Origin: Patescibacteria group bacterium
GTDB taxonomy: Bacteria; Patescibacteriota; JABMPQ01
Assembly: GCA_041749335.1 (NCBI GenBank)
Contig: JBGTBM010000010.1
Span: forward strand, 142,039-206,038
Length of the DNA stretch: 64,000 bases
Reading direction: 5' to 3'
The notes below the pieces were generated by a model. That model saw nothing but the letters and a program-made list of their open reading frames with translations, was not told where the DNA came from and searched no databases. Positions within the stretch are counted from its first letter, which is position 1; every line of letters begins with the position of its first letter. The position numbers and the translations under genes are program-made. Of this stretch, positions 1-64,000 are shown in pieces.

Positions 1-1
1 A

Positions 2-1510
2 GATTGGGTCGATAAGTTAAAAAATTGCAAGAAAATTTATATCTGTTTTGATAATGATGAAGCTGGTCATAAAGGAGCTATGCGAGTAGCAGATATGATA
101 TATGAAAATACTGATTGTGAAACATTTAAAATTGATTTACCGGAAGAAGTCGGAGATGGAGGGGATATTACTGATTATTTAACAAAACTTAATGGCAATA
201 TTGAAGACTTATTTAGTAAATATTCAAGGCCTTATCCCGAAAGAATTGATACATCACAATTTAAACCTATTGTATTAAGCGATATTGTTAAGACGCTAGG
301 ATTAACGATTAAAAAAGATGAAACAAATAAAATCATAACTTTCCTATGCGAATTATCTGCATATACTGAAAGTTCCCAGTTTAATATTAGTTTTAACGCC
401 CCCTCCTCTACCGGCAAGTCTTATATACCTACAGAAATTGCACGCTTGTTCCCGGAAAAAGATATTGTCGAAATCGGATATTGTTCTCCTACAGCTTTTT
501 TCCATGATGTTGGAGAATATGATGAGGAAAGAAAAGGATATATTGTTGACCTGTCTAGAAAAATCCTTATCTTCTTAGACCAACCACACACCCAACTTCT
601 GGAAAGGCTAAGGCCTCTTTTATCGCATGATAAGAAAGAAATAAATATTAAAATAACCGATAAGAGCCAGAAATTTGGACTAAAGACAAAAAACGTTCTA
701 CTGAGAGGCTACCCTTCTGTTATTTTTTGTACAGCTGGACTAAGGATAGATGAACAAGAAGCAACACGATTTCTACTTTTAAGCCCCGAAACAAAACAGG
801 AAAAACTTAGAGAAGCAATACAAGAGAAAATTAAGAAAGAATCCGATTCCGCTGCATACAAGGAAGCCCTAAATAACAATCCTGAACGCAAATTATTACG
901 GAACAGAATAATGGCAATAAAGCAGGCAAAGATTAAGGAAATCAAAATCGCCTCCCCCGATATAATCGAGAAAAAAGTCTTAGATAATAAAATGTTGAAA
1001 CCTAGACACGCAAGAGATGTTGGTCGTCTCATATCGCTAATAAAAGCAAATGCTTTATTGAATTTATGGTTTAGGAAAAAGGAAGGATCAACAATTACTG
1101 CCAGTGATGATGATATTGAAAAAGCTTTCAAAATATGGGATTCAATATCAGAAAGTCAAGAATTGAATTTACCGCCATATATTTATAACCTTTACCACGA
1201 AGTTATTATGCCGGCCTGGAAAGAAAAAAACGAAGGACGATCGGAGGGATTTGAAGAAATTACAGGTGAGTTGGGATTATCACGACAAGATATTGTTCAA
1301 ATGCATTACAAAATTCACGGCAGATTTATAGCAGACTGGCAACTTAGACAGCATATAATCCCAATGCTAGAAACAGCGGGATTAATAATGCAAGAGCGAG
1401 ACCCAAGTGATAAACGTAAAATATTAATATATCCTACTCCCCTGTTAAACTCTGCAAATAAGAAAAACAATAGTGAGTCGAGTAGTGGGGTAAATAATTT
1501 AAAAATATGA
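2..1510 (+). CDS. Phage/plasmid-type DNA primase-helicase, 5'-partial (TOPRIM domain plus P-loop NTPase).
   Basis: The ORF is open from base 2 (DWVDKLKNCKKIYICFDNDEAGHKGAMRVADMI is a TOPRIM DxD/E-type motif). Walker A-like NAPSSTGKSY and Walker B-like ILIFLDQ follow. The ORF track starts at the first Met (80), but the frame is open to the window edge. Confidence 0.6.
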   Translation, partial: DWVDKLKNCKKIYICFDNDEAGHKGAMRVADMIYENTDCETFKIDLPEEVGDGGDITDYLTKLNGNIEDLFSKYSRPYPERIDTSQFKPIVLSDIVKTLGLTIKKDETNKIITFLCELSAYTESSQFNISFNAPSSTGKSYIPTEIARLFPEKDIVEIGYCSPTAFFHDVGEYDEERKGYIVDLSRKILIFLDQPHTQLLERLRPLLSHDKKEINIKITDKSQKFGLKTKNVLLRGYPSVIFCTAGLRIDEQEATRFLLLSPETKQEKLREAIQEKIKKESDSAAYKEALNNNPERKLLRNRIMAIKQAKIKEIKIASPDIIEKKVLDNKMLKPRHARDVGRLISLIKANALLNLWFRKKEGSTITASDDDIEKAFKIWDSISESQELNLPPYIYNLYHEVIMPAWKEKNEGRSEGFEEITGELGLSRQDIVQMHYKIHGRFIADWQLRQHIIPMLETAGLIMQERDPSDKRKILIYPTPLLNSANKKNNSESSSGVNNLKI

Positions 1511-1602
1511 CATCCAGTTGCAATACTTTATTTAAGGATTTAGCCAATAAAATCAACAATTTTACGTCTTATCTCTATTAATTTCGGTATTTTAAGAAAA
1601 AT

Positions 1603-2190
1603 ATGGCAAAACCATTAGCAGAACAATCCAATAGTATAAGTATATTTATGCTCAAAAAGTGGGGCTACATAAACTCAAAAGGCGGCCAATCTTGCGGAGT
1701 TTTAACATGGACTTCGTTCGGATATGAAAATAGTATTAATTTTAAGATTATTACTACAAGTAAAGATGAACCAGATGATTGCTATATAAAAATATCTTAT
1801 TCATATTCAGATATTTATAGCGATGATAAAGAATCTCTTGATTATAAAATAGAATTAACCACCACGGAGTGCAATTATGGAGGAACAAGATATTGGTTTA
1901 GATGTCCTTTAATAAGAAATGGTCATGCATGTAATAAACGAGTAGGTGTTTTGTATCAGGCGGGTAAATATTTTGGATGCAGATATTGTGCGGATATTTC
2001 GTATAAATCACAAAGACAAGGAGGTAATTATCGTGAAAGCTCAATAACAATTTATGATATTGAAAATTTTGAAAATGAAATAACAAAATATTATTATAAA
2101 GGAAAGCCAACCAAGAAGCATCTTCGTCTAAAAAAAATGCGAGATAGATTTGAGAAAGATTTTTATATTTCTGTTAGCTTACTTATATAG
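1603..2190 (+). CDS. Hypothetical Cys-rich (Zn-ribbon-like) protein inside the mobile element.
   Basis: CxxC-type pairs (CNYGG..RCP, GCRYCAD). Located between the primase and the recombinase. Confidence 0.4.
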   Translation: MAKPLAEQSNSISIFMLKKWGYINSKGGQSCGVLTWTSFGYENSINFKIITTSKDEPDDCYIKISYSYSDIYSDDKESLDYKIELTTTECNYGGTRYWFRCPLIRNGHACNKRVGVLYQAGKYFGCRYCADISYKSQRQGGNYRESSITIYDIENFENEITKYYYKGKPTKKHLRLKKMRDRFEKDFYISVSLLI

Positions 2191-2236
2191 AATTTGATAC
2201 TTTACTTATAATCAATAAAAAGATATAATATATACG

Positions 2237-2333
2237 TTGACCCACTATTAATAATTTTCCAAGGAATTTTTGTTTGTCGCTATGATGGGCGACTCTGCCA
2301 ACAAACTACTCCTTGGAGTAATAGTTGGGTCAA
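2237..2333. promoter_or_regulatory. ~97-bp nested near-perfect palindrome (TTGACCCACTATT..CCAAGGA..GTCGC-N8-GCGAC..TCCTTGG..AATAGTTGGGTCAA). Candidate recombinase att/res site or operator.
   Basis: Read directly from the sequence. Sits immediately upstream of the serine recombinase start (2368). Confidence 0.45.
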
Positions 2334-2367
2334 CCAGGGTCGTCCTTTTAGTTAATAAGATAAATAT

Positions 2368-3978
2368 ATGAATGAAGACAAACCTAAAATTAAATACTTT
2401 CTTTATACTCGCAAATCCTCAGAGGCTGAAGATAAACAAGTGGCTTCAATTGATTCTCAAATATCAGAATTAAGAAAAAAAGCTAAGCAAGTAAATATTA
2501 AGATCGTAAAGATATTTAAAGAATCTATGTCAGCTAAAGCTCCTGGTCGCCCCGTTTTTAACGAAATGTTAAGCAAAATTCAAAATGGCGAAGCTGACGG
2601 AATTTTGTGCTGGAAACTTGATAGGCTTGCCAGAAACTCAGTAGATGGAGGTCAAATTATATATTTACTGCAAAGTAATATTATTAAAAATATACAAGCA
2701 TATAGTCATAGCTATTATCCTAATGATAATGTTGTCATGATGTATGTTGAGTTCGGTGTAGCAAATCAATTTGTTAAAGATTTAAGCCAAAATGTAAAAA
2801 GAGGCTTTAATTCAAAAGCTCAAAGAGGATGGTTTCCTAACCGATTAACCCTGGGATATATGCACAATCCTAAAGGCTATGAAGATGGTAAGGAAATAAT
2901 CATTGATCCGGATAGCTTTAATGGTTTAAGAGAAGTATTTGATTTAGTTCTCACAGGTAATTATACGGTACCAGAAATATACAAAATTGCTATTAACGAG
3001 CTTTGTCTTAGAAATAAGAAGGGCAAGAAATTTTCACTAAGCACCTTATATAGAATATTAACTGATACATTTTATTATGGAGAATTTGAATATCCAAAGG
3101 GTAGTAGTGATTGGTTTACGGGTAAACACCATCAAATGATAACAGAAGAAGAATATGACAAGATTCAAATCATTTTAGGTAGAAAGGGCAAACCTCGCCC
3201 CAAGACTCATAAATTCGCCTATACAGGCCTTATACGCTGTGGTGAGTGCGGATGCAGTATAACCGCAGAAGATAAAATTAAAAAACAAATAAATGGTAAT
3301 ATACATAGATACACATACTATCACTGCACAAAACGTAAAAAAATACCCTGCTCCCAAAAAAATATAAGAGTTGAAAATTTAGAGAAGCAAATTAAAAATG
3401 TATTAGAAAAAATTGAAATTCCTAACAAGTTTTATCAGTGGGCATTAGATGAATTGCGGGAACGAAATAAAAAAGAATCCATAAATAGAGAAGAATTATT
3501 GTCTACGCAACAAAGACAATACAACAATTGTATCCAGAAAGTAGATAGATTGATTGATATGAGAACTAATGGAGAGCTTACAGAAGAAGAGTTTAAAAAT
3601 AAAAAGAGGGAATTAATAAAAGAAAAGGATAATTTCCAGAAACTTCTCAAAGACACAGACAACCGAGTAGACGACTGGTTAGACAAAGCAGAAGAAATGT
3701 TTAAATTTGCAGAAACTGCTAAATACAGATTTGAAAATGGCACCCTTGAAGATAGAAAGAATGTGCTTTCTATACTAGGTTCGAACCTCTTCCTAAAAAA
3801 CAATATTTTAAGTATACAAGTACAAAAACCCCTATTACTCATTCAAAAAGCCTCTTCTGAGATAAAAGCTTTTTCCAGAATGTTAGAACCTCAAACAATT
3901 GGCTTAAACAAAAGAAAAAAGAGAGCTTCTCGCTCTCAATTTCCTACACTATGGGACGTACAAGAATCGAACTTGTGA
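2368..3978 (+). CDS. Large serine recombinase/integrase (resolvase catalytic domain + recombinase domain + Zn ribbon + coiled coil).
   Basis: N-terminal YTRKSS..SIDSQ..DRLARN resolvase motifs. Zn ribbon CGECGCS..YYHCTKRK. Length 536 aa. Last 27 nt overlap tRNA-Lys. Confidence 0.85.
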   Translation: MNEDKPKIKYFLYTRKSSEAEDKQVASIDSQISELRKKAKQVNIKIVKIFKESMSAKAPGRPVFNEMLSKIQNGEADGILCWKLDRLARNSVDGGQIIYLLQSNIIKNIQAYSHSYYPNDNVVMMYVEFGVANQFVKDLSQNVKRGFNSKAQRGWFPNRLTLGYMHNPKGYEDGKEIIIDPDSFNGLREVFDLVLTGNYTVPEIYKIAINELCLRNKKGKKFSLSTLYRILTDTFYYGEFEYPKGSSDWFTGKHHQMITEEEYDKIQIILGRKGKPRPKTHKFAYTGLIRCGECGCSITAEDKIKKQINGNIHRYTYYHCTKRKKIPCSQKNIRVENLEKQIKNVLEKIEIPNKFYQWALDELRERNKKESINREELLSTQQRQYNNCIQKVDRLIDMRTNGELTEEEFKNKKRELIKEKDNFQKLLKDTDNRVDDWLDKAEEMFKFAETAKYRFENGTLEDRKNVLSILGSNLFLKNNILSIQVQKPLLLIQKASSEIKAFSRMLEPQTIGLNKRKKRASRSQFPTLWDVQESNL

Positions 3979-4024
3979 CCTTCTGCTTAAAAGGCAGCTG
4001 CTCTACCTGCTGAGCTAACGTCCC
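3952..4024 (-). tRNA. tRNA-Lys (anticodon UUU).
   Basis: Cloverleaf folded manually: GGGACGT/ACGTCCC acceptor, anticodon loop CUUUUAA, T-loop TTCGATT. 73 nt, no encoded CCA. Confidence 0.85.
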
Positions 4025-4048
4025 ATATAAATTAAATTATTAATGATT

Positions 4049-4170
4049 CTACGCTGTGACCTTTCCCGCCAAGCGGGACTGCTCCCCGCCTCGCGTCGAC
4101 GAGCGACTGCGAGTCGAGGCGGGTACCTGCTGCCTGCCCGCCGTAGGAGGGGAGCTAACGTCCCATAATA
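4049..4170. repeat. GC-rich (~70%) hairpin-dense element of ~105 bp flanked by a 16-17-nt direct repeat of the tRNA-Lys 5' end (GAGCTAACGTCCCATA at ~4010-4027 and 4153-4168).
   Basis: Sharp compositional island in AT-rich DNA. Hairpins CCCGC-caa-GCGGG and CCCCGCCTCG..CGAGGCGGG. The 5' part of the tRNA is duplicated (GGGACGTTAGCTC). Confidence 0.5.
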
Positions 4171-4204
4171 AAACCAACGTCATCCTGATCCCGCAAAGTG
4201 GGAG

Positions 4205-4240
4205 AAGGATCTCATTGCAAATGCAAAAAATCCTTTTTCT
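4205..4240 (+). terminator. Possible intrinsic terminator (AAGGAT-loop-ATCCTT + TTTTT) downstream of the GC-rich element on the + strand.
   Basis: 6-bp stem with a long loop, then a T-run. Weak. Confidence 0.25.
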
Positions 4241-4317
4241 CAGTAAAACCGAGAAGTCAGCATGACAATATATATATAAAATTATTCTATTAAACACCAG
4301 AAGTCAATATAAATTTA

Positions 4318-4836
4318 TCATGACTCCTTCTTTTTTATTAATACCATGGCTAAAATCGGCACCAACATCCACGCAAGTTTGGAAACATTGGTGGTAAATA
4401 ATTTTTTGGTAATTGGAGCAAATGATGAGATCGTTTCAGCCGGAAGAAAAGATAAAATTATGCTTATCAATAACCCTACCAGTAAAAAACTGAATAATAA
4501 AACTACCAATGGATTTATTTTTCCGGAAAAGCTTGATAAGGCTCCCATGCGGGAAAACAATACAAAAAGTATTACTACACAAAAAATAAAAACTACCACT
4601 TTAAGCGCCGATACGGAACCCAGATGAAATTTTGAGGAAGTTTCGTCTGTAATAAAAGGCAAAGTAGATGTAATAGCCAGTCCGATATATTGGCTCAGCA
4701 GAACGAATAATACTCTGGCTCTTCCCAAGGTAAAGGCGAAAAGGATCCCAACCGCAGTAAAAAAAATTATTATAAAAAGATCCCAAGTTGGAACCGTCCA
4801 ATTTATGCTAGAAATTAAGTTACCGATATACTGCAT
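4318..4836 (-). CDS. Hypothetical integral membrane protein (about 5 TM helices).
   Basis: Hydrophobic segments throughout. No recognisable motif. Confidence 0.5.
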   Translation of the reverse strand: MQYIGNLISSINWTVPTWDLFIIIFFTAVGILFAFTLGRARVLFVLLSQYIGLAITSTLPFITDETSSKFHLGSVSALKVVVFIFCVVILFVLFSRMGALSSFSGKINPLVVLLFSFLLVGLLISIILSFLPAETISSFAPITKKLFTTNVSKLAWMLVPILAMVLIKKKES

Positions 4837-4905
4837 TTTTGTTTTTTGTTTTATAAATCTATTTATATTATTTTAGCATAAGATCTAATGTATGTAAAAT
4901 AATTT

Positions 4906-6081
4906 TTATTCAAATATTTTATGGAAAAAACTTTTATTATTTACTTTTCCGCTTTGCCCATCCTCTCCAGCCAATTCTAAAAATAATTCTTTTTCTTTTT
5001 TAGTTAGTTTTTTAGGCGTCACTACCATTACTTCCACTAATAAATTTCCGGTTTTATTACTATGAATATAGGGCATGCCCATGTTGGCAATTTTAAAAAT
5101 CTTTCCGCTTTGCACCCCCGCCGGAATTTTAAAAGCTATTTTCCCCTTTAGTGTATTAATATTTATTTCTCCTCCCAGCGCTGCCTGTGTAAAGCTGATC
5201 GGCACTACCACCTTAATATCATTCCCAACTCTTTCAAATTCTTCGTGTTTAGAGACATTAACGGTGGCAAATAAATTTCCATTTGGCCCACCCTTTAAAC
5301 CGGCTTCTCCCGCTCCTTCAATTTCTATGGTCTGACCGGAGGAAATACCTGCGGGAATTTTTATTTTAATTCTTTTGTATTCTTTAACTCGACCGTCTCC
5401 ACCGCATTTTACGCATGGTTTTTGCGCTTTTTTACCCTCTCCCCGACAATCCGGACAAGTAACAACCTGTGTAAATGCTCCCATTATTGTTTGCTGCGTT
5501 TTTCTCACTTTTCCGGATCCATTACAGGTTTTACAAGTTTCAATTTTTGTTCCCGGTTCCGCTCCATTGCCATGGCATCTTTCACATTTATCTCGTTTAT
5601 AAAGTTCAATTTCTTTTTCAACGCCCCAAAAAGCGTCTTCAAACGATATTTCAATATTAACACTTATGTCATCACCTTGAATCGGGCCAGTTCTCCTGGA
5701 TTTTCCTGCGCCTCCCCCAAAAAAACTGCCAAAAATGTCACCTAGATCTAAATCATCTAAATTTATATTAAAGCCTTGTTGAGAATATTGCCCGCCGCCA
5801 AAACCTGAAAATCCTTCTTGCCCGGAAAAACCACCCTGTTGATAAAATCCGCCGCCGGGTTGTCCTCCCGCTTGCCCAAAAGCAGACCCAAATTGATCAT
5901 ATTGGCTTCTTTTTTGTTTATCAGATAGTGTCTGATATGCCTCGTTAACCTCTTTAAATTTTGCCTCATCTCCGCCCTTGTCGGGATGATGCTTTTGCGC
6001 AGCTTTTCGATAAGCTTTTTTTATTTCGACCTCAGAGGCATCCTTAGCCACACCCAATATTTCATAATAGTCTTTTGGCAT
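4906..6081 (-). CDS. dnaJ: Chaperone DnaJ.
   Basis: J-domain with HPD ([14 protein letters not shown]), G/F-rich linker, four CxxCxGxG zinc-finger repeats. Confidence 0.95.
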
Positions 6082-6185
6082 ATTTCATATTAAATAACCA
6101 CGCCATCCTGGGTTTTTTAGTCTGTAAACACAATTATATGCGCTTACATCTCACTGCCTGCCTTAGATGACGTGATATTTATAAT

Positions 6186-8114
6186 TTATTTTTTATCCTT
6201 TTTTACATCTTCGCCCCGGCCTTTAACATTTTCTTCAGGTTTTGTTTTATCTTTATCGTCTTGTTTCCCCGCATTTTTGTCAGCTGCTTGTCCAGCTTGT
6301 TGATTTTGCTGTGCGGCTTGATACATTTGCTGGCCGACTTTTTGAATCTCTTGGCTTAATTCATCCGCTGCTTTTTTGATTGCATCCACGTCATCGCTAT
6401 CTTTTACTTTCTTCAATGCTTCAACTTTCTCTTCGACAGATTTCTTGACTTTTTTATCAACTTTATCACCGGCATCTTTTAATGTTTTTTCGGTAGAATT
6501 TACCAATGTTTCCGCATTGTTTTTAATTTCAATCTTTTCTTTCTTTTTCTTGTCTTCTTCGGCATGCTCTTCCGCATCTTTTTTCATCTTTTCAACTTCT
6601 TCCTTAGAAAGACCGGTGGAGCCTTGAATAGTTATGCTTTGCTCCTTGTTAGTAGCTTTATCAATCGCTTTTACGTTTAAAATACCATTGGCATCGATAT
6701 CAAAACTAACTTCTATTTGAGGCACTCCGCGCGGTGCCGGAGGAATTCCATCAAGCATAAATCTTCCCAGCGATTTATTATCAGCCGCCATTTCTCTTTC
6801 ACCTTGCAAAACATGAATTTCTACGGATGGCTGGTTGTCGGCTGCCGTAGAAAATATCTGTGATTTAGAAGCCGGAATAGTCGTATTTCTTTCAATTAAT
6901 GGAGTTCTTACTCCACCCAATGTTTCAATACCTAAAGTTAAGGGAGTAACATCTAAAAGCAAAACGTCCTTAACATCACCCCTCATTACTCCGCCCTGAA
7001 TAGCTGCGCCCATGGCAACTACTTCATCCGGATTTATTCCCTTATGCGGCTTCTTGCCAAATAAATCCTCAACCGCTTTTTGAACTGCCGGCATTCTGGT
7101 CTGGCCACCGACTAATATTACTTCGTCGATATCCGATGTATTTAACTTCGCATCTTCCAACGCCTTTTTAGTAGGTTCCAATGTTCTCTGCACTAAATCC
7201 GCAGTAAGTTCTTCTAATTTAGCGCGTGTTAATTTTATGTTCAAATGTTTAGGTCCGCTTGAATCAGTAGTAATGAATGGCTGGTTAACATCAGATTCCA
7301 TTGTTGTTGACAGCTCGTGCTTTGCTTTTTCTGCAGATTCCTTTAGCCTTTGCAGCGCCATTTGGTCTTTAGATAAATCGATTCCCTGGTCTTTTTTAAA
7401 CTCTTCAATTAGCCAGTTAATAATTTTCTGGTCAAAATCGTCTCCCCCCAAATGAGTGTCTCCATTAGTAGCTTTAACTTCAACTGTATTATCGCCTACT
7501 TCCAAAACCGACACATCGAACGTTCCACCGCCCAAATCGTAAACCACAATTTTCTCTTCTTTCTTTTTATCAAGCCCATAAGCCAAAGCTGCGGCCGTAG
7601 GTTCATTAATTATTCTTTTAACATTTAGGCCGGCAATCTTTCCTGCGTCCTTGGTCGCTTGCCTTTGCGAATCGTCAAAATAAGCGGGGACGGTAATAAC
7701 CGCGTCCTCAACTTTTTCTCCCAGATAATCTTCCGCATCCACTTTCATTTTTTGCAAGATCATGGCGGAAATTTCTTGAGGCGTATGATCTTTTCCATTC
7801 ATTTCAACGATAATGCTGCCGTTTTTCCCCTCTTTGATCTTATATGGCATTAACTCAATATCTTTTTTTGCATCCTCATCAGAATATTTTCTACCGATGA
7901 ATCTTTTTACAGAAAATATGGTATTTTGTGGATTAGTAACGGCTTGCCTTTTTGCAAGCTGCCCCACAACTCTTTCTCCATCAGATTTTATGGCTACCAT
8001 TGAGGGCGTGGTTCGATTGCCTTCTTTATTTTCAATAACTTGCGCCTCTCCGCCCTCAACTACGGCCATAGCCGAGTTGGTGGTGCCCAGATCTATTCCT
8101 AATATTTTTGACAT
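6186..8114 (-). CDS. dnaK: Chaperone DnaK (Hsp70).
   Basis: [43 protein letters not shown] motifs. Confidence 0.97.
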
Positions 8115-8230
8115 TGTTTTATCCTTTCTAAATTAATATTACTTTTAAATTATTTTTCTCCCTGTGGATAAACTAATTGATAATTTACCCGCAGCGAGCT
8201 ACCTCTTATTCGAGATAGCTCAAATTTTTC

Positions 8231-8662
8231 TTATTTTTCAATATTTACTTTGATCTTTTTAATTTCCTTTATCGGCTCCGCTTTGGGAATATTAATCTTT
8301 AGAATACCGTTTTCAAATTTGGCTTTGGCCTCATTGGCCATTACCGGAAACGGCAAATTAACCATGCGAGAAAAACTCCCCTTTCGAATCTCTTTCTTAA
8401 AATAATTTTCCTTTTTTATCTCTTCCTTTTTTTCTGTTTCTCCCCTTATTGTCAACATATCGTCTTCAATCGAAATATCAATCTTATCCGGATCTACTCC
8501 CGGAACTGAAGTTTCAACCACTACTTGATTGTCAGTTTGATAAACATCGCAGGCCGGAGCTAGTTTAACTTCTCCTTCCCAAGCCTTTGGCAAATTTCTT
8601 TCGAAAAAACTGTCAAACTCCTCGAAAGGATCCCACCATGGCTGTAATGAAAATTTTGGCAT
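8231..8662 (-). CDS. Small heat-shock protein (Hsp20/alpha-crystallin family).
   Basis: Alpha-crystallin domain pattern (..LTIRGE.., GILKINIPK). Located inside the hrcA-dnaK operon. Confidence 0.8.
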   Translation of the reverse strand: MPKFSLQPWWDPFEEFDSFFERNLPKAWEGEVKLAPACDVYQTDNQVVVETSVPGVDPDKIDISIEDDMLTIRGETEKKEEIKKENYFKKEIRKGSFSRMVNLPFPVMANEAKAKFENGILKINIPKAEPIKEIKKIKVNIEK

Positions 8663-8689
8663 AGTTTTTTCCTTTCTTTTTATTAATTA

Positions 8690-9172
8690 TTATTTAGCCA
8701 CTTTGACCCGAGCGGGCCTAATGACTTTATTTTTAAATTTATAACCAGTTTGAATTTCCTCAATAATCTTTCCGCTTTCGGCTTTGCTTTTTACCGATTC
8801 AATCGCTTCATGCATTTCCAGGTCAAAATCTTCCCCCAGGCTTTTTATCGATTCCACCTCATTATCCAGTAAATATTTATCGAATTGATCCTTAATAAAA
8901 CCTATTCCCCGCACCCAATTATTATCTTGAATTTCTGCTGGAATATTTTTATAAGCATTGGCAAAATTATCCACCACGGGTAATAAGTTTAAAATCATTT
9001 CCGCATTAACATATTCCATCAACTTTTTTTTCTCTTCAGCCGTACGTTTTTTTAAATTTTCGTAATCAGCTTTCGCCCTTTTCCATCCGGCTAAATTTTC
9101 TTCAACCTGCTTTTTTAAAATTTCTATTTCGCCTTTTTCTTCTTTTTTATTAAAAATATTTTTTTTATTCAT
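8690..9172 (-). CDS. grpE: Nucleotide exchange factor GrpE.
   Basis: Coiled-coil N-terminus (WKRAKADYENLKKR). GrpE C-terminal region. Operon context. Confidence 0.85.
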   Translation of the reverse strand: MNKKNIFNKKEEKGEIEILKKQVEENLAGWKRAKADYENLKKRTAEEKKKLMEYVNAEMILNLLPVVDNFANAYKNIPAEIQDNNWVRGIGFIKDQFDKYLLDNEVESIKSLGEDFDLEMHEAIESVKSKAESGKIIEEIQTGYKFKNKVIRPARVKVAK

Positions 9173-9173
9173 T

Positions 9174-9917
9174 TTAAATAATTATTATTGCAAAAACTAC
9201 CACTAGACCTGAACCTAATAACTTTTTTACATATTTAACCAACGAAATATTTTTTGAATATTGCATTCTTTTGGGACCCACCACTGCGATTATTCCCCTT
9301 TCGCCCGAAGGAAATTCTATCCCGGATAATATCATGCTGCAGCTTTCAACTTTGGCTAAAGGATTCTCGCTACCGATAAATATCTCAATATTTTTTTTCT
9401 GTGTTTGCTGCGCCAATTGATCAATGTTTTCATCGATATATTCCAATAGTTCAGCCACCTGGCAAACCTTGTCTGATTCCTTAAATTCCGGATTTTTAAG
9501 AAGTTCCGACATGCCGAAATCCCACACCGAATCTGAATCCACTAGGCCCGATAATGCCAGATTGCTAGACATCAGTGACAGCATTTTAGCCATGCTTTTT
9601 GCCATCCGATTATGCTGGGCGCGCAGTTTTAATAATTCAGTTTGTAACGCTCTCTGTTCATTATGATTTAATTTCTTTTCCCTCATTAAAGTATCGACAA
9701 AATACCGATAACCCTTGTCGGTTGGCACTCTGCCGGCAGATGTGTAGGGTTGAAAAATATATCCCTCTTCTTCCAACTCCTGCATTTCATTTCTGATAGT
9801 GGCAGTAGAAACCTTAACTTTAAAATTTTCCGCAATTTCAGAAGAACTGACCGGCTTAGCGCTGTCTATATATTTTTTTATAAGAGATCCTAAAATTAAT
9901 TCTTTTCTTATTTCCAT
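9174..9917 (-). CDS. hrcA: Heat-inducible transcription repressor HrcA (short form).
   Basis: N-terminal wHTH with SSEIAE..TIRNEM..LEEEGY..PYTSAGRVPTDKGYRYFVD. CIRCE lies immediately upstream. Confidence 0.85.
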   Translation of the reverse strand: MEIRKELILGSLIKKYIDSAKPVSSSEIAENFKVKVSTATIRNEMQELEEEGYIFQPYTSAGRVPTDKGYRYFVDTLMREKKLNHNEQRALQTELLKLRAQHNRMAKSMAKMLSLMSSNLALSGLVDSDSVWDFGMSELLKNPEFKESDKVCQVAELLEYIDENIDQLAQQTQKKNIEIFIGSENPLAKVESCSMILSGIEFPSGERGIIAVVGPKRMQYSKNISLVKYVKKLLGSGLVVVFAIIII

Positions 9918-9930
9918 TATTTTAGATAAT

Positions 9931-9957
9931 TTAGCACTCTATCATATAGAGTGCTAA
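9931..9957. promoter_or_regulatory. CIRCE operator (TTAGCACTC-N9-GAGTGCTAA), perfect consensus, upstream of hrcA.
   Basis: The string ttagcactc tatcatata gagtgctaa was read directly from the sequence. Confidence 0.95.
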
Positions 9958-9999
9958 TATCATTATATTTTATAAAATTGTACTGTCAAGAGAAATTTT

Positions 10000-10872
10000 T
10001 TAAAAAACCAATATCTCCCACCATGGCTTATCAATGTGTTTTATCAATCCCTTTTGGGCATCGTATGTTACCAACATATTAGTTTTAATCGGTATTATCC
10101 ACAGTATTTTTCCATCAATACATCCATCAATTTCATAAATCGCTTCTCCTTCGTCAATTTGCAAATTTATGCTATTTTCTTGAAATTTTTTATAGCGCGT
10201 CTTTACTTCACGCAAAGCATAAGATGGAAGTTTGTTAATTTCTTCAGCCTGCTTTTCTTCCCGGTTGAAAATAAAAAGCTTGCCGTCTTTAAGCTCAATT
10301 GCGGATTTGGTTTTAGCGATAATTCCGTCGCTATTAAGAGTAATTATATTTTCATTAATATTTTTAATAATTTTTATTCGATCTGAATTATAACCGGAAA
10401 TTGCCAATTCTAATATTAAGCTTTCAACGTCCATATTTTGCAGATTTTCAATTTCCAATACCTGATTGTCAAAATTTATTCCGGCATCAATTATTTCCGG
10501 ATCTATCTTTATATTTCCTAAATAATTATCATTAACCGGAATAATCAGGTCTAAGCCTAGCCTGGGCAAAATTTCCGGAGCAACTTTAATTATATTAACT
10601 CCGGATCTCACAAAAGTTTGTACATCTCCCGTTTTAACCGCCTCCATGGCGTTAATAATATCAATAAATTGATTACCGAATATTTTCTCCCAATTTTTAA
10701 TTTGCTGATCAGCTCCCGCTTCAATAAATTCAGGCAGTATTGGCGGAGTAGAATCTTCAATAACATTATCATCCGCAAAAGCAAAATTTAAAACAGTAAT
10801 TAACATCACCGATACCAACAAGGCAAATATTTTTATCCTATTCTTCATAAACGCCTGAATAAATACCTTCAT
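10000..10872 (-). CDS. Hypothetical secreted protein (N-terminal signal peptide).
   Basis: Signal-peptide-like N-terminus (IKIFALLVSVMLITVLNFAFA). No recognisable motifs. Confidence 0.5.
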   Translation of the reverse strand: MKVFIQAFMKNRIKIFALLVSVMLITVLNFAFADDNVIEDSTPPILPEFIEAGADQQIKNWEKIFGNQFIDIINAMEAVKTGDVQTFVRSGVNIIKVAPEILPRLGLDLIIPVNDNYLGNIKIDPEIIDAGINFDNQVLEIENLQNMDVESLILELAISGYNSDRIKIIKNINENIITLNSDGIIAKTKSAIELKDGKLFIFNREEKQAEEINKLPSYALREVKTRYKKFQENSINLQIDEGEAIYEIDGCIDGKILWIIPIKTNMLVTYDAQKGLIKHIDKPWWEILVF

Positions 10873-10944
10873 AAAATACTAATTTTTTTAATCAGCATAA
10901 GCGGTCCTGTATATTTATTAATTTAAATAATTTTTATACAACCT

Positions 10945-11016
10945 TAGCCTCAGGGGGAATCGAACCCCCGTTTGATGGATGAGAACCATCTGTCCTAACC
11001 ATTAGACGATGAGGCC
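10945..11016 (-). tRNA. tRNA-Glu (anticodon CUC).
   Basis: Manual fold: acceptor GGCCTCA/TGAGGCT (G-U at 1:72), anticodon loop TTCTCAT, T-loop GGTTCGATTCC. Confidence 0.8.
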
Positions 11017-11125
11017 ATATATATTTTATAAACCCCATCTTCAACAGACGGGGTATTTTAAATCCTATCAAATAAATCTCGAGTGCCAAATAATATCCGA
11101 AGTAATGATAAAACTCAAGCCAGCT

Positions 11126-12175
11126 TTAATTTTGCTTATATTTAGAGCGAATAAATATATATATAAAAGCCGAAGCTATTAAGGTTAAAACTAAAATAAT
11201 TGTGGTAAATTGGGGAATAACAGCTTCGGTGCCATCAGTGCGCCATAACTCGCCGCATGATTTTTCATTATAGGTGCCGACATATAAATATTTTCCATAT
11301 ACTATCATGGACATCATGGCAATATTATTTTTTAAGCCAAATCCGCTCTGGCTTACTCGACTCCAGGCGCTTAAATCATTATTAAATCTCCACACTTCTC
11401 CCCCGCTCTCTTCGTTCCAGGTTCCAAAAAATAACTGCCCGCGAAATATTTCCATCGAATAAATGCCGATATTATTTATGTCATTTATTCCATTTCCGAT
11501 TATTTTATTCCAATTATTACTATCATATTTCCACAGCTGGGCTCCATTTGTTTTATTTAAAGTTCCTGCGTATAATCTTCCCTGATGCTCTTTTATAATC
11601 GGAATAGCGGTGTTATTTTTATCTCCAAAACCGTCTCTAATTTCATTATTTATGTTACTGCCGTCATATGAATAAATTCTCCCGCCGTCAACTTCATTTA
11701 TGGTGCTAATATATAATTTATTGTTTAGTTCTTCCATCGACATAAATTCTATATTGTTGGTTGAATCAATGCCCGAATTTACTATCAAATCCCAATTACT
11801 TCCATTGTGAACCCATAATTCTGCCCCCTGAGAAATATTCTTAGTACCAACATATAGCCGATTTTTAAACACAATCATTGAAGAAATTGAAGTATTATTG
11901 GCATTCCCTAGGCCACGATCCGCTATTTCTTCCCATCTAAACCCATCAAATCTACGAATTTCCGCCCCATCCAAAGAATTTTCAGCTCCGGAATATAAAT
12001 AATTTTTATATACTGCCATTGATTGAAAATTGATTGCCTTACTCTCTTGGGCGCTAATTTTATTCCAGCCGCCCGAAAAAAAGGCAGTAAATATTATTGC
12101 GCTTATTATAAATAATACAAAGACAACATAATAAATATCGATCTTCAACATTCTTTTTTTGATTTGTGCAATCAT
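11126..12175 (-). CDS. Repeat (beta-propeller-like) surface protein with a C-terminal TM anchor (..AVIPQF + TM + RSKYKQN).
   Basis: Reiterated ~45-aa blades (KN.LY.GT.N...GAELW). N-terminal TM/signal. C-terminal hydrophobic helix plus basic tail. Confidence 0.55.
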   Translation of the reverse strand: MIAQIKKRMLKIDIYYVVFVLFIISAIIFTAFFSGGWNKISAQESKAINFQSMAVYKNYLYSGAENSLDGAEIRRFDGFRWEEIADRGLGNANNTSISSMIVFKNRLYVGTKNISQGAELWVHNGSNWDLIVNSGIDSTNNIEFMSMEELNNKLYISTINEVDGGRIYSYDGSNINNEIRDGFGDKNNTAIPIIKEHQGRLYAGTLNKTNGAQLWKYDSNNWNKIIGNGINDINNIGIYSMEIFRGQLFFGTWNEESGGEVWRFNNDLSAWSRVSQSGFGLKNNIAMMSMIVYGKYLYVGTYNEKSCGELWRTDGTEAVIPQFTTIILVLTLIASAFIYIFIRSKYKQN

Positions 12176-12181
12176 AATTTA

Positions 12182-13516
12182 TTAGTTTTTAATTTTTTTC
12201 ATGCCAATATCATTTTCCACATCCTTGCTTGTTTCTACTCTCATTTCTTTATCGGGAAATATGTAGCCGTTCTTGGTGGGAATAATATTGCTATTTATTT
12301 CGTCTCCGATTAAAAACCCATAGCGTCCATCTGCTTTTGTGATATAGGCTTGCATCAATCTGCCATAGGTAGTATCAAAGATTCTCACTACCGTATTTGG
12401 CAACGCTCTAAAGCTCTGAACATCATAAACCTTGCCCCATGGCTTAATTTTTCTTCCCATTGCCAGCCTTCTAAATAATAACAATATCAACACGTGCGCC
12501 ATCAACAACAGATAAGTAAATAAGCCCGGATTAAGAATGAAGCTGGTAAGTCCCAACATCGGTCCCAGATAAGCGATAACTTTATTCGCCGTTTTAAATC
12601 TGCTCCTCCAAATAATCTTATTATTCCTTTTTCTCTGGGCCTCCTCATCTAACTTATTAAAATCTTCCAATGTAGCAATGTCTGTTTTCATTTTTGCTCC
12701 CACGTCACCGGTAGCGACATAACCCGCTAGCGGATCAAGCGGAATATTATATGCAATAAATCCTTGATCATCTTCTTTTTCTTTTCCGATTTGAAATTCT
12801 TCGCCGTGATATAAATTATCAAATTCTTTGTCTTTAATTTCGGCGGCCATAATTTTAGTTGGAAATTTATAGCCATGTTTAGTTACCGTCACATAATATT
12901 TACGATTGAAATCAACAATTAATAAATATTTTCCTTCCAAATTGGTTATTTTTGTTTCAACTAATTTTTTTGTTTCAGCGTCAAATAAACGCACTACGGC
13001 CAAATCCACCGGCTGCTTAGTTAAAGAATCATAAACAACACCCCATTTTCTTTTCTTTTTACTGAAGTATAAAAATGGTTCAGTCAGCAGTTGCCAAAGA
13101 TACATAAGATATGGCAGTAGTGATGATAATGATATTATAGACAATAAATTAGCTAAGGCCAGAAGTACGAAGGCCATGGCCGCATATGGACTTTGCAGCC
13201 GATAAATTAATTGCTGTTGAAAGGGCAGCTCTCCGATTGGAATTTCTTTAGTGCCCAATTTTTTCCAGTCTTTGCCGTCAAAATACCAAATTTCTCCCCC
13301 GGCTAAATTAAGCGTACCGATATAAAGCTTACCTTTAAATACCGCCATGGAATTTATGCCTTCATTGGTACCGCTATCGCGGCATCCCCAAAATACCCTT
13401 TGCCAAAGTAATTCCTGAGATTGAGCCTTGATGTCGCAGGGCAATAAATTAAACAAAATTGCCAACGCAAAAAACAAAGAAAAAACAAGCAATATTTTTT
13501 TATGAAGCCTTTTCAT
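12182..13516 (-). CDS. Hypothetical multi-pass membrane protein with one propeller-like blade and CarboxypepD_reg-like beta-sandwich domains.
   Basis: Signal peptide, KLYIGT..GGEIWYFDG blade, several TM stretches. VVYD..VRLFD.. and VYDV..VRIFD.. modules. Confidence 0.45.
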   Translation of the reverse strand: MKRLHKKILLVFSLFFALAILFNLLPCDIKAQSQELLWQRVFWGCRDSGTNEGINSMAVFKGKLYIGTLNLAGGEIWYFDGKDWKKLGTKEIPIGELPFQQQLIYRLQSPYAAMAFVLLALANLLSIISLSSLLPYLMYLWQLLTEPFLYFSKKKRKWGVVYDSLTKQPVDLAVVRLFDAETKKLVETKITNLEGKYLLIVDFNRKYYVTVTKHGYKFPTKIMAAEIKDKEFDNLYHGEEFQIGKEKEDDQGFIAYNIPLDPLAGYVATGDVGAKMKTDIATLEDFNKLDEEAQRKRNNKIIWRSRFKTANKVIAYLGPMLGLTSFILNPGLFTYLLLMAHVLILLLFRRLAMGRKIKPWGKVYDVQSFRALPNTVVRIFDTTYGRLMQAYITKADGRYGFLIGDEINSNIIPTKNGYIFPDKEMRVETSKDVENDIGMKKIKN

Positions 13517-13599
13517 TTAATAATTTATTCGATATATCTTTAATATATAATACTACTTTTTACTAAAATGTAAAATATATAATAATTAAATTTGTATTT

Positions 13600-14889
13600 C
13601 TATTCTTTCAGCCATTTCTTTTCCTGCCTAACGATTAATTCAGCTGCTCGTAGCGGATCTGCCATAATTTCTTTAACAATTTTTTCCATTCGTAGCGCCT
13701 GTGAACCTTTTACTAAAATAATGTCATTTGATCTAAGAACGCTATTTTGAATAAATTTACCGGCCTGACTGGAATCAGTAAAGTAATAGATTTTATCAGA
13801 GCTAATTCCGTTTTTCTGCGCCGCTTCTGCTATATATTGCGCATCCTGCCCCACCGCAACAAGAATATCGGCCGACTCAGATACAACTTGCCCAATTTTT
13901 TTGTGCGCCTCCTCCGACTTTATTCCCAGTTCTTTCATATCTCCCAATATTGCAATTTTCCTCCCGCCGGCAGAAAGCTTCTGTAAAAGATTAAGAGCTG
14001 CTTGGGTAGAATCGGGTGAAGCATTATAAGTATCATCAATAATCGTAGTTCCTTTAATACCGGCAATAATATTTAATCTCCCTTTCGGCGGCCGTAATTT
14101 TTTGATAACTTCCGCTATTTCAATTAAATTCATATCAAAGATTAATCCACAGGCGACTGCGGCCAAAGCTGCATAAATTTGATGTTCAGCTAGTATATAT
14201 GGCAACCTGACGGGCAATGAGCTTTTCTCATAATGTAGCTTAAAAGACAACCCCCTGATGCCGTCGTCCAGCATTAATTCCTTTGAATCCAGCAGCACGT
14301 TATCCGCTTTAATTTCGGCACTGCCTGATAATCCAAATCCCACAATTTTTTGGTTAATTTTGGGCAGATACTTTTTGATTATTTGGTTATCGTGATTTAT
14401 AATAGCAGCGCCGTTTTCGGGTAACTGTTTTATAATTTTTAATTTTTCCTTGGCTAGTTCTTTAACGCTATTAAAATTTTCCAAATGTACCGGTATTTCA
14501 GATATTGCTGTAACTATAGCTATATCCGGTCGGACAAAGCTTAACAAATAATCCATATCATGCGGTTTATCAATCCCCATCTCCAATACTAAAATTTGGG
14601 GATAATTGGTTTTTATTAATTTAAAAATCGATTTAATAAAAATTATTATCCAACCAATAATAGATCTGCCGGCCGTTTTTTCTCCCAAGATAGTAAGCGG
14701 TACGCCAATTTCATTATTATAGTTATTAATATTACTTCTAACCTGATATTTTTTGCTTAAAACTATATTTACCGCTTCTTTGGTGCTGGTTTTACCCACA
14801 CTCCCCGTTATTCCCACCACCTTGGGGCGATATCTCTTTAAGGTAAGAATAGCTAGCTTCTTTAATATTTTTTCTAATAAATTTTTCAA
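13600..14889 (-). CDS. murF: Mur ligase family protein, probably UDP-MurNAc-tripeptide--D-Ala-D-Ala ligase MurF.
   Basis: GITGSVGKTSTKE P-loop. Mur ligase middle and C domains. dcw cluster position. Confidence 0.75.
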   Translation of the reverse strand: MKNLLEKILKKLAILTLKRYRPKVVGITGSVGKTSTKEAVNIVLSKKYQVRSNINNYNNEIGVPLTILGEKTAGRSIIGWIIIFIKSIFKLIKTNYPQILVLEMGIDKPHDMDYLLSFVRPDIAIVTAISEIPVHLENFNSVKELAKEKLKIIKQLPENGAAIINHDNQIIKKYLPKINQKIVGFGLSGSAEIKADNVLLDSKELMLDDGIRGLSFKLHYEKSSLPVRLPYILAEHQIYAALAAVACGLIFDMNLIEIAEVIKKLRPPKGRLNIIAGIKGTTIIDDTYNASPDSTQAALNLLQKLSAGGRKIAILGDMKELGIKSEEAHKKIGQVVSESADILVAVGQDAQYIAEAAQKNGISSDKIYYFTDSSQAGKFIQNSVLRSNDIILVKGSQALRMEKIVKEIMADPLRAAELIVRQEKKWLKE

Positions 14890-14903
14890 TTTTTTTTATT
14901 ATT

Positions 14904-16634
14904 TTATTCAGTAGGCGAAATTTGATAATAGCGCAATATCTCTTCAGCTATCTCTTTAAATATCGGCGCAGCCGTAGAAGTTGCCCACACATTGCCTCCG
15001 GGATTATCAAATTTTACCAGCATGACAAATTGCGGATCTTCAACCGGGCCAAAACCGATAAAGGTAGCAATTTTTTTATTGGGATCGTATCCAGGCTTAT
15101 CTTGATTGGGAACCTGGGCGGTACCCGTCTTGCCGGCAATTTTATATCCATTAATTTTAGCTGTTGTGGCATGGCCATTTTCTACCACTGAGACCATCAT
15201 AGCCGATGCGGTCGCTGCTACCGATGGCGAGATTACTTCTCTGGCTTCCTTCGTTCCGATTACCTCCTCGTCGCCATTGGCCCGGATAATCTTTTTTACC
15301 ACATGGGGCTGAATAAGTTTCCCGCCGTTTGCGATAGCGGCGGTTGCAGTCACTAAGCGCATTGGAGTAGTCACTAATCCCTGTCCAAAAGTAATAGTGG
15401 CTTGATCAGCGTCGCTCCAACTTTCATAATCAGAAATACTTACCGGCACCTCTACATCCAGATCCACTCCAGATAAATCATTAAAGCCGAATTTATCAAG
15501 ATATTTATAGATATTTTTCGCTCCCATTTTTTGTCCGACCTTAACCATGCCGACGTTAATGGATTTTTCTAATATTTCCGTCATGGTAACCTCGCCGCTG
15601 CTTAATCCGTCGGAATTGCGAATTGTAAATTCATCAACTTCTATCGCTCCGTTGTCAACCATAGTGGAATCGGGAGAAACCAGCCCTAAATCCAGAGCGG
15701 ATGTCATAATAATCGGTTTGAATACCGACCCGGGCTCATATAAATTATAGATCGCCGAATTACTGAAAACGCCAATATCTTCTACTTCTGAATACTTATT
15801 TAAGTCAAAATTCGGATAGTTGGCCATAGCGATTATTTCGCCGGTATATGGCTGCATAACAATTACTGTTCCATTTTCTGCACCAAATTTTTCCACGCCT
15901 TCCTTAAGTTTTTGCTCAACTTTAAATTGGATATAGCGGTCCAGCGTCAATACCAAATCATCTCCGTCCCGCGCCCGATTAAGCACTTCATCTCCAATTG
16001 AAATAAATCGGCCGGTCGGATCTTTTTCAGTTGATAAATATCCTTCTTTGCCTGATAAAAGATCATTATAATAACCCTCAATGCCATATCTGCCTCTTTT
16101 TTCATCACCGACATAACCCACAAATCCCAAAACGTGAGAAGCAAAATCTCCATCCGGATAAAAACGCCAATCTTCCGGCTGAAAACGAATTCCCTCCAGA
16201 TCTCTATTTTTTATCTCTTCAATTTTATCATCGGTTACGCGACGCTTTATTGATTCGTATAAATCTTCTTGCTTGGATATTTTTTCCAATATTTCTTCTT
16301 TGGGGATTTCTAAAATTTCTTCAAGCGCTACAGCTACTTTTTCCGTATCTTTGATCTGTTTGGGAATCGCATAAACCAAATTCAATCTTTTATTTATCGC
16401 CAGGGGATAAAGATTTTTGGTAAATCGATCTTCAATATAAATTCTGCCTCTTTCCGGCACCAGCTCTTCATACATTTTTTGCTGATCAGAGGCCAAAGCT
16501 AAAAAGTAATTATGCTTGATAACCTGAATATTAAACAATCTAAATACAATAATAATTGCAAAAATAATAGTTGCAATAATCAATAGATCATTTCGAGAAA
16601 TGGATTTTTTATTTTTTTCCTGGTTTTTTATCAT
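14904..16634 (-). CDS. ftsI: Penicillin-binding protein transpeptidase (FtsI/PBP2-like).
   Basis: N-terminal TM. SVFKP (SxxK), SxN and KTGTA motifs. dcw context. Confidence 0.85.
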   Translation of the reverse strand: MIKNQEKNKKSISRNDLLIIATIIFAIIIVFRLFNIQVIKHNYFLALASDQQKMYEELVPERGRIYIEDRFTKNLYPLAINKRLNLVYAIPKQIKDTEKVAVALEEILEIPKEEILEKISKQEDLYESIKRRVTDDKIEEIKNRDLEGIRFQPEDWRFYPDGDFASHVLGFVGYVGDEKRGRYGIEGYYNDLLSGKEGYLSTEKDPTGRFISIGDEVLNRARDGDDLVLTLDRYIQFKVEQKLKEGVEKFGAENGTVIVMQPYTGEIIAMANYPNFDLNKYSEVEDIGVFSNSAIYNLYEPGSVFKPIIMTSALDLGLVSPDSTMVDNGAIEVDEFTIRNSDGLSSGEVTMTEILEKSINVGMVKVGQKMGAKNIYKYLDKFGFNDLSGVDLDVEVPVSISDYESWSDADQATITFGQGLVTTPMRLVTATAAIANGGKLIQPHVVKKIIRANGDEEVIGTKEAREVISPSVAATASAMMVSVVENGHATTAKINGYKIAGKTGTAQVPNQDKPGYDPNKKIATFIGFGPVEDPQFVMLVKFDNPGGNVWATSTAAPIFKEIAEEILRYYQISPTE

Positions 16635-16707
16635 ATAATAAAGGCTCTTCTGGAATAACTTCGCTGCATTTAGATCTGTCTCGCATGTTCGGCTCCATAT
16701 CGCAGAA

Positions 16708-17076
16708 TTATCTGTTGGCCGCCACGATTGTTCCGCCGGTTTTCTTTAAATAAACAACCGAGTCAGATTTAACCATATTAAGCTTTTCGACTGACTCGTC
16801 AATATTATCAAAAGATCTCAGCTCCGCCGCCTTTATTTCAAGTTTTTTATTTTCTTCCTTCAATTCATTAGCCACGCTTCTTAATTCTGTAATCTCATAC
16901 CCCTTGGTAGATGATTGGAATAATTGCGCCAAAAACATAAAACCAATAAACGCAAACGTGGCAGCCGCAATTACCACAAATGTTACCGGTCCGATTCTAA
17001 AATTTTTCGGCAAAGTTTTTTTTCTAATGCCTCGTTTCATGGTTTTTGAATTTGTGATTGTTAGATAAGCTGACAT
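16708..17076 (-). CDS. ftsL: Cell-division protein FtsL-like (single TM plus coiled coil).
   Basis: Small bitopic protein between rsmH and ftsI. Confidence 0.55.
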   Translation of the reverse strand: MSAYLTITNSKTMKRGIRKKTLPKNFRIGPVTFVVIAAATFAFIGFMFLAQLFQSSTKGYEITELRSVANELKEENKKLEIKAAELRSFDNIDESVEKLNMVKSDSVVYLKKTGGTIVAANR

Positions 17077-17087
17077 GGCGTTTTTGT

Positions 17088-18014
17088 TTAAATTTTTATT
17101 ATTGCTCTTAATTTTGCGCTTCTGCCTTTTCTATTGCTTAAAATTTCAGATTTGGAAGCAGTCAGCGGTTTTTTTGTAATTATTTTTAATCTTTTTTTAT
17201 GATCGCATTGGCACTGCAAAGCGTCGTCGGGACAAATACAATCTCTGGCTTCTTTTTGAAAATATTTTTTAACGATTCGATCCTCCAGTGAATGATAAGA
17301 TATCACCACCATCCGGCCTGATGGCCTTAATATTTCCAGCGCTTGCGACAAAACTTGGTTTAGATTTTCCAGCTCATTGTTCACCGCGATCCGAATAGCT
17401 TGGAATACTTGTGAAATTAATTTAACGTTGGTCTTATTTATTTCTTTTTTTCCTAAAACCGACCGGGTTAAATCTAAAGTACTGGCAATCTTTATATTTT
17501 TACGATAATCAATAATTTTTTGCGAAATTCTCTCCGCGCTCCTAACTTCACCGTATTTTTCCAAAATATTTTTTAAATCATTCGCAGAGATTCCTTCAAT
17601 ATAATCCTTAGCGCTAACCGGGATTTTTTCCCCCAAGCGCATATCTAACTCGCCTTCCAAGCGATAAGAAAATCCTCTGCCGGGAGATTTCAACTGGTGA
17701 TAAGAAACGCCTAAGTCCAGTAAAATTCCACTAATATCAGTAAATTTATTTACCTGAACAATATTTTTTAAATCAGCAAAATTTCCTTGAACAAAAACCA
17801 TTCTTTCTTGAAATCCTTTTAGCCTATCTCTGGATTCATCTAGGGCCTCTTGATCCAAATCGATTCCCAGAACCCTTCCACTGCCATTTTTTTTTAAAAT
17901 TTCCTCAGCATGTCCGCCGCCGCCAAGCGTACAATCAATAAAATTTTCGTTCGGTTTCGGATCCAGCAGCCTGATGGCCTCTTTCAACATGACCGGTTCA
18001 TGATATTGCGACAT
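17088..18014 (-). CDS. rsmH: 16S rRNA (cytosine1402-N4)-methyltransferase RsmH (MraW).
   Basis: HEPVML..IDCTLGGGGHAE SAM-binding motif. Follows mraZ. Confidence 0.9.
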   Translation of the reverse strand: MSQYHEPVMLKEAIRLLDPKPNENFIDCTLGGGGHAEEILKKNGSGRVLGIDLDQEALDESRDRLKGFQERMVFVQGNFADLKNIVQVNKFTDISGILLDLGVSYHQLKSPGRGFSYRLEGELDMRLGEKIPVSAKDYIEGISANDLKNILEKYGEVRSAERISQKIIDYRKNIKIASTLDLTRSVLGKKEINKTNVKLISQVFQAIRIAVNNELENLNQVLSQALEILRPSGRMVVISYHSLEDRIVKKYFQKEARDCICPDDALQCQCDHKKRLKIITKKPLTASKSEILSNRKGRSAKLRAIIKI

Positions 18015-18022
18015 AATTTTTT

Positions 18023-18454
18023 TTATACGTCCAACTCGCCCAAAGCCTCAGCGATTTTATTGGAAGCTTTTTCCGTATTTCTCTTGTATACTTCCCATTT
18101 ACTTTCGTCCCAAATTTCCAATCTATTTAATAATCCGGCGATCACGGTATTTTTTGATAAACCGGCAAATTTTCTTAAATAATCGGGAACAATGATTCGG
18201 CCCTGTTTATCAATTTCAACATCCATGGCTCCTGCCAGCATCAAGCGTGAAAATGCGCGGGTATTAGACTGGCTGATCGGCAAACGAGACAGCTTTTCCG
18301 CCATCTTGTCCCATTCTTTTTTGGTATATAAAAACAAACAATTATCTAAACCGCGGGTAACAATTGCCCCGTCTCTTAATTCGCGGCGAAACTTAACGGG
18401 AACCGCCAAGCGCCCCTTTTGATCGATTTTGTGGCTATACTCTCCGATAAACAT
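18023..18454 (-). CDS. mraZ: Transcriptional regulator MraZ.
   Basis: MFIGEYSHKIDQKGRLAVP and duplicated DxxxR-like halves. Confidence 0.9.
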   Translation of the reverse strand: MFIGEYSHKIDQKGRLAVPVKFRRELRDGAIVTRGLDNCLFLYTKKEWDKMAEKLSRLPISQSNTRAFSRLMLAGAMDVEIDKQGRIIVPDYLRKFAGLSKNTVIAGLLNRLEIWDESKWEVYKRNTEKASNKIAEALGELDV

Positions 18455-18626
18455 AGCTTTTTATTTATTACCCACATATCCCCACATTCTTCCACTTTTT
18501 CCTACTGTGATGTCATTATACACCATAAATATGCACTGTCAATCAAACCGACTCTGAACAATAGCCATATTCATCAAGCAGCATTACTTGATTTATTTCC
18601 CCAATATAAGCCAACAATGGATTAAA

Positions 18627-18656
18627 TAAAAAACTGCGATTCTATTTCGCAGTTTA
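18627..18656 (-). terminator. Intrinsic terminator (ACTGCGA-loop-TCGCAGT flanked by A-run and T-run, bidirectional) after the 18681 gene.
   Basis: Perfect 7-8 bp stem plus T-tract on the - strand. Confidence 0.6.
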
Positions 18657-18680
18657 ATTTATAAAGTTATCAACAGTTAG

Positions 18681-19241
18681 CTATATTTTACCGATTAAAT
18701 TAATTTTATTGTTATTAATAATCGACAGCAAAAATTGGTCTCCCAAATCATTGCGGTATTTAAACTCATTTTCATCCATAACGGTATAATCAATATCATG
18801 CCCCTGGATTTTTTCAATTTCTTTAATAAGGCTTACCAGTTTCGGCTTCTTGACATTTCCCACAACCAGCAGATCAACTTTGGCCGGAGACTTTGTAAAA
18901 GATCCGGTTAGGCAGGCATATTTGATATCTCCAACTTTATTAAGCTTGATAATAATTTCATCTTTGGGCGCCGCAGTCGCTTTGACAAATAAAGCCTTAA
19001 GTTCGCTCAATAAATCAAAATTTTTATCCACATAAAAATATTTTTTTAGATCTTTTTTTTCGCTTTTTAGCAAGCCGATTTTTGATAAATTATCCAACTC
19101 GCGTCGAATTGAATTAATTCTCTCGTCTAATTTTCTGGTTAATTGTCTGACATAATACTTTTCGTTGGGATTTTTAAGAAATAATGTCAGTATTTTTATT
19201 CTAGCCTTAGAGCAAAAAAGATTTTCTAACGGATTTTTCAT
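18681..19241 (-). CDS. Hypothetical protein with N-terminal winged-helix-like region and a possible minimal nucleotidyltransferase-like segment.
   Basis: ARIKILTLFLKNP..YVRQLTRKL HTH-like segment. CLTGSFTKSPAKVDLLVVG. Weak. Confidence 0.35.
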   Translation of the reverse strand: MKNPLENLFCSKARIKILTLFLKNPNEKYYVRQLTRKLDERINSIRRELDNLSKIGLLKSEKKDLKKYFYVDKNFDLLSELKALFVKATAAPKDEIIIKLNKVGDIKYACLTGSFTKSPAKVDLLVVGNVKKPKLVSLIKEIEKIQGHDIDYTVMDENEFKYRNDLGDQFLLSIINNNKINLIGKI

Positions 19242-19381
19242 ATAATTATTATTTGATCAAGTTATTTATTCAAATTGTATTCTAATAAATTTATCGCCCG
19301 ATTGTCAACAACTTAATTATTTCCTTCACTTTATTGCAAAATTGATATAAAATTATATAATAATCATAGATTATAATCAAT

Positions 19382-21520
19382 ATGTTTACTGAAAGATATA
19401 AAAGTTTTAATATTTTTAATCCCGCTAAATCAAAATTATTTAGCGGATCATATGTTTTATCTCCCCAAAATCCTGATTATGACAAGCTCGGCCGCTTATA
19501 TTTGATTATGGAATTTTCACTGGATAATAATTTAGCTTCCAAGATCAGTGAAATCATTTTAGAAGTCTTGCAAAAAGAATATTACCGGCTGGAAGATGTA
19601 TTTAGAGAAGAACTGATTTTATCAAATTTTGAGAAGACATTAAATAAAACAAATCAAGCTTTATCGGCTTTGGCTTCCCAGGGCTATACCGATTGGATCA
19701 ATAATACCCACATCGCCATCGCCGTATTAAAACACAATAAAATACATTTTGCTATCACCGGAGACCCGAAAATTTTTCTAGTCAGGGGCAATAATTTTAT
19801 TTCCATTAATCAAGGATCTGGTAGCCAAACCCCCTCCCCCATGAAAGCCTTTACCAATATTACCAGCGGAACTTTAATGGCAGACGACAATCTCTTCCTG
19901 GCTACTCCCGAACTGATGAAATTTATTTCCGAAGATAAAATTAAAAAATTAATCGTCAATAATAAAGACGAGGTTTTGGAGTATATCAAGCACGAGATCC
20001 CCATGACCGATGATTACTCTTTCGCAGCTTTATCCATCAATATTGAAAAAGAGAAAAAAGTTAGCAGCTTTCCAATGAACGCACCATCCAAAATTCAGCC
20101 ACGCGAACTTGACTATCCCAGTTTAAATAATCTGGAGGAACTTAAATACCGTGAAAGTAAAAACACCGAAAGCTCAAATTCCGCTCCCGATGTGTTAAGC
20201 CCTAGTCCAAATATTAAACCCAAGACCGGAATTTCGCTTGCCAAGATAAAATTATTAGGCTCTAAATTCTTACGAAAAGCGCAATCAGTAAAAAAACTAG
20301 GTAATAAAACAAACTTAAAGGCCGGGGCTCAAAACATCAAGCGCACCGGAGGCGGCATTAAAAAATTGCCCAAGGTTCTGATTTATAAATTTAACGAACT
20401 GCCAAAATCCAGTAAATTATTATTAGTTTTATCGGTTGCTTTGGCAGTGCTTTTTGGCGGCAGCTTAATCATGCTTAAACAAAAAAAGAACGAAATTACC
20501 AAATTGAGCCAGCACGAGATCTTGTTAAATAGCGCCTTAAATAAAGAAAAAGAGGCTCAAGATGCCCTAATTTATAAAGATAAAGATAAAGCCAAGGAAT
20601 TGCTCATGCAGGCCAAGGAAGAAGCCAATAAATTAATTGCGGCTGATGTAATGGTAGCTGAAGCTAAAAATCTTTTGGATAAAATCAGTGAACAAATTGA
20701 TAAAGCGGAGGGAGTAACTCGCGTCAAAGATCCATTATTGGTCGCCGATTTAAAAGATCAACCGATTGATGGAATTTTCGGTTTGGACGGAACTGTGTAT
20801 TCTTTTAATCAAAGTAATAATTTTGTTTACAGCGTTGATGAAGAAAGCAAGGCTCTCTTAAAAGTATCAGAGGAGTCAAATAATATGGGGCATTTTACCA
20901 AGGGAACAATAAATGATGTTAGTAATTCTTTGATTTTCTTAACCGACACTCCCGGTTTTGTTGAATTCATGTTGGGAACCAGATCTATTGATAAGCTGGA
21001 AATTGATATTTTTAACTATGACAACGATACCGTGGATATAAAAACTTACGGCGATCGCTTATATCGACTAGTCCCTTCACAAAAACAAATTTTAAAGCAC
21101 ACGCGAACCATCGCCGGATATTCTCGGGGCGTGGAGTGGGTGCTTTCTAATGCAGGCGAGCTGGAAAATGCGGTTTCTTTCGCTATTGACGGCCAGGTTT
21201 ATGTTTTAAAGTCAGATGGCAATATCATAAAATATTTACGGGGAATCAAGCAGGAATTCAATATGCCGGAAATGCAAAATCCGCTTGAATCCCCCACAAA
21301 AATATACACGTCCGATAATTTAGACTATTTGTATGTTTTGGAACCAAAAAATAAAAGAGTGATAGTCCTGGATAAAAATTCCGGCAATTTAACCAACCAA
21401 TATACATCTGATAAATTTGACGACTTAAAAGATCTATACGTGGATGAAGAAGGACAAAAACTTTATATTTTAGCCGAAGATAACATTTACGGTATTGTTC
21501 TGGATACAGATAGCAACTAG
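19382..21520 (+). CDS. Large hypothetical protein (712 aa) with a central TM helix and C-terminal repeat (propeller-like) region.
   Basis: TM LLLVLSVALAVLFGGSLIM at about residue 340. No confident domain. Confidence 0.4.
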   Translation: MFTERYKSFNIFNPAKSKLFSGSYVLSPQNPDYDKLGRLYLIMEFSLDNNLASKISEIILEVLQKEYYRLEDVFREELILSNFEKTLNKTNQALSALASQGYTDWINNTHIAIAVLKHNKIHFAITGDPKIFLVRGNNFISINQGSGSQTPSPMKAFTNITSGTLMADDNLFLATPELMKFISEDKIKKLIVNNKDEVLEYIKHEIPMTDDYSFAALSINIEKEKKVSSFPMNAPSKIQPRELDYPSLNNLEELKYRESKNTESSNSAPDVLSPSPNIKPKTGISLAKIKLLGSKFLRKAQSVKKLGNKTNLKAGAQNIKRTGGGIKKLPKVLIYKFNELPKSSKLLLVLSVALAVLFGGSLIMLKQKKNEITKLSQHEILLNSALNKEKEAQDALIYKDKDKAKELLMQAKEEANKLIAADVMVAEAKNLLDKISEQIDKAEGVTRVKDPLLVADLKDQPIDGIFGLDGTVYSFNQSNNFVYSVDEESKALLKVSEESNNMGHFTKGTINDVSNSLIFLTDTPGFVEFMLGTRSIDKLEIDIFNYDNDTVDIKTYGDRLYRLVPSQKQILKHTRTIAGYSRGVEWVLSNAGELENAVSFAIDGQVYVLKSDGNIIKYLRGIKQEFNMPEMQNPLESPTKIYTSDNLDYLYVLEPKNKRVIVLDKNSGNLTNQYTSDKFDDLKDLYVDEEGQKLYILAEDNIYGIVLDTDSN

Positions 21521-22167
21521 TTTATCTTTTCCGCAAAAACGATATATCTTCTTAACACGCTTCCCAGTGGCCAGCAAGTAATTAACGCCAATCCCGATTC
21601 AATCGCGGGATTTTTTATTTGTTCCCACTCCGACGGATTAATAATTTTATTGCCGGCCACCCGATAATCATATTTAATATTTTGGTAATATATATTGATC
21701 TCGTCTCCGTCTTTTAGTTCGGGAATCAGCGCAAAAACATTATTATAATCGCTTTTTACCCACCAGTAGTTTGAGCTATGGCCCAAAAGCACAGACAGTC
21801 CCCGCTCTTCACCAGGCAGGCTTGATCCGGCATAATACACCACGCCCTTATTCAGATTATCAGTTATGGACTCTTCATTAAGGCCGGAATTAAAGATAAT
21901 AGGCGCTTTTACATTTATTTTAGGGATATAAATACTATCTTGAATATTTTTTTTATCCAATGGCTTGTCCTGCTGGTAAACATTTTGAACGAGGCACGCG
22001 CTTCCACAAATATCATAACTCATCTTTTCTACAATCATTCCAAAATTTAAACTAATCAAAATAAACTCGATTATCATTACGGCCCAAAATATCTTTTTAA
22101 TTTGTTTTCTTATTTTCATATTTACTATCAAAAAAACGAGCGTTTTACCGCCCGTTTTTTCGTTCAA
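21517..22167 (-). CDS. Sortase family transpeptidase (likely true start at Met17, about 22119).
   Basis: His motif LLGHSSNYW, catalytic Cys in LALITCWP (TLxTC), downstream Arg (RRYIV), N-terminal TM anchor. The ORF-track start is a TTG. Confidence 0.65.
   Translation of the reverse strand: MNEKTGGKTLVFLIVNMKIRKQIKKIFWAVMIIEFILISLNFGMIVEKMSYDICGSACLVQNVYQQDKPLDKKNIQDSIYIPKINVKAPIIFNSGLNEESITDNLNKGVVYYAGSSLPGEERGLSVLLGHSSNYWWVKSDYNNVFALIPELKDGDEINIYYQNIKYDYRVAGNKIINPSEWEQIKNPAIESGLALITCWPLGSVLRRYIVFAEKIN
22124..22156 (-). terminator. Intrinsic terminator downstream of rplL (AACGGGCG/CGCTCGTT hairpin with A-run and T-run).
   Basis: Hairpin plus T-tract read on the - strand. Confidence 0.5.
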
Positions 22168-22168
22168 A

Positions 22169-22645
22169 TTATTTTAGTTCAACTTTAGCGCCAGCTTCTT
22201 CTAATTTCTTCTTTAATTCTTCCGCTTCCGCTTTAGGAGCGTTTTCTTTAATTACCGCCGGAGCTTTGTCTACCATGTCTTTGGCATCCTTTAATCCTTT
22301 GCCGGTAATTTCTTTTACTACCTTGATTACTTGTATCTTTTGTCCGCCCACGTCAGTTAGCTCGACATTAAAATTGGTTTTTTCCGCGGCGGCTTCTCCA
22401 CCTTCTCCGGCTCCGGGAGCTTGGGCCATCATTGCCATTGGAGCTGCAGCCGACACACCGAATTTATCTTCCAATACTTTTACCAATTCAGATAATTCCA
22501 GTACACTCATTTTCTCAATCTCTTCCACTAGCGGCTTAAATTTTTTAGGAACTTCAACTTCCTTTTTTTCTTCTTTGTCTTCTGTTGTTTTTTCTTCTTT
22601 CTTGTCCTCCGCAGCTTTAGCGGAGGTGGATTTTTCTTCAGCCAT
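22169..22645 (-). CDS. rplL: Ribosomal protein L7/L12, with a Lys/Glu-rich N-terminal extension in the longest ORF.
   Basis: [20 protein letters not shown]-terminal [41 protein letters not shown]. The first ~45 aa are low-complexity and may not be translated. Confidence 0.9.
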
Positions 22646-22676
22646 ATATTTTATTAATTATTTATATATTTAATTA

Positions 22677-23201
22677 TTATGCTTTTTGATCCTTAATAGA
22701 ATTTAAAACGTTTACCAATCCCCTTAAATTGCCGGCTAACACATTAACAAAGCCGGTAATGGGAGCTTTGATTGTGCCTACTGTTTTGGCCAATAATTCT
22801 TGCTTGCCGGGCAGTTTCGCCAGAGATTCCACTTCGCTTTTAGCCAAATATTTTCCGTCTAAAATTCCGGCCAATATCTCCAAATTATTATGTCCTTTGG
22901 CAAAATCATAGACAATTTTGGCCGGTGAAACTTCGTCTTCCACCCCAAAAGCAACCGCAATTTGTCCTTCCTGCTGTTCCATTTCAGCATCCTTGATTTC
23001 GGATTTGGCCCGAGCTACTTCAAATAACGTATTTTTAACGATCTTGTAGGATACGCCTTGTTCGCGCATCTTAGAACGCATTTCTTCCAATTCCTTGACG
23101 GTCAAACCCTGATAGTTGGTTAGAACTAAAGACTTGGCCTCATTCATCTGATCTACCAAATTTTTGACATCTTCTTCTTTTTGCTTTCTTGTTTTTGGCA
23201 T
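22677..23201 (-). CDS. rplJ: Ribosomal protein L10.
   Basis: MPKTRKQKEE..LVLTNYQGLTVKELEEMR motif. Precedes rplL. Confidence 0.9.
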   Translation of the reverse strand: MPKTRKQKEEDVKNLVDQMNEAKSLVLTNYQGLTVKELEEMRSKMREQGVSYKIVKNTLFEVARAKSEIKDAEMEQQEGQIAVAFGVEDEVSPAKIVYDFAKGHNNLEILAGILDGKYLAKSEVESLAKLPGKQELLAKTVGTIKAPITGFVNVLAGNLRGLVNVLNSIKDQKA

Positions 23202-23273
23202 AATGATTAGATAATCACGAAGCTAAAACTAATTTCATACAAATTGTACTTATTAGTATTAATCTCGTTTATT

Positions 23274-23311
23274 AATAAAAAAATCGCTCATTACCATAGA
23301 ATTGAGCGAAA
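23274..23311 (-). terminator. Hairpin CGCTCA-N12-TGAGCG plus T-run between surface-protein paralog 1 and rplJ. Terminator or rplJ leader structure.
   Basis: Read directly from the sequence. Confidence 0.4.
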
Positions 23312-23452
23312 TTACAACCATTACTAATCACTATTTTCTAATGACTAATAACCAGTTAAAACTCCCTCGGTAAGTTTTACGCATAAAATGCTACTTACGG
23401 TCTATGGTAAGTTAAAATAATGTTAATCTAATTACGATTAACTGTCAAGTGT

Positions 23453-24859
23453 TTACTTTTTATTTCTTTTATAAACTAACATCACCACAATAAACATTCC
23501 AAAAGCGGCCAAAGCGACTAATATCAAAGCTTTGTATGATGCAAATTCCGGTACAGTCGGACCCTCTTCTTGTTGTTCTAGTTCTCCATAAAAAACGTTA
23601 TAATATGATGGAATTGCTCGACTGCTAAATGTAGTAATTGGATCACCTCCTGATGTTATTTCAATATTTGGCATCATACCGAAATCATTACCGGTGCTGC
23701 CTTCATATACTGCATCGGCGGTCCAAGTTCCAGCGCCGGTTCCGGCGCAATTAGCGCTATCGCATGAATAATAAATTGCATCGTTTGTAGATGTATCGGA
23801 ATATATTATATGGGGGAATTCAGATGAATCATAAGCTACAGTTGCTCCCACCCATTTATCCTCTCCTTCGAACGGGAAAGTCCCTGAAAATACATTACAA
23901 TCCCAAGCATCGCTGCCGCCATAAGAGTCATCGCAGTTGCCTCCGCTGCCGACATATTCCGCGAAAGCTAAACTGCCGCTATAATCAAAGACTAAACCAA
24001 TTGTATCAGCATCTTTAACATAAATATCCCCGTTATAAATTAATCCGCTGGCGACTGTAGTTAAAGCCCAGTCTTCTGCCGCATCGCAGCTAGACGTAGC
24101 AACATCACATCTGGCCACATATAAACCACTGCCATCATCGTAAGAAGTATAGATTAATCCGGCTGAACTGGCGCTGATACGGCTATTCTGGTTATTTTTA
24201 TTGGTGAAAATATTATATAAAGTATAATCTCCAGCAGTATCACACCCGGATGAGGCATAATCATCACAGTAGCCATACTTTAATGTTTGATAACCATCAT
24301 TCCAAATTCCATGATAGCGATCATTGCCATCTATGGATAAATCGGTATGCGCTTCGGTATTTGCATCAGTTAAATCAATGGTAAAGCATGACCAGGCAGT
24401 TATGCCTGAAGCACATCCGGTGCCGCCGCTCCCAACATATACTGCCATCCTGGTTCGATTCGCCGTATCATACCCAGAGTAGATTATGGCAGCATAATTG
24501 TCAGAATTATAATCAATAGCATTGTACTCTCCAATGAGGTTGATAGTGTCATCCAAAGTTATTTCCGTATTCCAGCTTGAAATTCCTCCTCCGCCATCCG
24601 TAGCACAATCGCCCGACGTACAATCCCGGAATCTTAAGGAATCATCAAAGTCGGACATCCAGGCCACTCCGGGATAGTTATCGCTTCTTAACGCCATAGA
24701 TACAAACCCGTTATAAACTACGCTTGGCTCATCAATTATTGAATAAATATTTAACACATCCCAATTAGTTCCCTCGGCCGCCCAAACAATACCGTACAGA
24801 GCCAAGGATGCTCCACAAATTAATAGCAGTGCCAAAAAATAATTTTTTATTTTAGCCAT
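23453..24859 (-). CDS. Surface-protein paralog 1 (Cys/Tyr/Gly/Ser-rich repeats; C-terminal TVPEF + TM + KRNKK). True start at MAKIKNYF (24859); the ORF track extends to 24949.
   Basis: Signal peptide. Repeated C-x3-6-C-x4-8-W and YVGSGG.C modules. C-terminal TM anchor. Confidence 0.6.
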   Translation of the reverse strand: MAKIKNYFLALLLICGASLALYGIVWAAEGTNWDVLNIYSIIDEPSVVYNGFVSMALRSDNYPGVAWMSDFDDSLRFRDCTSGDCATDGGGGISSWNTEITLDDTINLIGEYNAIDYNSDNYAAIIYSGYDTANRTRMAVYVGSGGTGCASGITAWSCFTIDLTDANTEAHTDLSIDGNDRYHGIWNDGYQTLKYGYCDDYASSGCDTAGDYTLYNIFTNKNNQNSRISASSAGLIYTSYDDGSGLYVARCDVATSSCDAAEDWALTTVASGLIYNGDIYVKDADTIGLVFDYSGSLAFAEYVGSGGNCDDSYGGSDAWDCNVFSGTFPFEGEDKWVGATVAYDSSEFPHIIYSDTSTNDAIYYSCDSANCAGTGAGTWTADAVYEGSTGNDFGMMPNIEITSGGDPITTFSSRAIPSYYNVFYGELEQQEEGPTVPEFASYKALILVALAAFGMFIVVMLVYKRNKK

Positions 24860-24930
24860 TTTTTTATTATTAATAATCTGGTTTATTATATCAAACAAAA
24901 CAAACCATTTATAGCTCCGCCTGTGCATAA

Positions 24931-24961
24931 CTAAAAAAGCGTCCATCACTTAGATGGACGC
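24931..24961 (-). terminator. Intrinsic terminator after paralog 2 (GCGTCCATC-actta-GATGGACGC plus T6).
   Basis: Perfect 9-bp stem plus T-tract. Confidence 0.7.
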
Positions 24962-24977
24962 CTTAATAATTATTTAG

Positions 24978-26441
24978 TTATTCTTTGTTCTTATTGCGCC
25001 AGGCGACAATTCCAATAACCATCCCTAAGGCTAAAACTGCAATTACAATCTTCCAAATATTGCTCTGGGGAAGTTCCGGGACTATATCTTCTAACGGCGG
25101 CTCATCGCCTCCTTGTTCGCCGTAATACAAATCACCAGCTACAGTATCTGAAAATGCTACGCGGGGCCCGGAACCAAATTCTACGCTAGAAAGTATCCCA
25201 AAGTGATTCATATTAATTTGATTAGTATAAAAAATTGTTTGCCTATTCCAATTACTAGGAGTAGTACAATTTGCAGTACAATGAGAATATTCTGCAATAA
25301 AATCTTTATTTTCTGGTGAAATAGTTTGTTTATTGACATTATAAGCTAACCCCCGCTCTCCAGAAGAACTAATGTCCATTTCTAATGACAAGGCACTATT
25401 ATTGCCGGGATGTAATGGTGTATATGTGGAAGCAATTGAAGCACATGTCCAATCTGAACTTGAACATCCGGTACCACCACTACCTACATATTCAGCATAA
25501 TGTAACTGATAACCAGAATCTTGCGCATAAGCTATAGCTAATATTCCAGCCTTAGCTTCAATATCACCCACCATAACCGCTGATGAATCGATTGTCGTGG
25601 CAGATGACCAATCAGTAGAATCATTACAGCCAGTAGAACTAAAATTACACGTTTTATAATAAAGGGTAGTTGTTGAATCTGTAAAAGCTACATGCAAATT
25701 TCCGGAAGAATCCGCATCAATTCTTGCAGCTTGGTTATAAATACCATGATGAATTTCATAAAATTGAAAATCGCCAGTTTCATCACACCCCGAAGCGGCC
25801 ATATCACAGAATGCATAATTTAAATCATAATCATTATTATTAGTATAAACAATATGGTAATTTCCATTGCTATCGATAACGAAATCCGAATTTGGTGCGT
25901 AATCAGAATTACCAAGAGAAAAACATTTCCAGTTATTATTACCACCAGCACAACTATTTTCTGTTCCCGATCCGGTATATTTTGCAATTCTCATTGGATT
26001 GTATGCATGGAGTATTACCGGTTTATTATCGGAACCATAATCCAAAGAAACAAATGTTCCATACCTAATACCCGAAGCGGGTGTTTCAACAGTTATTTCG
26101 GAACCCCAATTCTCTCGGCCACCACCATCTCCTAAGGCGCAATCACTACCAGAATTACATTCAACATATCTTAGACCGCTCCAATTATCATTATTATCTA
26201 TTCTATAGCTATAAGCGATTCCGGGATATCCATTGCTTTTTGTCGCTAAGGATAAAAAACCGCCTAATGGCCTCTCATCAGATAAATTTCCATCATTATT
26301 TATATAATCATATACCACATCCCAATCAACACCTTCTGAATATGCCGCTTGCGCAAAATTATTATTTGCAAGACACACCCCCATTACTGCAATTATAAAT
26401 AGAAGTATAATTTTTCCTGCGGTAAAAATTTTTTTGACCAT
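24978..26441 (-). CDS. Surface-protein paralog 2 (C-terminal IVPELPQSN + TM + RNKNKE).
   Basis: Signal peptide. Same repeat modules as paralogs 1 and 3. The 3' end is ~85% nt-identical to paralog 3. Confidence 0.6.
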   Translation of the reverse strand: MVKKIFTAGKIILLFIIAVMGVCLANNNFAQAAYSEGVDWDVVYDYINNDGNLSDERPLGGFLSLATKSNGYPGIAYSYRIDNNDNWSGLRYVECNSGSDCALGDGGGRENWGSEITVETPASGIRYGTFVSLDYGSDNKPVILHAYNPMRIAKYTGSGTENSCAGGNNNWKCFSLGNSDYAPNSDFVIDSNGNYHIVYTNNNDYDLNYAFCDMAASGCDETGDFQFYEIHHGIYNQAARIDADSSGNLHVAFTDSTTTLYYKTCNFSSTGCNDSTDWSSATTIDSSAVMVGDIEAKAGILAIAYAQDSGYQLHYAEYVGSGGTGCSSSDWTCASIASTYTPLHPGNNSALSLEMDISSSGERGLAYNVNKQTISPENKDFIAEYSHCTANCTTPSNWNRQTIFYTNQINMNHFGILSSVEFGSGPRVAFSDTVAGDLYYGEQGGDEPPLEDIVPELPQSNIWKIVIAVLALGMVIGIVAWRNKNKE

Positions 26442-26523
26442 AAATGTATTTTTTAATTAAATATTTATCCTAATTGATTATATTATATTTCTCAATTCTA
26501 CGAAATGCCCGCCTGTGCATAAT

Positions 26524-26551
26524 TAAAAAAGCGCCCCAAATTTATGGGACG
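26524..26551 (-). terminator. Intrinsic terminator after paralog 3 (GCGCCCCA-loop-TGGGACGC plus T6), preceded by the conserved motif CCGCCTGTGCATAAYTAAAAAAGCG.
   Basis: Hairpin plus T-tract. The motif is shared with the 24915-24940 region. Confidence 0.6.
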
Positions 26552-26555
26552 CTTT

Positions 26556-26583
26556 TGTTATATGTTATATGTTATATGTTACA
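26556..26583. repeat. Tandem heptamer repeat (GTTATAT)x3 + GTTACAT between paralogs 3 and 2.
   Basis: Read directly from the sequence. Confidence 0.8.
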
Positions 26584-26586
26584 TGA

Positions 26587-28008
26587 CTATTTTTTTTTCT
26601 TATTGCGCCAAGCGACGATACCGATCACTAAGCCAAACGCCAGAACCGCGATTGCAATCTTCCAAATGCTGCTTTGTGGCAGTTCGGGTACGATTTGCTC
26701 TTCAGGCGGTAAGTCACCTTCCTGCTCGGCATAGTAAACATATAAACTTCCAGATGTACTTGAGGCAATTCTCGGTCCGGAGCCAAATTCCATGGAAATT
26801 AAACTTCCTGAATATATATTAGTAGGAGTGCCATTATTAACAAAAATTGGTTCCGCTGTCCAGTTTGAATTGGTAGTACAGTTACTGGTGCATGACACAT
26901 ATCGCATATTCGGATTACCACTGGGAGAACCGACTGCGATTCCTCTTTCTCCAGTAGCTGAATAGATATCAAGCTCAAAAGCATATCTGCCATCGCCATT
27001 AGAATCTATTGAAATATTAGACGAACTAACATTTGAACAATTCCAAGCGTCTGCGCCAGCAGCCCCACCCCATGAATTATCGCAATTTCCGCCAGATCCT
27101 ACATATTCCACATATTTAAGATACTCAGAAGCTCCGTTATATGCGAATCCCAATGTGCTTGTTTGAGCATCAAGGCTCATGTTGGGAATTTGACTAACAT
27201 ATGAAGAGGTCGAAACAACATTGTAAACTGTACTCCATTCTCCACTCGCATTACATCCGGTATTAATATCACATTTAGAATATTTTATATAATACCCATT
27301 ATATTCACCATATACTAAATGTAGATAACCTGAAGAGTCAATATCCAACGAATGATGTGAATTACCACCAACGCTGTAAAGATCTAATTTTGAGTAATCA
27401 CCAGGATCATCGCAATTGGTAGTATTGTATGTTTGACATACTGCCACGGCAACTCGAGGATTACTTCCATCATCAAAAACAAGGTAATAATTATTATTGC
27501 CATCAATAATGAAATCAAAGTCTGCATTATAAAAGGACACAAATGATCCAGAAGAAAATCTCCATGCACTATTTATATATGTTGCAATTTTCAAATTATT
27601 TCCGTCAGTATAAAAAATAACCGGCTCATCGTTTGTATTAAAATCAATTTTTGCGTAATTGATATTGGTACTACTATTAATTGTAGTATAAGGACTCCAA
27701 TTTCCCACTCCATCTCCCGAAGCACAATCCCCCGATGTACACTCGGCATAGCCTAGTCCTCGTGTACTATTTTTAGAAAAAACAATCGCAGGATAACCAT
27801 TGCTCCTAGTAGCTAACGAAACATTCCGCTGATAAGTAGCACCACTATAAATACTGCCGGGATGATTTACATTTCCGCTATCATATACCACGTCCCAATT
27901 CGTTTGTTCAATAGGAATCGCCATGGTTGTATTTAGGCCCACAAAAGCACTCGTCAGCATAATTAAAAGAAAAATTAATATTCTTTTTAACCTGTTTGGT
28001 TTTTTCAT
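26587..28008 (-). CDS. Surface-protein paralog 3 (C-terminal IVPELPQSS + TM + RNKKKK).
   Basis: Signal peptide. Shared Cys-repeat modules. Confidence 0.6.
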   Translation of the reverse strand: MKKPNRLKRILIFLLIMLTSAFVGLNTTMAIPIEQTNWDVVYDSGNVNHPGSIYSGATYQRNVSLATRSNGYPAIVFSKNSTRGLGYAECTSGDCASGDGVGNWSPYTTINSSTNINYAKIDFNTNDEPVIFYTDGNNLKIATYINSAWRFSSGSFVSFYNADFDFIIDGNNNYYLVFDDGSNPRVAVAVCQTYNTTNCDDPGDYSKLDLYSVGGNSHHSLDIDSSGYLHLVYGEYNGYYIKYSKCDINTGCNASGEWSTVYNVVSTSSYVSQIPNMSLDAQTSTLGFAYNGASEYLKYVEYVGSGGNCDNSWGGAAGADAWNCSNVSSSNISIDSNGDGRYAFELDIYSATGERGIAVGSPSGNPNMRYVSCTSNCTTNSNWTAEPIFVNNGTPTNIYSGSLISMEFGSGPRIASSTSGSLYVYYAEQEGDLPPEEQIVPELPQSSIWKIAIAVLAFGLVIGIVAWRNKKKK

Positions 28009-28096
28009 ATTATTATTAATTATTTTATTTAAGTTATTATAACATTTTTTTCAATTTCCCCAAATGACTTTGGGGATAAGTTGTACCGAGGTCTAA

Positions 28097-29161
28097 TTAA
28101 TTTAAATATTTCTGCTTATTAATATTATGCTCTTCCAGGTTTTTAGAAAAAATCGCCTCGCCGGTATCAAGCGTAGTCAAAAAGAAAAAATAATCATGGC
28201 TGGCGGGATCAATTGTCGCAGAAATAGCCATAAGTCCCGGATTGCCCACCGGTCCCGGAGGCAGCCCTTCGTTTAAATATGTATTATAGGGCGATTCAAT
28301 CTGCGTATCTTTAATCGTTGGCTGGGGATCTTTTTTGCCGGTGATGTATGTAATAGTTACGTCTGACTGCAATTTCATGCCAGTATTGAGGCGGTTATAA
28401 TATACCCCTGCGACTTTTTTCATTTCCTGCTCATCTCTCACCTCTTTTTCCACTATCGATGCCAGAGTAATTATCTCATAGAAATTCAAATCTTGTTTAT
28501 GGGCTTCTTTTATCATATCCGCACCGACTTTATCTTGAAAATTATCCAGCATTTTCCTTACAATTGCTTCCGGCTCAGAGTTCGCAAATACTTTATATGT
28601 ATCGGGAAATAAAAATCCCTCCAAATCATTACCTTTGGGAATATTGGAAAGAAAATCATAGTCCTTTTTATACTTGCTGATATTTTTTATTTCTTCCAAA
28701 AATTTATCCTCAAATTCTTTCGCCAATTCCTCCGGCGCTTTATCGCTAGCTGTATGCTTCCCGTGATATAGAGCAAATTCTTCTGCAATTTCCCGACTAT
28801 TATATCCTTCCGGAATGGTTACCCGATCGTCTTCCGCCATTTCTCCGCCGATCAAAATTTCTACGATCTCTTTGGGAGTCATAGAGGGAGCCAGCCGATA
28901 TTTGCCGGCCTTGATTTTATCTTCCGACCGCTTCAGCCAGATACAGGTATCAAAAAAGAAATTATCGGAAATAATTCCCTGCTTTTCCAACCGCGCCGAT
29001 ACAATATTGACTCCGTCCCCGCTTTCCACCACAAAATCCTGTTCACCCGCGGAATTAATATAAGGCTGATTAAATTGATAATTCATCCAGATGACAAATC
29101 CCGCCCCTGTCAAAATTAAAATAACGATTAATGCGATAAATATTTTTGCGCCGGTTTTCAT
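28097..29161 (-). CDS. mltG: Endolytic murein transglycosylase MltG (YceG family).
   Basis: N-terminal TM. YYNRL.., LQSDVTITY, EGLPPGPVGNPG motifs. Confidence 0.8.
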   Translation of the reverse strand: MKTGAKIFIALIVILILTGAGFVIWMNYQFNQPYINSAGEQDFVVESGDGVNIVSARLEKQGIISDNFFFDTCIWLKRSEDKIKAGKYRLAPSMTPKEIVEILIGGEMAEDDRVTIPEGYNSREIAEEFALYHGKHTASDKAPEELAKEFEDKFLEEIKNISKYKKDYDFLSNIPKGNDLEGFLFPDTYKVFANSEPEAIVRKMLDNFQDKVGADMIKEAHKQDLNFYEIITLASIVEKEVRDEQEMKKVAGVYYNRLNTGMKLQSDVTITYITGKKDPQPTIKDTQIESPYNTYLNEGLPPGPVGNPGLMAISATIDPASHDYFFFLTTLDTGEAIFSKNLEEHNINKQKYLN

Positions 29162-29164
29162 ATT

Positions 29165-30244
29165 TTATAAATAATTTTTTTTATCTTTTTCCAATTTTTC
29201 CACAATCTTTTTTACATCTTGAGAGCGCCCCTTAGGACAAATGAGCAGCGCATCTTCGGTATCCACCACTACTATATCATCCAGGCCGATAGTCGCCACC
29301 ATTTTATTTTTTTGGCCGTAAATCAGGCATTGATTGGTATCCTCGCCGACCCAATCGCCGCGTATCACATTGCCGTTTTTATCCGCTTCCTTGCTCAACT
29401 GATCATGCAAAGCGTCCCAGGCGCCCAAATCGCTCCAGCCGAAATCGCCCTTGATAATCAAGACTTCGTCCGGGTCCATATTTTCCGTTACGGCATAATC
29501 AAAAGAAATTTTTCTGATTTTTTGATATTCTTCCTGAACTAAATTTTCATTATTATCATTTAAAGCTCGAACAATTATCTCCAGGTGCTTAAAAATATCC
29601 GGCGCGTATTTTTTAAAGCTTTCCAAAATCCGGCGCGCCGTCCACATATAGTAGCTGGCGTGCCATAAGTAGCTGCCTTCATGGATATATTTTTTCGCAA
29701 GCTCATAGCTCGGTTTTTCCACATGCTGTTCAAATTCAAATATTTCCACGCCGTCAATTTCCCGATATGCCTTGCCGATTTTGGTATAGCCCAAAGCGGT
29801 GCTGGGAAAATTAGGATTGATGGCGATATCCAGCATTTTTCCTTCTTGCCGAATTATCTCGTCCGCAATCTTGATTGATTGCAAAAATTTGTCGGTATTT
29901 CCAATATAATGGTCGGAGGGTATAAAAGCAATCGGCTCATCCGGTGCGGTTAAAAATAATTTGGCGGCCACGTATCCCATAGCGGCGGCGGTATCTCTTT
30001 TTTCCGGTTCGGCGATAATATTTTTTTGAGGAAGCTCCGGCAACAGCTTGCCGATTTCATCTTTGAATTCCAACGTGGTGGAAACATAAATATTATCTAC
30101 CGGATAATCACGATTGAAACGATTAAAAGTAACTTCCAGCATGGTGCTGTTGGTAATAATAGAGGTAAACTGCTTGGGCCGGCTACTGCGCGACATCGGC
30201 CAAAAGCGCGTGCCTTTCCCTCCCGCCATAATAACAATATTCAT
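29165..30244 (-). CDS. Mannose-1-phosphate guanylyltransferase-like sugar nucleotidyltransferase.
   Basis: MNIVIMAGGKGTRFWPMSRSSRPKQF N-terminal motif. ~360 aa single-domain NTP-transferase. Confidence 0.7.
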   Translation of the reverse strand: MNIVIMAGGKGTRFWPMSRSSRPKQFTSIITNSTMLEVTFNRFNRDYPVDNIYVSTTLEFKDEIGKLLPELPQKNIIAEPEKRDTAAAMGYVAAKLFLTAPDEPIAFIPSDHYIGNTDKFLQSIKIADEIIRQEGKMLDIAINPNFPSTALGYTKIGKAYREIDGVEIFEFEQHVEKPSYELAKKYIHEGSYLWHASYYMWTARRILESFKKYAPDIFKHLEIIVRALNDNNENLVQEEYQKIRKISFDYAVTENMDPDEVLIIKGDFGWSDLGAWDALHDQLSKEADKNGNVIRGDWVGEDTNQCLIYGQKNKMVATIGLDDIVVVDTEDALLICPKGRSQDVKKIVEKLEKDKKNYL

Positions 30245-30319
30245 AGTAATAAAAGTTAATTGGTATTTTTAATTATAGACTACTATCATGATTTAAATAA
30301 TCCAATTTATCCACTGCCG

Positions 30320-30736
30320 CTATTCCCCGCTTAATTGGATAATAACTTTTCTGATTCTTTCCCGGTTATCAAAATCTATCAAAACCACTTGCTGCCAAGT
30401 CCCCAAAGCAAGTTTTCCTCCCAAAATCGGCACTGCCAAAGAAGTTCCGGTTACCGCTGAACGCAGATGCGAAAAGCCGTTGCCATCGCCCCATTTTTTA
30501 TCGTGATGATATTCTCGATTAGACGGAATATATTTTTCAAAATATTCTTTTAGATCTTTTATCAGCCCCGGTTCATATTCCATAGTAGTGACTCCGGCCG
30601 TAGAGCCCGCCACAAAAACCAAAGCTTGTCCGTTTTGAATTTTATTTTCCGCCAAAAAAGCGCTGATTTCAGAAGTTATATCCACCACATCGCAAAATCC
30701 CTTGGTTTGAATTTCAATTTCTTTTGTCTTATACAT
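30320..30736 (-). CDS. YjbQ/UPF0047 family protein (secondary thiamine-phosphate synthase-like).
   Basis: Full-length similarity pattern to YjbQ (..MEYEPG.., ..NGFSHL..). Confidence 0.7.
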   Translation of the reverse strand: MYKTKEIEIQTKGFCDVVDITSEISAFLAENKIQNGQALVFVAGSTAGVTTMEYEPGLIKDLKEYFEKYIPSNREYHHDKKWGDGNGFSHLRSAVTGTSLAVPILGGKLALGTWQQVVLIDFDNRERIRKVIIQLSGE

Positions 30737-30823
30737 AATTTTTTTAGCGCTATATTTTGCTTGTTCTTTTTTATCTTGCGTTTTGCTTTCATTGTTTGTT
30801 CTTTTGTTTTTATGTTTTAATGG

Positions 30824-31891
30824 TTACTTTACTATTTCTTTTGGCCCTTCACCCACCTCATCATCAATATATTTTCGATCTTCACAATATTTTAACAAAT
30901 TGGCAAAGATAAACTTTTTTATTTTTCCCTTTTCGCTATGTGGATAAAGTACATGGACATTGGGTCCGGCGTCCAAAGTAAAACAAATATTAGCCTTGGT
31001 TCTCTCCCGATATTCCCTGATTTTATTGATAATATTAATCGTATTAGCCTCCATCAGTATAAAAGATGGATGCGAAGTCATCATCATCGCATGCAGGCTA
31101 AGCGCCTCTCTTTCCACAATGCTTCTAAATTCCTGGTGATTATTTTTTTGCATCGCTTGGATGATTTTAGTCGCATTTTCTTTGGCATCTTTGAATCTGA
31201 TTCGCGCGTAAGGATTTTTTTCCATCAAACTATGTCCCGCGCTGCTGGATATTTTTTTCTCCGCTGAAGAGACAATCAAAATGGTATCGCAATAGTTTTG
31301 ATAGCCGGCAAGTTTGCTTGATTTAAGCGGTATCGCATAATTATCCGAGGAATTATTTATTCCTTTGATTTTACCCCACAGAGCCGGTCCCCCGTAAACC
31401 GAGCGGCAGGCGCTGCCTGATCCCAAGCGGGCATAATAGGAAGCGCGCTGATAAAATTTATCCGGCTGGTGTTTTTTAGGAGGGTTTATTTTTTCGTCCA
31501 TTGAACAAAGGCATAAAGCCAGCGAACTATAAAAAGCCGCCGAAGATGCGATGCCCGCCGAATGGGGAAAAGTATTAATGCTCTCAATCTCCAAATGGTA
31601 ATTCTTTAAAAATTTGAAATCGTTTTGAATGCTTTTTAGATATATCCCGATTTTTTCCGCGAATTTTTGATTGCTTTTACCCATAAACTTCAACCCAAAA
31701 GATACACTTTTTTGCTTGGGACGATATTGGTATTTAACGATCGTATCGGTGTAAGATTTTTTTAAAGTAAAACTAAGCGAGGGATTCCGAGGCAGCTGGC
31801 GGCCGTATTTGCCCCAATATTTAACTAAAGCAATATTGGACGGACTCTGCCATCTCACCTTGCCGCTTGATTTTTGTAATTTTGGTTTCAT
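30824..31891 (-). CDS. mvaD: Diphosphomevalonate decarboxylase.
   Basis: SPSNIALVKYWGK N-terminal signature. GHMP-family ATP motif SAGIASSAA. Confidence 0.8.
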   Translation of the reverse strand: MKPKLQKSSGKVRWQSPSNIALVKYWGKYGRQLPRNPSLSFTLKKSYTDTIVKYQYRPKQKSVSFGLKFMGKSNQKFAEKIGIYLKSIQNDFKFLKNYHLEIESINTFPHSAGIASSAAFYSSLALCLCSMDEKINPPKKHQPDKFYQRASYYARLGSGSACRSVYGGPALWGKIKGINNSSDNYAIPLKSSKLAGYQNYCDTILIVSSAEKKISSSAGHSLMEKNPYARIRFKDAKENATKIIQAMQKNNHQEFRSIVEREALSLHAMMMTSHPSFILMEANTINIINKIREYRERTKANICFTLDAGPNVHVLYPHSEKGKIKKFIFANLLKYCEDRKYIDDEVGEGPKEIVK

Positions 31892-32844
31892 TATTGTCGG
31901 TTTATAACTTTTTTAAATTGAGCAAAGTTTTGGTTAATTATCATATCATCAAATGCAAAAATTGTTTTGTATCCTCGGCACGAAAAATATTTAAGAGTTT
32001 TATTTTTAGCTTGGTTGGAGCAAACCAAAGCAAAATCTCCGCCCCATGCTCCCAGAGATTTTATCTCTCCGTCAAAATCTTTAAAAAGCCGCTCTTTAAT
32101 TTTCGTCCGCTGTAATATATTTGAAATTATTTCCTCATGCCGCGCCATACTGCGCATAAATTCTTTTGGGCTTTGAGTTTGAGCCATGATAGCCGTAAGC
32201 TTTGATATTTCCAAGATCAGAGCCGGTGTAATTTTTTTATTTTGCTTAAACTTTTTTACTTCTCTAGCGGAATCCTGCTTTTGATTTAAATATAAAAAAA
32301 ACAGCTGCTGCCTGAAGCGCGGCTTAAATTTTATCGTTCGGATATTATATTTTTTATTTTTCAGCTCATAAATAAGTGGCGAGGCAGACCGCGCGCAGGC
32401 GATATCATAGCCTGAACCGCCGGCAACTTTAAAAAAGAGCTTAAAGGGATCAACGCCTGCCCAATAAGCAATATTAGAAATTAATGTTGAGCTGCTGCCC
32501 AATCCCCAATTCCGATCAAAATTAAGGTTCGTGGATATCTGATAGCGGCAGCTGCGGTCAAAAAAGTCAGGATTCATTTTATAAGCCGCCCTCACAATAG
32601 AAAATAGTTTTTTCGCCTTATTAGGATCGCTGCTGGAAATAATTTTAAAGTTATGATCAAAAATTATTTTTATCCACGGCTTTCCCTGCTGGAAACTTTG
32701 CCAGCTATTTTGAAGATTTGCGCTTAACTTAACTCCCAGCGACTGGCCAAAAGCTACCGGCAGCGCCAAGGCCTTAGCACCCCGTAAAACCAAATATTCA
32801 CCCGTGATTAATAGCTTCCCGTTAGAATAATATTGGGAATACAT
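31891..32844 (-). CDS. GHMP kinase of the mevalonate pathway (mevalonate or phosphomevalonate kinase).
   Basis: LLITGEYLVLRGA N-terminus. GLGSSSTL ATP-binding loop. Adjacent to mvaD. Confidence 0.6.
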   Translation of the reverse strand: MYSQYYSNGKLLITGEYLVLRGAKALALPVAFGQSLGVKLSANLQNSWQSFQQGKPWIKIIFDHNFKIISSSDPNKAKKLFSIVRAAYKMNPDFFDRSCRYQISTNLNFDRNWGLGSSSTLISNIAYWAGVDPFKLFFKVAGGSGYDIACARSASPLIYELKNKKYNIRTIKFKPRFRQQLFFLYLNQKQDSAREVKKFKQNKKITPALILEISKLTAIMAQTQSPKEFMRSMARHEEIISNILQRTKIKERLFKDFDGEIKSLGAWGGDFALVCSNQAKNKTLKYFSCRGYKTIFAFDDMIINQNFAQFKKVINRQ

Positions 32845-32854
32845 AAATTGTTAA

Positions 32855-33553
32855 TTATTTGCCAAAGCGTCGCTGGCGCCGGCTATATTCCTCTATCGCC
32901 TTATCCAGCTCCGAACCGTCAAAATCCGGCCACAGCACTTCCGTAAAATACAGCTCGGAATATGTTGATTGCCAGGTAAGAAAATTGCTTAACCTTAACT
33001 CGCCCCCGGTGCGGATCACCAAATCCGGATCAGAATCTCCCCGGGTATATAAGTATCGTGCAATTATTTCTTCGCTGATTTCTTCCGGTTTTTTGTTTTC
33101 TTTAATCAGATTGCGGCAGGCGCGCGCAATCTCCGCCCGACCGCCATAATTTAGCGCAATATTCAAATTTATCCGACTGCAATTTTTGAGATAATCCACA
33201 GTCTTGTTTATTTCTTCCTGCAAATCTTGAGGGAAATAGCTTAAATCGCCCAATATTTTTAATTTTGCTCCAAGTTTATGCAGTTTTTTTCTTTTGCTTT
33301 TAATAAAATATTTCAGCAGATACATTAAATCTTTAATCTCCTGCGGATCACGATGCCTGTTTTCAGAAGAAAAAGCGTAAGCGGTTATAGACTTAACGCC
33401 CCAATACCCGGCTCGATCAATTACTTTTTCCAAAGCCAAAGCTCCATTGCGATGGCCTTCTATTTTCGGCAAGCCTTTGCCCTTAGCCCAGCGCCGATTG
33501 CCGTCCATAATTAAAGCGATATGCGCGGGAATTTTTAAATTATTTTTATCCAT
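32855..33553 (-). CDS. uppS: Undecaprenyl-diphosphate synthase (cis-prenyltransferase).
   Basis: HIALIMDGNRRWAK, ..AFSSENRHR.., ..RTGGELRLSNFL.. motifs. Confidence 0.9.
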   Translation of the reverse strand: MDKNNLKIPAHIALIMDGNRRWAKGKGLPKIEGHRNGALALEKVIDRAGYWGVKSITAYAFSSENRHRDPQEIKDLMYLLKYFIKSKRKKLHKLGAKLKILGDLSYFPQDLQEEINKTVDYLKNCSRINLNIALNYGGRAEIARACRNLIKENKKPEEISEEIIARYLYTRGDSDPDLVIRTGGELRLSNFLTWQSTYSELYFTEVLWPDFDGSELDKAIEEYSRRQRRFGK

Positions 33554-33640
33554 ATGAATATTTTTAGTTCAAAATATTGCGATTATCGTTGCATCAATAA
33601 TAAATAGCAATCGCTATTTTCATCAATTTTTTGACAATTT

Positions 33641-34570
33641 TTATTTCTTTTCTGCCATGACATATTTATATGCGCTGGTAGCTGCCACCGCCCCTTCCGC
33701 CGCCGCTGTGATAATTTGATCCAACTCACAGAATCCCGAAGTAATATCTCCGGCCGCATAAACCCCCGAGATATTTGTTTCGCATCTGTTATTAATTTTA
33801 ATCATATTTCTCTCATCGGTCTCCACTCCAATTCCCTGCGCCAAGCTTACCGCCGGCACCGCCCCAATTTCAACAAAAACCCCGCTTACCGCCAAATCCT
33901 TTTTTCCATTATGCTCTTTATCTAATTGGATGGATTTGACTACATTTTCACCGTTTATCTTAATGACATTGGTATTTCTGATTATTTCAATTTTTTTGTG
34001 ATTTTCTGCGCGATCTACCCAGATTGGCTCAGCCCGTAAATTTTCTTTGCGATATATAAGATAGATTTTGGCAGCATGCTGAGCTAAAAGCAAAGCCGCC
34101 GTTACCGCTGCGTCGCTGCCGCCAATTACCGCTACTTCCCGATCTTTGAAAAAGGTGGAGTCGCAGGTTGCGCAATACGATATTCCTTTGCCCAAAAATT
34201 CTTTTTCTCCCGGAATATTTAATTTGCGCCTTTCGGTGCCTAGCGCCAAAATTAATGTTTTGCCTAAATATTTTTTTTCCCTAAGATAAACCTGATAGAT
34301 TTTTTTATCCGGCAGAAATTCAATTTTTCTGACTTCATCAGTCACTTTTTCAACCGGATAATCCGCCAAATGTTTTATGAACTGCTCTCCTAATTCGCTG
34401 CCGGTTATTTTAGAAATCCCGGGCCAGTTTTCCACCATATGCGCCTGCGTACATGTTCCGCCATACTGCTTGGCAATAATGCATGTCTCAAGTCTGTACC
34501 TGGCCGCGTAAATTCCGGCTGCAATCCCCGCCGGCCCGCCGCCAATGATAACCGTATCAAATATTTTCAT
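33641..34570 (-). CDS. trxB: Thioredoxin reductase.
   Basis: VIIGGGPAGIAAGIYAAR FAD motif. Redox-active CATC. GGSDAAV NADPH motif. Confidence 0.85.
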   Translation of the reverse strand: MKIFDTVIIGGGPAGIAAGIYAARYRLETCIIAKQYGGTCTQAHMVENWPGISKITGSELGEQFIKHLADYPVEKVTDEVRKIEFLPDKKIYQVYLREKKYLGKTLILALGTERRKLNIPGEKEFLGKGISYCATCDSTFFKDREVAVIGGSDAAVTAALLLAQHAAKIYLIYRKENLRAEPIWVDRAENHKKIEIIRNTNVIKINGENVVKSIQLDKEHNGKKDLAVSGVFVEIGAVPAVSLAQGIGVETDERNMIKINNRCETNISGVYAAGDITSGFCELDQIITAAAEGAVAATSAYKYVMAEKK

Positions 34571-34632
34571 AAGATAATATTAATTTATATGATATAAATA
34601 TATCACTAATTTTTTATTAATCAATTTATATT

Positions 34633-36150
34633 TTATGCCCTTTTTAAGTATTCAAATACCGTTTTTTTACTAGGCTCTTTTTTATTTTCAGAAATATAGT
34701 TAAAAATAAATTCGTCGGCCCGGGCTAAAATTTTTCCCACCTCGGGCCCCGGCTTAATATTATATTTTTTCATAATGTCCCGACCGGATATTACATGCCG
34801 GAAAGTTTCTACCTGTGATTCTACAAAAGCTTTTCTGGTATCTTCAATATATTTTTTTACTTCCTGGTATCTTTGCAAATTTTCCGGCTGAAATTCGTTT
34901 TCCGACGACAAAACATCAACGCGGTATAATTCCAATAAATTATCTCCTCGGCGCGGATCGTCAATAAAATACTTTTTTAAAGTGGCAGTGCGCATTTCTT
35001 CCACTTTGCCCGCCACAAAAAGCATATGATTTCTGACCAGCCACACAACATGTTCGGTTAAATTCTTAGAAAATCTTAATCGGCGGCAAATTTCAGCAGC
35101 CATATCGGCTCCAATATCCGTATGTTCATCAAATCTGATTCGATCCACCCCGTCTTTTTCCGGAGTTTTTATCGTACTCGGCTTGCCGATATCATGAAAT
35201 AATAATCCCAAAATAAGCTCAATTGGAGCATCCGCGGGGATATTATCCATACATATTCCGGTATGCACAAAAACATCCCCCTCCCGATGATATTCCTCCG
35301 GCTGTTTTACATTTTTCATCGCCTCAATCTCGGGTATTAATATTTTAAAAATTCCGCTCTGGTTAAATAATGAATAGCTTTTTACCGGATCGGCCGAAAA
35401 AGCTTTTAAAAATTCCGCAGAAATTATTTCCAAGGGCACTATCGAGCTTAATTTTCCTTTTAGTTCTCGCTCCTTTAATATTTTTGGCGCTAGTTTTTTT
35501 ATTTGTCTCCAAGCCCTCAAAGATATTTCAAAATCGAGCTGTGCCGAAAATCTTAATGCCCGCAATATTCTGGAATAGTCTTCATTAAATCGGGCAGCGG
35601 GACTGCCGACGGTATCGATAATCTTTTTTTTGATATCGCCTATTCCATTAAAGGGATCAATTAATTTGCCGGACTTGATATTTAGAGCCATGGCATTAAT
35701 GGTAAAATCCCTGCGGGATAAATCTTCTTTAATCGGAAGATCAGGATCCGACTGGACAGTAAAATCTTTATAGCCTACTCCGGTTGAAATTTCCGTACGC
35801 GGAAGTGCGATATCAAATGGCTGGATAAATTTTGATTGATGCGGTTTAAATTTAAAAACGCCAAAATTGCGGCCCACCAAGCTAACCCAGCCTCTTTTTT
35901 CTAAAAATGCCTTTAAATCTTTAGGCTTTATTTTTCTAACGACAAAATCATAATCTTTAGACTTTCTTTTAAGTATTTCATCTCTGATCATCCCTCCGAC
36001 TAAATAAACTTCGCAGTCGGGAAACTCCTTAAATAATTCATAAATAAAAGAAAACGATTTACCGCCGCTAATTTTATCAAGAAATTTTGTAAACATTATT
36101 TTATATTTTTTAAGTATAAAAATATTAGCACTTCTTGCCATTTTAATCAA
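34633..36150 (-). CDS. cca: CCA-adding enzyme / polyA polymerase-family tRNA nucleotidyltransferase with HD domain.
   Basis: YLVGGMIRDEIL..DYD head domain. HD motif (LLFHDIGK). Confidence 0.8.
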   Translation of the reverse strand: MIKMARSANIFILKKYKIMFTKFLDKISGGKSFSFIYELFKEFPDCEVYLVGGMIRDEILKRKSKDYDFVVRKIKPKDLKAFLEKRGWVSLVGRNFGVFKFKPHQSKFIQPFDIALPRTEISTGVGYKDFTVQSDPDLPIKEDLSRRDFTINAMALNIKSGKLIDPFNGIGDIKKKIIDTVGSPAARFNEDYSRILRALRFSAQLDFEISLRAWRQIKKLAPKILKERELKGKLSSIVPLEIISAEFLKAFSADPVKSYSLFNQSGIFKILIPEIEAMKNVKQPEEYHREGDVFVHTGICMDNIPADAPIELILGLLFHDIGKPSTIKTPEKDGVDRIRFDEHTDIGADMAAEICRRLRFSKNLTEHVVWLVRNHMLFVAGKVEEMRTATLKKYFIDDPRRGDNLLELYRVDVLSSENEFQPENLQRYQEVKKYIEDTRKAFVESQVETFRHVISGRDIMKKYNIKPGPEVGKILARADEFIFNYISENKKEPSKKTVFEYLKRA

Positions 36151-36178
36151 TTTATAGTAGAATAAGTCAGATAAATTT

Positions 36179-38359
36179 ATGAATATTGAGTCAATAATTA
36201 AGAAAATTAAAAAAAATAATCCTCAGGCCGATAGCAATAGGATTAGAGCGGCTTATAATTTTGCTAAAGTAAAACATCAGGGACAAAAAAGAAAGTCGGG
36301 TGAAAAATACATAGTACACCCGCTTTTTGTTACTGATTTCTTATCCCAGTTCAATTTTAATACTGAAACTTATATCGCCGCCCTATTGCATGACACCGTT
36401 GAGGATACTGATGCGGATCTTGAAGTCATTAAAAATAAATTCGGCGAAGAAGTGGCTTTTCTGGTTAGCGGCGTCACCAAGCTTAAACGCTTAAAAGGAA
36501 AATTGGTCACCAGAGAAAGTTTGCAAAACTATTCCATGGAAAATCTGCGTAAAATGTTTTTGGCAATGGCAGAAGATATTCGCGTGGTATTGATAAAATT
36601 ATCCGACCGCCTACATAATATTAAAACTCTGGAGGCCAAAGAAACGCAGGATCGAAAAAGAATTGCTCAAGAAACCATTGAAATATACGCGCCCTTAGCC
36701 AATCGCCTGGGAATGGGCGAAATCAAAGGACAGCTGGAAGATTACTCTTTCCCGCACTTATATCCGGAAGAGTACAAAAATATCAAACGGCTCTATGCTA
36801 AAGAAATAAACATTAGAAAAAGCTATATCAATAAAGCCAAAAGGCAAATAAGAAAATTAATGAATGAGCATGGCATTGAAGTATTGGATATTCATGGCCG
36901 CGCCAAACATCTTTATAGCTTATATAAAAAATTGCAGCGTTACGATAATAATATTAAGAATATTTATGATCTTTTTGCCATCAGAGTAATTGTAAAAAAT
37001 GTATCGGATTGCTATGAAGTCCTGGGTTTAATTCATCAAAATTGGAAACCGCTTATTGGCCGAATTAAAGATTATATTTCTCTTCCCAAAACCAACGGTT
37101 ATCAATCCTTACACACTACCGTACTTACCTCCGACGGTGAAATATTGGAAATTCAAATCAGAACCCCGAAAATGCACGAAGAAGCGGAATATGGAATTGC
37201 CGCGCACTGGCAGTATGAAGAATCGGGAAAATCCAAAGACAATGCTAAAGCTGCAAATGAAAAACTTCTCTGGATCAGCCAGCTTATCAATTGGCAGAAA
37301 GAAATGTCTTCCAGTGACACCGGCGAAAAGTTTTTGGAATCATTGAAGATTGATGTTTTTAAAGACAGAATCTTTTCATTTACGCCTAAAGGGAAAATTA
37401 TTGATTTGCCCGATGGAGCCACTCCGATTGATTTTGCCTATAACATCCATAGCGATATTGGAAACCATTGCCGACAAGTAAAAGTAAATGACAAAATAGT
37501 CCCGCTAGATTATAAGCTGGTTAATGGCGACCGCGTAAAAATTATTACTGACAATAAAATTACTCCCAGCCGAGACTGGCTTGATTTTGTTAAAACCAAC
37601 AATGCCAGAAATCAAATCAAAGCATTTTATAAAAAATTAGACCGTTCTTATAATATTGAATTGGGGCGCAAAATATTAAATTCCAAATTGCAGGAATATG
37701 AAAATAAAAATATTGAAAAAATACCCAAAAGTAAAATCAATAAATTATTACAGAAATTCGGATTGGCCAAATTGGATGATTTGCTGGTGCAAATAGCCTT
37801 GGGTGAAATAAGATCAAGGCAGGTTATGCGCGAAATTTTCCAAGAAAAAGACATTATTAGGCCCTATGCGAAGAAAATATTTTCTCTTTTTGGTAATAAC
37901 AAGGAGGATTTAATCGCTACCATCGAAGGGCAAAGCGGTTTTTTAACCAATATCGCCAAATGCTGCAACCCCTCCAAAAATGATAAGATTAAAGCTTATA
38001 TTACCAGATCTAAAGGCGCGAGCATCCATAGGGCCGATTGTAAAGAATTGACCAAAAATAAAGATGGCCGCGTAGTTAATGCTTCCTGGCAATCCGGACA
38101 TATCGGCATAGTAATGATTAAGATCGATACACTCAACCGAGTAGGGATGCTGCGCGACCTAACCGAAGCAATTTCAAAAAACGACATTAACATCAAAGAC
38201 GTCAGGTCATCCGACAGCATTAAAAAGGATTTAGTTAATATTCAATTCAGTATAGAAATAAAAAACCTCGATCAATTGTTTAATTTATTGAACGAGATTA
38301 GAAAAATTGATGGAGTAATAAATATAAAGAGAAAAACTATAATGCCACTATCCTTCTGA
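36179..38359 (+). CDS. Bifunctional (p)ppGpp synthetase/hydrolase RelA/SpoT homolog.
   Basis: HD domain (LLHDTVEDT), RelA_SpoT synthetase region, TGS and C-terminal ACT. Confidence 0.9.
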   Translation: MNIESIIKKIKKNNPQADSNRIRAAYNFAKVKHQGQKRKSGEKYIVHPLFVTDFLSQFNFNTETYIAALLHDTVEDTDADLEVIKNKFGEEVAFLVSGVTKLKRLKGKLVTRESLQNYSMENLRKMFLAMAEDIRVVLIKLSDRLHNIKTLEAKETQDRKRIAQETIEIYAPLANRLGMGEIKGQLEDYSFPHLYPEEYKNIKRLYAKEINIRKSYINKAKRQIRKLMNEHGIEVLDIHGRAKHLYSLYKKLQRYDNNIKNIYDLFAIRVIVKNVSDCYEVLGLIHQNWKPLIGRIKDYISLPKTNGYQSLHTTVLTSDGEILEIQIRTPKMHEEAEYGIAAHWQYEESGKSKDNAKAANEKLLWISQLINWQKEMSSSDTGEKFLESLKIDVFKDRIFSFTPKGKIIDLPDGATPIDFAYNIHSDIGNHCRQVKVNDKIVPLDYKLVNGDRVKIITDNKITPSRDWLDFVKTNNARNQIKAFYKKLDRSYNIELGRKILNSKLQEYENKNIEKIPKSKINKLLQKFGLAKLDDLLVQIALGEIRSRQVMREIFQEKDIIRPYAKKIFSLFGNNKEDLIATIEGQSGFLTNIAKCCNPSKNDKIKAYITRSKGASIHRADCKELTKNKDGRVVNASWQSGHIGIVMIKIDTLNRVGMLRDLTEAISKNDINIKDVRSSDSIKKDLVNIQFSIEIKNLDQLFNLLNEIRKIDGVINIKRKTIMPLSF

Positions 38360-39202
38360 TATTTTACTGATTATCTCTCCCAATTCACTATCAGAATAAT
38401 AATTAATAATTATTTTACCTCTCTTCCCTTTGTTTTTGATTTCAACTTTTGTTCCCAGCGCTTGCCGCAAAGTTTCCTCATATCCTACAATGCGGGGATT
38501 GTTAATCTTTAGTTTATCTTTCCTTATTTTCTTATTATTAACTTTATTTTCAGTATCTTTGACGGTTAAACTGCTGCTAATAATTTTATTAAAAAGCTGC
38601 CTCTGATCCGCTTCGTTTTTTAGCCCCATAATCAGCTTGGCATGGCCCATGGTAATTTTATTGATTGCCAGCGCTTTCTGAATCTCATCTGGTAAAGATA
38701 AAATCCGCAAAATATTCGCGATTCCCGATCGGCTTTTTCCAACTTTTTTGGCAATTTGCTCCTGATTCAAATTAAATTCGCTCATTAACCTCTCGTACGA
38801 CATAGCTTCCTCGACCGGATTTAAATTTTCTCTCTGTACATTTTCTACAATTGCCACTTCTAATTTTTGCTGGTCAGATGCCGTCCTTATTACCACCGGA
38901 ACTTTATTAAGACCCGCCATTTTTGCCGCCCGCAGCCTTCTTTCTCCGGCTAATACCTCGTATTGATTGGATTTATTTTTGGAAACCACCAGCGGCTGAA
39001 TTACCCCGTGCACCTTGATTGACTGGGCCAATTCATTTAGTAATTCCTGGTTAAATTCTTTCCGAGGTTGATGAGGATTCGGAATAATATCAGTTAATTC
39101 TAATTCAATAATTCCTCTTTCTATTTTTTCTTCATTGGTAATTTTTTTTGGTCTTTGGGGAATAAGCGACTCAAGCCCCCTGCCCAATCCTTTTTTTGCC
39201 AT
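38348..39202 (-). CDS. parB: Chromosome partitioning protein ParB.
   Basis: IIPNPHQPRKEF.., ..VLAGERRLRAAKMAG.. motifs. Confidence 0.9.
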   Translation of the reverse strand: MAKKGLGRGLESLIPQRPKKITNEEKIERGIIELELTDIIPNPHQPRKEFNQELLNELAQSIKVHGVIQPLVVSKNKSNQYEVLAGERRLRAAKMAGLNKVPVVIRTASDQQKLEVAIVENVQRENLNPVEEAMSYERLMSEFNLNQEQIAKKVGKSRSGIANILRILSLPDEIQKALAINKITMGHAKLIMGLKNEADQRQLFNKIISSSLTVKDTENKVNNKKIRKDKLKINNPRIVGYEETLRQALGTKVEIKNKGKRGKIIINYYSDSELGEIISKISEG

Positions 39203-39203
39203 A

Positions 39204-40040
39204 TTATAATAAATTATATGCTTTCAAAAATTCTACTGCTAATTTTCTGTATGCTTTTGATCCGCTTGATCTCTTGGCGTGTTCAATAATGGCCGTACCG
39301 AAAGACGGCGCTTCTGCCAAATCAACATTGCGAGGTATAATCGTGTCAAAAACCTTATAGGGAAAATGCTCTCTTACTTGTTCTACCACCTCTGTGGATA
39401 ATTTAATTCTTTTATGATACATGGTCAGTAATGCCCCCAGCACCTTAAGATTGGGCTGCAGGCTATTTTTAACTAATTCAATCGTATTTAAAAGCTGTCC
39501 TAATCCTTCTAGCGCGTAATATTCGCACTGAACCGGAATCAATACCTCGTCAGAAGCCACCAAGCTATTTAAAGTAAGCAGGCCCAAACTTGGCGGACAA
39601 TCAATCAGAATAAAATCATAATCATTTCTTAACTCCAATAAAGCTTCTTTTAATTTATATTCTCTATTTTCAGCTTCAACCAATTCAATGTTGGCGCCGG
39701 AAAGATCCTGGCTGGAAGGAATTATATTTAAGCCCTGAATACTTGTCGCATAAGTTACTTCCGCGGAAGATTTAGCTTTAACCAATAAATCATAAACGCC
39801 GCGATTGCCATTTGCTTCAGTATTTACGCCTAAGCCGCTGGACGCATTGCCTTGCGGATCAAAATCTACCAATAAAATAAATTTTCCCAAACTAGCCAAT
39901 GCCGCGCCCAAATTAATTGCGGTTGTGGTTTTACCGGTTCCACCCTTTTGATTTACGATAGAAATTACTCGAGCCATTTTATTATTGCGATTTATTATAT
40001 ATTCTAATAAATATATCAACGGGTCAAGAGAAATTGACAA
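39204..40040 (-). CDS. parA: Chromosome partitioning ATPase ParA/Soj (probable start MARVISIV at about 39977).
   Basis: Deviant Walker A NQKGGTGKTTTAINLG. Confidence 0.9.
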   Translation of the reverse strand: MSISLDPLIYLLEYIINRNNKMARVISIVNQKGGTGKTTTAINLGAALASLGKFILLVDFDPQGNASSGLGVNTEANGNRGVYDLLVKAKSSAEVTYATSIQGLNIIPSSQDLSGANIELVEAENREYKLKEALLELRNDYDFILIDCPPSLGLLTLNSLVASDEVLIPVQCEYYALEGLGQLLNTIELVKNSLQPNLKVLGALLTMYHKRIKLSTEVVEQVREHFPYKVFDTIIPRNVDLAEAPSFGTAIIEHAKRSSGSKAYRKLAVEFLKAYNLL

Positions 40041-40111
40041 GCGCTAAAACAAAATTTATAATAACAGCATTGTTTAATTGTTGATTCCAGCCGAACTGCC
40101 CAATTTTTTGT

Positions 40112-40194
40112 GCCGATGTGGCGGAACTGGCATACGCGTGCGACTCAAAATCGCATGGACTTTGTCCATGTGGGTTCGACTCCCACCATCGGCA
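40112..40194 (+). tRNA. tRNA-Leu (anticodon CAA), type II with long variable arm.
   Basis: Manual fold: acceptor GCCGATG/CATCGGC, anticodon loop CTCAAAA, variable hairpin TGGAC-TTT-GTCCA, T-loop GGTTCGACTCC. Followed by a T6 run. Confidence 0.8.
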
Positions 40195-40237
40195 TTTTTT
40201 ATTTAATCAAATTGCCTTCTTTCGTTTTAATTATAGA

Positions 40238-40951
40238 TTATCCGATCTTTTCCTGCAATCGCCCAATCAAAATATCCAACTTATTTCTTTCCGAATTAAT
40301 TCTTTCTATATTTTGCTGAGCAAACCTCAACTTTTTCGCAGCTTTGCCATATTCAGTATTATCCCGGGTGTATTCTGCGGCGCCGATATCTAACTCCAGA
40401 TCAGTTATTTTGAATTTGCTTGGCTCCGCCATTTCCCGCTCTTTTTTTAATTTGGCGTATAAATTATCCAATTCCTGATTTTTGGCATGAAATTTCAAAT
40501 AGCCAAAATCTTTTTCTTCACCAAGCTCCTGGGCTTTCATTTGATCAATCTTTTTATTCAGTTCAGCCTCTTCTTTAACTTTTGGTTGCAATTCTTTTTC
40601 TTGATCCCGCATTTTTCCCAATAAATAATTAACTGCCTCATCAACTGCTTCCGGTTTATTCCCTTTTAATCCCTCAATCATTTCCGATAATTTTTTTCTT
40701 TTTTCGGCGTGCTCCCCGGCATTTTTATTCCATTGTTCAATGGTCATTCCCGGTCCAAAAGCCTCTGTATATTCTTTTCCCAATTTTTTAATTTCACCTT
40801 CAAAATATTCAATCGGATTAATTTTTGATTCCCCGATTTCTCCTTTAACCTGTTCCTGCTGCTCGGAAGTAATCGGTTCAGATTTTGGTTTTTTTTCGGA
40901 AACTTTTAAATTTTCAAATTCTTGGGGTAATTGTTTTTCCGGATTTGGCAT
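40238..40951 (-). CDS. Hypothetical charged coiled-coil protein.
   Basis: Lys/Glu-rich. No motif. Confidence 0.4.
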   Translation of the reverse strand: MPNPEKQLPQEFENLKVSEKKPKSEPITSEQQEQVKGEIGESKINPIEYFEGEIKKLGKEYTEAFGPGMTIEQWNKNAGEHAEKRKKLSEMIEGLKGNKPEAVDEAVNYLLGKMRDQEKELQPKVKEEAELNKKIDQMKAQELGEEKDFGYLKFHAKNQELDNLYAKLKKEREMAEPSKFKITDLELDIGAAEYTRDNTEYGKAAKKLRFAQQNIERINSERNKLDILIGRLQEKIG

Positions 40952-40963
40952 ATTTTTATAATA

Positions 40964-42280
40964 TTATTTAATGGGAAAAATATTACATAGGTCCTGCACT
41001 TCGCCTCTAATCTTGGTTAATTCTTTATCGTCTTTGTTATGAGTAATCGCGCTATTTATCCAAAGCGCAATTTTTTTCATTTCATTTTCCTTCATGCCTC
41101 TCGTAGTCAGCGCCGGAGTTCCCAGGCGAATTCCTGACGGATCAAACGGTTTACGCCGATCATAGGGAATGGTATTTTTATTGACCGTGATCCCGGCTTT
41201 ACTTAAAGCATTTTCTGCTTGCGAACCGGTCACTTCTTTATTGGTTAAATCAATTAATATAAGGTGATTATCAGTTCCACCGGTAACTAAGTTATAATCT
41301 AATTTTAAAAGCTCCGCAGCTAAAGTTTTAGCGTTTTTTACTATTTGTTGAACATAATCCTTGAAAGCCGGCTGCATTGCTTCTTTTAAAGCTACCGCGA
41401 TTGCAGCGGTTTGATGATTATGCGGACCTCCCTGTAATCCCGGAATAACCGCCCGATCAATTAAAGTCGGAATATTTTCCTTGGTTCTAGCTGCTTTTTT
41501 TAAGGGGTTGGAAGAATTTCCATTTGCCAAAATCATCGCTCCCCGCGGACCACGCAATGTTTTGTGGGTAGTGGTAGTGACCACATCGGCAATTCCGATG
41601 GGAGAAGGATGCATTCCTCCCGCAACCAAGCCTGCAATATGGCTCATGTCTGCCATCAAAAATGCCCCACAACGCTCTGCCACTTCTTTATATTTTTCCC
41701 ATTCATACATCCGGGGATAAGCCGTTGCGCCCACAACGATTATTTTCGGCTGGTGTTTGATGGCTAATTCCATCATTTGATCAATATCAATATAGCCGTC
41801 ACTGCGCACTCCATATTGGACACTGTGATAATAGACTCCCGAAAAATTTACCGTAAGCCCATGTGTCATATGTCCGCCATGGTATAGTTTTAATCCCATT
41901 ATAGTATCACCGGGATCAGCCAAGGCAAAATATACCGCCAGATTCGCCGGCGAGCCGGAAAGAAGCTGAACGTTCGCGTAGTTACAATTGAACAATTTCT
42001 TGGCGCGATCTCGAGCAATATTTTCTATCTGATCAACAAATTCACAGCCGCCATAATATCTCATTCCCGGGTAGCCTTCAGAATACTTATCGCTCAAGCG
42101 CGACCCAAGAGCTTCAAGCACCGCCCTGGAAGTATGATTTTCCGAAGGGATCATCTCTAAACCGTTATTTTGCCTATTTATTTCTTTTTGTATCAAAGAA
42201 TAAATTTCCTGATCAATATTTTTCAACATGCTTTTCTTTTTAAATAATAAAATATAGAAGTGAAGTAATCGCCGGAGCAA
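40964..42280 (-). CDS. glyA: Serine hydroxymethyltransferase.
   Basis: PLP-lysine region TTTHKTLRGPRG. ..NLAVYFA.., ..HLILIDL.. motifs. Confidence 0.92.
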   Translation of the reverse strand: MLRRLLHFYILLFKKKSMLKNIDQEIYSLIQKEINRQNNGLEMIPSENHTSRAVLEALGSRLSDKYSEGYPGMRYYGGCEFVDQIENIARDRAKKLFNCNYANVQLLSGSPANLAVYFALADPGDTIMGLKLYHGGHMTHGLTVNFSGVYYHSVQYGVRSDGYIDIDQMMELAIKHQPKIIVVGATAYPRMYEWEKYKEVAERCGAFLMADMSHIAGLVAGGMHPSPIGIADVVTTTTHKTLRGPRGAMILANGNSSNPLKKAARTKENIPTLIDRAVIPGLQGGPHNHQTAAIAVALKEAMQPAFKDYVQQIVKNAKTLAAELLKLDYNLVTGGTDNHLILIDLTNKEVTGSQAENALSKAGITVNKNTIPYDRRKPFDPSGIRLGTPALTTRGMKENEMKKIALWINSAITHNKDDKELTKIRGEVQDLCNIFPIK

Positions 42281-43400
42281 TAAAAGATAATTCTATTCTA
42301 CCGGTAAAATAAATAATGATAAATGCAAAAAATAATAAGATTGTTCGGCTTAAATTTACCGCCTGTTCAAAGAAAATCACGGTTTTCATAAACCGATGAG
42401 TTTTTGATGCGAAAGAATAAGTTTTAGACCAAACCGGAATCAAAATACTGCTCAATGAAATACGATAAAGTGAATCAGTAAAAAAAATCGAAATTGGCCC
42501 TCTAATAAATATCCTGGCGATCCAGATAAGAATATTGGCCGCTCCTCCGATCCTAATTAGCTTATCACGGTGTTTGGTATCAGTATAGCGTCCGATAACT
42601 AAATTTATAATTATTGTAAATAAGGTCGATAGCGAAATTACCACCCCCATGGAAAAATATTGGTCAAGAATTAAAAAAATTAATATTGGCTAGACCACCG
42701 CGACAATGGCATCTTCGCCTAAAGCAAAATATCCCCACAGTTTTTTTCGATTTTCTTTTTTAAACAATCTCCTGAAAGCTCTAAAAAATAAAAACCGGCC
42801 GGGGCGAAATTTTTCTTTGGTGGTAAACATCGGAATTACCGAAACTATAAAAAGCATTGATACGATTACAAAAAGCGCCGGAAAATTAAATCGGTTTATA
42901 ATAATACCGCCCAGCAACGGCCCAATAATAGCAACCACAAAACCGATTATTCTAAAAAAGCCGACTTCTCGGCCGCGATTTTTCTGATTGCCATAAAAAG
43001 CCAGATTGGCATGATAAGCCGGCCAATATATTACTCGCTCAATGGCATAAAATAATCCGGCCAAAAATATAAGCGGGGGATAAAATATAATAAAATACAG
43101 AAATAAATAATACAGAATTCTAAAGGGAATGCTGTAGAACATGGCGTGTTCAAATCCAACCTTGACCGATATCTTCCCGCCCAAAGGCAATAAAATAAAA
43201 TATGTGAAATATACTCCGGCATAAAATAAAATGATTTGATGAACCGGAAATCCCAAGGAATAAAAATATAAAGGCTCAAAGAGCGCGATCATCGCAACTC
43301 CCAATGATCTTATCGTGGCTGAAATATAAAGCTCCGCCACCTCTCTCTTAATTAACAATCGCAGATAAGGAATATTTATTTTTGCATTTGTGTCCGGCAT
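42240..43400 (-). pseudogene. MFS-type transporter interrupted by a single in-frame TAG (stop at 42690-42692). The two halves are in the same frame and would give ~386 aa and ~12 TM helices.
   Basis: Both sub-ORFs (42690..43400 and 42240..42650) share a frame. Hand translation of the 39-nt spacer gives PILIFLILDQYFS with no further stop. Confidence 0.55.
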
Positions 43401-44015
43401 CTATTGAAATTTTTCCTTTCCCTGTCTTAAAATGCGGGGAACATTGCTGGTCAGGTCAACTAAAGTAGAAGGAATGATTTCCCTCAAGTTCCCGCCGTTG
43501 ACTAAAAGATCGGGTGCGGTCGGCTTTTCTTGAAAATAAATCAATATTTCTCTTGGATCATATATCGGAGCTTGTCCCGTAATATTGGCGCTGGTGGCGG
43601 TAATGGGAAATTTAATATATTGAAAAATATTATTTATCAATCTTGAATCAATCAATCGAACCGCAATGGTTTTTTTATCAAAAGATATATTATCGTAAAT
43701 CCCTTCTTTCTTTTTTAAAATAAAAGTAAATGATCCGGGCAAATATTTTTGCAATATTTTTTTATTTTTATTATCTAAATCCGCAATATTTTCAATCATC
43801 GGAATATCTTTTACGAAAACAGAGATCGATTTAATTTTTTCTCTTTTTTTTATTTGATATATTTTATTGGTAATTTCAACCTCGTCGGCTTTAGCGCATA
43901 AAGCATAACTGGTATCCGAAGGAAGGACACAGACCTTACCTCTTTTTAAATAATTTGCTATTTTGGCTGCCTTGCTGATATTTATATTTTTTAAATTGAC
44001 TTTAATTGTTTCCAT
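43401..44015 (-). CDS. tsaC: L-threonylcarbamoyladenylate synthase (TsaC/YrdC family).
   Basis: ..VCVLPSDTSYAL.. and ..TATSANITGQ.. YrdC motifs. Confidence 0.8.
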   Translation of the reverse strand: METIKVNLKNINISKAAKIANYLKRGKVCVLPSDTSYALCAKADEVEITNKIYQIKKREKIKSISVFVKDIPMIENIADLDNKNKKILQKYLPGSFTFILKKKEGIYDNISFDKKTIAVRLIDSRLINNIFQYIKFPITATSANITGQAPIYDPREILIYFQEKPTAPDLLVNGGNLREIIPSTLVDLTSNVPRILRQGKEKFQ

Positions 44016-44742
44016 CTTTTAATATTTTTTTAGCTTGCAATAATTCAGCGGGAGTATTTATTCCCACAATATTATTATATTCGGTGGTAATGATAGAAAT
44101 TATTTTTTTATCAAAGCTGCTTAATATTTCAACAACATCGGTTAAATAATATTCTTTTTGGGCATTATTTGATTTAATTTTTTCCAGAGCGAAAAATAAA
44201 TCTTTGATGCTAAAGCAATAGATGCCCGCATTTTTTTCCTCAATCTCTAAAATTTCTTGGTCGGCATCTTTCGCTTCCACAATTTTTTTAACATTGCCGC
44301 GCCGATCCCTGATTACTCTTCCCCAAGATGGAAAATCTTTTGTTTTAACCGACATCATCGCCGCCGCCGCCCTTTCCTTAATACAAGCATTATATAGATC
44401 TTTAAACATCTTTGGAGAAATAAACGGCATGTCTCCATTGGATACCAACACGTAACCGTCAGCCTGCACTAAAAGCTTTTTGGTTTGCATTAAAGCATGT
44501 CCCGTGCCTAATTGGTTCTTCTGAATTGCATAATCTACGCTCTTTCCCAAAATACCTTGCACCAATTCTCTTTTATAACCAACGACTACAATCACCCTGG
44601 TAAGATTAAGACTTTGGACCGTATCAACACAATATTCAATCAGCGTTTTACTATTAATCTTAAAAAGCACCTTGGGCAGATCCGATTTCATCCTGGTTCC
44701 CTTGCCCCCGGCCAATATTACGCTATATACTTCCGCCATCAT
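44002..44742 (-). CDS. GlmU-like uridyltransferase domain protein (N-terminal NTP-transferase only, no LbH acetyltransferase domain).
   Basis: ILAGGKGTRMKSDLPKVLF closely matches the GlmU signature. 246 aa. Confidence 0.7.
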   Translation of the reverse strand: MMAEVYSVILAGGKGTRMKSDLPKVLFKINSKTLIEYCVDTVQSLNLTRVIVVVGYKRELVQGILGKSVDYAIQKNQLGTGHALMQTKKLLVQADGYVLVSNGDMPFISPKMFKDLYNACIKERAAAAMMSVKTKDFPSWGRVIRDRRGNVKKIVEAKDADQEILEIEEKNAGIYCFSIKDLFFALEKIKSNNAQKEYYLTDVVEILSSFDKKIISIITTEYNNIVGINTPAELLQAKKILKDGNN

Positions 44743-44914
44743 TGATAAATAATTTATTTCAAAACTTATATGTATTTTATCTTATCTATAAGCAGTATGT
44801 CAATTTACAAAAAACCGACAGATAAATCCGCCGGTTAATGCTTTATAATTTTCACCCAATTTTTATTTCTAAAGTTCTTGATTTTAGTTAAATTAGGCAC
44901 TTGAAATTAATATT

Positions 44915-45718
44915 TTATTTTTTAATTAAAATAATTCCCAGCTTTTCGCCCGTGAGCATCAAATCCGGATCAGCATTTGCTCCAGTGACAAAATTATGAA
45001 TGGATTCGTAAAAATTATAATGTGAATATTCAAAATTCGCCCCAAATTGGGTACCGGGATCATGGGTAATAATTTTTTCTTCAGTATATCCGATAACGGT
45101 TAGCATATGATAGACCGGCGCGGGCGGAGTAAAATGCTTATTTTCTAAAACTCTTCCGGCGGCGGGTATTATTACCGGATTGCCATTGGCTATTTCCGAC
45201 TTGATTGCTTCTAGGCTTTCAATTTTTATTATTTTATATTCGTATCCTAAATATTTTTCGATTACCGTCGCCACTTCTGCTATCTGTAAATCTTTGTGTG
45301 AACCGAAATATTTTAGCTCCCAATCGATCATCTGCTGCAGATCATCTCTGACCCTTTCGGGCGCAATTGTTTTAATATTTTCTAAATAATAATACGCATT
45401 TAAAATCGCGGCCTCTTCGCACGCATTCTGCCAAGGCTCATTCCAATCTTTGAAAGGGGCCTGCGGAACAAATACAGCCTCCAGAGTTTTTGTTTGCGGA
45501 ACTACAATATCTCCTTCTTCTTCCGGAATATTTAATTCATTTTGACCAATAATATTTTGTTGATAATTATCATTGTCTAAAATATTTTCTGCCTTTTCTA
45601 TTTCTTCTCCTGCTTTTTGCTCTTCATTGATATTTTTAAACGCATAGACAAAAATCACGATTATCGGAATCGTGATTAATAGTGCAATTAATATTTTTTT
45701 ATTGGTTCCTCTTTTCAT
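44915..45718 (-). CDS. Secreted protein with C39-like (YvpB-type, papain-fold) peptidase domain.
   Basis: N-terminal TM/signal. Putative catalytic Cys in WQNACEEAA and His in HMLTVIGY. Paralogous to the C-terminus of the next gene. Confidence 0.5.
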   Translation of the reverse strand: MKRGTNKKILIALLITIPIIVIFVYAFKNINEEQKAGEEIEKAENILDNDNYQQNIIGQNELNIPEEEGDIVVPQTKTLEAVFVPQAPFKDWNEPWQNACEEAAILNAYYYLENIKTIAPERVRDDLQQMIDWELKYFGSHKDLQIAEVATVIEKYLGYEYKIIKIESLEAIKSEIANGNPVIIPAAGRVLENKHFTPPAPVYHMLTVIGYTEEKIITHDPGTQFGANFEYSHYNFYESIHNFVTGANADPDLMLTGEKLGIILIKK

Positions 45719-45719
45719 A

Positions 45720-47408
45720 TTATTTCACTACTACTCCGCTATGATTAAAATAACTCCAATTTTCTAAAAATTCTTCTTTGGTATATGTCCTAATTTCACC
45801 TAGTGGATCATTGGTTAAAATATGCGATGGATTGTCTATGTGGCCGATAAATCCTTTGACTACCCTAGCATGTTGTCCAATTATTGCAAATATTTCACGA
45901 CCAAAAACCGTCCGCCAATAAACCGGCCGAAAATCATTACTTCTTGCCCCCCACATAATAACGGGATTGCCGTCCGCTACCTCTTCAAGCATCTTTTTTA
46001 ATGAAGTTCCTTCAAAATAATATGATTCTCTCATCATTGATGCCGCTCTGGCAACCGGCCTCCAATAAACGCCGTATCCGCTGCTAACCTGTCTGCCGGT
46101 AACCCGGCCGACAAATCCATATTGAGGATCGCCCCAAATATTTCCATCCTTTCCCGTTCGATCATATCCAATTAAATTTATCAATTCATCTTCTGAAACA
46201 TTAATTCCTTTATACGCCAATGCCATCCGCAAACTGGCCGCCTCGCACGATAAGTTTTTTTCTTGCTTTATTAAAGGAATGTTTAAATCGACATTTTCAT
46301 ATTTTATCGGTTTAATATTGCCCGGCCCCGCCAGCAGCTCAAATTTGCCATCGCCGGTTACATCGGCAAGATCAATATTTACTCCCTGCCGCGAGTTTTT
46401 ATCAAAAGCCATTATTCTCTTGCCTAAATAGATAAGACTCTTTGAATAATATTTATAATATTTGATTTCCGGCCCGCCATTATACCCGGCAGCGGTGATA
46501 ATTTCGTCTTGACCGTCATTATTGATATCGGCCAGCCTTACTTTAATTCCGGATTTAATATTTTCAGGATAAAGCATATCATAAGCGATTATTTCTCCAT
46601 TTTTTTTATAAATTTTTGTCCAGGCTTGCCCCTCCCCGGCTTGGCTGGCAATGATTTCCATCTCGCCATTTCCATCTACATCGCCGATATCAACCGCTAC
46701 GCCGCCGCGAAAATCAGGATGAAAAGGAAAAAAATTATAATCCGTCGGCCGGCCTCGGCCATCGAAAATTCTCACGTGCGGTCCTCCCTTGCGTCCGGCG
46801 CCGGTAATAATCTCGTCCCGGCCGTCTCGATCAATATCGCCGGTTGAAATATTTACTCCGCATTCAATGCCGGCTTCATATGCTAAAAAATCTCCGATGA
46901 TATTGCCATTATATTGGTATATTTTTATTCTTGCTTCGCCCAACGATGCCTGCCCGAAAACAAGCTCGTCCACACCATCACCGTCAAGATCACCCGCCGC
47001 TACATTTATTCCACCCCTGAAATCAGAATGAAAAGGCAAAAACTTCTTGCCGATATACTTTCCCTCAACATTATAAATTTTTACCTCGGGATAATCGCCC
47101 ACTCCGGAACCAACAATGATCTCAACCTTTCCATCGCCGTCAAGGTCCCCGGCCGAAAGATTAACTCCTCCGGCATTTTTATTGCCTCCAAGCACCGAAA
47201 AACTTTGCATTTCGGCCAGTTTATTTCCGGAAAATATTTTTACTTCCGCCTCAAGGCTGCTTTCGGCATGGGCGATTCCGCATCCGAATAATAGCGCGAT
47301 TAATATACTTATTATGCTAAAGATATTTTTTTTCATAACACCGCTTGATTGATTAAATTTAAAATTTTTTAATTTGCTGACAAAAACATTTTTTGCTAAT
47401 GTTAGCAC
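45720..47408 (-). CDS. Secreted FG-GAP/VCBS-repeat protein with C-terminal C39-like peptidase domain.
   Basis: Six or more GDLDGDG/GDIDRDG..E(I/L)I Ca-binding FG-GAP repeats. C-terminal LSCEAASL..GNPVIMWG..HARVVKGF. Confidence 0.6.
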   Translation of the reverse strand: MLTLAKNVFVSKLKNFKFNQSSGVMKKNIFSIISILIALLFGCGIAHAESSLEAEVKIFSGNKLAEMQSFSVLGGNKNAGGVNLSAGDLDGDGKVEIIVGSGVGDYPEVKIYNVEGKYIGKKFLPFHSDFRGGINVAAGDLDGDGVDELVFGQASLGEARIKIYQYNGNIIGDFLAYEAGIECGVNISTGDIDRDGRDEIITGAGRKGGPHVRIFDGRGRPTDYNFFPFHPDFRGGVAVDIGDVDGNGEMEIIASQAGEGQAWTKIYKKNGEIIAYDMLYPENIKSGIKVRLADINNDGQDEIITAAGYNGGPEIKYYKYYSKSLIYLGKRIMAFDKNSRQGVNIDLADVTGDGKFELLAGPGNIKPIKYENVDLNIPLIKQEKNLSCEAASLRMALAYKGINVSEDELINLIGYDRTGKDGNIWGDPQYGFVGRVTGRQVSSGYGVYWRPVARAASMMRESYYFEGTSLKKMLEEVADGNPVIMWGARSNDFRPVYWRTVFGREIFAIIGQHARVVKGFIGHIDNPSHILTNDPLGEIRTYTKEEFLENWSYFNHSGVVVK

Positions 47409-47421
47409 TATATAAAAACAA

Positions 47422-48510
47422 ATGGATCAAGATTTAAAATATTGGAACGCCTTCAATCAAAATTTAAAAATTGGACCGGTGCGCTTCCAAAAAATATATA
47501 ATCATTTTGAAAATTTGTCGGCTGCCTGGCAAGCTTCAGCTCAAGAACTATCCCGGGCCGGCTTAGAGCCGAATGTGATAGATTATTTCATGGTAAAGCG
47601 CAAGGAAATTAATCCGGATGCAGAAATGGAAAAACTTTACCGAGAAAATATAAATATCATTACTATAAAAAATAGCGTCTATCCGAAAATTTTAAAAGAG
47701 ATTTATAGTCCCCCGGCACTATTATATGTCAAGGGACAGATAACTGAAATGGATGATATTTCTTTGGGCGTAGTGGGAACCAGAAAAATTTCAGCTTATG
47801 GAAAAATAGTCGCTCCTGATATTATTAACGAATTAGCTGCCAATAAAATTACCATAGTTTCCGGTTTGGCTTTGGGCATTGATACAATCGCCCATTCCAC
47901 AGCTTTAAATGGCGGCGGCCGAACCATTGCCGTGCTGGGATCCGGCTTGGATGAAAAAAGCATTTATCCCTACGCCAATAAAATGCTGGCGCAAAAAATC
48001 ATGGAAAACGGAGCGGTCATATCAGAATATCCCCTTGGCACCATGCCGCTAAAACAAAATTTTCCCGCCCGCAATCGCATTATTTCCGGACTTAGTCGCG
48101 GCACTTTGGTCGTTGAAGCTCCCGAAAGTTCCGGAGCCTTAATTACCGCGAAATTCGCACTGGAACAAAATCGTGAAGTCTTTGCCATTCCCGGCAATAT
48201 TACCAATGTAAATTCTCAAGGTCCCAATAATTTGATTAAAATGGGCGCCAAACTGGTTTCGTCCGCTCAAGATATTTTAGATGAATTAAATCTCAATATG
48301 GCTACGGAATTTTCCAAAAATAAAAAGATTATTCCCGAAACAAAAGAGGAGGAAATTATTTTGCAATTTATTTCCAAAGACCCGATACATATTAATAAAT
48401 TAATTTCTCTAACCAAATTACCCGCTCATACCTTAAGCGCCTGCATAACCATAATGGAGATGAAAGGAAAAATCCGAAATCTGGGCGGGATGATGTACGT
48501 AATTAATTAG
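47422..48510 (+). CDS. dprA: DNA processing protein DprA (Smf).
   Basis: GLALGIDTIAHSTAL..GGGRTIAVLGSGLD Rossmann motif. C-terminal wH. Confidence 0.9.
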   Translation: MDQDLKYWNAFNQNLKIGPVRFQKIYNHFENLSAAWQASAQELSRAGLEPNVIDYFMVKRKEINPDAEMEKLYRENINIITIKNSVYPKILKEIYSPPALLYVKGQITEMDDISLGVVGTRKISAYGKIVAPDIINELAANKITIVSGLALGIDTIAHSTALNGGGRTIAVLGSGLDEKSIYPYANKMLAQKIMENGAVISEYPLGTMPLKQNFPARNRIISGLSRGTLVVEAPESSGALITAKFALEQNREVFAIPGNITNVNSQGPNNLIKMGAKLVSSAQDILDELNLNMATEFSKNKKIIPETKEEEIILQFISKDPIHINKLISLTKLPAHTLSACITIMEMKGKIRNLGGMMYVIN

Positions 48511-48569
48511 CTAATTTGACAAACATCAAACATTGTATTAATGTTTGTCACAAAATATTTTAATTTTAT

Positions 48570-50792
48570 ATGAAAACATTAGTTATCGTCGAATCTCCCA
48601 CCAAAGCCAAAACCATTTCCCGATATTTAGGCAAAGATTTTATTGTTGAATCTTCATTCGGCCACATTAGAGATCTTCCCAAAAAAGAAATTGGCGTTGA
48701 TGTGGAAAAAAACTTTACTCCGATTTATGAAATACCGGATAAAGCCAAAAAGGTCGTCTCCAGACTCAAAGCTAAATTAAAAAATGCCGACGAAGTGATA
48801 CTGGCGACTGACGAAGACCGGGAAGGAGAAGCCATCGCCTGGCATTTGGCGCACGCTTTAAATATTGACCCCAAAAATACCAAAAGAATTGTTTTTCACG
48901 AAATTACTAAAAAAGCGATTACTCAAGCGCTAAAAAATCCGCGCAAGATTGATGACAATTTGGTAGATGCCCAGCAGGCGCGCCGAATTCTTGATCGCTT
49001 AGTGGGATATAAATTAAGCCCGCTTTTATGGAATAAAGTTCGCCGAGGACTTTCCGCCGGCCGGGTCCAATCCGTCGCGGTACGCTTGATCGTAGATCGC
49101 GAAAGAGAAATTGAAAAATTTAAGGTTCAAGAATATTGGAGCATTGAAGCGGAATTATCTCAGCAAAATAAAGAAGATAATTTTATTGCCAAATTGGTTA
49201 AAAAAGATGATAAAACTTTTAAAAAGCTGGCGATCGATAGCGTGCAAGCAAAAAATATTATTCAAGATTTGGACCGGGCTCAATATAAAGTAATTGATAT
49301 TAGGCAAAAAGAAATTAAAAGAAGCCCTGCCCCGCCTTTTATTACCAGCACCTTGCAGCAGGAAGCATCGCGCAAATTCGGCTTTTCCGCCAAGCAAACC
49401 ATGATGATCGCCCAACAGCTTTATGAAGGAATAAACCTCGCAGGAAAATCAACTGGACTAATCAGCTATATGCGAACTGATTCTTATAATTTATCCCAAG
49501 ACGCTCTCGCGGAAGCTCAAACCGTCATTCAAAATTTGTACGGCAAGAATTACGCGCTCTCCACGCCGAGATTTTATAAAAAGAAAAGCAAAGGCGCGCA
49601 AGAAGCACATGAAGCCATCCGGCCTACCTCGCTTTCTAGATACCCCGAGGATTTAAAAAATGATTTAGACCCCAGGCAATATAAACTATACAGCCTGATT
49701 TGGAAAAGAACTATCGCCTGCCAGATGCAAGAAGCCATCATGGATTCAACCGCAGTGGATATTCAGGCCAAAAATTATTTATTCAGGGCAACCGGAGCGG
49801 TTATTAAATTTGCCGGTTTTATTAAAGTGTATACCGAAGGCACCGACGACGGTAAAAATATTTTTAAGGAAAACATCTTGCCTGGACTAAAAATTAATGA
49901 AGATCTTAAACTAATTGACTTAAAATCCATCCAGCATCACACCGAACCGCCGGCCCGCTATACCGACGCCACTTTGGTTAAAGCGCTGGAAGAGCATGGC
50001 ATCGGCCGGCCGTCCACCTATGCCCCCACCATCAGCACCATCCAGGATCGCGGTTATGTGGAAAAGATAGAAAAAAAATTCCATCCCTTGGATATCGGCA
50101 AACTGGTAAATGACATTTTGGTAGAACATTTTCCTGCGATTGTTGACTTTGAATTTACCGCCAAACTTGAAGAAGACCTGGATAAAATTGCGCTTAATGA
50201 AACCGAGTGGGTGCCGGTCATTGCTGATTTCTACGCGCCTTTTATTAAAAACATTGAAAAGAAAGATAAAGAATTGGACAAGAAAAAATTAACGGAGGAA
50301 AAAACGGATAAAAAATGTCCGCAGTGCCAAAGCGATATGGTAATTAAAATGGGACGCTTTGGAAAATTTTATGCCTGTTCAAAATATCCGGAATGTAAAT
50401 ATACCGAACCGCTGGAGGCAGAGAAAAAAGAATTGGCTAAGCTGGAAACCCAATCCAACGAAAAATGTGAAAAATGCGGTTCTGCCATGGAAGTAAAAAG
50501 AGGAAGATTCGGTCCATTTCTCGCCTGTTCTAAATATCCCGAATGTAAAAATACCAAGGCAATTGAAATATCTACCGGCGCCAAATGTCCGCAGTGCGGT
50601 AAGGGAGAAATCATTGAAAAAAAATCTAAAAAGGGTAGAACCTTTTACGCCTGCAACCAATATCCCAAATGCAAATATGCGATGTGGAATAAACCCACCG
50701 GCGAAAATTGCCCGCAGTGCCAAAGCCTTCTGGTCTATGCCGGCAAAGATAAAATTAAATGCAGCAACAAGGAATGTAAATTTGAAAAATAA
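48570..50792 (+). CDS. topA: DNA topoisomerase I with four C-terminal C4 zinc ribbons.
   Basis: TOPRIM (LVIVESPTKAKTI..), catalytic region, then 4x C-x2-C..C-x(4-5)-C ribbons. Confidence 0.95.
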   Translation: MKTLVIVESPTKAKTISRYLGKDFIVESSFGHIRDLPKKEIGVDVEKNFTPIYEIPDKAKKVVSRLKAKLKNADEVILATDEDREGEAIAWHLAHALNIDPKNTKRIVFHEITKKAITQALKNPRKIDDNLVDAQQARRILDRLVGYKLSPLLWNKVRRGLSAGRVQSVAVRLIVDREREIEKFKVQEYWSIEAELSQQNKEDNFIAKLVKKDDKTFKKLAIDSVQAKNIIQDLDRAQYKVIDIRQKEIKRSPAPPFITSTLQQEASRKFGFSAKQTMMIAQQLYEGINLAGKSTGLISYMRTDSYNLSQDALAEAQTVIQNLYGKNYALSTPRFYKKKSKGAQEAHEAIRPTSLSRYPEDLKNDLDPRQYKLYSLIWKRTIACQMQEAIMDSTAVDIQAKNYLFRATGAVIKFAGFIKVYTEGTDDGKNIFKENILPGLKINEDLKLIDLKSIQHHTEPPARYTDATLVKALEEHGIGRPSTYAPTISTIQDRGYVEKIEKKFHPLDIGKLVNDILVEHFPAIVDFEFTAKLEEDLDKIALNETEWVPVIADFYAPFIKNIEKKDKELDKKKLTEEKTDKKCPQCQSDMVIKMGRFGKFYACSKYPECKYTEPLEAEKKELAKLETQSNEKCEKCGSAMEVKRGRFGPFLACSKYPECKNTKAIEISTGAKCPQCGKGEIIEKKSKKGRTFYACNQYPKCKYAMWNKPTGENCPQCQSLLVYAGKDKIKCSNKECKFEK

Positions 50793-50917
50793 GCCCTAAT
50801 CAAAAAAACAGCTAACTATTAGCTGTTTTGTTATTAACATATTAAACAATCACACATAGGTGGTAGGAATCCTGCCTGTGATAGGCCGATAAACCCAATA
50901 TGTATATAATAAAACCA

Positions 50918-50988
50918 CAGGGGTGGTAGGAATTGAACCCACGTTACCGGTTTTGGAGACCGGAGTTCTACCACTGAACTACACCCCC
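50918..50988 (-). tRNA. tRNA-Trp (anticodon CCA).
   Basis: Manual fold: acceptor GGGGGTG/CACCCCT, anticodon loop CTCCAAA, T-loop GGTTCAATTCC. Confidence 0.8.
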
Positions 50989-51215
50989 AAAATTAAGCAG
51001 AAGAGCAAGCCTTCAGTCCATGAATTTTTTAAAAATAAGTTTATTTGGTTTCTTTGTGGGCTGTGTGCTTGCGGCACTCCTTGCAATATTTTTTTAATTC
51101 CAATCTTTCTTTAATTAGTTTTTTATTTTTTCGTGAAAAATAATTAACATTATGGCATTCCGTGCATTCAAATTTTATCATATTGTCTTGAGACATATAT
51201 TTTTTAATTAAATTT

Positions 51216-53120
51216 TTAAATATTTTTTATTCTGACCAAGGTCCATGCTCCGCCCTCGCCTTCTTTAACCAATTGAAGTAATTTTACTTCATATTCCTGG
51301 CCGTTATGCTCCACTCTTACTCGCGCCTCTCCGTCCTCGGATAAAAATAGATCAAATACATCAGTTTCGTTATCCAGGCCAAATTTTTCCGGAAGTTCTT
51401 CTTGCACTACCTTGACCGGATCTAATCTCCATTGCTCCTCGCCATCTTCAACCGCTTTTTGTTGTTGCTTGATATCAATAATGTTGTAGGGAAAAACTTC
51501 TTTACTCGCGGATGAATAGCTTTCCTCCCAAACTCCTTCTCGATATTCATAATAGATTACATCTTTGTCGGCAAAATAATCATTGCCGTCCGCCAGCTTC
51601 CATTGATAGCCCTCCGGTTGAAATGATGCGGTTACGTCGCATTTTATCTTACTTTTTTCATTTATGCAATGCAATAACAATCTGCGCGCATTAGCATTGT
51701 CCCCGTATTCAACATAATAGTCCGAATCGGTAACATAACCGATTTTAGCCGCTCGCCAAAATTCATTTTCCTGCGGCTCCTCAACCGCTAGAATATTAAT
51801 GTTTTTTTCAATATATTTAAATACTTCCGTTAAATTTATTTTAGGCGCTGATGATTCTGCTTCCGCTGCGGCCAGGGACTGCCAGTTCAAATCCTTCGGA
51901 ATTTCTATCGTTTGTAATATTTTAATATAATCATTCTTATCTCCGGCTTCTCGACGATATATAACCTCTGACTGTTTGGCTTCAATATCGGCCTTGATTA
52001 TTTCAGAATACACACCCCTTTGGCTATCAACGAAATAAATATATTTATTGGTTTTATCCCAAAATAGGTCAAAAATTTGGTTGCTGCTATCACTGGTTTC
52101 ATAGATCACTTCCGGCTTGGAGCCATTGCTTTCAATTATTTCCACCGTAATTTTTTTTATTTTATCATCATCGGAATAAATAATATGATTATAGGCGATA
52201 AATTTTCCATCGGGCGACCAGCGAAGTTCATAAATATTGCCCGTCAAGCTCGCTAAGTCGGTAAATTCCCCCACTTCGCTAATTTTTTTGATTTCGGTTT
52301 TTTTAATGATATCCCCGGACATCACTTTATCCAAATAGACCATAGCATCATCACCGGGAGAGATTGCGATAGGCTTTACTTCCCATAAATAATCCCAAGA
52401 AACATTTCTCCATTCTACTCCGCGGAAGGCGGGAGAAATTATTGATCCTTGAATTTTCGCTTGATTGAGCCGATACTCGGAATTGTCATATTTTTCTAAA
52501 TAATGAAACTTGTCGCCCGCGGCGTTAAAACCTTGATAATGCACCGGGTGCAGATTGGCGGCCGGAGCTACTAATTCGCTGGCTACTCCATTTTCGTTAT
52601 GAAAAACCCAATAAGAATATTCTTCATTATTATAAGAACGCAAATAAGCCACCGTGCTATAATCCGGAGACATCCAAATTCCCATAGGGTAATAATCTTT
52701 TGAAAAGGAAGCAATTTTATTTTCCGAAGCCCCCTTAAAGTCTGCCGCCCACAAAATCATATGATTTAAATCATCCTGTTTTTCTCCCGGTTCGTAATAA
52801 AACAGATTTGTTTTGGTGGCTTGAGGATTGGCCATAATAGAAACGTCGTGCGCGATATCAATGGTAAATTTTTGCTCCCCGATTGAATCGATAAAATAAA
52901 TATCGCCCCACTTGGTTTTATCTTTATCAATATACTTCTCGCCGATCAACAAGGCGGATTTATCCAAAGAATTGTCTTGCGTTATCTTTTCATTATAATC
53001 ATCCTTTTCTTGATCATATTTTTCTTTGTAGTATTTCCAGCCATAAAAAAATCCCACCGACATTCCTCCCAATACCAATATTAATATAAAATTGATTATT
53101 ACCGCTTTAAATATTTTCAT
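51216..53120 (-). CDS. Membrane-anchored hypothetical protein with TolB/PD40-like beta-propeller repeats.
   Basis: N-terminal [12 protein letters not shown]-type PD40 motif. Confidence 0.5.
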
Positions 53121-53192
53121 ATTGATTACTTTTTTTTATTTTACCAAATACATTGATTGCTCGCTAGTTGCTTTTATTAACAAATAGATAAG

Positions 53193-53223
53193 AAAAAGGG
53201 GGCAGTAGTTAAATACTGTCCCC
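53193..53223 (-). terminator. Intrinsic terminator (GGGGGCAGTA-gttaaa-TACTGTCCCC plus T5) directly downstream of the GC-rich gene.
   Basis: Perfect 10-bp stem plus T-tract on the - strand. Confidence 0.7.
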
Positions 53224-53303
53224 TGGAAGGTGCTAGGCGAGATATTCGGATGAATAGTTGACTTCCTCAGAATGAGTTGGTCGGAAAGATCAAATCTAGT
53301 GCG

Positions 53304-54743
53304 CTAGCAGTTGTAGCGCCGCTTGCTGTCGGCGACCTCGCCGAAGGTAGCGATGGCTGCCTTGCGACCATTGCCATCGGCGTAGACCTGGACGTCCTTC
53401 GAGTCGGCATGTCCGAAGCTGAAGCTGTTGCGGGCCTTGAAACCGCGGCCCCGCTGGTTCTGGCTTTTCTTCCCGCCGTTGGTGTTTCCGGACTCGTAGC
53501 GCTCGGCATCCCGCTCGTACTTCTTGGCCACTGCCTTCTCGACAGCGACCGAGAGCGGAGTCGTCCAGGCGTCTCGCTCGTCCTTGCGCGGGACTCCCCG
53601 AAGGATGTTCCCGCAGCGGCTGCAGAGAACCACCGGCTTGTTCTTCACCACCGGCTTCCCCTTGTCGTCGAGAACGACCTGCCCCTTGAGGTTGCCCTGC
53701 TTGTGCACGATCCGCATGGGCTGCCAGGAGATCCACATCTTGGGAAGTGGAATGTCCTCGCCGGCGCGGTTGATGAGAATGACCTTGTCATCCTCGTCTC
53801 GAGCCACGTCAGCCATCGTCCCCCGCTCGGAACAGTGGGGATTGGAGCAGACGTGGACATCCTTGGCATCGACCTTTGGCAGGAAGACGGGCGGACAGTT
53901 GTTCTCGTCCAGCAGGCCGTCGAACAGGTCGCGGGCCCACTGGCGCGAGAGATCGTTCGCGCTCGGTGTTCTCTGATCTTCCTCCTTCTGGTCGCCGGAC
54001 TCCACGTCCATACCGACCATGAAGGCGTCGGCCTGAGACAGAAGCTTCTGCTCGCGCAGGTGCTCCTGCTCCTCACGCCGGAGCCTCTGCTCCTCGGCCT
54101 CCTGAGACATCTTCTGGATCTTCGCTTCCGCCTCCTGCTGCCTGTGCGCCTCTTCGTCCTTGCGCTGCTTGTACTTGCGCTGGGCGTAGGAGAAATCGAG
54201 GAAGATGTCGTCGCGGCCGAAGAATCGCATGAGCTGCGAACGACAGTCGGGGCAGACCGGGAACGGTCCACCGCCATCCTTGAGAGTCAGCAGGCGGGAC
54301 TGGAAGGCCTTCGCGAGAGCGAACTGCTTCTCCTCGAGAGGAGAGCGTTTTCCGCGCGTGATGCGAGTGACCTCCGCCATCTTGGACGGATTCACCGTCT
54401 TCACGCACTCCGGAGTTCCTTCGCTTCCCATCACCATCTCCTTCCCGCAGTCGGGACGAGCGGCGCAGATCACGGTCTTCTCGGGGTCGTAGTCGAGCTG
54501 GCGTTCGGCCGGCACGACCTCGGCCTTGGCTAGGCGCCTCTCTTCGTTTTTCTTGGCCTTGGCGGCGGCTTGAACGCGACGCCTGCAGTGGGAACAGAAG
54601 CCATCGGGATCGTTGTCGTTCCAGTAGTTCTTGCAGGGGTTGCCCCCTTTCGTCACTCCCGGACACATCTTGCCATCGGAACGCTTTGGTGACATCTCAC
54701 ACCTCTTTTTACTTCTTGGTGTTGTGGTTTTATGAACAGACAT
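53304..54743 (-). CDS. Compositionally foreign (~65% GC) gene encoding a Lys/Arg/Glu-rich multi-Zn-ribbon coiled-coil protein of unknown function. Likely start at Met17 (54695), which has the SD AAAGAGGTG.
   Basis: The GC jump is confined to 53230-54700. CxxC pairs (CSHC, CPDC, CSNPHC, CSRC). Long uninterrupted frame, with alternative-frame ORFs typical of high-GC coding DNA. Own terminator downstream. Confidence 0.6.
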   Translation of the reverse strand: MSVHKTTTPRSKKRCEMSPKRSDGKMCPGVTKGGNPCKNYWNDNDPDGFCSHCRRRVQAAAKAKKNEERRLAKAEVVPAERQLDYDPEKTVICAARPDCGKEMVMGSEGTPECVKTVNPSKMAEVTRITRGKRSPLEEKQFALAKAFQSRLLTLKDGGGPFPVCPDCRSQLMRFFGRDDIFLDFSYAQRKYKQRKDEEAHRQQEAEAKIQKMSQEAEEQRLRREEQEHLREQKLLSQADAFMVGMDVESGDQKEEDQRTPSANDLSRQWARDLFDGLLDENNCPPVFLPKVDAKDVHVCSNPHCSERGTMADVARDEDDKVILINRAGEDIPLPKMWISWQPMRIVHKQGNLKGQVVLDDKGKPVVKNKPVVLCSRCGNILRGVPRKDERDAWTTPLSVAVEKAVAKKYERDAERYESGNTNGGKKSQNQRGRGFKARNSFSFGHADSKDVQVYADGNGRKAAIATFGEVADSKRRYNC

Positions 54744-55296
54744 TTCTGTCTGCCCACATTGTCTTTTCCGAATACCTATTATTAATGTACTTTCCCCTTA
54801 TATGCAAACAAGAAGAACCTTTTTTGGGCACTAAGCCCTCACCTCCATAAGGAAGGTCTAAGTAAGGAGGTAACTTAGACAAGGTTCTTCATATCTGAAT
54901 ATAATTTCCAAGTTTTAACTTAAGATTTTGAGAAATTATATAATCATTATTGAAAAGGTTCGTTTTTAACGCCATCTCTTTTCAGGCATCAATATTTTTT
55001 ACTATCTCAATCTTTATTGCACAAGTTTAACATATTATAATATTTATGTCAAGGCCTTTTGACATCTTTTGTCATTTTATTATCTTTTGTTTCATCTATA
55101 TTGTATTATTTTTTATAAATTATGTTTTACAATACCAACATATATTTATTAATAATGTTTTAGGCGCAGACATTTGGCGAGTTAAGTAATAGTGTTTTAT
55201 TTCTGAGTTATTGGCAGGTTAAGAACCTGCCCTACTTAAATATCTTTAAATTACATAGTTAACTGGGACTTAGTATATATATTTATTCATAAAGCC

Positions 55297-55324
55297 TTGA
55301 CAAATTATTTATATAATTTATAAT
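55297..55324 (+). promoter_or_regulatory. Consensus sigma70-type promoter TTGACA-N16-TATAAT in the gene-free AT-rich stretch.
   Basis: Exact -35 and -10 hexamers with 16-nt spacer, read from the sequence. Confidence 0.5.
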
Positions 55325-55451
55325 AAAGCCAGAATCAATGTCGGTTCTTGAGGAGAAAATAGAGGTATTACCGACATCGTGTGAACCATGACAGTTCTTT
55401 ATAAAAATTCTCCTCAAAACAAAAATACCTCGTGAAGACAAGGAGGTAAAT

Positions 55452-55526
55452 ATGTATGTGACCAGTTGGGGAAATATGTGCCGGTTTATTGTCCCCCGCG
55501 TCGCCCATTGCAGTGATGGCGGGTGA
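55452..55526 (+). CDS. Candidate small ORF (24 codons, MYVTSWGNMCRFIVPRVAHCSDGG) with a strong SD (AAGGAGGT-N5-ATG), downstream of the promoter and a structured leader.
   Basis: Found only by manual reading. No homology can be asserted. Confidence 0.2.
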   Translation: MYVTSWGNMCRFIVPRVAHCSDGG

Positions 55527-55638
55527 ATGTGTATGATATAAACTTTCATTATTTTCTTGCAACAGGCAAAACAAAAACCTCCGCTTGGAGGTTGAAGATA
55601 TATGAAGACTCTTAGTTCGCTAGGGGTCTCTTTTTTTA

Positions 55639-56403
55639 TTATTTATTAAATTTTTCCGAACCATTCCATGACAGCTCAAAAATATATTTCATAGTGTTAG
55701 CAATTTCCTGGCTCTCAATAATAACGCCGATGATTTTACCTTTATAAGTAGCGATAGCTAATTTATTGCAATAAATATTAATTTCAGCCGAAAAAGGAAA
55801 TTTATTTATCGGCACATACCTGCGATCTTTAGTCCCCTCTTTTTTTGGCAAAAAATTTCCCTTTTTGCTGGTATAAATAATTCTTTCCGGAATATTCTTT
55901 AGTTTCCGCGCCATTTCCTTGCGATGATCGGTTGGGCTGGGAGGCAATACTCGATAAACTTCATCCAAAGGAACAATTTGGTCAAGCCTCTCTACTTTGG
56001 ATTTGATCATATCGTCGCGAATTGATCTTAAACCTTCTTTCCCTTCAAAAAATCTCACCTTGGGTTTCTCTCCGCCAAGATTATACATAATATTTAATTC
56101 CGGAATTACATTTTTTATTTCTTCTTCTTTTTGCTTCAATCTAATTTGTTCGTTTTGAAGCAAATCTTTAAATTTTTCCGGAGATTCTGCGGTAAAATAT
56201 CTTTTTTTTCCCTTTTCAAAAGTTGATATTAGGCCTTTTTTCATCAAAGATTCCAATACCACATACGCCGTAGGGCGATTAATTTCCGCCTTTTTGGCAA
56301 TTTCCAAAACGCTGGCATAACCTAATTCCAAAGCTGATAAGTATATTTTTGCTTCTTTTGATTTTAAGCCTAAATTGGTTAGATCTTTGGGCAATATTGA
56401 CAT
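55639..56403 (-). CDS. TrmB-family transcriptional regulator.
   Basis: N-terminal wHTH (LGLKSKEAKIYLSALELGYASVLEIAKKAEINRPTAYVVLESLMKKGL) plus C-terminal TrmB-like domain. Confidence 0.7.
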   Translation of the reverse strand: MSILPKDLTNLGLKSKEAKIYLSALELGYASVLEIAKKAEINRPTAYVVLESLMKKGLISTFEKGKKRYFTAESPEKFKDLLQNEQIRLKQKEEEIKNVIPELNIMYNLGGEKPKVRFFEGKEGLRSIRDDMIKSKVERLDQIVPLDEVYRVLPPSPTDHRKEMARKLKNIPERIIYTSKKGNFLPKKEGTKDRRYVPINKFPFSAEINIYCNKLAIATYKGKIIGVIIESQEIANTMKYIFELSWNGSEKFNK

Positions 56404-56508
56404 GGTATTTATTTATCAAAATTTATAATACGGCATATCTTAGATAATATTATAGCGAATTTATTTATATTTATAATCACCACGTTCTTTTAATTATTTT
56501 CTTGTTCA

Positions 56509-56615
56509 ACCCTGAATCGGCGGTGGGATTCCTAACTGTGGCAATTTTTCGAACCTCTGCCTGCGGCAGACAGGCACGACTTATCCCGCTTAGCGGGTTG
56601 CTCTAGCCGATAGAT
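56509..56615 (-). other. tRNA-like fragment/pseudo-tRNA. It carries tRNA-Thr D-loop (GGCTAGAGCAAC) and T-arm (GGTTCGAA..AATCCCACCG) segments interrupted by GC-rich hairpins (CCCGC-TAA-GCGGG; CCTGTCTGCC-GCA-GGCAGAGG).
   Basis: Manual comparison with the adjacent tRNA-Thr. It does not fold as a canonical cloverleaf. Confidence 0.4.
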
Positions 56616-56659
56616 TGATTACCGTATTGAATATAATTTGCAATTTGCCTTAAATTCTT

Positions 56660-56732
56660 AGCCGACGGTGGGATTCGAACCCACGACCTACTGTTTACAA
56701 AACAGTTGCTCTAGCCGCTGAGCTACATCGGC
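56660..56732 (-). tRNA. tRNA-Thr (anticodon UGU).
   Basis: Manual fold: GCCGATG acceptor, D-arm GCTCAGCGGCTAGAGC, anticodon loop TTTGTAA, T-loop GGTTCGAATCC. Confidence 0.85.
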
Positions 56733-56735
56733 ATT

Positions 56736-56818
56736 TGGGCCGGGCAGGACTCGAACCTGCGTAGGCCGAAGCCATCAGATTTACAGTCTGACCCAGTTGA
56801 CCACTTTGGTACCGACCC
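56736..56818 (-). tRNA. tRNA-Tyr (anticodon GUA), type II long variable arm.
   Basis: Manual fold: GGGTCGG acceptor, anticodon stem TCAGA/TCTGA with loop CTGTAAA, variable hairpin, T-loop GGTTCGAGTCC. Confidence 0.8.
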
Positions 56819-57291
56819 ATCTTATAAATTTTTAATAAACCCGCCACCGGATTTAAGCCCGCGACTTTTCCCTGTCTAAAATATAGCTCTGAATTAGTAA
56901 AAATCAGAGTCAGTTCTAGAAAAATGTTGTTAGTTATTAACACAATTAAATCTAACATATATAATTAAGCGCATCAAGAGAAATATAATTATTATTTAAT
57001 ATGAAATATTTTAAGATAGAAAGTTTTTTAGATTAATAAACATAAAATTGTTTATAAATTTTGCCATGTATTTATTGTTTGCGGTTGTTTTATCATACCA
57101 CTCCTAATATTCCTACTCTTGTATTACAATAAACCAAATATTTTCAGTATTTATAAATGTTTTCAACTTAAAAAATATAAATGCGCTCGCCATTATTAAA
57201 TTGTTTACCCGATAAACCTAGATATTGTTTTAATAAAAGTATTATGTTTTAATAAAAGTAAAAGTTATTCACACTTTTTAAAAATTAAGTC

Positions 57292-57594
57292 TTGAATATT
57301 TCATTAATTTTTTATATTATTATGAATAAATTAAATTTGGCAGATATAAATAAGAATAGTGATAATAATGATCGAAAATATTATTTATTTGCATTAAAGA
57401 TTATTGGTGATTTTGGAATCGCTATTGCCGCCCCGGTAGTTATAATGGTATTAATCGGCCAATACCTTGACGAAAGATACCACCGCCAAATTTTATTTAC
57501 TATTTTGGGTTTTATTTTAGCCGCTTTGCTTTCCACATTGATTATCTACCGTAAAGCTAAAAAATATGGTGAACAATACCAGAAACTGAAATAA
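57292..57594 (+). CDS. atpZ: AtpZ/AtpI-like small membrane protein preceding the F-ATPase operon.
   Basis: Two TM helices. Position immediately upstream of atpB. Confidence 0.5.
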   Translation: MNISLIFYIIMNKLNLADINKNSDNNDRKYYLFALKIIGDFGIAIAAPVVIMVLIGQYLDERYHRQILFTILGFILAALLSTLIIYRKAKKYGEQYQKLK

Positions 57595-57600
57595 ATCTAT

Positions 57601-58377
57601 ATGCATATACCTACATTAGCTCCAGAAATACTATTTTATATCGGACCAGTGCCGATTACCAACACTATTATTAATACGTGGCTTGCGATAATTATTTTTT
57701 TAATCATAGGATTGATCCTTAGGCGAAAAATCAACCTTTATCCCGGCAAACTTCAAAATTTTTTCGAGTACGTTCTAGAATCATTATTAGGGTATTTCGA
57801 TCAAGTAACTGGCGACCGAAAAAAAACTTTACGCTTTTTGCCGTTAGTCGGATCAATTTTCTTTTTTATCCTGTTATCTAATTGGCTTGGATTAATTCCG
57901 GGAACAGGCAGTTTAACTTTTGATCATAAGATGCTATTACGTCCCGCTAATTCCGATCTAAACTTAACGGTAGCCATGGCCCTCGTCGCTGTAGTATGTT
58001 CGCATATTTACGGTATAATTTCCGTAGGAATTTTTACCCATTTAAATAAATTTATCCAGATTGGCACATTAATTAAAAGTTTGCGCAAGGGACCTATCGC
58101 TATTTTTACCGCCATTATTGAATTAGCGGTTGGGGTTATTGAATTAATTAGTGAAATGGCTAAAGTTTTATCTTTATCGCTTCGACTGTTCGGCAATATC
58201 TTTGCCGGCGAAGTATTAATTACCGTAATTGGCAGCCTTGTGGGTTTATTGGTTCCTACCCCCTTTATGCTGCTGGAAATATTAGTCGGAATCATCCAAG
58301 CTAGCGTTTTTGCAATTTTGACTTTGGTATATTTAACCGTTGCCACTACTGAAGTTGAAAGTCATGAAGAAGCTTAA
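57601..58377 (+). CDS. atpB: F0F1 ATP synthase subunit a.
   Basis: Conserved Arg in LSLSLRLFGNIFAGE. 5-6 TM. Confidence 0.9.
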   Translation: MHIPTLAPEILFYIGPVPITNTIINTWLAIIIFLIIGLILRRKINLYPGKLQNFFEYVLESLLGYFDQVTGDRKKTLRFLPLVGSIFFFILLSNWLGLIPGTGSLTFDHKMLLRPANSDLNLTVAMALVAVVCSHIYGIISVGIFTHLNKFIQIGTLIKSLRKGPIAIFTAIIELAVGVIELISEMAKVLSLSLRLFGNIFAGEVLITVIGSLVGLLVPTPFMLLEILVGIIQASVFAILTLVYLTVATTEVESHEEA

Positions 58378-58449
58378 TTTCAATAGCTTATTAATTAAAA
58401 CGGCGTCAGCGGAGCGAAGTAAAATAACCAATCCCCCTTCGTTCTAAAG

Positions 58450-58692
58450 ATGTCAGAAAGGATTAAAAATATGGATCACGAATCAATTGTCGCAATCGCT
58501 AAAGCATTTACAATGGCAATCGGAGGCTTCGGTCCTGCCCTAGCAATCGGCAGACTGGTAGCAAAAGCGATGGAAGCGATTGGACGCAATCCGGAAGCAT
58601 CTGGAAAATTATTTGTACCTATGCTGTTAGGCGCGGCTTTCGCAGAAGCGATTGCAATTTATTCTCTAGTGGTAGTTTTTACTTTGAAGTAA
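58450..58692 (+). CDS. atpE: F0F1 ATP synthase subunit c.
   Basis: Two-helix hairpin GLGPALAIGRL..AFAEAIAIY with the conserved carboxylate. Confidence 0.9.
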   Translation: MSERIKNMDHESIVAIAKAFTMAIGGFGPALAIGRLVAKAMEAIGRNPEASGKLFVPMLLGAAFAEAIAIYSLVVVFTLK

Positions 58693-58805
58693 TCCCCTTG
58701 ATTAGGTCTTTGCTAAATAAAGGCCTAATCAAATAGGACTATTTCAGAAATATCATGGTTTAAAAAACTAATCGATATTATTGCTAGTAATTAATTTAGA
58801 TCAAG

Positions 58806-59372
58806 ATGAATTTGTTAAACATCGCCTTGGCCAATGAAACAACTGCAGAAAATATAGCCAATACTGAAGAAGGACTATTGGCATCATTGGGAATAAACGG
58901 CACCTTATTTATTTTTCAGTTAATTAATTTCGCTGTAGTCGCATTGATTCTTTGGTTTTTAATTCTTAAGCCGCTTACCAAAAAAATGTCAGAGAGACAA
59001 AAATTGATTGATAAGAGCATTGAACAAACTAAAGAAATCGAAAAGAATTTATCTCAAAGCGCAGAACAATATCAAGTTAAAATGACTGAAGCAAAAAAAG
59101 AGGCAAATAAAATTATTGCGGCAGCACAGCAGGAAGCGATAAAAGCTACAAATGTCGTTAAAGATAAAGCGCAGCAGGATATTGAGCGAATAAAAGAACA
59201 GGCTAAAAACCAGATAAATAAAGAAAAGGACATAGCGAGGCAACAAGTAAGAGATGAAGCCGCTAGTATGATAACAGCCGCTGCAGAAAAAATAATAACT
59301 GCCAAAATCGACGAGCACCAAGATAATCAATTGATTAAACAGATTATTGGTGATTTAAAAATAAAATCATGA
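58806..59372 (+). CDS. atpF: F0F1 ATP synthase subunit b.
   Basis: N-terminal TM plus a long charged helix. Operon position. Confidence 0.8.
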   Translation: MNLLNIALANETTAENIANTEEGLLASLGINGTLFIFQLINFAVVALILWFLILKPLTKKMSERQKLIDKSIEQTKEIEKNLSQSAEQYQVKMTEAKKEANKIIAAAQQEAIKATNVVKDKAQQDIERIKEQAKNQINKEKDIARQQVRDEAASMITAAAEKIITAKIDEHQDNQLIKQIIGDLKIKS

Positions 59373-59761
59373 AAAAAAATACTATCAGGCAATATGCGCA
59401 AAGCCTATATCAGATAACCAGAAATGCTGCTCCAAAACAGCTGCCAGAAATAACTAAACAATTTTTATTTTTACTTACTCGCCACCACCAATTAAATAAA
59501 ATTGATTTTATTATCAAAGAATTTGACCAATACGCTAAAGAACAAGAAGGTATTCAAGAGATCACCATTGAATCAGCTTCAACCATTAATTCTGAAAATT
59601 TACAAAATATTAAAAAAATTTTTGGTGGTGAAAATACAATAGTCCATAGCACGATTAAACAAAATATCATCGGCGGCATGCGCCTAATAAGTAAGAACTT
59701 GATTTTTGATGCCACACTTAAAAAACAACTGCAAAAACTAAAAGAACATCTTAGTAGATAA
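59369..59761 (+). CDS. atpH: F0F1 ATP synthase subunit delta (OSCP), short form.
   Basis: C-terminal ..IIGGMRL.. motif. Overlaps atpF by 4 nt. Confidence 0.7.
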   Translation: MKKNTIRQYAQSLYQITRNAAPKQLPEITKQFLFLLTRHHQLNKIDFIIKEFDQYAKEQEGIQEITIESASTINSENLQNIKKIFGGENTIVHSTIKQNIIGGMRLISKNLIFDATLKKQLQKLKEHLSR

Positions 59762-59783
59762 TATAATTTAAGATATACCCATT

Positions 59784-61277
59784 ATGTCAACAAACTCAAT
59801 TATAGAGGAACTTAAAAAAAATATTTCCTCTTTCAAAAAAGAAACTGCCCAAGAAGAAATTGGTACGGTCGTAGAAGTAGGAGATGGAATTGCTCGCTTA
59901 CAAGGTTTAAACAATTGCCAAGCTAGCGAAATGTTGGAATTTTCCGGCGGTACCTATGGAATGGCTTTAAATCTTGAAGAAGAAACTGTAGGTTCAGTGT
60001 TACTTGGTGAATACGAACATATAAAAGAAGGTGACACGGTTAAGCGAACCGGCAGAATTCTTTCGGTGCCAGTCGACGAAGAATTAATCGGCCGAGTAAT
60101 TAATCCGCTTGGCCAACCAATTGATGGTGGCCCGGAATTAAAAATTAAAAAATTTTATCCGATTGAAAAAATTGCCCCGGGAGTAATTACCAGAGAACCA
60201 GTCAGCCAGCCGGTACAAACAGGAATCAAAGCAATTGATGCCATGATTCCGATCGGACGAGGACAGCGAGAATTAATTATCGGCGATCGGCAGACCGGTA
60301 AAACAGCAATCGCAATTGATACGATCATCAACCAAAAAGGGCAAAACATGATTTGCATTTACGTAGCTATCGGCCAGAAGGAATCAAAAATTGCTCATTT
60401 GGTAGCAAAACTAAAGGAAGCAGGAGCGATGGACTACACTATTGTAGTGGTCGCTGGTGCTTCTCAACCTGCCTCCCTTTCTTATATTGCTCCCTATGCC
60501 GGCGTGGCTATTGCGGAATATTTTATGGACCAGGGCAAAGATGTTTTATGTATTTATGATGATCTCTCAAAACAAGCCTGGGCATATCGAGAAATTTCTT
60601 TATTATTGCGCCGCCCTCCCGGACGCGAAGCTTATCCCGGGGACGTTTTTTACTTGCATTCACGCCTATTGGAGCGCGCTTGCCGACGCAATAAAGAATC
60701 TGGCGGCGGCTCAATTACCGCTCTACCGATTATTGAAACGCAAGCCGGAGATGTTACTGCCTATATTCCTACTAATGTGATATCGATTACCGACGGACAA
60801 ATTTTTCTAGAAACCGACCTTTTTTATCGCGGCATCAGACCCGCTCTTAATGTTGGAATTTCTGTTTCCCGCGTTGGCGGCGCCGCCCAAATTAAACCGA
60901 TGAAAAAGGTGGCCGGAAAATTAAAATTAACCATGGCGCAATTCCGCGAACTGGAAGCTTTTGCCCAATTTGCCAGCGATCTTGATCCGGAAACCAAAAT
61001 GCAGATTGAACGCGGACAAAGAATTACCGAACTGCTGAAACAACCGCAATATTATCCTCTACCCGTCGAACATCAGGTAGCTGCTATTTTTGCCGTTGAT
61101 AATGGCTTTTTTGACCAGATAGAGCTTAAAAATATTTCTGCCGCCGAGAAAAATTTGATTGAATTTATGGAAAAAACTAAGCGGTCTTTATTAGATAAAA
61201 TCGCCCAGGGAGAATGGGATGATAAAATCGAACAAAATTTAAAGGACGCTTGTCAAGAATTTATTAAAAGCAATTAA
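59784..61277 (+). CDS. atpA: F0F1 ATP synthase subunit alpha.
   Basis: P-loop [11 protein letters not shown]. ..[16 protein letters not shown].. region. Confidence 0.97.
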
Positions 61278-61279
61278 AT

Positions 61280-62236
61280 ATGGCTGTTAATACTAAAGCA
61301 ATAAAAAGACGGCTGCGTTCCGTCGGCAGCACAAAAAAGATTACCAAAGCCATGGAAATGGTTGCTGCTGCTAAAATGCGCAAGGCAGTCAATGCCGCTT
61401 TGGAAACACGCACCTATGCTAAATTGGCTTGGGATCTTTTAGTTAGCCTATCTAAAACCCAAAAAGCAGCTATCCCCCTTTTGCAAGTTAGGCCGGTAAA
61501 TAAATTATTAATTATTTTAGTAACATCTAACCGCGGCTTATGCGGAAGCTTTAACGCGAATATCATCCGAAAAACTGCCAAGCAATTAGAAGATCCCCGC
61601 CTAATAAGCCGGCACCGAATTAAAAATCAAGATATTTCTCCCGCTAGCAAAGAAATTGACGTAGATATTATCGGGATTGGCAAAAAAGGTGCAGATTTCG
61701 CTAAAAAGACCGGTAATAATTTGATAGCTTCTTTTACTAATTTATCCGACACTCCTAAACTTAACGATGTTTATCCAATAAGCCACTTAGCTATCCAAAA
61801 ATACTCTGATCAAAAATACGATAAAGTTATTGTAGCTTATACTGAATTTTATTCAGCGATATCGCAAATTGCAAAATTACGTCAAGTTTTACCTATATCC
61901 GAAAATGATTTGGAAAAAATGATAACTGATATAGATAATACCGAATCGAAATTACAGCCGGCAGAAACTGATTATTTAGAAGATTTTTTATTTGAACCTA
62001 GCCGTCAGGAAGTACTAAAAACAATTTTGCCTCGCCTGGTGGAAACACAAATATACCAAGCATTATTGGAATCAGCCGCGAGCGAGCACAGCGCGCGAAT
62101 GCTAGCTATGCGTAATGCCAATGAAGCGGCGGAAGATATGGTTGAAGAATTAAATCTGCATTACAATAAAGCGCGCCAAGCAATAATTACCAGAGAAATC
62201 GCGGAAATTGCCAGTGGAGCAGCCGCTTTAGAATAA
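61280..62236 (+). CDS. atpG: F0F1 ATP synthase subunit gamma.
   Basis: N-terminal IKRRLRSV..KITKAMEMVAAAKMRKA and C-terminal ..ITREIAEI.. motifs. Confidence 0.9.
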   Translation: MAVNTKAIKRRLRSVGSTKKITKAMEMVAAAKMRKAVNAALETRTYAKLAWDLLVSLSKTQKAAIPLLQVRPVNKLLIILVTSNRGLCGSFNANIIRKTAKQLEDPRLISRHRIKNQDISPASKEIDVDIIGIGKKGADFAKKTGNNLIASFTNLSDTPKLNDVYPISHLAIQKYSDQKYDKVIVAYTEFYSAISQIAKLRQVLPISENDLEKMITDIDNTESKLQPAETDYLEDFLFEPSRQEVLKTILPRLVETQIYQALLESAASEHSARMLAMRNANEAAEDMVEELNLHYNKARQAIITREIAEIASGAAALE

Positions 62237-63631
<1,395 letters not shown>

Positions 63632-63647
63632 TTTTTATTATTATTTT

Positions 63648-64000
63648 ATGAAAAGTTTAAAAATAAAAATTGCTACGCCTGAAAGAATTGTTTACGAGAA
63701 TGATATTTTTCAAGCAACCATTCCAACTCAAAACGGAGAAATTACCATATTGCCGAATCACATTCCCCTAGTATCAGTTTTACGAGCAGGAGAGCTAATG
63801 ATTAAAGATAAGAATGGCGAACAAATTTTAGCCTTAGCCGGTGGTTTCTTGGAAATAAAAAATAATAATGAAATAACTATCCTCGCGGACAATATTGAAC
63901 GAGTAGAAGAAATTGACATCGCGCGCGCTGAAGAAGCGAGAAAAAGAGCAGAGGAACAAATGAAAGGATCTAAAGATGCTCAAGAGGTTGATTTTGCCCG
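63648..64000 (+). CDS. atpC: F0F1 ATP synthase subunit epsilon, 3'-partial at the window edge.
   Basis: The ATG at 63648 opens MKSLKIKIATPERIVYEND..TILPNHIPLVSVL (epsilon beta-sandwich), which continues to the window end. Confidence 0.75.
   Translation, partial: MKSLKIKIATPERIVYENDIFQATIPTQNGEITILPNHIPLVSVLRAGELMIKDKNGEQILALAGGFLEIKNNNEITILADNIERVEEIDIARAEEARKRAEEQMKGSKDAQEVDFA

Follow-up and report, generated by a model that had tools for sequence, protein, structure and literature searches.

A putative conserved control region with two divergent transcription units beside a TrmB-family gene in a Patescibacteria genome

The longest spacer in the window (the whole 64-kb stretch of DNA that was analysed) is, with a probability that we put at roughly 0.7 from comparison of sequences, a conserved control region with two divergent transcription units. 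Both predicted units were missed by annotation, and neither matches any described family. The rightward unit would be a monocistronic RNA of ~308 nt that runs from the promoter at 55297-55324, carries a gene for a peptide of 22-24 residues and ends at a hairpin and T7 run beside the stop codon of the TrmB-family gene (here TrmB). The leftward unit would be an mRNA from the promoter at 55052-55024, with a leader of ~320 nt containing a three-way-junction element and a second hairpin, followed by a GC-rich orphan gene. In candidate-phyla-radiation (Patescibacteria-type) genomes, which are tiny and densely packed, a spacer of 0.9 kb that is kept while synonymous sites have become saturated is costly and presumably important. 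The locus would add three testable parts: a previously unreported family of micro-proteins whose C-terminal motif is strictly conserved, a previously unreported 105-nt RNA motif with an anti-Shine-Dalgarno (anti-SD)-like loop, and a candidate operator common to two divergent promoters beside a TrmB-family regulator. The features are listed in Table 1.

Table 1. Predicted features of the spacer and the adjoining orphan gene (window coordinates)
Feature	Position	Strand	Basis or remark
GC-rich orphan gene, 463 aa	53304..54695	-	real start ATG 54695, SD AAGAGGTG
Second leader hairpin	54732..54757	-	RNAalifold on four sequences, 11 pairs
Three-way-junction RNA element, 105 nt	54799..54903	-	in ~320-nt leader of GC-rich gene
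GC-rich-gene promoter TTGACA-N17-TGnTAAACT, extended −10	55024..55052	-	10/12 consensus match, with TG
Palindrome ATGTCAA-N6-TTGACAT, candidate operator	55046..55065		both halves kept in four genomes
Small-ORF promoter TTGACA-N16-TATAAT	55297..55324	+	12/12 consensus match
Small-ORF 5' leader, ~121 nt	55331..55451	+	covarying, interleaved helices A and B
Leader helix A	55338-55345 with 55370-55377	+	conserved pairing
Leader helix B	55348-55354 with 55411-55417	+	conserved pairing
Small ORF, 24 codons + TGA (22 codons in L008)	55452..55526	+	SD AAGGAGGT at 55440-55447
Convergent TrmB intrinsic terminator AACCTCC-N4-GGAGGTT + T-tract	55566..55593	-	terminator scan
Small-ORF intrinsic terminator, 10-bp hairpin + T7	55606..55640	+	terminator scan; adjoins TrmB stop codon

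Conservation of the spacer

The spacer (54696-55638) measures 895 nt by the ORF list and 943 nt once the start of the GC-rich gene is corrected, against a median intergenic gap of 39 nt in the window. Its GC content at 54800-55400 is 0.27, compared with 0.377 for the whole window, and none of its ORFs exceeds 88 aa, in line with the initial annotation, which had described a gene-free AT-rich stretch lacking any ORF over 90 aa. The order TrmB, spacer, GC-rich gene, 634-aa gene and L33 is kept in three related genomes (L009, L008 and L018). Four-fold synonymous sites are saturated across the three lineages (identity 0.25-0.40), and despite this the spacer contains discrete conserved blocks of 91-95% identity. 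The comparison comprises four genomes but three independent lineages, L009 being nearly identical to the window, and covariation consequently rests on two to three pairs per element. Shuffle controls for covariation were only moderately strong (8/500 for the junction element and 24/500 for the small-ORF leader). The conservation and covariation analysis of the leader in relatives that had been proposed as a check found the helices, SD and ORF kept in all four genomes (three lineages).

Further relatives were sought by metagenome pattern scans, which gave 0 matches apart from 4 chance matches in unrelated GC-rich contigs, by scans of viral sequences (0 matches) and by a TrmB-based genome scan, which recovered distant loci only, all lacking the arrangement. 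Among TrmB relatives, the contigs of those at 70% identity stop 45 nt past TrmB; of those at 53-57%, in L013 TrmB is not followed by a comparable gap, and the L012 contig stops 146 nt past TrmB. A tmRNA lies downstream of TrmB at one distant locus (L004). A tmRNA remnant or integration site in the spacer was ruled out, as no tmRNA- or tRNA-like signal occurs there, and so was an alternative code with UGA read as Gly, since 5 of the 56 long ORFs terminate at TGA and translation table 11 leaves the ORFs intact. The Rfam scan advised in the initial annotation matched no family: Rfam 15, searched at the gathering threshold and at E<=10 on both strands, had no match in window positions 53000-57400, L008 6000-10000 or L018 800-1800, and only far-sub-threshold chance scores fell in the spacer. 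Neither the small peptide nor the orphan protein found a match in searches of Pfam, NCBIfam, PADLOC, PHROGs and PDB sequences.

The rightward unit and its small protein

The promoter of the small ORF, previously read as a textbook sigma70 promoter, is kept as a perfect TTGACA-N16-TATAAT in the window, L009, L008 and L018; the 64 kb contain only 4 perfect sites of this kind. Transcription would start at ~55331. The SD-led, Cys-containing ORF of 24 codons noted earlier was found as described and encodes MYVTSWGNMCRFIVPRVAHCSDGG in the window, with MYMTRGMRRFMIPRVAHCSEGG and MFTDRWGSMCRFTIPRVAHCSAGG in relatives, giving the pattern …M-x-R-F-x-[IV]-PRVAHCS-x-GG. The C-terminal half, R-F-x-[IV]-P-R-V-A-H-C-S-x-G-G, is invariant and the N-terminal third variable. 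Over the C-terminal 14 codons, differences at the three codon positions were [3,0,8], [2,2,7] and [1,2,4], i.e., mostly at third positions, and the Arg codons show synonymous double substitutions from CGN to AGA. Both changes in the small ORF of L009 are synonymous, and the indel in this ORF is 6 nt long and in frame. The SD, ATG and TGA are conserved in the four genomes, while the antisense frames across the ORF are broken or poorly conserved. This substitution pattern supports the small ORF as a real gene under purifying selection at the peptide level. The small-protein reading of the initial annotation is thus supported, with promoter, leader and terminator conserved in addition to the peptide and its translation signals. 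The codons of the invariant Gly residues together with TGA (GGCGGGTGAAT) hint at an extra constraint at the RNA level.

The leader between promoter and ORF appears to be structured. Pairing is retained in 59/60 of its pair cells (98%), with compensatory changes at two pairs and G-U variants that are compatible with the plus strand. The inverted repeat GTCGGT/ACCGAC was correctly placed at 55340/55370, and the repeat TTGAGGAGAA/TTCTCCTCAA is present at 55348/55408, one base off the earlier figure. The two repeats are interleaved (55340<55348<55375<55417) and not nested, as had been supposed, so that helices A and B may form a pseudoknot or alternative structures of a switch. A segment AYCUC (55429-55433) pairs with the SD of the small ORF, which is partly paired in 4/4 single-sequence folds.

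Downstream of the ORF, conservation of the 3' UTR is confined to terminators; the 42-49 nt from the stop codon to the first hairpin are not conserved. This first hairpin, CCTCC-GCTT-GGAGG, is present at 55578-55591 as originally noted. It is the minus-strand terminator of TrmB, with a conserved stem and a variable loop, and the small-ORF transcript covers it with its 3' UTR. The T7 run that had also been pointed out belongs to a conserved plus-strand intrinsic terminator, in which hairpin and T7 themselves occupy 55606-55637. L009 keeps the stem of this terminator with a different loop, L018 has a change of an A-T to a G-C pair, and its wobble pairs are compatible with the plus strand only. 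Two smaller features attributed to the region were not conserved: the CCCGC..GCGGG hairpin within the 24-codon ORF exists in the window and is lost in L008 (CGC to AGA), and a 15-codon ORF has ATA in place of its ATG in L008.

The leftward unit and its junction RNA

The palindrome listed in Table 1 had been proposed as an operator-like site, and its halves are indeed conserved, with spacer and flanks varying among the genomes; it is unique in the window at <=3 mismatches. Its left half (55047-55052), read on the minus strand, is the −35 of a minus-strand promoter whose TTGACA, 17-nt spacing and TGnTAnnCT are kept in 4/4 genomes and from which transcription would start at ~55017. As the half-site equals the −35 consensus, part of the conservation of the palindrome is explained by the promoter itself. 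The plus- and minus-strand promoters have AAAG-N2/3-TTGACA in common, which is found nowhere else in the 64 kb. A second copy of the palindrome near the TrmB gene was not found in the window.

The leader of the GC-rich gene contains a 105-nt element with a closing helix of 21 bp, a P2 helix with the loop UACCUCCUU, a P3 helix (CUUCC/GGAGG) and a P4 helix (GGGC/GCCC). Mean column identity is 95%. Across its 38 pairs, 152/152 cells pair on the minus strand as against 88.8% on the plus strand, and three pairs are compensatory. A covariance model of the element scored ~120 bits on the minus strand and ~35 on the plus strand, with one copy per genome. The sequences AAGAACCTT/AAGGTTCTT, described before as a second palindromic operator, are present at 54813/54881 and turn out to be part of the closing helix of this minus-strand RNA. 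A hairpin loop of the element displays ACCUCCUU, which we take to be a copy of the canonical anti-SD of the 16S 3' tail, and a perfect SD-like GGAGGUGA lies inside a helix, ~150 nt before the real start codon of the GC-rich gene. A GUG or AUG follows GGAGGUGA by 9-10 nt, in frame in 4/4 genomes. An upstream ORF in the junction element was rejected, its length ranging from 13 to 33 codons and its substitutions mostly affecting first positions, as RNA pairing would lead one to expect. In the second leader hairpin (54732-54757) the variation consists mostly of one-sided G-U changes. A long hairpin at the start of the leader was significant in L018 only and was not retained.

Translation of the GC-rich gene begins at ATG 54695, where the protein P0001, 100% identical to the window orphan protein, also begins. 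The protein contains Cys motifs resembling those of zinc ribbons and is predicted to form a long helix; its AlphaFold model (pLDDT 45) was too poor for a fold search.

Regulatory model, alternatives and related systems

Folding of the small-ORF leader, with its interleaved helices and the pairing of AYCUC with the SD, probably gates translation of the peptide. The junction element would most likely control the translation or stability of the orphan-gene mRNA. The palindrome over the −35, together with the AAAG-N2/3-TTGACA shared by both promoters, suggests that a single dimeric regulator serves both units. On grounds of adjacency, the TrmB-family protein next to them would be the obvious candidate.

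Several other readings of the rightward unit were considered. That the ~308-nt RNA acts as a dual-function or purely regulatory sRNA, base-pairing through GAGGAG, CUCCUC or GGAGG with the ORF secondary or incidental, seems unlikely to us. In its favour, the unit has a promoter and a terminator to itself and is followed by no gene, its leader is structured and conserved, its 3' end overlaps that of the TrmB transcript, and the junction loop UUACCUCCUU is complementary to the small-ORF ribosome-binding site over 8-10 nt in each genome. However, substitutions in the ORF follow the pattern of a translated sequence, the 3' UTR shows no conservation outside the terminators, and an anti-SD-like loop is expected to complement any SD; the only complementarity seen was of this generic SD/anti-SD kind. 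We consider it very improbable that the ORF encodes the leader peptide of an attenuator controlling terminator read-through into the antisense strand of TrmB, a reading raised in the initial annotation. An SD-led short ORF followed by hairpins and a T-run is the order that attenuation would call for, and read-through would yield RNA antisense to TrmB. Yet no same-strand gene follows, the next gene (TrmB) being convergent, the stretch between ORF and hairpins is not conserved in sequence, no conserved alternative antiterminator pairing was found, and the first hairpin serves the other strand, with a stem variant in L009 that wobbles only on the minus strand.

A RiPP or bacteriocin-type precursor, also suggested initially, is extremely unlikely. 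In its favour are the shortness of the peptide, its Cys and Ser residues and its Gly-Gly end, as well as the Peptidase_C39_2 domain proteins encoded ~8 kb away, but none of the four genomes has a modification enzyme or transporter adjacent to the ORF (the neighbours being TrmB, the orphan protein, a beta-propeller protein and L33), no NCBIfam or Pfam precursor family matched at E<=10, and as nothing follows the GG the peptide has no leader-core layout. A type I toxin-antitoxin pair, or a decayed pseudogene or junk spacer, is barely conceivable. Small peptides of type I toxins are encoded in long AT-rich spacers, but this one is polar or charged throughout without a hydrophobic span, and no antisense promoter is conserved, a minus-strand promoter-like site (55562-55533) lying in non-conserved sequence. 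Against a pseudogene, the spacer ORFs have no Pfam match, and a junk spacer is excluded by blocks of 91-95% identity beside saturated synonymous sites. Taken together, the earlier observations proved largely real and were partly confirmed, with corrections to the nesting, two unconserved features, one hairpin and one operator; of the interpretations the small-protein locus was supported, and the attenuator, RiPP, second operator and recently foreign neighbour were not.

As a conserved small-protein gene, the rightward unit has its closest known counterparts among short stand-alone small-protein transcripts and dual-function sRNAs such as SR1/SR1P (Bacillus), RNAIII/delta-hemolysin and SgrS/SgrT (PMC3526287, PMC12310071, PMC12612679). 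It shares with them its own promoter and terminator, an SD-led ORF of <50 codons conserved as a peptide, and conserved structured untranslated parts. It differs in lacking sequence or structural similarity to them (Rfam), in a peptide of only 22-24 aa, and in occurring, so far, only in a single small lineage represented by four metagenome assemblies. Sequestration of the SD by a leader is familiar from RNA thermometers and translational riboswitches, and in both conserved RNAs described here SD-like and anti-SD-like segments are similarly placed to pair; in contrast, no aptamer or thermometer fold was matched, and GGAGGUGA lies far upstream of the start codon. Leaders of ribosomal-protein mRNAs mimic rRNA sites, and bS21 (rpsU) is autoregulated through SD/anti-SD in Flavobacteria (PMC9976891). 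The junction element is comparable in its ACCUCCUU, resembling, as we take it, the 16S 3' tail, and in its perfect SD-like sequence, but the gene downstream encodes an orphan zinc-ribbon/coiled-coil protein without ribosomal-protein similarity, and the window does not include the organism's own 16S rRNA. TrmB-family regulators bind inverted repeats, e.g., the Thermococcales TGM site TATCAC-N5-GTGATA. The candidate operator resembles it as an inverted repeat of 6-7 nt with a 6-nt spacer overlapping a promoter beside a TrmB-family gene, and differs in half-site sequence.

The neighbouring gene (53304-54743 in the initial annotation) had been labeled foreign. Syntenic orthologs are present in L008, L018 and L009, that is, in all relatives, and GC3, 0.82 in the window, is 0.68-0.82 across the syntenic orthologs of three lineages, high despite saturated four-fold sites. 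Judged from these orthologs, the gene is not a recent acquisition; it has long been resident, and its codon usage has stayed inverted, which ordinary amelioration does not explain. Between the window and L009, the segment ~54200-56480, which extends from within the GC-rich gene (its 5' part) across the spacer as far as TrmB, is 91-97% identical, falling to 0.78-0.84 in the indel-rich spacer stretch 55088-55386, compared with 65-83% for the neighbouring ATP synthase operon; this excess fits joint travel of the parts. A more speculative and unlikely extension is that TrmB, the 24-codon gene, the junction leader and the orphan gene form one self-contained module exchanged between species, in which the leader would mimic the 16S 3' tail, the products would act on translation initiation or the ribosome, and the inverted codon usage of the orphan gene would be actively maintained as part of its control. 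The inversion amounts to a GC3 of 0.7-0.8 against 0.25-0.38.

Conserved gene order and blocks in the spacer

The window is compact: its GC content is ~38%, and long ORFs lie a median of 39 nt apart. Its longest gap, 895 nt, lies between the GC-rich orphan ORF and the TrmB-family gene, and the centre of this spacer has 27% GC. The features listed in the initial annotation are present in the spacer, subject to the corrections given below. Relatives of the GC-rich protein were scarce (2 clusters in a word-indexed search; at 50% identity, 5 clusters make up the family, out of 1.84 billion representatives), and their contigs led to three further genomes with a conserved order of tRNAs, TrmB, a 750-950 nt spacer, the GC-rich gene, a 634-aa beta-propeller protein and L33. 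The exact TrmB protein is also encoded on a Logan contig of 1.5 kb whose sequence matches the window without differences. Compared with the window, TrmB and the GC-rich protein are 98% and 81% identical in L009, 87% and 51-52% in L008, and 89% and 37-38% in L018 (=L019=L020). Among the three lineages compared, identity at four-fold degenerate sites was only 0.25-0.40, which is saturated, and therefore any conserved non-coding block reflects selection. Alignments of the spacer contained discrete conserved blocks, with unalignable, indel-rich, AT-rich DNA between them.

The spacer finding is genuine and beyond chance. As read from sequence alone, and so far from three lineages only, the spacer comprises a predicted small-protein gene that had been missed, a putative new cis-acting RNA element and a candidate operator, all of known categories without described relatives. 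Searches of Rfam, Pfam, NCBIfam, PADLOC, PHROGs and PDB sequences gave no match, and AlphaFold yielded a poor model for the orphan protein.

Features of the spacer and its flanking genes (window coordinates unless a contig is named)
Feature	Position	Strand	Remark
GC-rich orphan gene	53304-54695	−	GC3 0.82
GC-rich gene, L008	8001-9422		GC3 0.71
GC-rich gene, L018	1708-3108		GC3 0.68
GC-rich gene, L021	34-1509		GC3 0.74; distant family member
Second conserved leader hairpin	54732-54757	−	leader of GC-rich gene
Junction element	54799-54903	−	leader of GC-rich gene
TTGACA-17-TGnTA..CT promoter	55052-55024	−	upstream of GC-rich gene
Predicted transcription start	near 55331	+	small-ORF unit
Leader helix	55338-45 with 55370-77	+	small-ORF leader
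Leader helix	55348-54 with 55411-17	+	small-ORF leader
Small ORF	55452-55526	+	24 codons and TGA
TrmB terminator hairpin	55576-55593	−	terminator of the TrmB gene
Predicted transcript end	55606-55637	+	small-ORF unit
TrmB-family gene	55639-56403	−	

A probable small gene on the + strand

The 24-codon ORF of the initial annotation does exist, and its exact place is now fixed (see table). The predicted promoter TTGACA-N16-TATAAT, of which the 64-kb window has only four perfect sites, is perfect in 4/4 genomes, and the predicted transcript should end at a 10-bp hairpin followed by T7. In L009 this terminator stem is kept with another loop, and in L018 with one pair changed from A-T to G-C; the wobble pairs of the stem are valid on the + strand only.

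The SD, ATG and TGA of the small ORF are conserved, and the peptides (MYVTSWGNMCRFIVPRVAHCSDGG in the window and L009, MYMTRGMRRFMIPRVAHCSEGG in L008, MFTDRWGSMCRFTIPRVAHCSAGG in L018) differ in length through a 6-nt, in-frame indel. Both changes in L009 (2/2) are synonymous, Arg codons change from CGN to AGA, and differences by codon position over the C-terminal 14 codons were 3, 0, 8; 2, 2, 7; and 1, 2, 4. The antisense frames have a stop in L008 or far weaker conservation, without a conserved start. From this combination we conclude that the small ORF is probably a translated small gene. A CCCGC/GCGGG hairpin and a 15-codon ORF, also listed initially, are not conserved.

The leader of the small ORF (121-128 nt) has two helices, in which 98% of pair cells pair; each has one compensatory pair, and G-U variants are consistent with the + strand. 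Its repeats, once described as nested, are interleaved; the helices cross, so they make up a pseudoknot or represent alternative states. When the four leaders are folded singly, a conserved AYCUC 8-14 nt upstream pairs with the SD in 4/4, and the SD has a P(unpaired) of 0.20-0.39.

The − strand unit and its GC-rich gene

The GC-rich gene in fact starts at ATG 54695, with the SD AAGAGGTG upstream. Its predicted promoter is conserved in 4/4 genomes, and the position predicts leaders of 322-339 nt. Within the leader, the junction element is 95% identical across lineages, and a covariance model detects a single copy of it in each genome. Its fold is a three-way junction with a 21-bp closing helix, P2 (carrying the loop UACCUCCUU), P3 (CUUCC/GGAGG) and P4; AAGAACCTT..AAGGTTCTT, earlier taken for an operator-like site, is instead part of this opposite-strand RNA structure. 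On the − strand 152/152 pair cells are standard; 3 pairs show compensatory change and 6 differ on a single side, via G-U. Mirrored on the + strand, the structure leaves 17 cells unpaired, which fixes the strand as −. The P2 loop is a copy of the canonical 16S 3' tail, and a perfect SD-like GGAGGUGA occurs within P3, ~150 nt before the start codon; for both we infer a role in control of translation or stability.

The palindrome ATGTCAA-N6-TTGACAT occurs once in the window, and both halves are conserved while its spacer and flanks vary. The − strand promoter has one of these halves as its −35. For the other half no −10 is conserved on the + strand, so the palindrome is better read as a candidate operator. 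Both spacer promoters share AAAG-N2/3-TTGACA, which is absent elsewhere in the 64 kb, and the TrmB-family neighbour is, on adjacency alone, a candidate regulator.

Members of the orphan family have 463-491 aa, zinc-ribbon-like Cys motifs and a predicted long helix. The GC-rich gene (overall GC 55-62%; GC3 of neighbouring genes 0.25-0.38) had been called foreign. It is a syntenic ortholog (protein identity only 37-52%; four-fold sites saturated), with GC3 kept at 0.68-0.82, and not a recent transfer; given the saturation of synonymous sites, the bias is being kept up and is no relic of such an event. With a dN/dS of 0.25, versus 0.03 for TrmB, the gene is under purifying selection, yet evolves fast.

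Mosaic similarity and neighbouring loci

Between the window and L009, ~53500-56480 is mostly 77-97% identical, and mostly >90% from 54200 to 56480. DNA identity is 91-97% over ~54200-56480 (the 5' part of the GC-rich gene, spacer and TrmB), falling to 0.78-0.84 in the indel-rich spacer stretch 55088-55386. The GC-rich gene and TrmB have a dS of 0.28-0.43, whereas the adjoining ATP synthase operon (56800-62600) is 65-83% identical with a dS of 1.6-3.7. This contrast indicates that species recently exchanged one of the two segments, and fits a GC-rich gene–spacer–TrmB block behaving as a unit.

Between tRNA-Thr(TGT) (56660-56732) and the TrmB start, 56440-56560 (−) holds tRNA-like fragments (one copies the D-arm of the adjacent tRNA-Thr; another is a T-arm/acceptor end split by 17 nt) and a conserved hairpin CCTGYCTGCC..GGCAGG. 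Similar pieces lie beside tRNA-Thr at L011:483-660; ARAGORN and Rfam made no call on these fragments. At more distant TrmB homologs, a tmRNA gene (L004:7202-7542) lies ~460 nt downstream on the same strand (45% identity), an arrangement unrelated to the window, and a Saccharibacteria-labelled genome has a 1.2-kb gene-poor downstream stretch (L002:4932-6149; 51% identity) with a direct repeat of ~85 nt and a portion at 55-60% GC, without similarity to the window spacer or an Rfam match.

Independent short-read assemblies break within the spacer or at its edge: contigs L001 and L006, from one sample, end at window 55223 and 55251, and L010 and L011, from more distant relatives, end 45 nt past TrmB. 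The 29 nt shared by the first two contigs (55223-55251) fall where indels are frequent in the comparison of the window with L009. These breaks suggest strain-level variation or repeats there. A perfect 8-bp hairpin, GGCAGGTT-AAG-AACCTGCC, lies at 55214-55232 in a non-conserved part of the spacer and occurs only in the window and L009.

Follow-up and report, generated by a model that had tools for sequence, protein, structure and literature searches.

A disabled tRNA-Thr copy next to intact tRNA-Thr(UGU)

The window, by which we mean the whole 64-kb stretch of DNA analyzed, carries on its minus strand a small tRNA cluster in which tRNA-Tyr(GUA) and tRNA-Thr(UGU) lie 2 nt apart in the same presumed transcription unit, followed by a disabled copy of tRNA-Thr(UGU), hereafter the Thr copy. 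The features of this cluster are as follows.

56838 to 56897, minus strand: decayed tRNA-Thr(GGU) pseudogene, upstream of tRNA-Tyr
56735 to 56819, minus strand: intact tRNA-Tyr(GUA)
56660 to 56732, minus strand: intact tRNA-Thr(UGU) (ARAGORN and Rfam, 74.3 bits), source or partner of the Thr copy
Up to about 56625, minus strand: decayed 5' extension of the Thr copy
56516 to 56611, minus strand: Thr copy, tRNA positions ~14-72 with three pieces replaced or inserted
56585 to 56597, minus strand: palindromic module CCCGC-TAA-GCGGG, which with flanking bases substitutes for the 17-nt anticodon arm (16 nt here)
56556 to 56574, minus strand: 19-nt GC insert interrupting the 5' strand of the T stem between GTG and GG
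56574 to 56554, minus strand: hairpin CCTGTCTGCC-GCA-GGCAGAGG, formed by the 19-nt GC insert
56531 to 56547, minus strand: 17-nt T-loop insert AAATTGCCACAGTTAGG

The initial annotation had noticed tRNA-Thr-like pieces 45 bp upstream of tRNA-Thr; the adjacency and the shared strand hold, but the segment lies 48 nt downstream (3') in the tRNA's own orientation. Read from 56611 to 56516, it has in common with tRNA-Thr(UGU) the collinear pieces CGGCTAGAGCAAC (13/13), AaGTCGTG, GGTTCGAA and GAATCCCACCG, and a gapped local alignment of the two scores 52.6, against a mean of 27.1 and a maximum of 42.5 for shuffled sequences (z = 6.0; 0/1000 shuffles as high). The two GC hairpins described earlier, CCCGC-N3-GCGGG and the one formed by the 19-nt insert, are present, as is the 17-nt insert splitting the T-arm piece. 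The view that no cloverleaf can form was also borne out, ARAGORN and Rfam calling no tRNA on the Thr copy even at E <= 10, and its anticodon arm being a stem with a 3-nt loop. The copy matches no Rfam family, tmRNA, YrlA and mascRNA included, the weak YrlA and mascRNA matches falling on the real tRNAs. The Thr copy, which is identical in an independent assembly (L001), derives from tRNA-Thr and is incapable of tRNA function; it is a relic, neither a gene, a working tRNA nor an intron.

The 6-bp ATCGGC/GCCGAT pairing suggested earlier exists, but L083 retains it only by means of G-U pairs and L100/L101 lack it, so it is probably incidental; a single change separates ATCGGC from the AGCGGC of the D loop. 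The suggestion of intron-like inserts is not supported, given inserts of 13-39 nt and no group I intron signal (no RF00028 match in the window); nothing could be spliced into a tRNA because the anticodon is lost from the Thr copy. A split or permuted tRNA gene was rejected as well, the copy having no anticodon loop and the window no complementary half. Terminator-like sites are absent within 56300-57050, and since none separates tRNA-Thr from the Thr copy, the two are probably co-transcribed. The palindromes themselves were ruled out as intrinsic terminators because no T run follows them.

Stepwise gain of GC inserts among relatives

The Thr element also occurs in relatives (Candidatus Magasanikbacteria, Patescibacteria), with differing inserts. 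Identity to these relatives is 98% for L083, 95% for L100/L101, 87% (amino acids, TrmB) for L082, and about 70% for L084/L085; homologues of the Thr copy were found in L083, L100/L101, and L085. L082 represents the empty site, in which no copy separates tRNA-Thr from the TrmB gene immediately after it; the TrmB-like, 479-aa and 634-aa proteins encoded downstream of the Thr copy are host genes conserved there. In L100/L101 the copy is nearly full length, carries TCCCGC-CAA-GCGGGA, and has an unbroken T arm, both the T-stem and the T-loop insert being absent, while L083 and the window have two added T-arm inserts that differ between them: in L083, the 5' arm of the T-stem insert hairpin is destroyed, and a different T-loop insert, TTGGCCTGCCCCAACCAGG, occupies the same place. 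The T-stem insert site of L085 holds CCTGCCTGCCGGCAGGCAGG. Alignment with relatives returned no plain point-mutated tRNA devoid of a GC insert at this site; the loci are either empty (L082) or carry the palindrome (L083, L100/L101). These comparisons show that inserts were gained stepwise among close relatives. Besides, in L084 and L085, orphan copies (orphans) of one tRNA-Thr allele type flank an intact gene of the other type.

A sister element at tRNA-Lys and further remnants in the window

A second element of the same kind lies at the other end of the window, and weaker traces accompany tRNA-Trp.

4055 to 4164, minus strand: 5' orphan copy of tRNA-Lys(UUU), positions 1-52 (z = 6.4)
4151 to 4132, minus strand: 20-nt insert of the Lys orphan
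4123 to 4085, minus strand: 39-nt palindromic insert of the Lys orphan
4077 to 4065, minus strand: CCCGC-TTG-GCGGG, the anticodon arm being swapped 17-for-17 nt
3951 to 4025, minus strand: intact tRNA-Lys(UUU), 29 nt downstream of the Lys orphan
3937 to 3921: terminator-like site after tRNA-Lys
2368 to 3978, plus strand: large serine recombinase gene overlapping the 3' end of tRNA-Lys
50917 to 50989: tRNA-Trp
50859 to 50896, minus strand: probable tRNA-Trp 3' remnant, ~20 nt downstream of tRNA-Trp, reading GGGTT, a 21-nt insert with CAGGCAGG, then ATTCCTACCACC

The initial annotation had grouped three elements of the window by their CCCGC..GCGGG stem. Two of them belong together, the one at 4049-4150 being the Lys orphan, which, like the Thr copy, is collinear on the same strand with its adjacent cognate tRNA. 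The third, at 55494-55523, is not tRNA-like; it lies on the plus strand within a conserved 24-codon ORF, and its GCGGG arm is unconserved in relatives. Two remnants had been missed. The tRNA-Trp remnant includes a 12-nt exact copy, has weaker support (z = 2.9) and contains the CAGGCAG motif. The tRNA-Thr(GGU) pseudogene, point-mutated and free of GC inserts, aligns with the tRNA-Thr(GGU) of L082 at a score of 44.5 (shuffle maximum 34), and an intact tRNA-Thr(GGU) gene occupies its place in L082 and L084.

Across the 64 kb, CCCGCNNNGCGGG occurs twice against 0.04 expected, both times within tRNA-like copies adjoining the cognate tRNA. CAGGCAG has 14 matches against 2.96 expected, 3 of which fall in three orphans spanning ~0.4% of the window. 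Short-word BLAST found no source of the inserts elsewhere in the window, no GIY-YIG gene was detected anywhere in it, and no dedicated mobilizing enzyme, such as a RAYT-type transposase, was found among its scanned ORFs. A 61%-GC ORF at 53304-54743 was ruled out as a foreign island, being a conserved gene with 51% amino acid identity to L082.

The Lys orphan has close counterparts in the lineage to which the window belongs. Orphan and junction are identical at 79/81 positions between the window and L105, and the second insert at 37/39 between the window and L103, against 73-76% for the flanking genes and about 57-60% for spacers. The Lys locus of L105 comprises two tandem 82-nt orphans, with the junction as in the window, and some 1.4 kb downstream of it a GIY-YIG ORF is intact. 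In L103, 67 nt of a nuclease gene, interrupted by an in-frame stop, persist directly after tRNA-Lys. That the block is far more conserved than neighboring genes would be a signature of lateral spread or conversion, although it could alternatively reflect function.

The recombinase gene overlapping tRNA-Lys brings to mind the attL/attR scars left when an integrase-type mobile element integrates in a tRNA gene and duplicates part of it, a frequent and established origin of partial tRNA genes (PMC9897764). We consider such an origin highly improbable here, since the recombinase and the Lys orphan, a 5' fragment, lie on opposite sides, and the 48 nt between the Thr copy and its tRNA hold neither island nor integrase, with none encoded between tRNA-Thr and tRNA-Trp either. 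The genes downstream are the host genes conserved in L082, and an integrase leaves exact repeats, in contrast to these copies with their swapped anticodon arms.

A palindromic module at the anticodon arm

A metagenome scan and neighbor look-ups located the module T-CCCGC-N3/4-GCGGG-A in disabled tRNA-Lys, Asn, Thr, and Ser copies adjoining the intact gene. In copies of tRNA-Lys(UUU), tRNA-Lys(CUU), tRNA-Asn, and tRNA-Thr it takes the place of one and the same anticodon-arm segment of 15-17 nt, and in a tRNA-Ser orphan it lies within the D loop; the lineages concerned are distant from one another. All low-GC matches of the pattern scan (8/8) were disabled tRNA-Lys(CUU) or tRNA-Asn copies adjoining the intact gene, some arranged in 111-nt tandem arrays (L093). 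Six high-GC matches (L090, L094-L097, L099; GC 0.55-0.70), whose flanks have no noted tRNA similarity, were judged to be chance, and the viral contigs scanned gave no match in a tRNA context. The family of GC-palindrome partial tRNA copies adjoining tRNA genes that the initial annotation had proposed is real, both in this lineage and far outside it.

Orphan copies regularly contain GC palindromes, of the T-CCCGC-N3/4-GCGGG-A, CCGCC/GGCGG or CTGCC/GGCAG types; further ones are placed where the D loop meets the D stem, within the T stem, and within the T loop, and in L085 and L036 palindrome arms bracket a whole intact tRNA. The inserts are short, GC-rich, multi-copy, found in both orientations, and patchy among close relatives, as are REP/MITE-like elements or GC clusters. 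The module loop reads TAA in the Thr copy of the window, CAA in L083 and L100, TTG in the tRNA-Lys copy of the window, TTA in L105 and L089/L091, TAAA/TTTA in L093, and TTT in L115. The module thus occurs in both orientations, its loops forming the complementary pairs TTG/CAA, TTA/TAA, and TAAA/TTTA, and a DNA palindrome therefore fits better than an RNA loop motif.

This orientation pattern bears on the idea that the copies are functional tRNA-like RNAs, precursor leaders or trailers acting, for example, as decoys or processing/regulatory elements, with the anticodon arm closed by a 7-bp stem and a triloop. The length-preserving replacement (17 for 17 nt) and the probable co-transcription with tRNA-Thr would agree with such a role, as would conservation: between the window and L083, identity is 92-100% in the tRNA-derived pieces and the module against about 80% in the flanks, and the Lys orphan block is 98% identical in genomes whose genes are about 75% identical. 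Yet the copy is absent in L082, its T-arm inserts differ or are lacking among relatives of 95-98% identity, its second hairpin is broken in L083, and the closing stem is not conserved. Folding is marginally better than that of shuffles (z = -1.9 and -1.6), the truncation ends of the copies vary by locus, the module faces either way, and no Rfam family matches, so that we hold a functional RNA to be improbable.

Mini GIY-YIG genes between orphans and intact tRNA genes

The initial description as tRNA-targeting small repeats captured the family but was too simple, since better-preserved loci tie the copies to a mini GIY-YIG gene. The order 5' orphan, GIY-YIG ORF (81-92 aa), intact tRNA was found in seven loci (L036, with two, L092, L093, L098, L112, and L115), including one Ignavibacteria genome. 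The ORFs are located at tRNA-Met and tRNA-Asp in L036 and, under genetic code 25, at tRNA-Lys in L092, L093, and L098. In L093, what looked like a leader peptide containing three AAG codons, ahead of tRNA-Lys(CUU), proved in the correct frame (code 25) to be the GIY-YIG ORF. The four scanned ORFs match PF01541 with E-values of 1.6e-14 to 5.6e-11, those of L112, L115, and L105 were assigned by precomputed Pfam hits, and the proteins consist of the catalytic domain only. In a motif-unbiased test, homologues of the L105 nuclease revealed the same architecture at tRNA-Ser(UGA) in L115, an Ignavibacteriaceae genome, where the orphan contains TCCCGC-TTT-GCGGGA; L112 shows it at tRNA-Ser(GCU), with TCCCGC...GCGGGA in the orphan. 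No tRNA was called near the GIY-YIG genes of L043 and L065, apparently of a different type with weak HMM scores, nor near the close homologue in L106.

At the Thr loci of the window, L083, L084, and L085, six-frame HMM, blastn, and tblastn searches detected neither a GIY-YIG gene nor a remnant of one, whether between orphan and intact tRNA or elsewhere, the upstream sequence of L100/L101 being too short for this search. Moreover, CCTGCCTGCCGGCAGGCAGG, TCCGCC-N3-GGCGGA, and TCCCGC-N3-GCGGGA are also found between genes, away from tRNAs, at many Patescibacteria loci, for instance right after atpB; in an unbiased background set of 80 AtpB-containing Patescibacteria loci, tRNAs lie near the atp operon in 0 of the 15 closest. 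The nuclease may thus have no part in the presence of palindromes in orphans. These two results lend weight to a plain scenario, in which tRNA-Thr was duplicated in tandem and decayed, and genome-wide REP/MITE-like palindromes settled in any dispensable, hairpin-forming DNA, with no nuclease cassette ever present here; the nearly full-length second copy of L100/L101, which is not a clean fragment, and the stepwise accumulation of inserts also suit it. Against this scenario, which we regard as unlikely, the module replaces one defined anticodon-arm segment of 15-17 nt in the Lys(UUU), Lys(CUU), Asn, and Thr copies with its length kept, both CCCGC-N3-GCGGG copies of the window fall within orphans, and in two phyla the same palindromes are found in the 5' orphans that immediately precede GIY-YIG ORFs. 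The alternation of allele types in L084 and L085 would likewise be unexpected from simple duplication.

A proposed cassette and its scars

With a probability that we put slightly above even, at roughly 0.55, the Thr copy is the scar of a free-standing homing-endonuclease-type cassette that invaded and then restored tRNA genes. Disabled copies of this kind recur at tRNA genes of Patescibacteria and of at least one Ignavibacteria genome. In the proposed sequence of events, a small selfish cassette with an 81-92-aa GIY-YIG nuclease gene at its core would break a tRNA gene, and repair would copy the cassette in, bringing part or the whole of a replacement tRNA. An intact tRNA would thereby be kept, the displaced part or an older copy remaining adjacent as an orphan with short GC-rich palindromes, of which the typical T-CCCGC-N3/4-GCGGG-A would lie exactly at the anticodon arm. 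Later loss of the nuclease gene would leave an intact tRNA plus an orphan with palindromes, as in the window.

Because none of the Thr loci retains a nuclease gene, we infer the nuclease step there, namely that the Thr locus formerly held a GIY-YIG gene; similarly, the GIY-YIG protein would be the agent that cuts tRNA genes and drives homing. The 98% identity of the block, as opposed to about 75% for flanking genes, together with the mosaic of alleles, offers an indirect, sequence-based indication that homing may occur onto a nuclease-free tRNA allele. As a counterpoint, the intact tRNA adjoining the nuclease gene should be a target too. The palindrome is a candidate for the recognition or immunity site of the nuclease, for the ends of an inserted tRNA-carrying segment, or for a device by which recombinational loss of the cassette yields a dead tRNA.

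More tentatively, and with appreciable doubt, the ~85-aa GIY-YIG protein and the palindrome may constitute an undescribed selfish cassette that targets Lys/Thr/Asn/Ser/Met/Asp tRNA genes, restores them by partial duplication, spreads laterally among Patescibacteria and into other phyla, and repeatedly swaps resident tRNA alleles, the palindrome being a recognition/immunity site or an insert end.

If the proposed cassette exists, an intron-free minimal nuclease would steadily attack the tRNA genes of ultra-small bacteria, a cellular counterpart of phage "intronless homing" at tRNA clusters, accounting for the tRNA fragments left as orphans, the nested halves, and the tandem arrays by which tRNA annotation of these genomes is confused. 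Its nuclease, very small and paired with a defined palindrome of 13-15 nt, would also lend itself to biochemical study, and the cassette would bear on lateral tRNA-allele replacement in lineages with single-copy tRNA genes. For the window itself the message is modest: the Thr copy should be annotated neither as a tRNA nor as an intron.

Comparison with known systems

In the literature searched, whose coverage was incomplete, we found no description of GIY-YIG genes within cellular tRNA genes or of anticodon-arm palindromes. A close parallel is phage T4 SegB, a free-standing GIY-YIG homing endonuclease in a tRNA gene cluster (PMC2330249), likewise a GIY-YIG gene amid tRNA genes without an intron. 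SegB is presumed to spread by cutting the allele that lacks the nuclease, the flanks being co-converted during repair, as we propose here, and the 111-nt arrays of L093 and the tandem orphans of L105 recall the SegB-driven segmental amplification of tRNA segments (PMC13096335). Unlike SegB, the genes described here are wedged within a cellular tRNA gene that is restored by a duplicated part, the predicted nucleases have no separate DNA-binding domain, and the orphans bear specific GC palindromes. In "fractured genes" (PMC2677866), too, a free-standing nuclease gene interrupts a host gene whose function is kept, but there split inteins do so at the protein level, whereas here duplication of a tRNA part leaves one intact gene.

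The partial tRNA genes of integrative elements (attL/attR; PMC9897764) are comparable in that a partial copy lies near an intact gene as a by-product of mobile DNA. They differ from the orphans, which have no integrase or island between copies, occur as both 5' and 3' copies, and contain a palindrome in place of the anticodon arm along with further GC inserts. The GC clusters and other palindromic mini-elements of AT-rich organelle genomes, such as those of yeast mitochondria (PMC4478555), are similarly short GC-rich palindromes of an AT-rich genome, patchy, in both orientations, and in non-essential DNA; the inserts reported here have a bacterial host, are much shorter (13-39 nt), take defined tRNA positions, and are associated with GIY-YIG genes.

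Finally, group I introns occur at position 35/36 of Patescibacteria tRNA genes (PMC13011429), hence in the same phylum and with the same general target, the anticodon loop, but the elements lack RF00028 matches, their inserts are far too short, and splicing cannot restore a tRNA. L036 contains nested tRNA-Thr(CGU) halves that are broken at 35/36; a bulge-helix-bulge or split tRNA was rejected for these halves, whose junction, a 4 x 3 internal loop, does not fit on inspection.

A disabled tRNA-Thr copy

ARAGORN and Rfam call six tRNA genes in the window, including the two that are listed here with the element under study:

56735-56819, minus strand, tRNA-Tyr(GUA) (ARAGORN, Rfam)
56660-56732, minus strand, intact tRNA-Thr(UGU) (ARAGORN, Rfam)
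56516-56611, minus strand, Thr element, a disabled tRNA-Thr(UGU) copy

Read on the minus strand, the Thr element lies 48 nt downstream of tRNA-Thr and runs from 56611 to 56516 as ATCGGCTAGAGCAA, CCCGC-TAA-GCGGG, ATAAGTCGTG, CCTGTCTGCCGCAGGCAGA, GGTTCGAA, AAATTGCCACAGTTAGG and AATCCCACCGCCGAT. Its tRNA-derived pieces are collinear with tRNA-Thr positions ~14-72 and include identities of 13/13 (CGGCTAGAGCAAC) and 11/11 (GAATCCCACCG), with a gapped local alignment scoring 52.6 against 27.1 +/- 4.3 for shuffled sequences, a value reached by 0/1000 shuffles. The 17-nt anticodon arm is swapped for the 16-nt A-CCCGC-TAA-GCGGG-AT, a form of the palindrome T-CCCGC-N3/4-GCGGG-A that we call the module, while the 5' strand of the T stem is interrupted by a 19-nt GC piece (hairpin 2) and the T loop holds a 17-nt piece. 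No Rfam family matched the element, even at E <= 10. Since it is identical in an independent assembly (L001), it is not an assembly artefact. The element derives from tRNA-Thr and has lost tRNA function.

Stepwise changes at the Thr locus in relatives

AtpB relatives place the host in Candidatus Magasanikbacteria (Patescibacteria). The gene directly downstream of the Thr element encodes a TrmB-like regulator conserved widely across the phylum, and its homologues were used to select graded relatives of the locus.

State of the Thr locus in relatives, by TrmB amino acid identity
L083, 98%: Thr element present; module loop CAA; both T-arm inserts differ strongly; hairpin 2 broken in its 5' arm
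L100/L101, 95%: disabled copy of nearly full length, TCCGATAGTAAAGCTATAGGACAGGGCAA-TCCCGC-CAA-GCGGGA-TAGGTCGCGGGTTCGAATCCTACCGTCGGCT; T-arm inserts absent
L082, 87%: empty site, Thr(GGU)-Tyr-Thr(UGU), ~70 nt, TrmB gene
L084, 70%: decayed GCCGCCT-type tRNA-Thr 5' piece just upstream of an intact GCCGATG-type gene
L085, 69%: the converse, GCCGACG-type 5' and 3' pieces around an intact GCCGCCC-type gene

At 511-601 of L085, 7-nt arms (TCCCGCC/GGCGGGA) enclose an entire intact tRNA gene that is itself nested in an older, disrupted copy, and a perfect palindrome, CCTGCCTGCCGGCAGGCAGG, occupies a T-stem site matching that of hairpin 2 in the window. These states indicate that the module is the oldest shared feature, that the T-arm inserts are later additions, and that one tRNA-Thr allele has repeatedly been replaced by another at this locus; the GC inserts were gained stepwise.

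Other tRNA remnants in the window

The window contains two copies of CCCGCNNNGCGGG against 0.04 expected in 64 kb. The second lies inside the Lys orphan (4164 to 4055, minus strand), a disabled copy 29 nt upstream of tRNA-Lys(UUU). It starts with GGGACGTTAGCTC, matching the 5' end of tRNA-Lys at 13/13 positions. A GC insert of 20 nt then precedes the D loop AGCAGGTA, and a palindromic insert of 39 nt (CCCGCC...GGCGGG) separates this loop from GAGCA, the module and AGGTCACA, after which similarity to tRNA-Lys stops (z = 6.4 relative to shuffles). Its module, GT-CCCGC-TTG-GCGGG-AA, supplies exactly 17 nt for the 17-nt anticodon arm. Two further remnants had escaped the initial annotation:

50896 to 50859, minus strand, probable tRNA-Trp 3' remnant: GGGTT, a 21-nt insert with CAGGCAGG, and ATTCCTACCACC (weak, z = 2.9)
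56897 to 56838, minus strand, point-mutated tRNA-Thr(GGU) pseudogene upstream of tRNA-Tyr

The former lies ~20 nt downstream of intact tRNA-Trp; at the place of the latter, tRNA-Thr(GGU) is intact in L082 and L084. A supposed third GC-rich partial-tRNA element at 55494-55523 proved unrelated, being located inside a conserved plus-strand ORF of 24 codons, with a GCGGG arm unconserved in relatives. This ORF (55452-55526) has a strong Shine-Dalgarno sequence, encodes MYVTSWGNMCRFIVPRVAHCSDGG* and retains the C-terminal ...PRVAHCS(D/E)GG in L082 and L083.

An ORF for a large serine recombinase (Resolvase + Recombinase + Zn_ribbon_recom; 2368-3978, plus strand) reaches 28 nt into tRNA-Lys (3951-4025, minus strand) from its 3' end, and an integrated element probably extends leftwards past the window start; no tRNA-Lys 3' fragment was seen in window 1-3950. 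Although this serine-recombinase element abuts the opposite side of tRNA-Lys, the geometry does not fit an integrase scar, and we consider that origin of the Thr element very improbable.

Separately, the minus-strand ORF at 53304-54743 encodes a Cys-rich protein of 479 aa that has no match in Pfam or PHROG. Its GC content is 61% in a ~37% GC genome, and the complementary strand is likewise open over a long stretch. Conservation in L082 (51% aa identity) marks this ORF as a host gene of unusual composition and not a recent import. The dnaK-dnaJ spacer (6140-6170) carries a small hairpin, CATCTAAGGCAGGCAGTGAGATG, with a CAGGCAG motif, which may be another copy of a CTGCC/GGCAG-type mini-repeat.

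A wider family of orphan tRNA copies

Metagenome contigs were scanned with GAGCAR-N0-1-CCCGC-N3-7-GCGGGA-WARGTC, a pattern fitting both window elements, which returned 14 loci. All eight low-GC matches are disabled tRNA copies beside an intact cognate gene, that is, orphans. The six high-GC matches were set aside as chance matches. L089 and L091 carry 5' copies of tRNA-Asn(GUU) with AT-CCCGC-TTA-GCGGG-AT, and six loci carry tRNA-Lys(CUU) copies with T-CCCGC-TAAA/TTTA-GCGGG-A. The locus in L093 (5100-5910, minus strand) consists of a promoter, a 5' copy, ~255 nt, intact tRNA-Lys(CUU), a terminator and a tandem array of three 111-nt units, each made up of a 3' copy and a terminator; between units the palindrome loop flips (TAAA vs TTTA). 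In the low-GC (0.28-0.39) loci L093, L088, L092, L086 and L098 the arrangement comprises a 5' orphan of tRNA-Lys(CUU), a GIY-YIG ORF, the intact gene and up to three 111-nt units.

A k-mer screen across 1.39 Mb of collected sequences, including loci selected without the motif, revealed further orphans in the independently chosen loci. The richest, L036, has nested tRNA-Thr(CGU) halves with a break at 35/36 and inverted-repeat junctions, together with two tRNA-Met orphans and one tRNA-Asp orphan, the latter bearing a CCCGCC...GGCGGG palindrome at the D-loop/D-stem border, the site of the window's 39-nt Lys insert. In L036 (4550-5170) and L035 (9200-9620), several tRNA-Thr(CGU) 5' halves (to position 35) and 3' halves (from 36) surround one intact gene, with inverted repeats CCCCGTCGAATC / GATTCAACGGGG at the junctions. 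At 15445-15625 of L036, a whole intact tRNA gene, framed by the GC-rich inverted repeats GCCCGCACTAAATTT/AAATTTAGTGCGGGC, likewise lies within an older copy that is disrupted. In L029, a group I intron (18771-18948; RF00028, 54.4 bits) adjoins a tRNA cluster in which 5' orphans of tRNA-Met and tRNA-Asp, followed by GC hairpins, are also present.

A GIY-YIG nuclease gene between orphan and intact tRNA

At both tRNA-Met and tRNA-Asp of L036, the DNA separating the 5' orphan from the intact gene encodes a GIY-YIG protein, and so does the ~255-nt stretch in L092, L093 and L098 under code 25, in which TGA stands for Gly. These ORFs match Pfam PF01541 at E = 1.6e-14 to 5.6e-11 and abut the intact tRNA or overrun its first bases. 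L105 and L103 show the Lys locus within the window's own lineage. L105, whose neighbour protein is 76% identical in amino acids to that of the window, has two tandem 82-nt Lys orphans with the window's junction and without D-arm inserts, followed by intact tRNA-Lys, a 3' remnant and, ~1.4 kb further, an intact 81-aa GIY-YIG ORF, then a tRNA-Lys-like 3' remnant with a copy of the tRNA's terminator. In L103 (82%), the Lys orphan carries the window's 39-nt insert but is cut in the anticodon loop, and a 67-nt remnant of an L105-type nuclease gene, with an in-frame stop, directly follows tRNA-Lys.

As a motif-independent test, we inspected the genomic neighbourhoods of L105 nuclease homologues. In L115, an Ignavibacteriaceae genome, a tRNA-Ser(UGA) 5' orphan with TCCCGC-TTT-GCGGGA precedes the nuclease ORF and intact tRNA-Ser; L112 repeats this order for tRNA-Ser(GCU), its orphan holding TCCCGC...GCGGGA and CCCCGC-TAC-GCGGGG. 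The L106 nuclease ORF has upstream CAGGCAG-type hairpins similar to hairpin 2, and no tRNA was called near it. The order orphan, GIY-YIG ORF, intact tRNA thus recurs at seven loci in two phyla. At the Thr locus itself, no trace of a nuclease gene was found. Small GIY-YIG genes of a different subfamily lie away from tRNAs in L043 (5517-5834) and L065 (16844-17146), flanked by palindromic repeats of the GTCATTCCGAGC.../...GGGATGACA type.

A simple tRNA-Thr duplication joined by unrelated palindromic repeats would account for the near full-length copy in L100/L101, but leaves unexplained both the nuclease link and why, across four tRNA families, the replacement keeps to one position and preserves the length, and we consider it unlikely.

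Possible lateral spread or constraint

With inserts removed, the Lys orphan and its 30-nt AT-rich junction are identical at 79/81 positions between the window and L105, and the 39-nt Lys insert at 37/39 between the window and L103, such that the window element combines an L105-type orphan with an L103-type insert. Around this block, DNA identity is 73-76% for dnaJ and the neighbouring ORF and ~57-60% for adjoining spacers. Lys blocks far younger than their surroundings and mosaic among relatives fit the pattern that homing or conversion by an element would leave; the other explanation is strong purifying selection. Such block conservation, and a likely co-transcription with the tRNA, speak for a functional tRNA-like leader or trailer, a role made quite doubtful for the Thr element by its absence from L082, by hairpins broken or missing in close relatives and by weak folding statistics (z = -1.9, only marginally better than shuffles). 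Module loops form complementary pairs (TTG/CAA, TTA/TAA, TAAA/TTTA), and the palindrome is therefore present in both orientations, which is more in keeping with an element at the DNA level than with a loop motif in RNA.

Origin of the Thr element and role of the palindromes

We favour, with a probability of roughly 0.55, the reading that the Thr element is a scar left by a cassette of the free-standing homing-endonuclease type that invades tRNA genes, and rate the element as a relic member of the orphan/GIY-YIG/tRNA family. The nuclease would be specific for tRNA genes and capable of homing, and its gene would formerly have resided at the Thr locus. Integrative elements and CRISPR spacer uptake are known to leave partial tRNA genes behind (PMC9897764), phage tRNA clusters harbour GIY-YIG homing endonucleases (SegB; PMC2330249, PMC13096335), host genes can be fractured by free-standing nuclease genes (PMC2677866), and group I introns occur at 35/36 in Patescibacteria tRNA genes (PMC13011429). 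GC-rich palindromic mini-elements are described for AT-rich mitochondrial genomes (PMC4478555). In the incompletely covered literature, we found no account of cellular tRNA genes that house a mini GIY-YIG gene alongside orphan copies bearing palindromes.

The palindromes may be a recognition or immunity site of the nuclease, the ends of an inserted tRNA-carrying segment (as in L085 and L036), or a device by which recombinational cassette loss yields a dead tRNA. They may also be independent mini-repeats settling in dispensable hairpin-forming DNA; similar palindromes are also found away from tRNAs within Patescibacteria. Several Patescibacteria carry tandem double hairpins, TCCGCC-N3-GGCGGA + TCC(C)GC-N3-GCGGGA:

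L026 10879-10906 and L035 10860-10890, just after the atpB gene
L069 5133-5160 and L045 1213-1240, at other places in their loci
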